Shown here one piece after another: positions 1 to 32,000 of a stretch of 32,000 nucleotides of DNA. This DNA comes from Candidatus Brocadia sp. (GTDB lineage Bacteria; Planctomycetota; Brocadiia; Brocadiales; Brocadiaceae). The stretch covers positions 150,001-182,000 of the forward strand of contig CP091279.1 in assembly GCA_021650915.1 (NCBI GenBank), given 5' to 3'. Numbering within the stretch: the first letter of the stretch is position 1; the number at the start of each line of letters is the position of its first letter. The notes under the pieces were generated by a model. It made no database searches, had not been told where the DNA came from, and saw only the letters and a list, made by a program, of their open reading frames with translations. Both the position numbers and the translations under genes were made by a program.

Positions 1-407
1 GATTTAAAGAGATAAAATATCTCAAGAGCATTCCCGGCATTGGGAGTATCCAGGCGGCGAAGATCGTATCACAGGTAATAGACCCGGAGAGGTTTAGCAG
101 TAAGTACAAATATTACAGCTACTGTGGGTTGGTGAGGCATAAGAGGATAAGTGATGGGAGGGGATATGGGAGTGAAAAGATTTGGGGAAATCGGATATTA
201 AAATGCGTATACAAGATGGCAGGACATTCGGTTTTAAAGGGTAAGAGCGGTTTAAGGAACTATTACGATACCTTGCGGTTGAAAGGCATCGGTCATGACA
301 ATGCCTATAATGCAGTATGTCGTAAGATAGCGGCAATATCTTTAAGCGTGTGGAGGAAGAGTGAGAAATATAATGACAGACTGATCACTGGCAATCTAAT
401 CAAGTAA
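1..407 (+). CDS. IS110-family transposase, C-terminal part (5' end lies outside the window)
   Basis: Frame 3 is open from nt 3 to the TAA at 405-407. The translation FKEIKYLKSIPGIGSIQAAKIVSQVIDPERFSS...YYDTLRLKGIGHDNAYNAVCRKIAAISLSVW matches the conserved C-terminal half (the 'IPGIG' region) of IS110-family transposases. Confidence 0.8.
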   Translation, partial: FKEIKYLKSIPGIGSIQAAKIVSQVIDPERFSSKYKYYSYCGLVRHKRISDGRGYGSEKIWGNRILKCVYKMAGHSVLKGKSGLRNYYDTLRLKGIGHDNAYNAVCRKIAAISLSVWRKSEKYNDRLITGNLIK

Positions 408-798
408 AACAGGGCAAGAGGGCATGAAAGGCTGGTTCGCACCTGTTTTCTTGAGAGAGGGATGAGATCCACGTGTCATTGACCCAAAGAGGTCCAACGC
501 AATGGTTGATCCGCCCTCGTTTAAATCGAAAATTACCATGCTCAGCAAAGAGCACCGATAGATGACTGAAAACCGATTGCCGAAGGTATTTCAGAGAAGG
601 TAGTAGAAAGAAAACGATAATAATCTGTTTGTCATTCATGCACTCAGGACTTTATGGCTTGATTAGCCTCAGTTAAGCGGAAGGGACGCATGGCAAGAAA
701 ACATTTCTTTGGTTTTTTTGTCAACAGGGATAATATTTTTTCTTGACATGCTTTTTCATAGATGACAACGTACAATATGTCATCGGAGGCATAGTCGG

Positions 799-876
799 TG
801 TCATTGCGAGGGCCTTTTCCGAAGCAATCTCCCCGCTTTCATAAAGGAAATTTGGTTGCGGCTGTGCCGCGCTATG
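799..876 (+). repeat. 78-bp repeat, copy a (hairpin 'cattgcgagg..ccgaagcaatc' plus tail); second copy at 30157-30235
   Basis: By-eye alignment with 30157-30235 shows about 4 differences in 78 bp, in the same orientation. This copy abuts the first codon of the IS1634-like ORF. Confidence 0.8.
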
Positions 877-880
877 GAAT

Positions 881-2328
881 ATGCTGGAACTGGACACATT
901 CTGGAGGATGCGTCTGCCGTCAAGCCGGAAGGGGACAAGCTGGTTGAATATACTGAAGGCGCTTGTCTGTTACCGGTTGATCGATCCGGGAAGCGAATTT
1001 CGTTTTCACCGTGAGTGGTACGTGCGGAGCGCAACAGGCGATCTGCTGGGAGAGGATTATTCCCTGGCGCAGAAGGACAAGGCGTATCGTTGTTTGGATT
1101 TGTTGCTTGAGCATCGGGACGAGCTGTTTGCCTATTTAAAGGAGAAGTGGGGCAAGCTCTTTGGGGCGAAGTACGATGTACTGCTGTATGATTTGACGAG
1201 TACGTATTTTGAAAGTGACCCACCTCCGACTGGATCGGGGAGTAAGAAACGGTTTGGATATAGCCGGGACAAACGTTCGGATTGCGTGCAGGTGGTAGTG
1301 GCATTGGTGTTAACGCCGGAAGGATTTCCCGTTGCCTACGAAGTGTATCCGGGCAATACCAGAGACACCGCAACGCTGGAGGAATTTCTGGATCGGATTG
1401 AAAAGCAGTATGGGAAATTCCGGCGCACCTGGCTTATGGATCGCGGTATTCCAACGGAGGAGATGTTGGAAAAGATGCGTGAGCGCGGGATTGATTATTT
1501 GGTTGGGACTCCGAAGGGGCATTTGACGCGAGTAGAAAAACCGCTACTCGAACAAACCTGGATGCGGGCGAGGGAGAGCGTCCGCGTGAAAGTTCTTCGG
1601 CAGGAATCGGAGTTTTACGTTTACGTGGAAAGCCATGACCGGGTGTCTAAGGAGCGTGCCATGCGTCGGCGCAGACTCAGACGTCTGTGGGTGGGCTTGC
1701 GCGAACTTCGCAATCGAAAAGCCCTCACGCGCGATGACCTGTTCATGCATATTGGCGCGTTAAAGAAAGAAGCCGGACGAGACTACAGACTGGTCACGAT
1801 CTCCATTCCCAAACCGCAGGAACCGGTCAATGAGAATACGTTCCGGTTCAGTTTGGATCGGGAACGCCTGAGGCAGGCGTATCGGCGCGAGGGCGTTATT
1901 TGCTTCGTTCCAACATGCAGGCCACCGCGCCAGAAACCGTCTGGGAAAATTATTTGCTGTTGACACGGATAGAACAGGCATTTAAGGACTTGAAGGGGTC
2001 TCTTTCCGTCCGCCCCCTATGGCATCAATTGGAACGGAGAATTGAAGCCCATATCTTTGTTTCCTTTTTGGCTTTTTGTCTCCACACGACACTGCGCAAT
2101 CTTGCGCGGGGGAGGGCCGGAGGGCTGACGTCTGAAGCGATTTTGGAAAAACTGTCGGGCATTCAAATGATAGACGTTCATTTACCGACCACGGATGGCC
2201 GTCATATTGTCATGAGCCGTTATACCCAGCCGGAGAAGGATGTTGCTCTCCTTTTGGCACAGTTGGGATTGGCGCTTCCTGAACAACCGCCGCCCAAGGT
2301 TTACGCATCCGGACAGGTCGGCCTGTAG
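881..2328 (+). pseudogene. IS1634/IS4-type DDE transposase, N-terminally truncated and frameshifted
   Basis: ORFs 881-1963 and 1900-2328 together read as one transposase (YDLTSTYFE..., GYSRDKRSDCVQVVVALV, WLMDRGIPTEE, RIEAHIFVSFLAFCL). At about 1894 the text RREG|V..YLLRSNM needs a 1-nt correction to stay in frame. The ORF starts inside the conserved region with no N-terminal domain. The segment is much more GC-rich than its surroundings. Confidence 0.8.
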
Positions 2329-2574
2329 TGCCGACCTTTTTACATGACCCCTTGATTTTACTGGCTCAGATGGTCGCATACCCCTCGAATTGCGAAAGTC
2401 GGGCTAAGCTGCAAACATCATTATTATTCGAATTTTCAAAAAACCAAACAGTTACGAGACCTTTATCGTAAGGACAGCGTTATTCTGGGATATAGGCGCC
2501 AAGGTAGGGATTGAGCTTTTTGATGAAGTCAGTGAGCCGCCAGTCTGCGTCCGAGTTGCTGGTAACAACTCAGC

Positions 2575-2810
2575 CACCGCAAAGGCGCAGAGATTCAAAG
2601 AAAAAACTTAAATAAGAGAAGAAAATATCTTGCTGCGATACCCCTGAAGAGACGCCCGTACATGGATAAATCGAAGAATTGGGGTAGGGTGGGCAATGCC
2701 CATCCCAGGGTGAGACGTCTGTACGTGAGTAAAATCACAATGCTTTCAGGAATTTTCAGCATGTGCTTTCTAAAAATACTACCTTTGCGCACTTTGCGCC
2801 TTTGCGGTGA
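2575..2810. repeat. Pair of about 28-bp inverted repeats (caccgcaaaggcgcagag / ctttgcgcactttgcgcctttgcggtga) enclosing about 190 bp without a credible ORF
   Basis: The arms at 2575-2592 and 2782-2810 are reverse complements. The same arm sequence recurs as a second inverted pair at 26676-26914. Confidence 0.7.
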
Positions 2811-2990
2811 ATTATTACCGCTAAGGTGCGTTTGGTCAGGCTGGTGATTTTCAAGCTTACACCTGGGAAACGGGAGTTATTTTAGAATAGGGATTATTTA
2901 CAACCCCCTTCGTCCCATTTGCCAAGAGGGAATTTCACGATCCATACCCCAAAACCCGCATGAATAAAATGAAAATCCTATACAATCCAG

Positions 2991-3767
2991 TTAATCCTGT
3001 CTTAATTTATTGTGAAATCCCGAACGAATTGCCCGTAGGAGGAAGGAAGGATTAGAGATGAAATTACGCCGCCACAGACGACCAGGTTCGCGCATGAGTC
3101 GAGGAAGCCATTCCAGGCCAAAATTTTGAAAGATGGGATGTGACCTTTTTACATTTCCGGTATAAAAATCAAAAACAGCGCCTATAGCGCCAATAAATTT
3201 TACTTCCAATTGATCCTTATGCTTGTATATCCATTTCTCCTGCTTTGGGGCAGTCATTCCAACCCAGAGCACATCTGGCTTGGCACGATTGATGGTCTCA
3301 ACCATAATCCTGTTTTCTTCGGTAGTGAATTCTGGTTTGAAAGGAGGCGAATAAGCTCCAGCAACCTTTATATTAGGAAAATCTACCTTCATTTTATCCT
3401 TTATTGTTTGCAGATTTTCCTCAGTTGAGCCTAGGAAAAAATAGGTATAGTTTGATTTCTTATTTAATACGGCGCTGACTTCAAGAAAAATATCGCTGCC
3501 GGTAATCCGTTCCTTGATACATCCACCAAGCAGTTTTGAAGCTATGACAATTCCGACGCCATCTGGAGTAATTAAATCGGCTTTCTTAATTGCCTCTTCG
3601 AATATCATGTCGTTCCTCGCCATCTCAAGAGAATGGGGATTTGCACAAACGAAATATTTTCCCTTTGCACCATCCTCAACCCATTGGATTATACGTGCTA
3701 TACAATCTTCTTTTGATCCTGTTGTGACAGGGTAACTAAGGATGTTTTCAGTACTATATCGATACAT
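2991..3767 (-). CDS. WecG/TagA/CpsF-family (GT26) glycosyltransferase
   Basis: Family-typical motifs are present: ANPHSLEMA..., ADLITPDGVGIV, FFLGSTEE, PDVLWVGMTAPKQEKWI, GAVFDFYTGNVKRSHPIFQNFGLEWLPRLMREPGRLWRR. The start is taken at M12 (3767), because the longer 3800 start would overlap the HicA-like gene. Confidence 0.85.
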   Translation of the reverse strand: MYRYSTENILSYPVTTGSKEDCIARIIQWVEDGAKGKYFVCANPHSLEMARNDMIFEEAIKKADLITPDGVGIVIASKLLGGCIKERITGSDIFLEVSAVLNKKSNYTYFFLGSTEENLQTIKDKMKVDFPNIKVAGAYSPPFKPEFTTEENRIMVETINRAKPDVLWVGMTAPKQEKWIYKHKDQLEVKFIGAIGAVFDFYTGNVKRSHPIFQNFGLEWLPRLMREPGRLWRRNFISNPSFLLRAIRSGFHNKLRQD

Positions 3768-3777
3768 ACTTGGAATT

Positions 3778-4008
3778 TTAAACCTTTTTAAGTAATTCAA
3801 AATACTGCTCTCTTGTCATACCAACTGTTCGCATGTTATTTTTAATTATTTCTACATCTATTTCTTCATCCTCTGGTATAACTACAGCGCGCTTAGCCTT
3901 TGGGTAAGACAATATATGATGTGATCCCCTTTTACGTTTATAGGCACAACCATACCGCTGAAATATATTTAAAAGGGTTTTGTAATCAACAGGAATTATT
4001 CTTGGCAT
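3778..4008 (-). CDS. HicA/YcfA-like toxin (mRNA interferase family)
   Basis: This is a 76-aa ORF with a 'KRKRGSHHILSYP' core. Its ATG (4006-4008) overlaps the TGA (4008-4010) of the upstream HicB-like ORF. Confidence 0.7.
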   Translation of the reverse strand: MPRIIPVDYKTLLNIFQRYGCAYKRKRGSHHILSYPKAKRAVVIPEDEEIDVEIIKNNMRTVGMTREQYFELLKKV

Positions 4009-4277
4009 CAGGTCAATGATATAACCGATTTCTCGAAACCTATCATTTCACTTTGTGGCCGCAATTCATCGTCTTTAATTTCATATCCATATTCAAGCAA
4101 ATATTCCTCAAGAGTACCCATATCTTTCATCTCTTCAAATTGAATATTTATCACATCCATGAGATTTTTTCTTGCTTCTTCAGGAGTTCTCCCTTGTGAA
4201 ACAAAATCAAGTTCTGGTGCACGCGCCAAAAACCACTGACCTTTTTTCCATACCTCTATAATTAACTGTAATTTCAT
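4008..4277 (-). CDS. HicB/UPF0150-like antitoxin
   Basis: The protein is 89 aa from the ATG at 4275-4277. 'GQWFLARAPELDFVSQGRTPEEARKNLMDVI' is the HicB N-terminal fold signature. The 120-aa version starting at 4370 adds an implausible leader. Confidence 0.65.
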   Translation of the reverse strand: MKLQLIIEVWKKGQWFLARAPELDFVSQGRTPEEARKNLMDVINIQFEEMKDMGTLEEYLLEYGYEIKDDELRPQSEMIGFEKSVISLT

Positions 4278-4579
4278 AAATAAGCCGCCTTTCAAACTCA
4301 GAATTGATATCGTAAACAATCTCCGACTAATATATTTTCCGCTTATTATTTTACTACCTTTTTCTCGCAAACACGTATCTTCTCAGTATCTCTTAACTAA
4401 TCAAGCTCCCAACTTCTTAATCACAAATCAACAAGCTGTTCGAGAACTCACTTTTTTCGTGATTTCTCAAGTCAAAAGTCCATATAAACCAACATCTAAA
4501 TTTTTATGATTTTGCATTCCCGGACAGCCTGTCAAGGTGTGATCAACAGTTCCAGCAGTTTGTGTTTACGAGAAATGGA

Positions 4580-4956
4580 TTATATTGGTTCTGCATTCTT
4601 ATCATCTTTTTCAAGAATACGTACACGTACACGATATTTTTCAACAGTTATTAATGCATGTCTTTCTATATCAAAATGATGTGTTTCTACTAATCGAAGC
4701 AATACAGTTCCCTGATTTCTTGCAGGGATATCAACTAATCTTATTATTGCAGGATGGGGTCTTTTATGTAAAAAGACAAGCTCTCCAAAATCCTTATCTG
4801 CTGTAACTAAAATTGAACCTTCTTCAAGAGCCTTCTTTATAATATTATCATCGCCTGGATCCTTACCAAATTCAGGTATCCATGATACGTCAAACCCAGC
4901 TTTTCTAAGGTCGTTCATTGCAAAATCGAAATGCAACTATCGAGAAGAAACTTCAT
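4580..4956 (-). pseudogene. DUF5615-type PIN-like (Mut7-C-like) putative toxin, frameshifted after codon 6
   Basis: The ATG at 4954-4956 overlaps the TAA of the upstream DUF433 gene and reads MKFLLD, then leaves the frame. The family-typical remainder (..HFDFAMNDLRKAGFDVSWIPEFG...ILVTADKDFGELV) continues in another frame after a TAG at about 4937-4939. Confidence 0.6.
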
Positions 4957-5204
4957 TATTGCTCTCTAACTAAGGCAGGCTCTATTCTTTCGTGTGCAAC
5001 AATCCGGTAAGCATAAAGTAAACATGCCTGTATATCCTCATTTTCTAAAAAAGGATACCCTTCTAACACTTCTTCTACTGTAGAACCAGAAGCAAGCATA
5101 CCAAGTACATGTTCCACAGCAATTCGCATCCCTCGAATAATGGGTTTCCCGTTAAATATTAAAGGATTATAAGTAATACGGCTTAAAAGTTCTTCTTCTT
5201 TCAT
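4956..5204 (-). CDS. DUF433-family protein (putative antitoxin partner of the DUF5615 protein)
   Basis: 'NPLIFNGKPIIRGMRIAVEHVLGMLASGSTVEEVLEGYPFLENEDIQACLLYA' matches the DUF433 consensus. It sits directly upstream of the PIN-like ORF with a 1-nt overlap. Confidence 0.75.
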   Translation of the reverse strand: MKEEELLSRITYNPLIFNGKPIIRGMRIAVEHVLGMLASGSTVEEVLEGYPFLENEDIQACLLYAYRIVAHERIEPALVREQ

Positions 5205-5209
5205 GTTAT

Positions 5210-6529
5210 TTATATTTCTCCTATTTTATAAATATCCATCAATATTTTGAAATTCTTTTCTGCCGTGTACCTTTCCTCAAATTCCTGGCGGGCATTTTTT
5301 CCCATCTCAATGCACGCATCTTCATTTTCAACCATCCACTTTATTTTCAGGGCAAGGTCTTCGGCGTTTCCCGGCTCAAACAGGAGGCCGGTTTTCTTCT
5401 CCTGAACGATTTCAGCTAACGCCCCAAGCCTTGGGGCAATCACCGCCTTGCCGCAAGAAAAGGTTTCAAGAACAGTCATCGGGAACATCTCATACCATAT
5501 TGACGATGTTACCATAAACAGAGCGTCCTTTAAAATTTCCATACTTTCAGAATGGCTTTTTCTCCCGGTAAACTCTATATTTGGTATCCTCTCAATACCG
5601 ACCCTGTCCTCAATCTGTTTCTTTAACGGCCCATCGCCAACGATTTTGAGAAAAACTTCTTTATGAGTCATAGACCGAAGCATCTTAAAAGCATCAACAA
5701 GGATTTCTATACCCTTCTCATAAGAAATTCTTCCAAGAAATACAATGTAATTCCCATGGGAAAATTTCCTGTCGCCTTTTGATAAATTATTTTCTGACTG
5801 GTACTGTTCAGAAAGTCGCTGTCCATTGATTATATCTAAGGGCAATTCATGAATTGCCCCTACAGGTTGTACGCAGAACTTGATTTCTGAACCCGCTAAA
5901 GGGGGGTTGTGGGAATTTAAAAGAAAATTCGGTTTTACAAATATCTTCTCTGCTGGCAGTCCATGCTCTATAAACTTATTCCTCCCAAAATTAGTGAGGG
6001 CGATATATGCGTCGACCTTATTCGTCCATGTCCCGATAAATCTGTGAATAACCTGTGTTAAAGCCACAGGCAAAGAATAAAGTCTGGAATTCCGGTAACA
6101 GCCGTAAAAAGCCCCTTTCCACGGCATTCTGCCAATGCATTCTTCGCATACCTTTCCAACTCTCATAAGAAGTCCACTTGCACAAAACAACCTGAAGTTG
6201 TGAAGCGTTTGAACCACCGGTATTCCAGCATCTTTACAGGCATAGTAGGCAGATGGAGATATTTGGTACCAGATATTATGGAAGTGGGCTATGTCAGGCT
6301 TTTCTTTTGTTATAAGTGTTTTTAGCTCCTTATAAGTTTCTCTGGACCAGATAGTACGAAAAGCCAGTTTCAGTCTATTTGAATCGTTTGCGATATCATC
6401 GTTATACTTTTCATAAGTTATAACGTTAATCCTGTTTTTCCTTAAAAGCTCGACTTCGTTCTTAAATACTATATCTTCTCCAGAGGGAGATGAAGATTGA
6501 TAGAAATTATGAATAATGAGTATTTTCAT
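5210..6529 (-). CDS. GT4-family (GT-B) glycosyltransferase
   Basis: 439 aa. The N-terminus MKILIIHNFY..SGEDIVF and the C-terminal 'VFLGRISYEKGIE...EMFPMTVLETFSCGKAVIA..GALAEIV' fit the Glycos_transf_1 pattern. Confidence 0.85.
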   Translation of the reverse strand: MKILIIHNFYQSSSPSGEDIVFKNEVELLRKNRINVITYEKYNDDIANDSNRLKLAFRTIWSRETYKELKTLITKEKPDIAHFHNIWYQISPSAYYACKDAGIPVVQTLHNFRLFCASGLLMRVGKVCEECIGRMPWKGAFYGCYRNSRLYSLPVALTQVIHRFIGTWTNKVDAYIALTNFGRNKFIEHGLPAEKIFVKPNFLLNSHNPPLAGSEIKFCVQPVGAIHELPLDIINGQRLSEQYQSENNLSKGDRKFSHGNYIVFLGRISYEKGIEILVDAFKMLRSMTHKEVFLKIVGDGPLKKQIEDRVGIERIPNIEFTGRKSHSESMEILKDALFMVTSSIWYEMFPMTVLETFSCGKAVIAPRLGALAEIVQEKKTGLLFEPGNAEDLALKIKWMVENEDACIEMGKNARQEFEERYTAEKNFKILMDIYKIGEI

Positions 6530-6547
6530 TTACAAAAATAGGAACTT

Positions 6548-7267
6548 TTATTTCTCCAACACACATTGAAATATAAACTCGCCCGTCAGATTGAAAAATA
6601 ATTTCCTTAATAACTGTAAATTCCCCGTTGCTTGCCTGCTTGCAATCTTAAATCGATGCTGTGTTAACAATAACTCCAATTCTTTTGGTGTAAAATATAA
6701 AAGATGTCCACCGTCCCATCCAGCGTCGAATGAAGTACGGGGCCTTTTTCCGAGAAGCAATTTAATCCTATTCGAAAATGAAGCAACATTTGGAGTGCCA
6801 ATGATAAGTGTACCGCCAGTTTTAAGAACCCTCGTTATTTCTTTTAAGCTATGATAGGGATCAATTAAGTGTTCGATAACTGCAATAAGTGTTATGCAAT
6901 CAAACGAATTATCTGGATAAGGAAGGGGTTCAAGGTTTATATCGCAGGCAGATACATTTATTCCCTTCTTCATTGCTTCTTCTGCTGCTACCGAGGAAAG
7001 CTCAACGGCGTGGACATCCCTGAATTTTTCCAGAGCTCCGTAAGAAAGTGTAGAATCACCGTTTCAGCATCCTATATCTAAATAACTTTGCCCTGTAGGG
7101 AGCGTCTTTTTTACTATTTCATGGCGTGTATTTTTGGAAGGGTCCAGGAAAAAAAGTATGTATTTGTGAAGGAAGTCTTTGCTTCTCAGTGTATATTCTT
7201 GTTTATAACCTTCTTTGGTTTTATCTTTATATAAATTATCGTAAAAGTTTTTTAAGCTGTTTTTCAT
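6548..7267 (-). pseudogene. Class I SAM-dependent methyltransferase interrupted by one in-frame TGA
   Basis: ORFs 7064-7267 and 6548-6973 share one frame. Read through, the text is ...SYLDIGC*NGDSTLSYGALEKF..., so the TGA at 7064-7066 occupies the glycine of SAM-binding motif I (DxGCGxG). Downstream, 'FDCITLIAVIEHLIDP...LKTGGTLII' is methyltransferase-typical. Confidence 0.8.
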
Positions 7268-7283
7268 AGGACATACCTCAGTA

Positions 7284-7708
7284 CTAAATATTCTTATAGG
7301 GAAGTTTATACCCTTTAATCAAAGGTGACATTTTTTCAAATTCGGGGTCTTTATGGACAAGTATTCCGGTATATTTTTGACATACCGCCGCTTATAAGCA
7401 TCTGCCAAAGACATGATATTTTTTGCCTTTAATTTTCCAGCCGCTATATTAAGGTTTTCATCAGACTCCACTATTCTAACTGAGAGAGATTGGATTAACA
7501 TAATTCTCCTCAAAGCTTCCGACTCATCTTTTTCTTTGGCTGTAATATAAAATACTTCTGTTAAACTAATAAAAGCGATATAAATAAGCACTTCTTCTTT
7601 TTCAGCCTTGATTAAAAGATTTTCAACATAATCAGAGCCATTTTCATCTTCGATGTAAGTTAAAAGGGCAGAAGTATCAAGAATATAGATTTCTCTATTT
7701 TCCTTCAA
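7284..7708 (-). pseudogene. vapC: PIN-domain VapC-type toxin, frameshifted near the C-terminus
   Basis: The N-terminal 100 aa are PIN-like (ILDTSALL, SLTEVFY, SLADAY). At about 7392 the annotated frame gives the nonsense tail KRRYVKNIPEYLSIKTPNLKKCHL. Shifting one nt instead gives AAVCQKYTGILVHKDPEFEKMSPLIKGYKLPYKNI* (stop at 7284-7286), which is the canonical PIN C-terminus with the fourth acidic residue. Confidence 0.75.
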
Positions 7709-7916
7709 GTTTAATATCCTCGCTTCTTGATTTTAATAACTTTTCAGTAAGCATCTCTCCCTTACCTGAACCCCTTAAAAGTCTCCTTGCTTTTTCTGGG
7801 GCAAATATTTCTGCATCATTTGGGAAGATAACAAGAACCTCAGTTTTCTTTTTCGTTTTTATAGGTTCAATGAGTTGTATGTCTTGTCCATTAAATAAAG
7901 CTTTAACAACTTTCAT
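7695..7916 (-). CDS. Small antitoxin-like protein (DUF104/VapB-like) upstream of the PIN gene
   Basis: 73 aa. The N-terminus 'MKVVKALFNGQDIQLIEPIK...EVLVIF' resembles AF2212/DUF104-type antitoxins. It overlaps the PIN ORF by 14 nt. Confidence 0.5.
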   Translation of the reverse strand: MKVVKALFNGQDIQLIEPIKTKKKTEVLVIFPNDAEIFAPEKARRLLRGSGKGEMLTEKLLKSRSEDIKLEGK

Positions 7917-7928
7917 TTGTCTTTATCT

Positions 7929-8317
7929 CCAATTTCCAAAAAAAATTTTAAGATTATCGATACTGAACGAAATTGCGGTTTCCAGATCACGGTTGCCGGT
8001 TCCCCAGGCTATATTCTACGGCATCCCAAAAACCCTGCGCCTGTCTTTCGCAAAACAAAGACTGTCGCCAGCTTATAATATGACGGCAAATCTGAATTAG
8101 GAATGATCCCTGTTAAACGGCAATCAATTTCGTTATCTTTGCAATACTTTTCAACACGATTTTTTAAATTTCCGTGTCCTATAGCAACAAATGTAAAACC
8201 ATCTTTACTTAACTTATTTAATGCCTCCAGTAAATATTCTATTCCTTTTAGTTCTGTAAGCCTTCCCACATAAAGGATAATTTTTTTGTCTTTTGAAATA
8301 TTTAACATTTGCTTCAT
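7929..8317 (-). pseudogene. Remnant of a GT4 glycosyltransferase paralogous to 9091-10203
   Basis: Segments 7929-8050 and 8051-8317 align by eye with 9046-9154 and 9416-9683 of the intact gene, including about 45 bp of 3' flank. About 260 bp of the intact copy and the whole N-terminal half are missing. The junction is out of frame (..ATVFVLRKTGAGFLGCRRI*). Confidence 0.85.
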
Positions 8318-8399
8318 GGTGTTGTTTTCAGATTTCTGTCAAAAACAATTATAGCGAACGAGATAAATGCACTAACATATTTTTATTAGTTACAGGTTC

Positions 8400-8672
8400 T
8401 TAAGCAACAAGTTCAAGCTTTAATTTTTCTATACGTGAGCGTACTGGTTTTAGTTCAGTGATTGTGACATACACAATGGGTGTATTTTTTTCAGCTATGC
8501 CTCGTGCTGTTTCCCTTGCCCAGTTGTTAAATTCTTCATCTCCCTCGATCTGCATAACAACGAGAGCATTATCGGGTATCCCATCGGCAAATTCAGGATG
8601 CTCAATAATATACCTGTCAAATTCTTTGACCAGCATGCTATTTCTTTCTACAAATATATTTTTCCCTATCAT
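8400..8672 (-). CDS. Small conserved protein resembling the DUF5647 family
   Basis: 90 aa. 'EFDRYIIEHPEFADGIPDNALVVMQIEGDEEFNNW...PIVYVTITELKPVRSRIEKLKLEL' fits my recollection of DUF5647. Its ATG overlaps the upstream TGA (ATGA at 8669-8672). Confidence 0.5.
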   Translation of the reverse strand: MIGKNIFVERNSMLVKEFDRYIIEHPEFADGIPDNALVVMQIEGDEEFNNWARETARGIAEKNTPIVYVTITELKPVRSRIEKLKLELVA

Positions 8673-8980
8673 GGAAAATCTCCTCTTATAAATTTCCTTC
8701 TATAAAGTTCCCAGTTTTCGTTGATATCGTCATCTGCTAAAGTTAAAGCATCTTCGTAATTCATGTAAAGATTTATCTTTTTACATTGTCCTTTAATATT
8801 ATAACAATCTTTATGTGCATAATTATGTGTACAATCATACCGTATTACTACCTTCCATTCGTCATCGGATTTTATTTCCAATTGAACGGCAAATTTTGCA
8901 ACCCTTCTGCCTTCTGTAGCATGATAATGCCTTTTTCTCGCATCAATATCAAGTAATATTAAATACTGTTTTTCTGCCAT
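8669..8980 (-). CDS. Uncharacterised small protein with an RYD-x2-H-x3-HKD motif; first gene of a two-gene cassette
   Basis: 103 aa. 'VVIRYDCTHNYAHKDCYNIKGQCKKINL...ALTLADDDINENWELYRRKF' recalls small archaeal and thermophile hypothetical proteins. I cannot assign a function. Confidence 0.45.
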   Translation of the reverse strand: MAEKQYLILLDIDARKRHYHATEGRRVAKFAVQLEIKSDDEWKVVIRYDCTHNYAHKDCYNIKGQCKKINLYMNYEDALTLADDDINENWELYRRKFIRGDFP

Positions 8981-9090
8981 TGCACGGTGGAAATCTTATT
9001 CAGATATGGTATTGAAGCTTTATACACCTATAAAGGGTGCAGCTACCAATTTCCCAAAAATAATTTCTTAAGATTATTGCGGTTTCCAGA

Positions 9091-10203
9091 TCACGGTTGC
9101 CGGTTCCCCAGGCTATATTCTATGGCATCTAAAAAGCCATGTGCCTGTCTTTCGTATGTCCACTTCTTTATTTCTTCATCAGCGCTTTCGGACAATCTTT
9201 TGTGCAAACCATCGGCATCAAGTATCCTTCCGATAGCTTCATTTAATGCCCTTGAATCCTTCTCTGGAACGACAAATCCATTCTTCTCATTTTTTACCAG
9301 CCCTCCAACACCCGCGCCAACCGCATCCGTTACAACCACGGGACACCCCTGATTAAATGCCTCATTTACAACCAATCCCCACGGTTCTTTGAAAGTTTTT
9401 GTTGTAATGGAAGGTAAAACAAAGACTGTAGCTAGCTTATAATATGGCGGTAAATCTGAATTAGGAATGATCCCTATTAAACGGTAATCAATTTCGTTAT
9501 CTTTGCAATACTTTTCAACACGATTTTTTAAATTTCCGTGTCCTATAGCAACAAATGAAAAATCATCTTTATTTAACTTATTTAATGCCTCTAATAAATA
9601 TTCTATTCCTTTCAGTTCCGTAAGCCTACCTACATAAAGGACTATCTTTTTGTCTTTTGTAATATTAAACTTCTGCTTAATGAGGGTGATTTCATCATCT
9701 TTCACTTCCCTTCCAAAGGTTTCATTATCCACGGTCTGCCAAGCGATAAAGATTTTATTGGGGTCTACACCTTTATTTATTAAAAATCTCTTCCCATGCT
9801 CGCCATAAACTACGATAGCGTCGGAATACTCTTTCAGTACCTTTATTAAAAACCAGGAGAAAAGTTTATATTGCAGTGTCTCGGGGTAATACCAGATTGT
9901 ATGCCAGACGATAAATTTTGCCTTAATCAGTTTTGCAAGCAAAAAGCATCCGATAAACGACCACTTGTTGTTTGTGCATTTGATAATTACATCATATTTC
10001 TTCTTAAAAAGTTTGACCAGTATAGATTTTGTGGGTAAGTAATAGAATCTATCATCATAGAATACCTTCAGGTGTTTGATGTCTTCCTTTGTCTTGTTTT
10101 CATCATCAAAGAAGTACATATCAAAATTATGTTTTTCGGTAAGTAATTTATACAATTTATACCGGTAATGCGTGCATAGATTGGTAATGAATGCGATTTT
10201 CAT
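9091..10203 (-). CDS. GT4-family glycosyltransferase (intact paralogue of the 7929-8317 remnant)
   Basis: 370 aa. 'VLYVGRLTELKGIEYLLEAL...FVLPSITTKTFKEPWGLVVNEAFNQGCPVVVTDAVGA' fits the Glycos_transf_1 pattern. Confidence 0.85.
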   Translation of the reverse strand: MKIAFITNLCTHYRYKLYKLLTEKHNFDMYFFDDENKTKEDIKHLKVFYDDRFYYLPTKSILVKLFKKKYDVIIKCTNNKWSFIGCFLLAKLIKAKFIVWHTIWYYPETLQYKLFSWFLIKVLKEYSDAIVVYGEHGKRFLINKGVDPNKIFIAWQTVDNETFGREVKDDEITLIKQKFNITKDKKIVLYVGRLTELKGIEYLLEALNKLNKDDFSFVAIGHGNLKNRVEKYCKDNEIDYRLIGIIPNSDLPPYYKLATVFVLPSITTKTFKEPWGLVVNEAFNQGCPVVVTDAVGAGVGGLVKNEKNGFVVPEKDSRALNEAIGRILDADGLHKRLSESADEEIKKWTYERQAHGFLDAIEYSLGNRQP

Positions 10204-10406
10204 ATAATTTCTTTATATTGCCAAACATTAACTTGGCAGTTTCCGAGTCGGGCAAAGTGTTCTTTTATTCTCATTTTTATAAAACGGATGTTTAGTTCAC
10301 TCAAAAAATTTATAAAACTGCTTATAAAAACCTTCTCTTTTCTCAATTTCAAAAAGAAACAAGTAAGTATGTCCCTCTATTATTTAGATGTTCTAATAAC
10401 TGCCAA

Positions 10407-11594
10407 TCATTTTGAGCTTCTTTCGATGATATCTATTACTTTTTGATAGTGTTTTGAAAACTCATATTTTTTAAAACACAAGGTAGTATTCTTTTGATAG
10501 AAAGAAAAATTATTGAGAAGCCTAAGTATGGCATCACCAACTTGAGTTTCTTCATCTACACAAATTCCACACTGTGTATCTTCTATTAATTCTGCTAAAC
10601 CCGGCAGCTTATTTGATATAATTGGTAGTTCAGATTTTAGATAATAAAACATTTTCCCTGAAGCCGCACCCATTATAAATGAATTTTGATTTTTCTTATC
10701 AATTCTCCAAATAATACCAATATCCGCACTCCTTATCATTGTGTTATACTCATTTTCGTCTAAAAGATCTTGAGAAAGGATGACCTTAGGAAATTGATTC
10801 TTAAGGCTAATAATCTTTTGAATATAATCCTTTGGCCCAAAACCATGTATTACAAAAACACACCCATCAGGCCATAGATGTGTATATTGAATTAAATCTC
10901 TTATCCCTATAGCTTCGGATATTTGTCCGGCATAGAGAATAATTTTGCTATTCATATCGATTGAATATTTAACTCGAAGATAATTGCTCCTTGGTTTTAT
11001 ATAATCACCATTATCTCTTAATGGACTATTTGGTACAAAAAGAACACTATTGTTAATAGAAAAAGCATTTGTTGTATATAAAAGTTCTGCTCTTTGTTTA
11101 TCCTGAATTACGGTCAATTCCGATCTTCTATGGAAAAATCTTTCTAGCTTTTTTAATACTATATAATGTAACCAATGCAGCACCTTGAATTTTGCTTGCA
11201 ATCTATAAACCGCTGGTGTCAAAACTTCTAGTGAATAATATACAATCGGCAATCTAAGAATTATTCCAAGGGCTCCTGCTATTATTAATCCATAAGGGTC
11301 AAAACCTATCAGACGGATATAATTTCGTCCTTTGCAATATTTATAAGAGTTGCGGATAAAACTAAATACTGTTGATATTCTTTTAAGTGGATTCAGAGTT
11401 GGGATAGATTTCGAGACGTATATAATGTTTACATTTGGGATATTTACTCCCTCATTTCCTGACTCGCATTTATAAATATCTACTTCATAACCACTTTTCG
11501 CCCACATGATAGCACTATTAACGATAGAAGGACTGATTTTAAGGGGATGCATATAATGAACGAAGAATGCAATTCTTTTTATTTGTGTTGACAT
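10407..11594 (-). CDS. GT-B fold glycosyltransferase (GT1/GT4-like)
   Basis: 395 aa. The C-terminal half, 'ILYAGQISEAIGIRDL...VIHGFGP...GKMFYYLKSELPIISNKLPGLAELI', looks like a divergent Glycos_transf_1 domain. Confidence 0.6.
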   Translation of the reverse strand: MSTQIKRIAFFVHYMHPLKISPSIVNSAIMWAKSGYEVDIYKCESGNEGVNIPNVNIIYVSKSIPTLNPLKRISTVFSFIRNSYKYCKGRNYIRLIGFDPYGLIIAGALGIILRLPIVYYSLEVLTPAVYRLQAKFKVLHWLHYIVLKKLERFFHRRSELTVIQDKQRAELLYTTNAFSINNSVLFVPNSPLRDNGDYIKPRSNYLRVKYSIDMNSKIILYAGQISEAIGIRDLIQYTHLWPDGCVFVIHGFGPKDYIQKIISLKNQFPKVILSQDLLDENEYNTMIRSADIGIIWRIDKKNQNSFIMGAASGKMFYYLKSELPIISNKLPGLAELIEDTQCGICVDEETQVGDAILRLLNNFSFYQKNTTLCFKKYEFSKHYQKVIDIIERSSK

Positions 11595-11611
11595 ATCTCT
11601 TTTGGGTAATT

Positions 11612-12988
11612 TCAGATTATATTAACTTGCCTTGCAATAAGATGGTCATTGTCTAACCTTGCCAAACGATACCATACAAAGATTAAGATAAAAGCTACCC
11701 AAGTTGTTCTTTCAATGGTAAATAAAGAATCATTATGGAATAATGCATGTGTTGAAAGTGTCACAAAGGTAGATGTGATTCCCTTCCCATATCTAGCAAT
11801 AATCTGGTTATTAGCAAAATTAAGATACCTAATTTTGTCAATTATTGATAAAAAGACATAAAAAATTAATAATCCAATAACCCATCCAAAGTACATGATG
11901 ATTCTTAAATATCCGTTATGGACGAGAGCATATTCTCCTTTCTCATCTGGAACAACATTATAACCTTTAGCTGTAGCCAAACGACCCCAGCTTTCTTCTT
12001 TCATACCTTTGAAAAATAAACCTTGGGGATTTTCCAGTGCTATTTCTAAACAAGCTTCTTGCATTTCTAAACGTGTATAAATATCACTCTGTGTAAATCG
12101 TTCAAATATGGTTTTGCCTGATATGTGCCTTTGGTAAATTTTTTTGAACGTTCCCAATGTTTTAAAATCATTAAAAAGAAACTGCAAAAAGACTGTAATA
12201 ATGCAAAAAAAAATTATTATAAAACTAAATGAAATAATCTTCTTAAGAATTTTTTTATCTCGAAATGAATATAACACAAATATCGAGATACCAGCAAATA
12301 TTGCAGGGACGGTAGCTCTTTCTGCCGTATAAACTAAGACAATCAAAGCAAGGAGAAGTGAAATACCCCATAAAACTCTCCAATACCCGCTGTCAATAAA
12401 AAAAAGACAAATGAAAAGTGTGGTACCACCGGCTACTTGATAACCGAATAAATACGAAGCTGAACTTAAGCCAGCAAGTAACAAATGAGATGGTTGTGAT
12501 ATATTATTGCCGATTAATGTATCATAATACCTGCCATATAGAGAATATCTAAGAGATATATACTCTCCAAAGTATATAATTCCTACGAAAGAAAATAAAA
12601 GGGAAATTACAAGAAATATAGCAAACGATTTTGTTAAATAGATAGCATTGTCTATACTATTTTTCCCAAAATTCAAGAGTATTAAACAAAGGATAAATGG
12701 TACTATTATTCTTGTAATACATTCATATAATTCATTTTCGCCAAATACATAAGATTTTATATGGAATAGCATATAAACAATCATAATCCCTATAAGAAGT
12801 CGTATTTCTTTTGAATTGAAATGGCATATTGTTTTATTTAATAATTTAATTGTAACGAAGTAGTATCCACTAAAGATAAAAAATATTGTTAAACACTGAG
12901 GTATTTTTGTGGACGGAAACTCAGCGAGATATAAGAACAATAGAAGAAAAGGGAAAATTCTTGTTATTTTATTGATTATATTATCCAA
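11612..12988 (-). CDS. Polytopic membrane protein, Wzy-type polymerase / O-antigen-ligase-like
   Basis: 458 aa, very hydrophobic with at least 10 helices, and located between glycosyltransferases. I could verify no specific catalytic motif. Confidence 0.6.
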   Translation of the reverse strand: MDNIINKITRIFPFLLLFLYLAEFPSTKIPQCLTIFFIFSGYYFVTIKLLNKTICHFNSKEIRLLIGIMIVYMLFHIKSYVFGENELYECITRIIVPFILCLILLNFGKNSIDNAIYLTKSFAIFLVISLLFSFVGIIYFGEYISLRYSLYGRYYDTLIGNNISQPSHLLLAGLSSASYLFGYQVAGGTTLFICLFFIDSGYWRVLWGISLLLALIVLVYTAERATVPAIFAGISIFVLYSFRDKKILKKIISFSFIIIFFCIITVFLQFLFNDFKTLGTFKKIYQRHISGKTIFERFTQSDIYTRLEMQEACLEIALENPQGLFFKGMKEESWGRLATAKGYNVVPDEKGEYALVHNGYLRIIMYFGWVIGLLIFYVFLSIIDKIRYLNFANNQIIARYGKGITSTFVTLSTHALFHNDSLFTIERTTWVAFILIFVWYRLARLDNDHLIARQVNII

Positions 12989-13950
12989 TTCTTTTTCTTT
13001 ATAAAAAATCTGAGTTTACTATCACATATAACTTTATATTCATACTTTGCTCTTGCTAAATAATATTGAGCCCAGACCTTATAGACAAGGTGTTTTTTCC
13101 CCTTTTTAAATATTGTTAAACATGTAACAATTTGATAAAAGGAATATAATAAAAAAAATATTGACGTTCTTAAAACCAATATTTGTCTTGATATATTTTT
13201 TCTATATCTTAGCTGTGAGAAAGAGCGTTCCACTCCACATTTAAACGCCCTTTCCTGAAAATATTTGATATCTATTCTTTGTTTGGGAATAATATGCCAT
13301 ACAATTGCATTAGGATTATATACTATCTTTCTACCCGATGTGTGCAACTTTCTCAAAAGCCCCATTTCTCCATCGCCTCGAAAATACCAATATTTTCTAT
13401 CAGGGAAACCGTCTGGATTGAATCCACCTATATCAAAAAGTATTTGCCGACGTATTGAAAAATTGCAACCATATAACACTTCGGTTTCTTTAATTTCTTC
13501 TCCTAAATCCAAGATGCTTAACCAGGATAAAGAAAATAATTTTATCCATTCCGGGGGATTTACTTCCCACTTTGGTAGTATCTTGCCTCCTACGCATCCG
13601 ACTACTGGGTCTGCATAAGGTTTTAAAATCTCATTCAAAAGGTTTTCATCAGCTATGATATCATCGTCTACATATAACAATATTTCACCTTTTGAAGCTT
13701 TGGCTCCTGTATGTCTTGCATTATGAAGACCTATACTCGGTTCTGGTAAATACATTATAAAACATCTATTTTTATCAATATCTCTTTCCTCTTTTTCAAC
13801 CAATATTTTTGTTTCATCAGTACAAGAATTATCTACAACAATAATTTCATAGCCTATAAAAACCTGTTGTTTTAAGCTTCTTATTGTATTTGCTAAAGAT
13901 TCGGTTCTATTATATGTTGGAATAATTACTGATATTTTTAATTTATCCAT
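12976..13950 (-). CDS. GT2-family glycosyltransferase
   Basis: 'ISVIIPTYNRTESL...IIVVDNSCTDET...ARHTGAKASKGEILLYVDDDI' carries the GT-A DxD signature. Confidence 0.85.
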   Translation of the reverse strand: MDKLKISVIIPTYNRTESLANTIRSLKQQVFIGYEIIVVDNSCTDETKILVEKEERDIDKNRCFIMYLPEPSIGLHNARHTGAKASKGEILLYVDDDIIADENLLNEILKPYADPVVGCVGGKILPKWEVNPPEWIKLFSLSWLSILDLGEEIKETEVLYGCNFSIRRQILFDIGGFNPDGFPDRKYWYFRGDGEMGLLRKLHTSGRKIVYNPNAIVWHIIPKQRIDIKYFQERAFKCGVERSFSQLRYRKNISRQILVLRTSIFFLLYSFYQIVTCLTIFKKGKKHLVYKVWAQYYLARAKYEYKVICDSKLRFFIKKKNWII

Positions 13951-13976
13951 TCTGTATTATTCTTGCCCAATAGGTA

Positions 13977-14591
13977 TTATCCACAATGTGTCCTTCTATA
14001 CTGGAATTTTGATTTAAATTCATTAACTACTCTCTTTACGCCTTCTGCCCAGCCAATGTCATGAAAAATTATTATCCCACAATCTTTAACTTTTGGAACC
14101 CAATTCTCCACGTCCGATTTGGTTGCCTCATAAGAATGGTCTCCATCAATAAATAAAAGGTCTATCCCCTTATTAAAAGTCTTTGCCACTTCTACAGAAT
14201 ATCCTTTTAAAGGTGTAATAAAATCTTTCATAGACCCTGTATTTTTAAGAAACTCATCAAAAGTATCTCTTTTGCCTTCACTCATGGCTTCATTACTCCA
14301 TGTGTCAACACAATAAATATGTCCATCCCTATCCTTGATTGCACTTGCAAGAAATACTGTACTCGCACCTAAATAACTGCCGATTTCAACTACGATAGCC
14401 TTATTCGGAAGTGATAATACTAGCTTATAAAGGAGAAGGCGTTCTTTTTTAGTTAGGTGAGTAAAGATATCAAAAAATTGCCTGTGAGATTTAATATAAA
14501 ACCTCAAATATATAGGAGTCCACAAAAGAATACCCCCAAAATATTTTATTTTACTATACAATAATCTTGCAATTTTTAGGAAAATATTCAT
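13977..14591 (-). CDS. Class I SAM-dependent methyltransferase (Methyltransf_24-like)
   Basis: 'VVEIGSYLGASTVFLA...IYCVDTW...DLLFIDGDHSYEATKSDVENW...GIIIFHD' supports the call. Confidence 0.75.
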   Translation of the reverse strand: MNIFLKIARLLYSKIKYFGGILLWTPIYLRFYIKSHRQFFDIFTHLTKKERLLLYKLVLSLPNKAIVVEIGSYLGASTVFLASAIKDRDGHIYCVDTWSNEAMSEGKRDTFDEFLKNTGSMKDFITPLKGYSVEVAKTFNKGIDLLFIDGDHSYEATKSDVENWVPKVKDCGIIIFHDIGWAEGVKRVVNEFKSKFQYRRTHCG

Positions 14592-14637
14592 TTGTTAACC
14601 CTTGCACATAAAGATGTTTAACATCGAAAGATACAGT

Positions 14638-15060
14638 TCAAGTATGTCGTGAAGACAGCATTAACCATGCAGGTTTAAGAAGATCATTTGTAGACTCAGA
14701 CAGATTTTTCACTCCCACAAGCGCTATCTGCGGATCTTCAAATGCCTCTGCTATGCCTTCAAGCCAAGTGGGGAACGCTTCAATATCATCATCGGCAAAA
14801 ACAAGAATGTCTCCCTGTGCCTTTTTTAGGCCAAGATGCCGCCCAACATGCAAGCCTAGTTGTGAATCACAATAATAGTAAAGGTTGTGTAATTTTTCTT
14901 TGCATGCTTGATAAACCTGTGAAGTATTATCCGTTGAGCCGTTATCTGCAATGATAACTTCGAAGTATTAAGGTGAATAAGTCTGGGCTACAATAGATAA
15001 CAACGCCCTTTCTAAATATTTTGCTCTATTTCGTGTAGGTATAATGATAGATGGGAACAT
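14638..15060 (-). pseudogene. GT2 glycosyltransferase remnant with an in-frame TAA and C-terminal truncation
   Basis: From the ATG at 15058-15060 the text reads MFPSIIIPTRNRAKYLERALLSIVAQTYSP*YFEVIIADNGSTDNT...GRHLGLKKAQGDILVFADDDIEAFP... The TAA at 14968-14970 is in frame. The ORF ends after about 140 codons, whereas the neighbouring GT2 has 324. Confidence 0.75.
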
Positions 15061-16539
15061 TCAGGTTATCGACTCTTTTGCAAGTTTAAAGGTTCGTTTT
15101 ACGAATTCTTTTTCTATTAACCAAGAGGCTGATATATAGATTATTCCACCTAAAATTATTATTCCTATCAGTTTAAACAATCCTAACATACCAACAAAAT
15201 CACCAGAAACGTTAGTTAGAGGATAGATTACAATGGCAATAATTAGTCCACTTATAAAAGGTACTCTTACGCAACTATAAAGATATGTGAATGGCAACTT
15301 CAAAATTTTATTTGCTACAAAAAAGTGTAATCCCATACTAACAATTGCTACGGCAAACCTTGCAAAACAAAAGGTTAAAAGGCCATAAGGTGCAGCAAAT
15401 ATGTATATAGGTATATAGTAAATTAATGCTACAAAAAGAAGCTTGGAATTTATATCTGGCCTTCCTATTGCTCTGTAAATCTCTGGATTTAATCCAACAA
15501 ACCATGTTATGGCATCCTTCAGACCAATAATAGCTATCACTATTTCAATGCCTTGCCATTTTTGTCCAAATATAATTAGAGAGCCTTGTTTTGCTAATAT
15601 TACAAATCCAATACCGATTGGAAAAGAAACAAAACAGATTATTTTTGTTATTTTGATAAAAGTTTGTTTTAATTCTTCAAGATTTGATTGTAACCTGGAA
15701 AAAGCAGAAAAAGCTATTGGAGTAAAATGACTTAAAAAAGTCCCGAAGACAAGCATAACAAAAATTACGCCCGTTCTATAAATACCCAGTTCCTTCACCC
15801 CCAAAAAGTGGCCAAGAATTATAGAATCTCCGCACATTAATAACCAGCCCAGTAACGCTTCTAGTGCAACCCAGCTACTAAAACCCAATAGTTTTTTTGC
15901 TAATTGATAATCATAGTTAAACCTTGGTCTCCATGGACTTAGCCTCCAATAAAGAAATACTTGAAATAATGCCCCTATTAAAGTACCAAAAACCAATGCC
16001 CATACACCTGTATTAAAAAATGCTAAGGGTATTGATACAATGCCTGGAATGGTGGCGGAAAATAGTCTGATCAAAAACAATTGTTTAAATTGGAATTGTC
16101 GTTGGAATAGTGCTTGATGTACAGATACAAGGCTAACAAGGACAATTTGCAAGCATAAAACCCTTAAGACCTTTGTTACTTTTGGTTCGTGAAAGAACTC
16201 GGAAAGTAGAGGGGCTATGACAAAGAGTATTAAATATAGAAAAAAGGAGAAAGTCAAATTTGTCCAAAAAATTACATTAGATGATTTATTGATCTCCGTT
16301 TGTCGTTGAATTAATGTCTTTCCTAAACCAAAATCCTGGAATATCTGTGCAAGGCTAATAACAATCATCGCCACGCCAACTAGCCCAAAATCTGTTGGTG
16401 TTAGTAAACGCGCAAGAATTAATGTAGTTATTGGTTGAATAGATCGTGAGGCAATTTCACCAAGTGCAGTCCATTTTACTGATTTAATTGCATTCGTTTT
16501 AATATTAGAAACTACTTGAAACCCTTCTACGCTTTTCAT
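15061..16539 (-). CDS. Wzx-type polysaccharide flippase (MOP/PST superfamily)
   Basis: 492 aa with 12 or more hydrophobic helices. The N-terminus 'WTALGEIASRSIQPITTLILARLLTPTDFGLVG' is typical of PST flippases. Confidence 0.8.
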   Translation of the reverse strand: MKSVEGFQVVSNIKTNAIKSVKWTALGEIASRSIQPITTLILARLLTPTDFGLVGVAMIVISLAQIFQDFGLGKTLIQRQTEINKSSNVIFWTNLTFSFFLYLILFVIAPLLSEFFHEPKVTKVLRVLCLQIVLVSLVSVHQALFQRQFQFKQLFLIRLFSATIPGIVSIPLAFFNTGVWALVFGTLIGALFQVFLYWRLSPWRPRFNYDYQLAKKLLGFSSWVALEALLGWLLMCGDSIILGHFLGVKELGIYRTGVIFVMLVFGTFLSHFTPIAFSAFSRLQSNLEELKQTFIKITKIICFVSFPIGIGFVILAKQGSLIIFGQKWQGIEIVIAIIGLKDAITWFVGLNPEIYRAIGRPDINSKLLFVALIYYIPIYIFAAPYGLLTFCFARFAVAIVSMGLHFFVANKILKLPFTYLYSCVRVPFISGLIIAIVIYPLTNVSGDFVGMLGLFKLIGIIILGGIIYISASWLIEKEFVKRTFKLAKESIT

Positions 16540-17054
16540 TTCTCAAACACCGCAGCAAAGTTATCTGGTAGAGGTATGTCGGTTGCATCTGCACCTATTT
16601 TGTTGCCATTTATTCCTTTTGGATAAGCAAGATCCAAAGCATAGGCAGTACAACCATACAATCGTTCTGATATTTCAAACCATGGACTACTTGATGCTGC
16701 TATATCAATTAATTTGTCACCTTCCTTTAACTCAAGCAATTGTGCCCCAACATAGTGTTCAAGAGCCTTTTCAATAAAAACATTTCCATAATGATTTACG
16801 TATTCTTTTGGAAAAGATGCCTTATCAAGCCAATTATTGAACTCATCCACATTTACCCTGTATGGAATGACTGTAATGCCAGATGATTCAAAATCACTTC
16901 GTATTTTTTCATAGTTTTGAGGAGGTAATTTACTTTGCTTTTTGCTCGAGGGATTAAGATAAAAGCCCATTAATCCACTTACAATATGGCATGAAAGGTT
17001 AATTGTATCCAATAATCCTTTCCTATTAATTTGTCTCAATATTCTCTTTATCAT
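16536..17054 (-). CDS. Hypothetical protein; possibly the N-terminal two-thirds of a methyltransferase-like protein
   Basis: 172 aa. '...FIEKALEHYVGAQLL...LIDIAASSSPWFEISERLYG..AYALDLAYP...IGADATDIPLPDNF' looks like the start of a Rossmann methyltransferase. It stops where post-motif helices would be expected. It has ATGA overlaps with both neighbours. Confidence 0.35.
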   Translation of the reverse strand: MIKRILRQINRKGLLDTINLSCHIVSGLMGFYLNPSSKKQSKLPPQNYEKIRSDFESSGITVIPYRVNVDEFNNWLDKASFPKEYVNHYGNVFIEKALEHYVGAQLLELKEGDKLIDIAASSSPWFEISERLYGCTAYALDLAYPKGINGNKIGADATDIPLPDNFAAVFEK

Positions 17055-17815
17055 GTTTGTTTCTGTTTACCTACCACCATCATATTCCAATCATTTACTG
17101 TCAGGTCTCTGTCAAGATTGAGAAATGGGTAGAAGTTGATATTGTCAAACCCGGCTACTTCCAGAAAATATTTAATTTCCTGAGGAAATAAGAACCGCAT
17201 GGGATGTGTCTCGTTGGCCTCACTTAATTCATTATTTTTTACATTCCATACTTTAAAAGTTACTTTTACAATGTGGCTTATTATGTCCAGTTGCGGCTCT
17301 GTAAATCTGATGACCTTTTCCCCCTTACCTGAATTTACTTCTTTAATGCGGGGTGTGGGTTTATCTGTGAGAACAGCAGGGCCGTGCCAGCAATCGAACA
17401 TAAATAAACCACCAGGAACCAGACAGTCTTTTGCCAATTTACAAACTGCTGCAATGGCAGCGTTGGTCGTCTGATAGCTCATAACCGCAAACATGGAGAC
17501 CACTGCATCAAATTTTCTATTCAGATTTATACTGGTTATATCGCCTTCTACATATTCAATTGCAATGTCTGCCGCGTGCGCTTTGCTTTTGGCTATTTCA
17601 AGCATATATTCGGATCTGTCTATTCCGGTAACTTTGTAGCCTCTTTTGGAAAGAATCAGCGCATGTCCGCCCGTTCCACAGCCAAGGTCAAGGATTGTCG
17701 TTGGTTTATAATCGAATTTTTTAAAAATTGCTTCTATAAAGTCGCATTCCTTTTCGTAATCTTTATCTTGATACAAATCATCATAGGCATTTGCATATTT
17801 TTCTTTGAAGACCAT
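17051..17815 (-). CDS. Class I SAM-dependent methyltransferase
   Basis: 'ILDLGCGTGGHALILSKRGYKVTGIDRSEYMLEIAKSKA...FDAVVSMFAVMSY...LVPGGLFMFD' supports the call. Confidence 0.85.
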   Translation of the reverse strand: MVFKEKYANAYDDLYQDKDYEKECDFIEAIFKKFDYKPTTILDLGCGTGGHALILSKRGYKVTGIDRSEYMLEIAKSKAHAADIAIEYVEGDITSINLNRKFDAVVSMFAVMSYQTTNAAIAAVCKLAKDCLVPGGLFMFDCWHGPAVLTDKPTPRIKEVNSGKGEKVIRFTEPQLDIISHIVKVTFKVWNVKNNELSEANETHPMRFLFPQEIKYFLEVAGFDNINFYPFLNLDRDLTVNDWNMMVVGKQKQT

Positions 17816-17890
17816 TGTTATGATACTCTCTCTATGACAAATTTACTTATGTTTGAGAGGATTCATTGCTTTAAATCCTATATAGTGTCT

Positions 17891-17920
17891 GAACGAAAAC
17901 GCACTTTTTGTAAAAGTGCG
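17891..17920 (-). terminator. Candidate Rho-independent terminator (minus strand)
   Basis: A 9-bp perfect stem (cgcactttt / aaaagtgcg at 17900-17908 and 17912-17920) has a 3-nt loop and is followed on the minus strand by TTTTCGTT (17891-17899). Confidence 0.4.
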
Positions 17921-17966
17921 AGGTCGATTTTCTATTTACCAATAGATAATTTTAAGATTTGAGATT

Positions 17967-19644
17967 AGGGTTTTTGGCAAAAATACTGTTCTTTTACATA
18001 TTTCCCTTGTTTTCCCCTTTATTTTAGCCTTGTCTGGGCGTACCTGCCTCCCGGCAGACTGTTTTTCTTCGTGTTTTTTGCTTGCTTAGGCGGCTTTTCG
18101 CAACTTTTCGCACTGCTTCCGTGCCTTCTCCTGCAGCACGTTTCCCAGCTTGTGCAAATTCGCAGCTAACACGCCCATTGCACAATATCTTTTAAAGGCA
18201 TGCAGCCCTTTGTCCGGACACCTATCCAAGCCGTGATGCTCCAAACGATTGATATCCGATTCTACCGCCGAGTGCTTGTGCCTTAGCTTCTTAAATGTCT
18301 TACCCGATTCCTCTTCCTGTTCCGCCTTATTCTTCTTGCCCTTCTTGGGAAGGATTACCTCTGGTATATACAAACTCAGCAACTCTTTATTCTCTTTCTT
18401 GTAAAAACCTTTATCAAAACTTATACTCTTTATTGTGCCTTCTCCGTAACGGCTCAACAACCTATCTGCCAATGGAATTACCAACGATACATCCGCCTGT
18501 TTTTCTCCTACCACATGGTCCACGATGAAACCCCACTGATCGCTTGCTACCAGAATATTATGTCCCAACTCTACCCTTTTGTTTGACTTGCCTTTGTACA
18601 GCCACTCCGTATGCGGCTCAAACAACGAATGAACCTTTTCTGCCGCCGGTATTACCTCATCCCGGATCACCCTTCTCTCCACCAGGTCTATCTGTTTATT
18701 CAACATCCCGTGAAAATACTCCAGTGTCCCTATTTTCCCTGCATGCTTGTCTACCTGGTTCGTCGTTAGCACCTTTTCGTAGATGGCTAACAGACTCGCT
18801 CCTATCTTTTCACTCAAACCCCTCGATAATTCCAAGTAACTCCTCACATGCTCTTCCTTGTTTTTCCCCCCGCTGCTTGACGCCTTTGCGCTTATCCTCA
18901 TCAGCTTTTTTAACTCTCTCCTCCAATATTTGCTCTTGCGCCATCCTTTCCCCGCCAGGATGCCTTCCTCTATTGCATCCTCTATCATGTCCAGACTCTT
19001 GCGTCCCGCATCCCACAATAAATTCATATCGGTCGGAAAGTGTACATTCGTCTCTAACACATACGTATCCACCTTAATACACAGTCCTTCGTCCTTTTTT
19101 TTAACCAACTGATGCCCCGATGATATCACCACTTCATTTATCTGCCTGAGGGTCTCCTCATCCAACAATCTTATATTGTCCTTGATGCTCTGCATCGAAA
19201 AAACCTTCGCCTCTCCAAATGCCGTCTCAACCCCCATTATCTGCCTGATAAGTTTGTGATGGTTGGCAAAATCCTCCAACCTGTCATAATCGGCATCTAA
19301 CCCTAATCTTACCACCGACAACACCAAAATATGCCATAAATCCATCCCATATCTTCCCGTCTTTTTCTTCCCCTTCGTTACCTTCGCCTCTAATATCCGG
19401 AATACCTCCTCGTTCAACTCCGGTGTAACATAGATATGTTGCAACGCCCTCAGTATCGGTGGTAGCTCATCTCGACTCTTTATTGGCAGTTTTACCCCTG
19501 AAATGGGTATGATGCCAAGCTTCAATTGCTGCTCAAATCTCTTTCTCATCTTCTATCGAATGTCCTTTGGCTAGTGGGTTAATGAACCGAATATTTGGAC
19601 TCTTTATACCCAGAATCCCTTCATTTTCGCCATATTTTACCCTT
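17967..19644 (-). mobile_element. IS element carrying the 487-aa DDE transposase (boundaries tentative)
   Basis: Candidate imperfect terminal inverted repeats are agggtttttggcaaaaat (17967-17984) and attttcgccatattttaccct (19624-19644). The match is weak, so the ends are uncertain. Confidence 0.3.
18086..19549 (-). CDS. DDE transposase, IS4/IS5 superfamily (resembles proteins annotated as ISNCY family)
   Basis: 487 aa. 'KVDTYVLETNVHFPTDMNLLWDA', 'ISFDKGFYKKENKELL' and 'HSAVESDINRLEHHGLDRCPDKGL..FKRYCAMGVLAANLHKLG' follow the DDE_Tnp_1-type D, D, E layout. Confidence 0.8.
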   Translation of the reverse strand: MRKRFEQQLKLGIIPISGVKLPIKSRDELPPILRALQHIYVTPELNEEVFRILEAKVTKGKKKTGRYGMDLWHILVLSVVRLGLDADYDRLEDFANHHKLIRQIMGVETAFGEAKVFSMQSIKDNIRLLDEETLRQINEVVISSGHQLVKKKDEGLCIKVDTYVLETNVHFPTDMNLLWDAGRKSLDMIEDAIEEGILAGKGWRKSKYWRRELKKLMRISAKASSSGGKNKEEHVRSYLELSRGLSEKIGASLLAIYEKVLTTNQVDKHAGKIGTLEYFHGMLNKQIDLVERRVIRDEVIPAAEKVHSLFEPHTEWLYKGKSNKRVELGHNILVASDQWGFIVDHVVGEKQADVSLVIPLADRLLSRYGEGTIKSISFDKGFYKKENKELLSLYIPEVILPKKGKKNKAEQEEESGKTFKKLRHKHSAVESDINRLEHHGLDRCPDKGLHAFKRYCAMGVLAANLHKLGNVLQEKARKQCEKLRKAA

Positions 19645-19700
19645 TTACCCGAAAAAATTCAATGACTTTCATGAACATTTTTCACCAGCTTCTCCTTACT

Positions 19701-20144
19701 TTACAGGGCTCTGGGGGGTTTCCGTTCAAACACTATATATTTCGCAACTTTGCACAGATTTTCATCAGCAGAGACAAAAAGCCAATCATCCTCGGAAATT
19801 AGACTGAAACAGCCCAGATGTAATGCGTCTAATGTTCTAAGTCCGTGATACTTTCCATAACCTTTTAATAGATATTCTGCTTCACGTATAATTATTTCTC
19901 CCAGTGGTTCAATATTGAAATAAGTAAACGCTTCCCCAAAACCTTCAATTGCCTCATTTAATATTGTTCCATCTATTTCATTGTTTCTAAACCTTCTATA
20001 TAAAGCACTGATAAATTCCAATCGAAATAGATCCAAAACCCAAATTTTATTCTCTTTTGAATTTATTAGTTTTGTAACTATCGTTGTTCCCTCTTCTTCA
20101 TGGAAATATTTTACAAGCGCCGATGTATCGAAGAATAGATTCAT
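19701..20144 (-). CDS. vapC: PIN-domain VapC-type toxin
   Basis: All four acidic positions are recognisable (FFDTSALV, RLEFISAL, RTLDALHL, FVSADENL). It has a 4-nt overlap with the upstream small ORF. Confidence 0.8.
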   Translation of the reverse strand: MNLFFDTSALVKYFHEEEGTTIVTKLINSKENKIWVLDLFRLEFISALYRRFRNNEIDGTILNEAIEGFGEAFTYFNIEPLGEIIIREAEYLLKGYGKYHGLRTLDALHLGCFSLISEDDWLFVSADENLCKVAKYIVFERKPPRAL

Positions 20145-20359
20145 ATCCTATCTTCTCTTAGTAACAATATATCGTCACTCAATGAGCCTTTGCATTGCTT
20201 TAGAATATTTCTAACCTTTATGTAGACAGGCCCGCCTTTTGTTTTGGCCTTATGTTTTTTTTGTGGCGATTTAAGAGAAATTATCATTTCGTATATCTTC
20301 ATCATTTCAGAAGGGCCTAAAGATTCTAACTCTTTTATTGCTTGCTCTTTTATTTTCAT
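20141..20359 (-). CDS. VapB-like antitoxin
   Basis: This 72-aa ORF is translationally coupled to the PIN gene and has the C-terminal 'GSLSDDILLLREDRI' typical of small PIN-partner antitoxins. Its ATG overlaps the stop codon of the aminotransferase gene (20356-20359). Confidence 0.5.
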   Translation of the reverse strand: MKIKEQAIKELESLGPSEMMKIYEMIISLKSPQKKHKAKTKGGPVYIKVRNILKQCKGSLSDDILLLREDRI

Positions 20360-21477
20360 ATCAATACCTCCTTAATACATTTTATTACCTTCACTATTTG
20401 TTCCTCTGTCAGGGTAAGCCCAGATGGCAAATAAAAGCCATATTTACTGATATTTTCTGAAACGGGAAGGCTTTCCTTCCTGAACCATGGAAATTCCTCG
20501 AACACGGGCTGCGTGTGCATGGGATAGAAGAAAGGGCGCGTCTGGATTCCTTTCTCTGCCAGCCTTTTCATGGCTTCCTGTGCATCAAGTCCCGGAGCGC
20601 TGTTTAAAACAACCCCATACATCCAATAGGTGTTTTTAGCCCATTCCTTTTCGACGGGTAGTTTTATTACCTTCTGTTCTTCAAGTGGTTTTAAAAGCCT
20701 GTTGTACGTTTTGCCAATCCATATCTTCTTTTTAACACTCTCCTCAATTCTCTCTGTTTGAGCGAGCCCTATTGCCGCCTGGATATTGGTCATCCTGAAA
20801 TTAAACCCAAGATTATAGTGTACAAATCTTCTTTCAGGAACAAAAGACAGATTTTTCAGTTGTCTCAATCTTTTATCAAGTTCTTCATTGTCGGTAAGGC
20901 ACATCCCGCCTTCGCCTGTTGTTATCACTTTGTTTGCATAAAAGCTCGCACAGCTTATATCTCCCAGGTTTCCACACCTTACGCCTTTATACTCAGAGCC
21001 TATGGCCTCCGCAAAATCTTCTATTACATAAAGATTATGTTTCTTTGCTATTGGCAATATTTTATCTGCATCTACCGGATGACCGTAAATGTGAACTATC
21101 ATAATAGCCCTTGTTTTGTCGGTTATCTTTTCTTCTATTTTCGAAATATCCATATTCCACGTATCAGCCTCAGAGTCGACAAATACGGGAATAAGATTGT
21201 TATAAACGCAGGCAAGGGCACACGATATTATGGTAAAAGAAGGAATTATTACCTCACTGCCTTCAGGCATATCTAATGCCCTTAAAGCGAGTATCAAGGC
21301 ATTGGTTCCATTGTCTACTGCAATTCCCTGTTTTCTGTTTACATAGCTTGCGAATCTCTGCTCAAATTCTTTGATAAACTTACCTTCGGACGAAATCCAT
21401 CCGGTTTTTAACGCCTCGTTTACATATTCCATTTCTTTTTCAAGAATTAGTGGCTCATTAACTGGTATCATTTGCAT
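20356..21477 (-). CDS. DegT/DnrJ/EryC1/StrS-family PLP-dependent sugar aminotransferase
   Basis: 'AVDNGTNALILALRAL', 'HIYGHP' and 'SFYANKVITTGEGGM' (PLP lysine) are present, and the 373-aa length is typical. Confidence 0.9.
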   Translation of the reverse strand: MQMIPVNEPLILEKEMEYVNEALKTGWISSEGKFIKEFEQRFASYVNRKQGIAVDNGTNALILALRALDMPEGSEVIIPSFTIISCALACVYNNLIPVFVDSEADTWNMDISKIEEKITDKTRAIMIVHIYGHPVDADKILPIAKKHNLYVIEDFAEAIGSEYKGVRCGNLGDISCASFYANKVITTGEGGMCLTDNEELDKRLRQLKNLSFVPERRFVHYNLGFNFRMTNIQAAIGLAQTERIEESVKKKIWIGKTYNRLLKPLEEQKVIKLPVEKEWAKNTYWMYGVVLNSAPGLDAQEAMKRLAEKGIQTRPFFYPMHTQPVFEEFPWFRKESLPVSENISKYGFYLPSGLTLTEEQIVKVIKCIKEVLI

Positions 21478-21935
21478 TCTTCTACCCCTTCGAATCTCTC
21501 TTTATCATCTAAACCCACGTAAGGACCCTGTTTTATCTCTATCATGATTGTATCTTCGAGGAGTTCAAAGCCATGACCCCCTCCGCATAAAAGGATAATA
21601 TCACCTTCATTAAGCATTTCTGAATCGACGTATGTTTTTTCATTTTTATAAAAATTGACTTTTACTTTACCTTTCTTTAACAGAATGACCTCATGGGTAT
21701 AAAGAATCTCCCGTTTGTTTATTTTATGTTTATGAGGTTTAATAATATTTCCCTTTTTGTGCGGTAAATAACCAAGTTGCTGGGAAAAACTGTCAGGGGT
21801 AAAAAAGCGAATAGTATTGCTTGTAAAACTGTTCCGTAGTACTACGGAATAAAGTTCACCCTCATGATACAGATATTCCAATCCTTCTTCTGTGATTTCC
21901 TTTATCATTAAGTATGTATCTCCTTTAGTATTCAA
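21468..21935 (-). CDS. Cupin-fold protein, possibly a sugar-nucleotide isomerase/epimerase (WxcM/FdtA-like role)
   Basis: 155 aa with a 'KPHKHK...HEVILLKKGKVKV...GDIILLCGGGHGFE' beta-barrel pattern. It is operonic with the aminotransferase. The function is inferred from context only. Confidence 0.4.
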   Translation of the reverse strand: MNTKGDTYLMIKEITEEGLEYLYHEGELYSVVLRNSFTSNTIRFFTPDSFSQQLGYLPHKKGNIIKPHKHKINKREILYTHEVILLKKGKVKVNFYKNEKTYVDSEMLNEGDIILLCGGGHGFELLEDTIMIEIKQGPYVGLDDKERFEGVEECK

Positions 21936-24022
21936 CTACCCGGTAAAGAAAGACGAAATTCATCTTTATATAGACCGATATTTTCCATAGGAATGCGTTG
22001 AAAACCCAACTTATAAGCTGGAGAGTCATCCTTTAACTGAAAGTTCAACTTAGTTGGATTTACAAAGCAAGGATCTTCATTCACAAAGTTATTCTGGATT
22101 TTAACGATTTCTTCGTTTACACCATCACGTAGATCAAGCCATTTTCCACCGGAAGCAATATTGCATATTACTTTGTTACCCTCCGGAATAGCAGGATTCC
22201 CGTCATAGAGTGTGATGATTTCAGGATATTTATTAGCATAAGGGGGAAATTTGTATTTTATCATCATTAACCTGCCTGTTAAAGTAGTATCAGTTCCGTC
22301 GAAGTATTTTTTTGCCCATGGCTTCCTAATACCACGGGCATCCACATGAATTGCTGCAATTGAACAACTGACAAAAATATTGTTCTGAACGATATTATCA
22401 CGACCACCTCCAATAACCACACCCCTTTTTCCTTTATAGATTACATTGCCAAAAACTGTTGTACCACTGGCAAAGTCATCAAGATAAATTGCCTGCACAT
22501 CACCTGATCCAAGGTCATGGAAATAGTTATAACGTATGATGTTGCCCCGCTCCGAGTAATCACGCCCCATATAAAAGGCGCCTGCATCGTTGGTTTCCAT
22601 ACATACATGATGAATTTCGTTATATTCAATGATATGCTCATTCCCATTGAGTATGATCGCGCTGTGGGGTGAGTCATGAATAAGGTTATTCGAAATTCTA
22701 TTACCTACACCACTTATTTTGATTGCTGGACGGTAAGTACTGACCCAGCGATTGTAATTATGGATATGATTATTCGTTGCATAGTTGTTAGCTGATGTTA
22801 GTGTTAATCGGTCTCCTCCATTAAGGACAATGCCGCCATCGCCGCATGCATAAATATCGCATCCAGTTACTCCGTTTTCTGTTCCACCGGTAATTTTGAC
22901 TGCCACATTGCCAATATTTCTTAGTGTGCATCCTGCTATACGATTATTGCTGCCGCCCGTTATTTCAACGGCGTTACCCCGACAAATAGCGATTTCTAGA
23001 CCTTGCAGCGTAATATATGAAACGTCTTTCATTTGAATTAATGTATCTGTTAATGAGACATAGGTTTTCCCTTCGCTCAATGGCCCGGGCGGCCAGAAGT
23101 ACAGGATACCGGTTTTACGGTCCAAGTACCATTCCCCAGGTTCGTCAAGTTCTTCTAAAATATTTAATGCGTAATATCTCTTCCCCACAGAGTATCCATA
23201 GACCCCGTGCGGTTCACAGGTAGAAACCTCTTTCTTTACAGTATCTATAGTTTTGACTGTCTCGTAGGAATCTGCCCAGTCCCACGTCCAGTATCCATGC
23301 AACCAGATATCTTTGGTATCCCGCCAATGTTCAGGGCGGTCGCCGTCATACGTGAATTTCCCGCCTTTCTGTCCCGCCGGTACACCAGCGATTTTTACCC
23401 AATCATTATTTGGCCAGCGTGCTAACTGCATGGGTTTGTCCTGAAAGAAGAGTTCTATTCCCGCTGGATACACGGGTCTGCCCATACCACGGGGTTTCAT
23501 CTCCCCAAAGTCTTTGATGCCTTGCGCCTTTAGATTGACCTGCACTATTTTATCCCGGTATGGTGATTCAATTCGCTTAAGAATCGCCGGGTCGTCAATG
23601 GGTTTAAAGCCGGTGATTTCCTTACCCCCGATTAGTTTCACCTTTTCATTGTTATACGCACGGTATACAATTGACGTCTTTTCTGAGCCGCTATCCCACT
23701 TTGTAAGCTCAAAGGGCTTTGTGAGATGATACGTTCCGCTGCGTATATTTACCGTTACAACGCCGGTTGGTAATTGTTTTTTCTGCTTCAGGGCATAAAT
23801 AACATCACGGGCTTTTTCAATGGTTGCAAAGGGTCCGTCTGTATTATTGGCATTTGCTTCAGGTAATTTGCCGGAATATTTATCACTGCCGTCTTTTGAG
23901 ACATAGAATGCAATGCCTTTTGGGTTATCCTGACCGGTTAGCGGTGTAACGGAATTTAAAATAACAAAAACGCATAGTGATGCTAACCAGTAAAATCCAG
24001 ACTTCAAATTTATTCTCTCCAT
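21932..24022 (-). CDS. Secreted right-handed parallel beta-helix repeat protein (pectate-lyase-superfamily fold; polysaccharide lyase/hydrolase candidate)
   Basis: It has an N-terminal signal-like segment (FYWLASLCVFVILNSVTPLTG). It also has repeated turns such as 'NRIAGCTLRNIGNVAVKITGGTENGVTGCDIYACGDGGIVLNGG...NNHIHN...NNLIHDSPHSAIIL'. Confidence 0.75.
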   Translation of the reverse strand: MERINLKSGFYWLASLCVFVILNSVTPLTGQDNPKGIAFYVSKDGSDKYSGKLPEANANNTDGPFATIEKARDVIYALKQKKQLPTGVVTVNIRSGTYHLTKPFELTKWDSGSEKTSIVYRAYNNEKVKLIGGKEITGFKPIDDPAILKRIESPYRDKIVQVNLKAQGIKDFGEMKPRGMGRPVYPAGIELFFQDKPMQLARWPNNDWVKIAGVPAGQKGGKFTYDGDRPEHWRDTKDIWLHGYWTWDWADSYETVKTIDTVKKEVSTCEPHGVYGYSVGKRYYALNILEELDEPGEWYLDRKTGILYFWPPGPLSEGKTYVSLTDTLIQMKDVSYITLQGLEIAICRGNAVEITGGSNNRIAGCTLRNIGNVAVKITGGTENGVTGCDIYACGDGGIVLNGGDRLTLTSANNYATNNHIHNYNRWVSTYRPAIKISGVGNRISNNLIHDSPHSAIILNGNEHIIEYNEIHHVCMETNDAGAFYMGRDYSERGNIIRYNYFHDLGSGDVQAIYLDDFASGTTVFGNVIYKGKRGVVIGGGRDNIVQNNIFVSCSIAAIHVDARGIRKPWAKKYFDGTDTTLTGRLMMIKYKFPPYANKYPEIITLYDGNPAIPEGNKVICNIASGGKWLDLRDGVNEEIVKIQNNFVNEDPCFVNPTKLNFQLKDDSPAYKLGFQRIPMENIGLYKDEFRLSLPGS

Positions 24023-24024
24023 TT

Positions 24025-24272
24025 AGCTTCCCGATTACCACAAGATTACTCACGATTATGGATTTTAATCCAAGAAACCGAGAGGTCATCGTGAGGCGAG
24101 ACTTTAGCTTCTCGATTACCTCTAGATTACTCTCGATTCAGGTTACTTAGCCTCTCGATTACCTCTAGATTACTCTCGATTCAGGTTACTTAGCCTCTCG
24201 ATTACCTCTTGATTACTCACGATTAGAAATTTAAGCTTTTAATCCTGGAAATCGTGAAGTAATCGTGTGGCT
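24025..24272. repeat. Repeat array flanking the 3' side of the GxxExxY gene: an about 85-95-bp block (24025-24118), three tandem 43-bp units (24109-24236) and a second block copy (24192-24272)
   Basis: The unit ctctcgattacctctagattactctcgattcaggttacttagc is repeated head to tail. The blocks contain the stem-loop ctcacgatt...aatcgtgag. Confidence 0.85.
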
Positions 24273-24645
24273 ATAATATCTCCGGATTTTTTACGTATTT
24301 CCTCTTTACCTCAACGCTCTTACCAAAGTTGATCAATAAACCCACTTCTATGCCTGTTGCTTTTAAATAGTTTTTGAGCTGTATTTCATGAATATCGCCG
24401 ATCTTTTCCAGCGCCTTTAATTCTAATACCACTTTATTCTCGACAATAATATCTGCGAAATATTCGCCAACATTTCTATCTTTATATAAAACTGTTGCTG
24501 GTCTTTGTGATTCAGCCTTTAATCCTTTTTCTCGTAATTCCACGAGCAGCGCATTTTCATATACCTTTTCCAGAAACCCGCTTCCCAGGGTATTGTGCAC
24601 TTCAAAGGCACTGCTTATAATCTGCGACGTCAGGTCGTCATGCAT
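24271..24645 (-). CDS. GxxExxY-family protein (PDDEXK_3, PD-(D/E)XK nuclease superfamily)
   Basis: 124 aa. 'LGSGFLEKVYENAL' carries the G-x-x-E-x-x-Y motif. 'ADIIVENKVVLELKA' carries D...E-x-K. 'QLKNYLKATGIEVGLLINFG' is the typical C-terminus. Confidence 0.85.
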   Translation of the reverse strand: MHDDLTSQIISSAFEVHNTLGSGFLEKVYENALLVELREKGLKAESQRPATVLYKDRNVGEYFADIIVENKVVLELKALEKIGDIHEIQLKNYLKATGIEVGLLINFGKSVEVKRKYVKNPEIL

Positions 24646-24654
24646 TTAAGTTTT

Positions 24655-24790
24655 TTTAACCTCCCGATTACCCACGATTCAAGTTACTTAGCTTCCCGAT
24701 TACCTCTAGATTTCTCACGATTAAAACTTTAGGCTTTTAATCCAGGAAATCGTGAGGTCATCGTGAGGCTAGACTTCAGCCTCTCGATTA
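24655..24790. repeat. Repeat block flanking the 5' side of the GxxExxY gene (partial 43-bp unit plus third copy of the about 95-bp block at 24690-24790)
   Basis: By eye, 24690-24790 aligns in direct orientation with 24025-24118 and 24192-24272. Confidence 0.8.
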
Positions 24791-24816
24791 GAATTTATGC
24801 TCTTAAACAAAGAAAT

Positions 24817-26637
24817 TTAGTTTGTTCCAAAAACAAAAGTTGCTGTTTCTATGGGAATATTTTGACTAAAATCTGCCACAAATCCTCTTGCCAATTTTAA
24901 AGCATTATCAATACTGCTTTCTTTGCAAGGTATATCAAGCCGAATCATGAGACTCACCCTATCACTGTTGTCAAGCAAAGAAAACCATATTTCTTTTACC
25001 TTCTCTTCCATCCAATCAACAACATTGTTATCAACACACACCCAATAGATTACTAAAAACCCATCATTTCCCTTCTCGGTATAGAAGCTGCGCGCTTTAA
25101 GAATACGGCTTCCTGCCTGGGCAGGTAAAGCAACGTGGAACTCGGTGTCTGCTGAGTCTTTTATCTTAAATCCAGCGCCGTTAGCGCATATCCTGGGGTT
25201 GTGGAAATTACCGGCATCCACCATGGTAAAAAAGATATTTTCTCCGTTTGTATTAGTATATTCACGCGTAATGCTCTGTTCAATAAACTGGTTCATTTTT
25301 TCCTCTAACTCTAAATCCCAATCCTGCCGCGCATCAACTCCATGCCAGCCCTTAATCTTATAAGGTATTTCTAATTGGGAAAGGATGTCCTGACTGACGT
25401 ATTTTGTTTTTTTTGTGTTTGCACCAGGAGATGCAAAGCAAAAGATAATGGTGAATAACAATAATGCGGTAGTTATATATACCTTCTTGTTTCTATATCC
25501 CTTATTTAGTACTAGTTCATCCCCCTCATCTACACCCCCCCGCCAGGAGTGCGTGATTTTTCCACCCCCTGCGCCCCCGCCAGCGGGGGACAGTTCCTCC
25601 CTCTGTCCCCCTCCATGAGGGGGGATGTGGGAAGTATTTGGCTTGTGTTTCCCCAAAAAATATTCCAAACACATCAATCCCAGTGTGATAATTACAATCA
25701 TAACAATCCCGCTAAAATTATGAAAGAATCCCTGCCCGGCAGCTTCGCCAAAGTAATACGTAATAAGACACAGGATAATTATCCGAAAGAGATTGCCCAG
25801 AAGGGCAAAAGGGATTATTGAGGAGGCCAGGATAACTTTTTTAGAAAAGTCGGCCTTGCTTATGAATACATAAACCAAACCTGCAGAAACCATGGTGATG
25901 AGAGAACGAAAGCCACTGCAGGGCTGTCCTATAAATAGCTCATTATTACCGATAGACAGTAAAAGCCCTTCTCTTGTGATGGGATACTGGAAAGTTTTTA
26001 AGAGTGCCTCTGTTGCGATAGAAATGCCATGACGCATTGGGAGGGTAATACTATCTATAATACCAATAGGAAGAGGTACAAGGAGTATGAGGTAGAGAAT
26101 GGGGAAAGATAAGGCCTTTGTTATTTCCAATCCATAAATACACAACATTAGTCCGTACAAAACCGGGATTAAAGAAAGGGTGGTAAAAAAAATATAATCC
26201 TGACGCCGGCCAAAGACAAATATCGATATTCCAAAGAAAAGAATGAAAATGCCCATGAAATTGCTTGTGAGGTGTAACAATTCACTCCCTTCCACCAAGG
26301 GCAGGGAATTTTTCCACCCCCTGCACCCCCGCCAGCGGGGGACATTTCCTCTCCCTTGCTCCCCCTCAGTGAGAGGGACAAGAGGAATGGGGTTAAGCGT
26401 TTGGAGGTGTTCTCTTAACAGGGTACGTTTGCGCCATACGAGCCAAAGGAACACCGGCATGATAAAATAGGCATGGGTATAATCGGAGCTTGCCCATCGT
26501 CCCTGATAAAGGGCAAAGAAGACGGGGGCGTAGAGCGTCGCTACGAGTATCCAGGGCAAATAATGTTTTATATTACCAATGGATGGAATTACATTTTTCA
26601 TGTTATTTTCACTTTGAAGGATAATTTTATTTACCAT
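24817..26637 (-). CDS. Exosortase fused to a C-terminal EpsI-family domain
   Basis: 606 aa. The polytopic N-terminal domain contains 'IGQPCSGFRSL' (exosortase Cys motif). The C-terminal soluble domain has 'IKGWHG' and 'FHNPRICANGAGF' (EpsI-like). The real start may be M13 (26601). Confidence 0.85.
   Translation of the reverse strand: MVNKIILQSENNMKNVIPSIGNIKHYLPWILVATLYAPVFFALYQGRWASSDYTHAYFIMPVFLWLVWRKRTLLREHLQTLNPIPLVPLTEGEQGRGNVPRWRGCRGWKNSLPLVEGSELLHLTSNFMGIFILFFGISIFVFGRRQDYIFFTTLSLIPVLYGLMLCIYGLEITKALSFPILYLILLVPLPIGIIDSITLPMRHGISIATEALLKTFQYPITREGLLLSIGNNELFIGQPCSGFRSLITMVSAGLVYVFISKADFSKKVILASSIIPFALLGNLFRIIILCLITYYFGEAAGQGFFHNFSGIVMIVIITLGLMCLEYFLGKHKPNTSHIPPHGGGQREELSPAGGGAGGGKITHSWRGGVDEGDELVLNKGYRNKKVYITTALLLFTIIFCFASPGANTKKTKYVSQDILSQLEIPYKIKGWHGVDARQDWDLELEEKMNQFIEQSITREYTNTNGENIFFTMVDAGNFHNPRICANGAGFKIKDSADTEFHVALPAQAGSRILKARSFYTEKGNDGFLVIYWVCVDNNVVDWMEEKVKEIWFSLLDNSDRVSLMIRLDIPCKESSIDNALKLARGFVADFSQNIPIETATFVFGTN
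25556..25624. repeat. GC-rich hairpin repeat, copy A (inside the exosortase ORF)
   Basis: atttttccaccccctgcgcccccgccagcgggggacagttcctcc...ccccctccatgagggggg contains the palindrome CCCCCGC-CA-GCGGGGG. It is about 85% identical by eye to 26308-26378. Confidence 0.8.
26308..26378. repeat. GC-rich hairpin repeat, copy B (inside the exosortase ORF)
   Basis: It has the same orientation and the same core palindrome as copy A. The minor ORF 26169-26381 reads it as ..SPAGGGAGGGK.., identical to the host-frame reading of copy A. Confidence 0.8.
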
Positions 26638-26675
26638 GAAGAAACCACACCTGTTGTGAATAATGTTTGAAATAG

Positions 26676-26914
26676 TTCACCGCAAAGGCCCAAAGAACGC
26701 AAAGTTTTAAAGACCTCTAATAATTCTCTTTACTCCATTTTGGAAGTGGGACATTGAAATTACACAACATTCTCAATTTGTAAACTGATTCCAACAATCC
26801 AGACCCAAGGATTATATAGGACCTGATTGCTACGCCATTAATTGTTTTTGAAAATGCATCACCTTTTTTATCATTTCATAGTATCCTTTGCGCCCTTTGC
26901 GCCTTTGCGGTAAA
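26676..26914. repeat. Second pair of about 28-bp inverted repeats (ttcaccgcaaaggcccaaagaacgcaaag / cctttgcgccctttgcgcctttgcggtaaa) enclosing about 180 bp
   Basis: The arms at 26676-26704 and 26885-26914 are reverse complements and belong to the same family as the 2575-2810 pair. The interior is unrelated to that of the first pair. Confidence 0.7.
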
Positions 26915-26979
26915 GGGGAACCGTTATTGATTAAAGTCGCACAATATGTTTCTTGTTCATACCTTTCAGGGCGTTGCGG

Positions 26980-27075
26980 GTATCGACGTTCATTTTCTCA
27001 TTATTTCACCCCTTAAGGGGTTTTATCTTGTGGTGTGCTTTTTTCTATAATCATGTCATCCCTTCGGGATTTTCC
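26980..27075 (+). repeat. About 95-bp repeat (two hairpins, 'cacccttaagggg' and 'catcccttcgggat'), copy 1
   Basis: It aligns with the reverse complement of 29885-29974. The core gcttttttctataatcatgtcatcccttcgggatttt is nearly identical. Confidence 0.75.
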
Positions 27076-27202
27076 GATACGCTCATTTCTCCTATTTGTT
27101 CTTAACTATTCTGAAAAAATATTTTCTGTCAGTCTTCACTGAATAGTTACCGGCTAACAGGCATACAAGCTGGCAAACTAACAAGCGCGCAGGCCTGGCG
27201 AT

Positions 27203-27631
27203 TCAAATATCCCCGATCCATTTTATCCACTTCAGGTCTTTTCCTGCCACATTGAACAGGCCCCTGTCTGCCGTGATCAGAAGAATTCCCTCATCGTCAG
27301 CAGTTGCTATATAGCTTGCATCATAGGCAGTACAATGGTACGTCTTACCGTAATAAAATAGTTTTGGGTAAAGGTGTGCAAGATTCTTCTGCTTAATGCC
27401 TAAGTTTATAAATCCCTCAATCGCAGAATAAATCTTCTCCTCGTCGATCCTTCCCTTTTTCTGCGCCACCATTAAACCGTTAATTACCTCATATTCCAGC
27501 AGCGAAGGCGCTATCATATCAAATTCGCCCGATATGTAACCGGTTAATAAATGCACCGCCTTTTGGCCATGATCTTCATCGTCTAAATACCACTTGAGGA
27601 CTACGCTTGCATCGACAACTATTCGTTTCAT
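27203..27631 (-). CDS. vapC: PIN-domain VapC-type toxin
   Basis: VVDASVVLKW, LLEYEVINGL, TAYDASYIATA and LITADRGL show all four acidic positions. It has an ATGA overlap with the upstream antitoxin. Confidence 0.85.
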   Translation of the reverse strand: MKRIVVDASVVLKWYLDDEDHGQKAVHLLTGYISGEFDMIAPSLLEYEVINGLMVAQKKGRIDEEKIYSAIEGFINLGIKQKNLAHLYPKLFYYGKTYHCTAYDASYIATADDEGILLITADRGLFNVAGKDLKWIKWIGDI

Positions 27632-27894
27632 AGTTTCTTCTCAAGCTGTTTCCGGGATTCTTTAAAAATCTCTTCTGATTTCAGCCCTGCTTTGAGAAAG
27701 CTATCCCTCGCCTTTATGATCTTTCGGTATCCCTCCATCCGTTTTGACTGCTGGTATTCCTCATAAGGGACGATGACCGCTATGGGTTTCCCGCGTTTCG
27801 TTACAATTATCTCCTCTTTCTTTTTCCCGGCGCTTTCTATCAGGCGACTGAAGCCCTTTTTCCCTTCTGCCACACTTACCATTAATGCCTTCAT
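27628..27894 (-). CDS. Phd/YefM-family antitoxin
   Basis: 'VSVAEGKKGFSRLIESA...EIIVTKRGKPIAVIVPYEEY' is the Phd/YefM N-terminal signature. Confidence 0.8.
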   Translation of the reverse strand: MKALMVSVAEGKKGFSRLIESAGKKKEEIIVTKRGKPIAVIVPYEEYQQSKRMEGYRKIIKARDSFLKAGLKSEEIFKESRKQLEKKL

Positions 27895-27998
27895 ATATCC
27901 TCCTTATTGGTTATTAGTGATAACTTATTATATGGTCATATACAATGGGCTGTCAAGGGGGGCTTTTCTATAATTCGTCAAATAGTAGATTTCAAAAA

Positions 27999-29576
27999 TT
28001 ATATCCTTTTATAAATCACCTTTGGGATCGGAAAGGTGCGATTGTCTAAAACGGCGCCTAACAGATTGACCTTTTTGTCATTCAGGGATTCTATGAGCTC
28101 CTTTAAGACGTGGTGTTTGGTTTGCCCCTCACTCACTACCAGAATGACTCCATCTAAATACGAGGACAGGATGCAAGTGTCCCTCAGGTTCACGACATTC
28201 GAATAGTCAATTAAAACTAACCCGTATTTTTCTTTGGCAATCTTGATTACTTCACCCATCCTGGTGGATTCCAGAAGGAGCGCAGGTTCGAGCTGGGTAT
28301 CTCCTGCCGGCAACACCGTTAAATTCGGCCTTATCTCCTGAGTTGCCTTCTCAAACGGGACTTTACGTTCCAGCACATCCGCAAGCCCCGGTCCTTCTGA
28401 AATGTCAAAGACGCGGTTGAGCGCCGGGGCGTTTACATTGGCGTCTATGATAATTACCTTCTGACCCGTTTTGGTGGACAGAAGATTGCCAAGATTGGCG
28501 CTGACCCTGGCAGACCTTTCCCGTGGCGTAGCGGCTGCTATTAACAGGGATTTGATGTTTTTGTCCCGTATTAAAAGGCACAGATTGTCTGAAAGTTTTT
28601 GGTAAAACTGGGCAGAAACAGTTCCCCGCTTTACCCCGTTCATGCACCCATTTTTCCGGTATCCGTTCCTGGGAATGGAGCCTAAATGCGGCAAGTTGAG
28701 ATTTGTAACTATGTCCTGCGGGGACTTTATGGTATGGTCGATATATTCAAGAGCAAATGCGAGCATGATCCCCGCAAACAGCGCCATGAAAACGGCAAGA
28801 AGCAGGGCAGTTCTTTTGTTTGTTCCCGTCGGCGCAAGGGGCACTTCCGCCTGCTCAATGATCTTGACGGTTGCCGGACCAATCGCTTCAATGGCGGGGA
28901 GTATTTTTCCATGGAGATTTTGAATCATCGCGCTGATGTTATCTTTTAGTTGCACTACGTTCGGATGCATTTCTCCGTATTGCAACCTGAGTTCGGCCAG
29001 TTGTTGCTCGAGGTCAAAAATAATATAGGAACGGCTTACCACGTTGGCAATTTCGGCGGCCGCTTCCGGACTAAAATCGCTCACGGTTATTGCAAATAAA
29101 TTGGTATCTCGTATTGGCTCTACTCCGATATTCTCTTTCAGGCCTTCTACGGCCATTCTAAACCGATACGACGGTTCATCGAAAGATGGATTGTCGTTTG
29201 ATTTCGACCGTTTGAGCCTTAGATCGATGAGACGCGCCTTGAGCGGAGAGCAAAATTGTTTTTCATAATCAGCCGGGCGCTCGTGAAGCTTGAGCACATT
29301 TACCGCACGCTTGATTACGGGATTCGAATTCACAATGCCGCTGGGGGTAAGCTGCTGGATTTGAGCTCCGCTCAAACTGGTATAATACGGAGAATCGATC
29401 TGTTTTTCCGCGGAGATGAGCATCGTGACCCGGGCATGATATACCGGTGTTTTAAGTTCCAACCCAATAATTGTGCCGGTTATTATGACGATGAAGGTAA
29501 TGACAACGACGGCCTTGTGCCTGAATATCGCCTTCACATAATCTTTTAAACTGATAACTGGATAATTAGCATTCAT
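27999..29576 (-). CDS. Polysaccharide chain-length determinant (Wzz/GumC-type) fused to a BY-kinase-like P-loop domain with a degenerate Walker A
   Basis: The N-terminus has the Wzz pattern (LKDYVKAIFRHKAVVVITFIVIITG..., coiled region, second TM FMALFAGIMLAFAL). The C-terminal domain aligns to CpsD/Wzc-type ATPases: 'LLIAAATPRERSARVSANLG' sits where 'SxxPGEGKS/T' is expected, 'VIIIDANVNAP' sits at Walker A', and 'LVLIDYSN' sits at Walker B. Confidence 0.8.
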   Translation of the reverse strand: MNANYPVISLKDYVKAIFRHKAVVVITFIVIITGTIIGLELKTPVYHARVTMLISAEKQIDSPYYTSLSGAQIQQLTPSGIVNSNPVIKRAVNVLKLHERPADYEKQFCSPLKARLIDLRLKRSKSNDNPSFDEPSYRFRMAVEGLKENIGVEPIRDTNLFAITVSDFSPEAAAEIANVVSRSYIIFDLEQQLAELRLQYGEMHPNVVQLKDNISAMIQNLHGKILPAIEAIGPATVKIIEQAEVPLAPTGTNKRTALLLAVFMALFAGIMLAFALEYIDHTIKSPQDIVTNLNLPHLGSIPRNGYRKNGCMNGVKRGTVSAQFYQKLSDNLCLLIRDKNIKSLLIAAATPRERSARVSANLGNLLSTKTGQKVIIIDANVNAPALNRVFDISEGPGLADVLERKVPFEKATQEIRPNLTVLPAGDTQLEPALLLESTRMGEVIKIAKEKYGLVLIDYSNVVNLRDTCILSSYLDGVILVVSEGQTKHHVLKELIESLNDKKVNLLGAVLDNRTFPIPKVIYKRI

Positions 29577-29600
29577 TTTTCAATTCAAACAGATAATACT

Positions 29601-29873
29601 ATACTCCACAGGCTCACAATTTGTGATTTATAAACTTGATATAGACTTACCATAATCTAACGGGGTGGCACGGACAAGCTGTGCTTGTCCATGTCTTTGT
29701 AATACTGCTCAATACCTTGTACTTGCAATGATCAGACTTGGTTTGTCTATCCAGATTTTAAAATGGATATTTCACAAACAACGTCGTGCAAGTTCAACAC
29801 GGACAAACAGAGTTCGTCCGTGCCACCCTGTTTATCAATCTAAATATTCACTGATTGTGAACCTTTTGAGTAT
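29601..29873. mobile_element. MITE-like 273-bp imperfect palindromic element
   Basis: The termini ATACTCCACAGGCTCACAAT (29601-29620) and the reverse complement of 29854-29873 (ATACTCAAAAGGTTCACAAT) match at 17 of 20 positions. The inner arms gggtggcacggac (29663-) and gtccgtgccaccc (-29828) also match, and the centre is tatccagattttaaaatggata. There is no credible ORF. Confidence 0.5.
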
Positions 29874-29884
29874 ATTTAGTTTTT

Positions 29885-29974
29885 GAAAAATCCCGAAGGG
29901 ATGTCATGATTATAGAAAAAACGCACCACCATCTTCAACCTCGTAGAGGTGAAATATCGGGAAAATAGCGATAC
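29885..29974 (-). repeat. About 95-bp repeat, copy 2 (inverted relative to 26980-27075); a partial third copy lies at 30236-30262
   Basis: The reverse complement reads gtatcgctattttcccgatatttcacctctacgagg...gcgttttttctataatcatgacatcccttcgggattttt. Confidence 0.75.
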
Positions 29975-30156
29975 TATGCCACTCCCACGGGATTAACCAT
30001 AATTGCATAACACTATAGTACTACTGTATAAAAACTCCTTTTTTTGTAAGTTTTTTCACAAACCCCTTTTCAGGAGGTACCGTTTTTATGAATGAAAGAT
30101 TGCTTCGCTTCACTCGCAATGACAACGTGCAGTGTGCCATCAAAGTGCATGGTCGC

Positions 30157-30235
30157 TGTCATTGCGGGGGGCCTTTTCCGAAGCAATCTCCCCGTTTTCA
30201 TAAAGGAACTTTGGTTGCGGCTGTGCCGCGCTATG
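30157..30235 (+). repeat. 78-bp repeat, copy b (see 799-876)
   Basis: It is in direct orientation with about 95% identity by eye to copy a. Similarity stops exactly at ..ccgcgctatg in both copies. Confidence 0.8.
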
Positions 30236-30581
30236 CTATAATCACGACATCCCTTCGGGATTACAGAATCACTATTTTGTTCGCTCGTAGTGATGATGAG
30301 CGAAGGTACGCTGAATAGACACGAGAATTTTTCAAAAAACTAAATGATTACAACACTACGAAATTTTTAAGCTGCGGTTGTAGAGCGACGAGGCTCGTCG
30401 CCCTACAGATAAAAAGCCACCGAGAGTTTGATTGATGTATAGGAATTTCAATCTTCGTGGACGCACCTTTTCCCAATACGCCAGAACACAGGCGTACAAC
30501 CTGTGACCATCGGCGCTGCCAAAGACCGTCTGATTAAATTCCGATTTTACGTTTCCTGGAGCACAGGATAACTATCTGCCT

Positions 30582-30863
30582 TTATACCTCCTCTGCCGTA
30601 TTTTTGGACTGGCTATGTAATTTTTTTGCATTCTTTCTTGCCCTCAGGTACCGTATTCCTATATACGTAGCGCCGCTTACAGAAAAGATGAGATAACTCA
30701 TCGGTTCCGGCACAACGGGAGGTTTGCCTCCGGAGCCACCGCCATGACCGCCTCCGCCGCCACTATGCCTTTGCTGGGCATACGCTCCGCCATCAAGCAT
30801 GGTAAACAGAAATACTATCAAAAATCCCAGAGCTAACCTTTTCTTCATCTTTTTCTTCCTCAT
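30582..30863 (-). CDS. Mini PEP-CTERM-domain protein (signal peptide + Gly-rich spacer + PEP-CTERM sorting signal)
   Basis: The layout is MRKKKMKKRLALGFLIVFLFTML..AYA (signal), RHSGGGGGHGGGSGGKPPV, VPEP (30702-30713), a hydrophobic helix MSYLIFSVSGATYIGI, then the basic RYLRARKNAKK. The start may instead be M6 (30848), which has GAGGAAG upstream. Confidence 0.75.
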   Translation of the reverse strand: MRKKKMKKRLALGFLIVFLFTMLDGGAYAQQRHSGGGGGHGGGSGGKPPVVPEPMSYLIFSVSGATYIGIRYLRARKNAKKLHSQSKNTAEEV

Positions 30864-30933
30864 TCAGGATGTTTATTGAAATACCAGGTTTATTGTCATC
30901 CGTTATAATAATTCCTATGGCCTTTAAGATCCT

Positions 30934-31608
30934 CTATTCAGGGAGGGGAAGAGGCACAACCTGGAATGTGCACCGGCTATTGCCGCGGCCGCCTCCGCTC
31001 GGTATGGACACCCTGGTACTTAACCGATAATACCCGTCAGTTAAAGGTGTATCGGCGCCCGAAGGATGCCACCATGCAAAATACCATTCATCCGGGTCTA
31101 ATGTCAGCAGATCGAAATTCCAGTTGGATCTGCTATGAAAACCCCAGTTATAACCAGCCTGATTGGCATCGTCTTTGTATAAACTCCATCGTATGCTTAC
31201 CCTTGTGGCCGCAGATACCTTAAAGGCTACATATAAGTATGCCTGGTCTGAATATACCCATGGCCAGTAAGCGTTTTGGAGTGGATCAGTGTTTGCCTGG
31301 AAACTTGTGTAGGCAGCGTATACATCAACCGGGTTGCCCGATCCCATGACGCTTGGCTCCATGACACTTTGCTCCGACTCCGCAGCGCTTTGTCTGGAGT
31401 TCATCAATCTCTTTAACTCCCGCCCCGCCTCGCCGCTGAACCTGACGCGGGCAAGCCCAAAATTCCCTTCGTCGTGAATCACCCTTATTGACATGCTCTT
31501 CTGAATCTCCCCCATTTCACCGGCGAAAGAGATTTGCCCCTGGACAAGGACGACTACGAGGGCTAGCGCGAGCCCACAGAACCCTTTCTTGAACGCGAAT
31601 TTAGTCAT
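30934..31608 (-). CDS. Secreted protein of unknown function
   Basis: The start is taken at the ATG 31606-31608, 6 nt downstream of AAAGGAGG. The signal-like N-terminus is MTKFAFKKGFCGLALALVVVLVQGQISFA. The body is Trp/Tyr-rich and I recognise no domain. Confidence 0.6.
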   Translation of the reverse strand: MTKFAFKKGFCGLALALVVVLVQGQISFAGEMGEIQKSMSIRVIHDEGNFGLARVRFSGEAGRELKRLMNSRQSAAESEQSVMEPSVMGSGNPVDVYAAYTSFQANTDPLQNAYWPWVYSDQAYLYVAFKVSAATRVSIRWSLYKDDANQAGYNWGFHSRSNWNFDLLTLDPDEWYFAWWHPSGADTPLTDGYYRLSTRVSIPSGGGRGNSRCTFQVVPLPLPE

Positions 31609-31825
31609 ACAGTTCCTCCTTTCATTGAATGCCAAAAATGCCTATGCAAAACGACAAAACTCCTTGGTGATTATGTTAAACCGACAACCCTCCTTTCTCA
31701 TACCATTGATAACGTTATGCAGGGCGCGTCAGGCTTGCCCTGACTCTATCGAAGGCTGAAGCAGCCCACCTTCACCTCGTTCGCTAAGCACGCCTGTTTG
31801 CCCAATCTTCGCTATCTTTTTTCGA

Positions 31826-32000
31826 TCAGGAACCCTTTTCCATCTGAATATGCCAGTACATAAGACCCCGGAAAAGCGCGGGGAATATTTTGAATAATAT
31901 TTTGAGATCAAGAACCAATGACCAATTATCAATGTAATCAAGGTCCATTTGCATCCATTTCTGGAAATCGGGCTGAAATCTGTTGCTTACCTGCCATGTG
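31826..32000 (-). CDS. C-terminal end of a bacterial sugar transferase (polyprenyl-phosphate glycosyl-1-phosphate transferase); 5' part outside the window
   Basis: The minus strand read from 31999 gives TWQVSNRFQPDFQKWMQMDLDYIDNWSLVLDLKILFKIFPALFRGLMYWHIQMEKGS* (TGA at 31826-31828). '..W..DL.YI.NWSL.LDLKIL.K..' is the conserved C-terminus of the Bac_transf family. This ORF is absent from the ORF track because it is partial. Confidence 0.75.
   Translation of the reverse strand, partial: TWQVSNRFQPDFQKWMQMDLDYIDNWSLVLDLKILFKIFPALFRGLMYWHIQMEKGS

Follow-up and report, generated by a model that had tools for sequence, protein, structure and literature searches.

A gene of the GxxExxY family, which encodes a small protein with a predicted PD-(D/E)XK nuclease fold, lies within a dense cluster of short repeats in a 32-kb stretch of the Candidatus Brocadia sp. 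genome (contig CP091279.1, positions 150,001 to 182,000; the window). This locus raises the question of whether the gene and the repeats belong together, and if so in which way. The initial annotation, made from the sequence alone, had read the gene as a selfish or homing nuclease inserted at a defined point of its own repeat. The association of GxxExxY nucleases with repeats is established by the comparisons described here. The explanation that we favour, and to which we give about an even chance of being correct, is that the gene and its flanking motif arrays are a nuclease with cognate repeats, which would resemble the RAYT-REPIN systems but with a PD-(D/E)XK enzyme.

The repeat search of the window recovered the three long blocks, and Tandem Repeats Finder the 43-bp tandem array, around the gene that the initial annotation had described (Table 1). 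One motif of 10–11 nt, TAATCGNGAG, is the building block of all three hairpin units of about 80 nt and of the 43-bp array. Its core was observed 7 times versus 0.14 expected, always inside 24049–24790 and nowhere else in the window, and a 13-mer version with up to 2 mismatches was observed 14 times versus 2.0 expected, always inside 24027–24792. On the gene strand, each 85–100-bp block forms an imperfect hairpin: two motif copies make up its left arm (sense TAGCCTCACGATGACCTCACGATT) and three its right arm (AATCGTGAGnAATCnnGAGGTAATCGnGArGCTAA), with about 25 nt of loop between them. The two arms are reverse complements of each other, forming terminal inverted repeats of the kind found in MITEs and insertion sequences, and the 43-bp tandem units are duplicated right arms.

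On the gene strand, the exosortase stop is followed by a right-arm end, hairpin A, a partial right arm, the A-rich leader and the gene, and then by hairpin B, two extra right arms, hairpin C and the ATG of the beta-helix gene, which is adjoined by the end of unit C (..GGGAAGCTAA). The GxxExxY gene is thus placed between a right arm and a left arm (R-gene-L). The plus-strand CTA at 24271–24273 supplies both the TAG stop of the gene and the first bases of the arm (sense TAGCCACACGATTAC), and the next arm lies 12–13 nt from the start codon (sense ..GGTAATCGGGAGGTT-AAAAAAACTTAA-ATG). An uninterrupted junction is found at 24760–24790 (..TAATCGAGAGGC-TGAAGTC-TAGCCTCACGAT..). The comparison of the two junctions made earlier, including the origin of the stop codon, proved correct to the base. 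The gene sits in an exopolysaccharide operon and has the same reading direction as its neighbours. No hairpin is present at the 3' end of the beta-helix gene, and no integrase or other recombinase was identified nearby in a domain scan of 13 window proteins. The surrounding region also contains toxin-antitoxin genes and an IS element.

Table 1. Features of the GxxExxY locus (positions in the window; R, right arm; L, left arm)
Feature	Position	Strand	Basis or remark
Repeat region	24023-24792		Repeat search; three long repeat blocks and 43-bp tandem array
Repeat family D1	24118-24230 / 24161-24273 / 24659-24771		Repeat search
Repeat family D2			Repeat search; 43-nt copies, n=5
Repeat family D3	24060-24118 / 24234-24292 / 24732-24790		Repeat search
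43-bp array	24104-24224		Tandem Repeats Finder; 2.8 copies, 96% matches
Solitary right-arm end (sense TAATCGAGAGGC)	24779..24790	-	Makes uninterrupted R-spacer-L junction with unit A
Hairpin unit A, upstream of gene in gene sense	24688..24771	-	Repeat families D1-D3; RNA fold z -3.0
Unit A, left arm	24748-24771	-	
Unit A, loop	24723-24747	-	
Unit A, right arm	24688-24722	-	
Partial right arm (sense AATCGTGGGTAATCGGGAGGTT)	24658..24679	-	Two motif copies
A-rich leader	24646-24657		12 nt, between partial right arm and start codon
GxxExxY / PDDEXK_3 gene, 124 aa	24271..24645	-	PF13366 and TIGR04256 profile matches
Hairpin unit B, immediately 3' of gene	24190..24273	-	Repeat search; fold z -4.5 for 24020-24275
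Unit B, left arm	24250-24273		Holds TAG stop
Unit B, loop	24225-24249		
Unit B, right arm	24190-24224		Third copy of the 43-bp array
Two extra 43-bp right-arm copies	24104..24189	-	Tandem Repeats Finder, period 43
Hairpin unit C	24023..24099	-	Left arm, loop, right arm
Unit C, left arm	24076-24099		
Unit C, right arm	24023-24057		
Beta-helix gene, 696 aa	21932-24022		
Block present in window, missing in UTAMX2	21909..24815	-	2907 bp; blastn colinearity breaks at 24816 and 21908

PDDEXK_3 is the sole domain found in the 124-aa protein, which matches PF13366 with an E-value of 7.8e-43 (146 bits versus a cut-off of 22) and TIGR04256 with an E-value of 2e-42 (144 bits versus a cut-off of 35). The residues of the PD-(D/E)XK site (D-ExK; D65, E75 and K77) and of the GxxExxY motif (G23-E26-Y29) are invariant in an alignment of 30 sequences of the same clade. 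The AlphaFold2 model (pLDDT 89) has a restriction-endonuclease-like alpha/beta fold. Its best Foldseek matches were Cas4 SSO0001 (4ic1; E 8e-5, TM 0.60) and the archaeal Hjc resolvase (2wiw/2wcz); lambda exonuclease and tRNA-splicing endonuclease were also matched, and all of these likenesses are distant (TM 0.46–0.60). The fold named in the initial annotation was thereby borne out, with its catalytic residues intact. The PDB contained no relative by sequence search, and neither PADLOC (anti-phage defence) nor PHROGs (phage proteins) gave a match for the protein. Between the window and a sister species, the GxxExxY gene is under strong purifying selection (dN 0.034, dS 0.76, dN/dS about 0.05). 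With the intact catalytic site and this ratio, the protein looks like an active PD-(D/E)XK nuclease. The family comprises 18,255 clusters at 50% identity (E up to 1e-3), and tandem two-domain fusions exist, which suggests a dimer. Neither a functional study of GxxExxY/PDDEXK_3 nor an account of these repeats turned up in the searchable literature, which was queried by family name, accession and repeat sequence.

The exact protein was found in Candidatus Brocadia assemblies, for example GCA_000987375.1, which we take to be Ca. Brocadia fulgida, and the gene context was the same in all 10 places listed. Arm copy number varies between strains with identical genes: one contig (L002) has two 43-bp units versus three in the window, and this was the sole strain difference. 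A comparison through exosortase homologues gave a close relative without the gene. In Candidatus Brocadia sp. UTAMX2 (L225), both sides align colinearly with the window at 86–98% nucleotide identity, but the interval from the exosortase stop to the next gene's start consists of 158 unrelated nt, versus 2907 nt in the window. The missing block includes all of the hairpin arrays, the GxxExxY gene and the beta-helix gene. These results indicate that a single 2.9-kb block, made up of the repeats, the GxxExxY gene and the beta-helix gene beside it, is gained or lost as a whole. The 158-nt spacer of UTAMX2 holds no intact repeat unit, only two AATCG-containing strings, which are possible relics.

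A more distant sister species (L015–L017, L221) retains the block at the same site with a different number of hairpins. Its GxxExxY protein is 93% identical to that of the window, whereas the flanking genes are merely 49–64% identical, and between the two Brocadia species the dS of GxxExxY (0.76) is lower than that of the flanking genes (about 1.3). The exosortase comparison also gave a still more distant relative (L228), which has one gene-less hairpin directly after the exosortase stop codon and a different downstream gene; other distant relatives have no hairpin after the exosortase gene. No empty site was obtained through beta-helix homologues, of which the closest contig starts inside a repeat and the rest are in unrelated contexts. 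Two further loci, L097 and L020, were considered as a pair of empty and filled sites and rejected, because their flanking genes are just 42–62% identical. No sign of recent movement of the gene was seen in the 10 places listed or in the sister species. Because the gene has one context among the places listed, the sister species keeps the site and dN/dS is about 0.05, GxxExxY is here a conserved resident gene, not a recently homing one.

The same gene-plus-repeat pair was found in other genomes. Homologues of 60–93% identity have the same arms on both sides in other gene contexts: between DegT and Bac_transf (L011), between UDP-glucose dehydrogenase and an epimerase (L020), and in Pelotalea (chapellei), Nitrospinota MAG, Desulfuromonadales and Geobacter genomes (L025, L085, L086, L106). 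The ORFs with the motif on both sides are essentially GxxExxY genes only, and some contigs carry tandem GxxExxY genes. Within one clade the position of the gene is variable, namely L-gene-R (L011, L085, L106), R-gene-L (the window, L015) and L-gene-L (L020). In L011, the leader of the gene-bearing form is similar to the loop seen in gene-less units.

Classical homing would mean that the nuclease cuts the intact unit at one point and that repair copies the gene in, with all paralogues at the same position. Homing endonuclease genes, free-standing or of the PD-(D/E)XK type, include I-Ssp6803I and the phage seg/mob genes. Like them, the window gene is a small nuclease gene between conserved genes, present in some relatives and absent from others. 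It also lies exactly in an R-spacer-L junction and takes its stop codon from the arm, uninterrupted junctions of the same kind exist, L228 has its gene-less hairpin at the equivalent exosortase 3' junction, and the lower dS of GxxExxY would fit a later re-invasion of the site. However, the three arrangements within one clade give no fixed insertion point, the gene-less UTAMX2 has no intact target and also lacks the beta-helix gene, and the strong purifying selection and stable context speak against a cycling element. The variable position, the UTAMX2 comparison and the gene's strong conservation leave homing at a fixed repeat position without support, and we regard it as unlikely. Of the initial reading, the placement of the window gene in a short R-L junction stood, but the defined insertion point did not extend to the clade, whose paralogues do not interrupt the repeat at one position. 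The presence/absence that it led one to look for between strains does exist, but as the absence of the whole block from UTAMX2 rather than as an empty unit. The mechanism first proposed is supported only in part.

Gene-less copies of the repeat are widely dispersed. A 25-nt right-arm pattern was scanned over 596 Gb, and at least 120 genome stretches were matched versus about 4 chance matches expected by our own arithmetic. The hosts include Brocadia, Kuenenia, Scalindua and Loosdrechtia (Brocadiales), Geobacteraceae (Geobacterales), Thermodesulfobacteriota, Nitrospirota, Nitrospinota and Bacteriovoracaceae, and two of the genomes are from isolates; no copy was found in the viral contigs scanned with the arm pattern. 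A GxxExxY ORF is present in 7 of the 120 repeat stretches listed, and 113 have no such gene nearby. The MAG richest in gene-less copies (more than 25 loci) has no GxxExxY gene within the sampled 8-kb stretches. Among the matches listed, 129 of 136 repeat copies are intergenic. The gene-less units are hairpins of 70–90 nt in intergenic DNA of several phyla, many of them in unrelated gene contexts; they occur in both orientations and in all settings of gene orientation, more often between convergent than between divergent pairs. Partner arms, scored by identity matching, were found upstream of 55 and downstream of 41 of 122 anchors, versus 3 in controls, and the downstream spacers of uninterrupted junctions are 7–21 nt. 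A duplex-energy test was dropped as uninformative, because the controls were also strong.

In one MAG, 25 copies share a common core of about 70 nt with unrelated flanks, and no consistent target-site duplication was evident beside the core in their alignment. The short gene-less units with inverted arms, conserved ends, unrelated flanks and many copies per genome are similar to MITEs and their parent insertion sequences. In contrast to these, the GxxExxY system has no transposase of a known family, and its arms are periodic motif arrays.

The family-wide pattern was analysed in 80 metagenome GxxExxY loci drawn without bias, whose proteins are 52–65% identical to the window protein, and a locus was counted as flanked when at least 4 motif matches lay within 250 nt of the gene. 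The motif of the window was found at 3 of the 80 loci, which is the background rate, and the idea that this motif flanks all GxxExxY genes was rejected in favour of motifs specific to each clade. Analogous arrays of a different 9–11-nt motif flank 63 of the loci (79%). The classes CRCNGAT, ACAKGAT, CRCNGAC and WTATGAT are mutually exclusive within a locus, and in total there are five mutually exclusive motif classes. The arms of the window class are inverted sets of two to four copies of its 10–11-nt motif. The arrays mostly start at or inside the stop codon, and a complete hairpin or the left arm alone lies 10–40 nt before the start codon. Of 128 arms, 92 (72%) are no more than 150 nt from the gene, in about 8% of the sampled sequence. 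A class-agnostic flank-to-flank repeat score of at least 15 was reached at 76% of the loci versus 2% of control positions (p 1e-15). The coupling of the gene to a repeat family, as first proposed, is thus far above chance, and gene-less units exist as well, including that of L228. It had also been considered that paralogues might be unlinked to this repeat: distant genes do lack the motif of the window, yet have analogous motifs of their own.

The nearest protein neighbour has the same motif class in 90% of cases versus 28% by permutation (maximum 53% in 2000 permutations), a co-variation of class and clade that may partly reflect host phylogeny, because the metagenome contigs have no host label. 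These comparisons indicate that each protein clade has its own motif, with host phylogeny ruled out for the class of the window only, which spans phyla. The classes are best separated by residues 84, 88 and 91, on one face of helix 85–97, and by residues 117–118. Residues 84, 88, 91, 117 and 118 are therefore candidate specificity residues, which is only a prediction because phylogeny confounds the class separation.

The predicted folding of the arms was considered at the RNA level. The flanks of the window gene fold well beyond shuffled controls, with z-scores from -3.0 to -4.5. GxxExxY genes are co-oriented with both neighbours in about 85% of the 80 loci, with median gaps of 130 and 78 nt, and a promoter/terminator scan gave no excess over shuffles. 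All these would suit an RNA-level intervening element, in which the arms are RNA stems, the host processes a selfish ORF from the operon transcript, and the nuclease has no connection with the arms. Such an element would have a parallel in the ORF-bearing intervening sequences of 23S rRNA, for example the Coxiella IVS with S23p (PMC4990558), where an ORF of about 120–130 aa is likewise bracketed by inverted repeats able to form a long stem, is sense-oriented within the host transcript, and is regarded as selfish. The GxxExxY element differs in lying between protein-coding genes instead of in rRNA, in encoding a PD-(D/E)XK protein instead of the four-helix-bundle S23p, whose family occupies similar niches, and in having dispersed gene-less copies.

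Other results are against this explanation. No covariation of paired arm positions and no clear compensatory changes were found, and among arm mismatches G-T (61) is not clearly in excess over A-C (42). Since compensatory changes are not seen, the arms resemble arrayed recognition motifs more than a stem under selection. Gene-less copies are found in either orientation and also between convergent genes, and a plain stem would require no periodic motif and no motif that changes with the protein clade. No Rfam 15 family was matched in a permissive scan of the region or in a gathering-score scan of 14 sources; the window gave nothing but sub-threshold, microRNA-precursor-like matches, and 13 related loci gave nothing but tRNAs. 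An origin of the arrangement as an RNA-level element is thus improbable in our view.

Another possible role of the locus is that of a recombination module in which hairpin arrays, with or without the nuclease, mark the junctions where glycan genes are swapped between genomes, with an outcome like that of integron cassettes, the beta-helix gene being cargo. Consistently, hairpins are found between polysaccharide-synthesis genes in the window, L011, L020, L097 and L228, and the block missing from UTAMX2 includes the beta-helix gene together with the repeats. Against this role, the neighbourhood contains no integrase or other recombinase, the beta-helix gene has no hairpin at its 3' end, and many gene-less copies are in unrelated contexts. 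The arrangement also differs from integron cassettes, for which the attC core is GTTRRRY: no integrase is near GxxExxY, and by inspection the arm ends GGCTAA / TTAGCC are not an attC core. We consider such a module quite improbable. Finally, that host REP-like repeats and a small orphan gene are chance neighbours in permissive intergenic DNA with no functional link would agree with the 113 of 120 listed repeat loci without the gene and with the toxin-antitoxin genes and IS element in the region, but is strongly disfavoured and very hard to believe given the concentration of arms beside the gene, the excess of the flank-repeat score over controls, the tracking of protein clade by motif class, and the same gene-motif pair across phyla and contexts.

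The reading of the locus as a nuclease with cognate repeats can be stated as follows. From co-location and co-variation, we infer that the nuclease recognises its own motif arms. It would bind and probably cut the cognate arms, and this recognition could hold the gene and the repeats together and allow the arms to duplicate and disperse. The logic would be that of RAYT transposases with REP/REPIN repeats (Bertels and Rainey 2011, PMC3116915; PMC3337134), with another enzyme fold and a periodic-motif arm. In both systems a small enzyme gene has members of a short palindromic repeat family on either side, these repeats are also dispersed without a gene, as inverted doublets in intergenic DNA, the repeat sequence is particular to the enzyme clade (0.90 versus 0.28 here), and the gene is resident and conserved and does not multiply. 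In contrast, GxxExxY is a 124-aa PD-(D/E)XK protein, whereas RAYT is an HUH/Y1 (IS200/IS605-like) transposase, and the GxxExxY arms are tandem copies of a 9–11-nt motif, not one REP palindrome. Some contigs carry GxxExxY genes in tandem, which is a further difference. Horizontal transfer is implied for the motif class of the window, which is common to several phyla, whereas vertical inheritance is described for REPIN-RAYT systems (PMC3116915; PMC3337134). Because the enzyme is a PD-(D/E)XK protein, the window pair is not a member of the REPIN-RAYT systems and can only be said to work like them.

The window locus exemplifies a property that is general in a large orphan nuclease family and has apparently not been described before. 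A wider proposal, which we make tentatively and hold to be somewhat doubtful, is that a large superfamily of periodic-motif hairpin repeats has gone unrecognised and has the GxxExxY proteins (about 18,000 clusters) as its partner enzymes, each clade reading its own 9–11-nt motif and maintaining or spreading REPIN-like elements, with the gene-repeat pair crossing phyla. If this is true, a second, mechanistically independent bacterial enzyme-and-repeat system would exist beside RAYT-REPIN, and if the nuclease drives the repeats, they would provide a new model for the persistence of short repeats in compact genomes. For the very large GxxExxY/PDDEXK_3 family, the analysis gives a concrete function hypothesis, in which the substrate would be the motif array beside the gene, and predicted specificity pairs of five motif classes for five protein clades. 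The family is also a possible source of small sequence-specific nucleases.

A further outcome of the analysis is a family of intergenic hairpin repeats that extends across phyla and has no entry in Rfam. In anammox bacteria, the block marks a variable point of the exopolysaccharide locus. The hairpin repeats break short-read assemblies at the loci that carry them, and many short-read contigs terminate inside them.

Different motif classes can share one genome, each with its own GxxExxY gene. This is seen in a Ca. Loosdrechtia contig (L093), which carries, at its position 591, a gene-less arm of the window's motif class and, 5.4 kb from this arm, a GxxExxY gene of another clade at 6009–6440, followed by a AATCTGCGT-type array. 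The arm of one class and the gene of another clade with its own array are therefore able to coexist. Three other contigs (L169, L188 and L199) each contain two tandem GxxExxY genes, and both genes are surrounded by arrays of one motif class. In L029, L034 and L039, further short periodic repeats (CACGAAG.. and CACAGAG.., units of about 8–10 nt) adjoin the TAATCG-type hairpins. These repeats may form a second family of motifs, paired with a different gene.

Many GxxExxY relatives (P0241–P0245 and others) are 250–290 aa long and contain two tandem domains. This arrangement suggests that the single-domain proteins work as dimers.

The junction between the UDP-glucose dehydrogenase and epimerase genes is occupied by gene-less hairpins in Brocadia sp. 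WS118 (L097, 1000–1200) and by a gene-bearing array in a metagenome contig (L020, 3800–4650). The two loci were considered as an empty and filled allele pair, which was ruled out because the flanking genes are only 42–62% identical; the junction is thus a recurrent junction type. Strains that carry an identical GxxExxY gene differ in their count of 43-bp right-arm units, with 3 in the window and 2 in L002. Many short-read contigs stop about 90 nt past the GxxExxY gene, within this right-arm array.

Scattered through the exopolysaccharide locus are genes for PIN-domain toxins and for an IS4-type DDE transposase (window 27203–27631, 19701–20144 and 18086–19549). PIN, HicA, PemK and HEPN/NTase genes are also found close to GxxExxY cassettes in the homologous loci L011, L020 and L225 (Candidatus Brocadia sp. 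UTAMX2). A 190-nt stretch is 97% identical between UTAMX2 and the window and its relative position differs between the two, which indicates a further rearrangement or repeat in the locus.

The exosortase/EpsI ORF contains two copies of a G+C-rich element, which are 78% identical to each other. The copies are translated in two different frames (..PAGGGAGGGK.. versus ..PRWRGCRGWK..), and the ORF stays open through both. The element resembles a mobile repeat within a gene. At this ORF, a shorter protein of 406 aa is annotated in B. fulgida.

Positions of the repeated features
Feature	Window	Other locus	Context
80-nt G+C-rich element, copy 1	25532–25611		within exosortase/EpsI ORF
80-nt G+C-rich element, copy 2	26284–26363		within exosortase/EpsI ORF
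43-bp right-arm units	24104–24232		
190-nt stretch	20007–20196	L225 1911–2099	exopolysaccharide locus

Follow-up and report, generated by a model that had tools for sequence, protein, structure and literature searches.

The exosortase/EpsI gene of Candidatus Brocadia fulgida contains two GC-rich blocks that are very probably in-frame insertions of a Brocadiaceae MITE family, each translated as part of the host protein and, as we propose, later remodelled in place. Both blocks lie within the 32-kb stretch of DNA that we analysed (the window), and the conclusion draws on the anatomy of the blocks, on orthologues with and without them, on family members at other sites, and on the separate distribution of a 32-nt hairpin module, M1, that forms the core of each copy.

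Two GC-rich blocks in an exosortase gene

The host gene (Table 1) encodes an EpsH-type exosortase with its Cys/Arg/His residues, fused to a C-terminal EpsI domain: Pfam Exosortase_EpsH (PF09721) matches residues 30–324 (E 8.7e–54) and DUF3485/EpsI (PF11984) residues 399–594 (E 7.3e–16) of the 606-aa ORF. The sequence-only reading of this DNA had held that neither block breaks the ORF, and both the intact frame and the two domain matches bear this out. C240, R285 and H306, which we take to be the catalytic residues, are invariant among 18 aligned orthologues. The loop insert splits the NCBIfam exosortase models into two matching stretches, and the inserts explain an annotation error: in the public B. 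fulgida entry the protein starts from an internal Met and lacks its N-terminal 200 residues.

Table 1. Features of the exosortase/EpsI gene and its two inserted blocks, in window coordinates. Outer limits of the copies are approximate, and the right edge of copy B is uncertain (26390–26422).
Feature	Position	Strand	Sequence or reading	Basis
Host gene, exosortase (EpsH-type) + EpsI fusion, 606 aa	24817..26637	-		ORF listing; frame intact
Copy A, degenerate MITE copy, 160-nt subfamily	25509..25655	+		160-nt MITE profile (nhmmer), 25509–25634, E 8.9e–25
Left terminal inverted repeat remnant, copy A	25509..25525	+	GTACTAGTTCATCCCCC; encodes ..GDELV on minus strand	Aligned to MITE end GTA(A/T)CAGTTCA(C/G)CCCCC
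Degenerate hairpin, copy A	25535..25555	+	CCCCCCCGCCAGGAGTGCGTG	At M3 position of MITE
Core module M1, copy A	25561..25592	+	TCCACCCCCTGCGCCCCCGCCAGCGGGGGACA; SPAGGGAGGG on minus strand	32/32 identical to family consensus
M2, second hairpin module, inverted and diverged, copy A	25604..25633	+	TGTCCCCCTCCATGAGGGGGGATGTGGGAA	Layout as for inverted partner modules in other genomes
Copy B, degenerate MITE copy	26274..26420	+		160-nt MITE profile (nhmmer), 26286–26409, E 1e–24
Left terminal inverted repeat remnant, copy B	26274..26289	+	GTAACAATTCACTCCC; encodes ..SELL(H) on minus strand	
M3-type hairpin, copy B	26287..26306	+	CCCTTCCACCAAGGGCAGGG	Corresponds to CCCCTCCCACCAGGGGCGGGG of MITE consensus
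Core module M1, copy B	26313..26344	+	TCCACCCCCTGCACCCCCGCCAGCGGGGGACA; VPRWRGCRGW on minus strand	31/32 identical to consensus
M2, second hairpin module, inverted, copy B	26357..26387	+	TGCTCCCCCTCAGTGAGAGGGACAAGAGGAA	

Both blocks have 65–68% GC against a window mean of 39%, and they are the window's only such GC islands with C5/G5 hairpins. They form a direct repeat that is 78% identical over 80 nt ungapped (25532–25611 vs. 26284–26363), with similarity reaching about 105 nt in a gapped alignment, and the 19-mer CCCCCGCCAGCGGGGGACA occurs exactly twice in the 32 kb, at 25574 and 26326, where 100 shuffles gave an expectation of 0.00. The alignment and the 19-mer thus confirm the two direct copies of a roughly 70-bp repeat that had been described here, but the unit is longer, about 147 nt in each copy by the limits that we assign.

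Read on the minus strand, copy A gives residues about 328–377 (LGKHKPNTSHIPPHGGGQREELSPAGGGAGGGKITHSWRGGVDEGDELVL), in the linker joining the exosortase and EpsI domains, where the sequence-only reading had also put it; only one of its three minus-strand frames is stop-free, and that is the host frame. Copy B is translated as residues about 73–122 (LLREHLQTLNPIPLVPLTEGEQGRGNVPRWRGCRGWKNSLPLVEGSELLH). It had been placed after the first TM helix and in fact follows the second predicted N-terminal helix (residues 54–69/81), making up the loop from that helix to the predicted TM segment at 123–141. A single base distinguishes the two M1 cores, and their spacing of 752 nt (2 mod 3) means that they are read as SPAGGGAGGG in one copy and VPRWRGCRGW in the other; both core readings are present in the ORF translation (...GNVPRWRGCRGWKN... 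and ...EELSPAGGGAGGGKI...), as had been predicted for copies read in two frames. The predicted peptides that cross the insert junctions include GNVPRWRGCR and EELSPAGGGAGGGK. In an AlphaFold2 model residues 82–122 and 332–373 are coil with the lowest pLDDT (22–33, and 24–33 for the copy B loop), in line with the view that both sites tolerate insertion; the model is poor overall (mean pLDDT 56.6), thus weak evidence on topology, and served only to mark the inserts as the least-confident coil. The hairpins fold only modestly more stably than shuffled sequence (z –1.9 to –3.1), and Rfam has no family in the window at gathering thresholds.

From end to end, the order of elements in both copies (TIR, M3, M1, M2, tail) is that of the 160-nt MITE consensus, with a single M1 and a diverged inverted M2 just 11–12 nt away. 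The two blocks are the only matches of the 160-nt MITE model in the window, and a core-less model still matches both, weakly, with E values of 0.0015 (copy A, 25509–25568) and 0.008. Outside M1, each copy is 65% identical to the MITE consensus. Neither a right terminal repeat nor a target duplication is recognisable at copies A and B, whose right ends are degenerate, and family membership therefore rests on profile similarity, mostly scored by the M1 core. By this similarity the copies are degenerate members of the Brocadiaceae family, old rather than recent insertions.

Orthologues show that the inserts are lineage-specific, which was the outcome that the sequence-only reading had expected of such an alignment. 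Across the whole loop block the non-Brocadia members of the 18-sequence alignment have a gap, and the distant orthologues (P0010–P0018, including Candidatus Loosdrechtia and Wunengus) have no sequence at all at the loop site, and their linker is unrelated. At the loop and linker sites of Brocadia orthologues there are GC-hairpin mosaics of variable make-up, with tandem M1 copies and with modules present or absent at both; their cores are read in all three frames (VPRWRGCRGW, SPAGGGAGGG and PPLAGAQGV), and the linker insert is missing in P0004, P0007 and P0009. At least five Brocadia species, in independent assemblies, keep inserts with an open frame. Through the exosortase domain, the gene shares 97–100% identity with that of Brocadia UTAMX2 outside the blocks; inside them the two differ by indels of 36, 9 and 30 nt.

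The Brocadiaceae MITE family

A scan of metagenomes gave 97 loci; we analysed 80 (L126–L205) together with four from a genome scan (L014, L021, L032 and L102, all from Brocadiaceae S40-1), which represent 35 distinct insertion sites. At the family level these are small non-coding elements in dispersed copies, with forms of 103, 127 and 160 nt (overall range 91–160 nt, mode 103 nt), terminal inverted repeats GTA(A/T)CAGTTCA...TGAACTG(A/T)TAC, and an AT-rich target duplication of fixed length, 8 bp (duplicated targets 22% GC). The flanking octamers match at six or more of their eight positions at 29 of the 35 sites (13 of them perfectly), against about 2.2 in shuffles. The 160-nt form consists of the 103-nt MITE and, nested within it, M1, a separate GC-hairpin module of 32 nt. 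Family copies are for the most part intergenic, and about five of the 35 sampled sites are clearly intragenic; in-frame copies on both strands were found in genes for Mfd (L102), a CobB-like protein (L032), GT39 (L021) and HypF (L168), and at L202. When solved Mfd structures are compared with the Mfd insert, the aligned domains lie on either side of it, with the stretch between them unaligned. At 23 of the 35 sites, element length plus 8 is a multiple of three. In about 1.6 Mb of fetched loci we found no autonomous element or transposase with MITE ends, and pairs of MITE ends lying 0.4–4 kb apart there enclosed ordinary genes or other repeats and no transposase.

We propose that a transposase acting in trans would have placed copies in two AT-rich sites of the exosortase/EpsI gene, the loop that follows the second N-terminal helix and the linker between the domains, probably before the sampled Brocadia species diverged. 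The insertions would have survived because the element is nearly stop-free, because element and duplication together make a multiple of three (103+8, 127+8, 160+8), and because both sites are tolerant; each would accommodate a disordered Gly/Pro/Arg-rich peptide, presumably one with no function of its own. Having entered in different phases, the copies would for that reason have the same DNA translated in different frames. Later, both blocks would have gained, lost and tandemly duplicated hairpin-sized pieces, with selection holding every such change to a multiple of three.

This behaviour had been likened to that of Rickettsia palindromic elements (RPEs), which are palindromic repeats of about 100–150 bp dispersed in a compact AT-rich genome, often in frame in unrelated coding genes, where they are translated as an extra peptide and the host protein is spared; RPEs encode a conserved peptide, according to a review (PMC10969869). 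The comparison stands as far as the Brocadia repeats are small, palindromic members of a mobile family, with in-frame copies in unrelated genes and an intact host ORF. It fails for the conserved peptide, as the Brocadia element is translated from either strand and in each of the three frames, and has no single conserved peptide frame. The family also differs in its clear TIRs and 8-bp target duplications, in its GC-rich mosaic with a separately distributed nested module, in the small clearly intragenic share of its sampled sites (about 5 of 35), and in its host lineage (Brocadiaceae, Planctomycetota), the likeness being one of behaviour. To classical MITEs (Correia/NEMIS, ERIC, Nezha, Coxiella QMITE) it is close in being small and non-coding, with TIRs, a fixed-length duplication, many copies, size subfamilies and occasional in-frame intragenic copies; it differs in that no autonomous partner was found in the fetched loci, and in an interior of GC hairpin modules common to unrelated elements. 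IS66 is reported to have ends starting with GTAA and an 8-bp duplication (PMC11946415). The Brocadiaceae MITE resembles IS66 in these two features only (IS66 ends GTAAGCG... vs. GTAACAGTTCA) and is possibly derived from it.

Module M1 and DUF559 units

M1 (TCCACCCCCTGCRCCCCCGCCAGCGGGGGACA), a 32-nt module with sharp ends, was found in several phyla, in at least 55 unrelated contexts, also alone. The sequence-only reading had asked for further copies of the core, and there are many, in unrelated genic and intergenic contexts. For M1, 55 independent contexts gave no target duplication, whichever boundary was assumed. Units of roughly 480 bp, whose only coding content is a DUF559 (Vsr-like) nuclease, have M1 as their inverted ends, and M1 overlaps the C-terminal codons of the DUF559 gene, which is the only recurrent small neighbour gene of the modules; no other recurrent neighbour cluster was seen. 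Inverted M1 doublets of 85–120 nt were found at four loci (L019, L053, L066 and L115). Solo 33-nt modules lie in frame in the linker of a Brocadia DNA methyltransferase, together with two further independent hairpin insertions; orthologues of this methyltransferase were too different at the variable linker to define junctions.

Within the window tblastn found no DUF559 homologue, and the window copies are not module-bounded DUF559 units; they are at most non-autonomous relatives of such units. One DUF559 unit had no match in either the plasmid or the phage collection, a scan of viral contigs gave a single hit, Rfam gave nothing meaningful at E<=1 for two DUF559 loci, and in the literature on DUF559 we found no link to repeats. 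Cross-phylum M1 matches are all in metagenome-assembled or enrichment-derived genomes; among the M1 matches are a complete Brocadia genome and long contigs of chromosome scale (AP021856.1, OY820932.1 and a 4.8-Mb Cyclobacteriaceae contig).

Taken jointly, these observations lead us to suggest, tentatively and well short of conviction, that M1 may serve as both terminal repeat and recognition element in an as yet undescribed, minimal class of mobile DNA. Such a class would comprise DUF559-only units of ~450–500 bp with inverted modules, non-coding derivatives of 85–290 bp, and solo modules, and would be spread over Planctomycetota, Bacteroidota, Desulfobacterota, Nitrospirota and others. The DUF559 nuclease would mobilise the modules; break repair or gene conversion driven by it would keep them near-identical, and the same process would also plant them in other repeats, for instance the Brocadiaceae MITE, and in coding sequences.

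Known systems offer partial parallels. Like elements of the REP/BIME/REPIN group, M1 is a short GC-rich imperfect palindrome (32 nt, within the 20–40 nt of REPs) that occurs singly, in inverted doublets (REPIN-like) and in mosaics (BIME-like), and, as in REP/RAYT systems, inverted copies of it flank a small gene of a nuclease family, without target duplication. REPs are typically lineage-specific, whereas the same M1 sequence is common to several phyla. M1 also lacks the conserved GTAG or CGTC tag, placed at one end, by which REPs are recognised (PMC3733652), overlaps the C-terminal codons of the gene that it flanks, and has copies inside genes; that gene encodes a DUF559 PD-(D/E)XK nuclease and not an HUH/Y1 RAYT, neighbours having been judged by recurrence rather than by Y1 scans. 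Vsr-like (EDxHD) homing endonucleases such as I-Bth0305I show that a Vsr-like nuclease fold can serve a selfish mobile gene (PMC3239194, PMC2677866) and may by analogy be a precedent for DUF559 acting to move or home the gene that encodes it. Enzymes of the I-Bth0305I type belong to introns or inteins and each home to a single cognate site, whereas the DUF559 units stand free between inverted hairpin modules, and non-coding derivatives and solo modules occur alongside them. Fungal mitochondrial GC clusters and double-hairpin elements are likewise short GC-rich palindromic mobile modules of AT-rich genomes, some of them in frame; they are organellar, unrelated to M1 in sequence, and without an associated nuclease gene of the DUF559 type.

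Alternative explanations and significance

The near-perfect M1 cores in scaffolds that are only 65% identical to the MITE consensus suggest that the core may be younger than the scaffold or homogenised separately. M1 could accordingly have reached both blocks alone through a DUF559-linked process, or be overwritten again and again by gene conversion with module copies elsewhere, with the blocks being BIME-like accumulations of hairpins that arrived independently in two tolerant loops. The occurrence of M1 as a sharp-ended module by itself, without target duplication, agrees with this, as do the solo modules and extra hairpins of the methyltransferase linker and the tandem or variably present modules at both exosortase sites. 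We nonetheless consider it rather unlikely, since the shared TIR-M3-M1-M2-tail order is most simply explained by a composite insertion and the window lacks a DUF559 gene; M1 arriving independently and M1 arriving as MITE cargo are not mutually exclusive.

That the repeats are selected features of the gene, either functional Gly/Pro/Arg-rich linkers or mRNA hairpins that pause translation or aid co-translational membrane insertion, seems improbable to us. Open-frame inserts are retained in several Brocadia species, both sites flank transmembrane segments, and the folds are somewhat stabler than shuffles; against this, three frames and both strands are used across genes and orthologues, hence no peptide is conserved, the loop insert is absent from non-Brocadia exosortases and the linker insert from three orthologues, and family copies are mostly intergenic. 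An origin within the gene, by duplication or by gene conversion from one part of it to another and without a mobile element, would account for two same-orientation copies in one gene and none other in the window, but is very improbable given that the frames of the copies differ, that their within-element flanks are different sub-variants, and that many unrelated genes and genomes contain this element and core. We give next to no credence to an assembly or binning artefact or to degenerate CRISPR repeats. The provenance of the cross-phylum matches would suit an artefact, but the inserts recur with intact frames in independent assemblies of five Brocadia species, and the complete genome and chromosome-scale contigs named above hold matches too. 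A Klebsiella CRISPR repeat variant, met in a string search of the literature, has 20 nt in common with the core hairpin; it matches the hairpin only, copies are single, doublet or irregular, and no regularly spaced array was seen anywhere, so that a CRISPR identity was rejected.

In-frame insertion of MITE copies, the reading that we prefer, documents RPE-like insertions in an anammox bacterium, and within a membrane sorting enzyme. The ongoing turnover of both sites by hairpin-sized, frame-preserving indels offers a concrete route from selfish DNA to new and variable disordered protein loops. M1 itself varies little from phylum to phylum and makes up the ends of tiny DUF559-only genes; should DUF559 prove to mobilise or homogenise these modules, a large family of unknown function would gain a role, and the REP/RAYT paradigm would gain a PD-(D/E)XK counterpart. 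This idea is directly testable with a 146-aa protein and a 32-nt oligonucleotide.

Paired repeats in an exosortase gene

Two blocks of 65–68% GC, in surroundings of 30–45% within a window of 39% GC, contain the only C5/G5 hairpin clusters of the 32 kb. The window has exactly two occurrences of the 19-mer CCCCCGCCAGCGGGGGACA (0.00 in shuffled sequence), one in each member of a direct repeat pair. The sequence-only reading had recognized this pair, but its length of about 70 bp was too short: similarity reaches about 105 nt in a gapped alignment, and the element is longer still. Its claim of two reading frames was right, since the cores lie 752 nt apart (2 mod 3), one encoding SPAGGGAGGG and the other VPRWRGCRGW; the ORF is indeed unbroken, the host frame being the single stop-free minus-strand frame in each copy. 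RNA folds of either strand are stabler than shuffles, though only moderately (z –1.9 to –3.1).

Features of the exosortase gene and of repeats in the window
Feature	Position	Strand	Description
Exosortase/EpsI ORF	24817..26637	minus	606 aa, ORF listing
Copy A in protein	residues ~328-377		between last exosortase TM segment (310-328) and TM anchor of EpsI part (386-404)
Copy B in protein	residues ~73-122		between second predicted helix and TM segment 123-141
Direct repeat pair	25532-25611, 26284-26363		80 nt, 78% identity; the one pair in the ORF (repeat finder)
Cores of copies A, B	25561-25592, 26313-26344		32/32, 31/32 positions as consensus
160-nt MITE profile matches	25509-25634, 26286-26409		E 8.9e-25, 1e-24
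Left terminal repeat, copy A	25509-25525		recognizable
Left terminal repeat, copy B	26274-26289		recognizable
GxxExxY gene	24271-24645	minus	124 aa; TIGR04256, E 2e-42; directly downstream of exosortase gene
Inverted-repeat pair	26669-26920		arms 26676-26704 and 26886-26914, 86% complementary; immediately upstream of exosortase start
27-35-nt repeat TTTTTTCTATAATCATGTCATCCCTTCGGGATTTT, three copies	27039-27073, 29887-29921, 30236-30262	both	93-97% identical
Repeated segments, 79 nt and 279 nt	7972-8330 and 9076-9694		90-92% identity, 1.1-1.4 kb apart
72-nt direct repeat GGGCCTTTTCCGAAGCAATCTCCCCG...	810-881, 30169-30240		94% identity, 29 kb apart

Pfam assigns residues 30–324 of the 606-aa protein to Exosortase_EpsH (E 8.7e-54) and 399–594 to DUF3485/EpsI (E 7.3e-16), matches to NCBIfam exosortase models form two stretches with a break at about residue 123, and C240, R285 and H306 are unchanged in all of an 18-sequence exosortase alignment. 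Copy A lies in the linker between the domains, as had been proposed; copy B, previously placed after the first TM helix, instead follows the second predicted helix. Overall confidence of the AlphaFold2 model is low (mean pLDDT 56.6), with residues 82–122 and 332–373 unstructured and of lowest confidence, and basic residues beside both insert loops (RKR, KHK) suggest that the loops would be cytoplasmic. The closest relatives are Candidatus Brocadia proteins. The Brocadia fulgida entry P0002 is 100% identical, but is annotated at only 406 aa (equivalent to 24817–26037), starting at internal Met201 and missing the N-terminal 200 residues with copy B among them; the existence of full-length orthologues shows the 606-aa ORF, not that model, to be the real gene.

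The inserts are lineage-specific: orthologues from other anammox genera (P0010–P0018, 40–50% identity) have zero residues across the loop block of the 18-sequence alignment, and their inter-domain linker is unrelated. In the Brocadia clade the inserts occupy the same two sites and vary in length (P0004, P0007 and P0009 are without the linker insert). Their DNA is a patchwork drawn from a small set of GC hairpin modules, the core being read in all three frames (VPRWRGCRGW, SPAGGGAGGG, PPLAGAQGV), and two tandem cores are read in two frames in the Brocadia UTAMX2 linker and the P0007 loop. Compared with UTAMX2, nucleotide identity is 97–100% outside the blocks through the exosortase domain; the indels inside the blocks (36, 9 and 30 nt) are each a multiple of three, and the remaining two (6 and 3 nt) are in the EpsI part. 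Together with the invariant C240, R285 and H306, the multiple-of-three indels argue that the gene stayed open, and presumably functional, while both sites turned over. Within the EpsI part (24817–25290), identity to UTAMX2 falls abruptly to 60–72% from about gene position 1350, which suggests recombination or domain replacement.

A MITE family as scaffold

Brocadiaceae S40-1 carries four copies with the entire layout of the window copies, from which we read the MITE ends as GTA(A/T)CAGTTCA...GCTGAACTGTTAC. Scanning metagenomes for the right end gave 97 loci; analysis of 80 (L126–L205) plus the four S40-1 loci yielded 35 distinct insertions after removal of duplicate sites, with length peaks at 103 (mode), 127 and 160 nt. 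Flanking octamers were identical at 13 of the 35 sites and matched in at least six of eight positions at 29 (shuffled pairings, ~2.2), and the targets were 22% GC. The inverted ends and 8-bp duplication form a classical MITE signature. No transposase bounded by these ends was found in the loci examined; IS66 likewise has ends starting GTAA and an 8-bp duplication (PMC11946415), a resemblance that is only a lead.

The 160-nt profile matches the window at the two blocks and nowhere else, and the 103-nt profile, which is without the core, matches both weakly (E 0.0015 and 0.008). The right end and target duplication are lost in both window copies, which fits insertions older than the divergence of the Brocadia species sampled.

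Copies of the MITE are mainly intergenic, with 5 of 35 clearly within long ORFs, in frame and on either strand (hosts Mfd, a CobB-like amidotransferase, a GT39 glycosyltransferase, HypF and one more). The 127- and 160-nt classes exceed the 103-nt class by 24 and 57 nt (L126–L205). Length plus duplication is divisible by three in all three main classes, whose insertion thus never shifts the frame, and at 23 of the 35 sites.

Rickettsia palindromic elements (RPEs) are mobile palindromic repeats translated inside host proteins (PMC10969869). The sequence-only reading had likened the window repeats to these, and the MITE signature and in-frame copies in other genes support the view that they are such a repeat, translated in the manner of RPEs. 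Unlike RPEs, the element here has a mosaic make-up and no conserved peptide frame, and remodelling continues at both sites.

The core as a separate module and its link to DUF559

Comparison of the 103- and 160-nt consensus sequences identifies the 32-nt core, TCCACCCCCTGCGCCCCCGCCAGCGGGGGACA, as an insertion into the MITE. Further copies are plentiful: an exact search with 23 nt of this module, one genome per species, found at least 120 stretches, with hosts among the matches listed being Brocadia, Kuenenia, Wunengus, other Planctomycetota, several Bacteroidota families, Smithella/Syntrophaceae and Ignavibacteriaceae, and the module-bearing sequences including one complete Brocadia genome as well as contigs on the megabase scale. 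The sole archaeal match listed (Methanobacterium) is on a 1.9-kb contig, and the module flanks on a MAG contig labelled 'Burkholderiales' are nearly identical to those in Kuenenia hertensis (L022); both taxonomic labels (L006, L074) are doubtful.

Across 55 independent flank contexts the module edges are sharp, lying 9–10 nt beyond the searched pattern on the left, with no target duplication; an inverted, diverged partner is often adjacent. The window cores are near-identical to the consensus whereas the surrounding MITE is at 65%, implying that the module either arrived later than the old scaffold or has been kept uniform separately, by concerted evolution.

The sole recurrent small gene beside the module encodes a DUF559 protein of 130–150 aa, matching PF04480 (E 1.4e-34) and PDB 3hrl, an 'endonuclease-like protein' (E 3.9e-21). 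Matches by tblastn occurred in 17 of the 120 module loci listed, in every hand-compared case touching the module or within about 120 nt, and none in the window. The last ~10 residues of the protein are module-encoded; a motif classifier found this peptide in 61 of the best 120 of 3173 homologues, and by eye many of the other 59 have close variants or truncated versions. These C-termini span all three frames (PPPAPPPAGD, PRQRGT-type, PASGG-type); the module is conserved as DNA, not as peptide. Eight of 23 units bounded by inverted modules are 451–501 nt with DUF559, and the remainder are non-coding (85–290 nt), some being clear internal deletions of the DUF559 gene. Four DUF559 genes picked by protein similarity alone (Cytophagales, Nitrospirota, Scalindua and a deltaproteobacterium) all had the module over the stop region and one or more inverted modules just upstream of the start. 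Our literature search on DUF559 found no paper linking it to repeats; Vsr-like nucleases are known homing endonucleases in another setting (PMC3239194, PMC2677866). We infer that DUF559 may mobilize or homogenize the module.

Upstream of the Nitrospirota gene, inverted modules are repeated three times in tandem at a period of 41 nt (L224:460–600), and partial tandem half-modules adjoin units in L059 and L091. A ResIII gene lies directly downstream of the DUF559 unit in Scalindua (L225:601–1059) and the deltaproteobacterium (L226:601–1059); in the latter the unit stands between that gene and an N6_N4 DNA methyltransferase gene. Solo modules lie in frame in the variable linker of a Brocadia N6_N4-Pfam methyltransferase (L011, L065, L087, L089, L097).

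Other repeats in the window include those at 24023–24790, where a 43-nt repeat (TTAGCTTCCCGATTACC...) and 59–113-nt repeats border the GxxExxY gene on both sides; this gene seems to be a further case of a small nuclease-family gene amid repeats. The inverted-repeat pair has ends of the form AATAGTTCACCGCAAAGG.., with a related arm at 2783–2816 and a similar end, GTAACAGTTCAGCTCACCGCGGAGGCGCAA, in metagenome loci L197, L199 and L220; it probably represents another MITE family, whose termini are related.

Taken by itself, the feature in the window adds a new case of an already known phenomenon. The greater surprise lies outside the coordinates of the sequence-only reading, in the cross-phylum module and the DUF559 units it bounds, which we tentatively raise as a possible, though not the favored, case of a new minimal mobile element.
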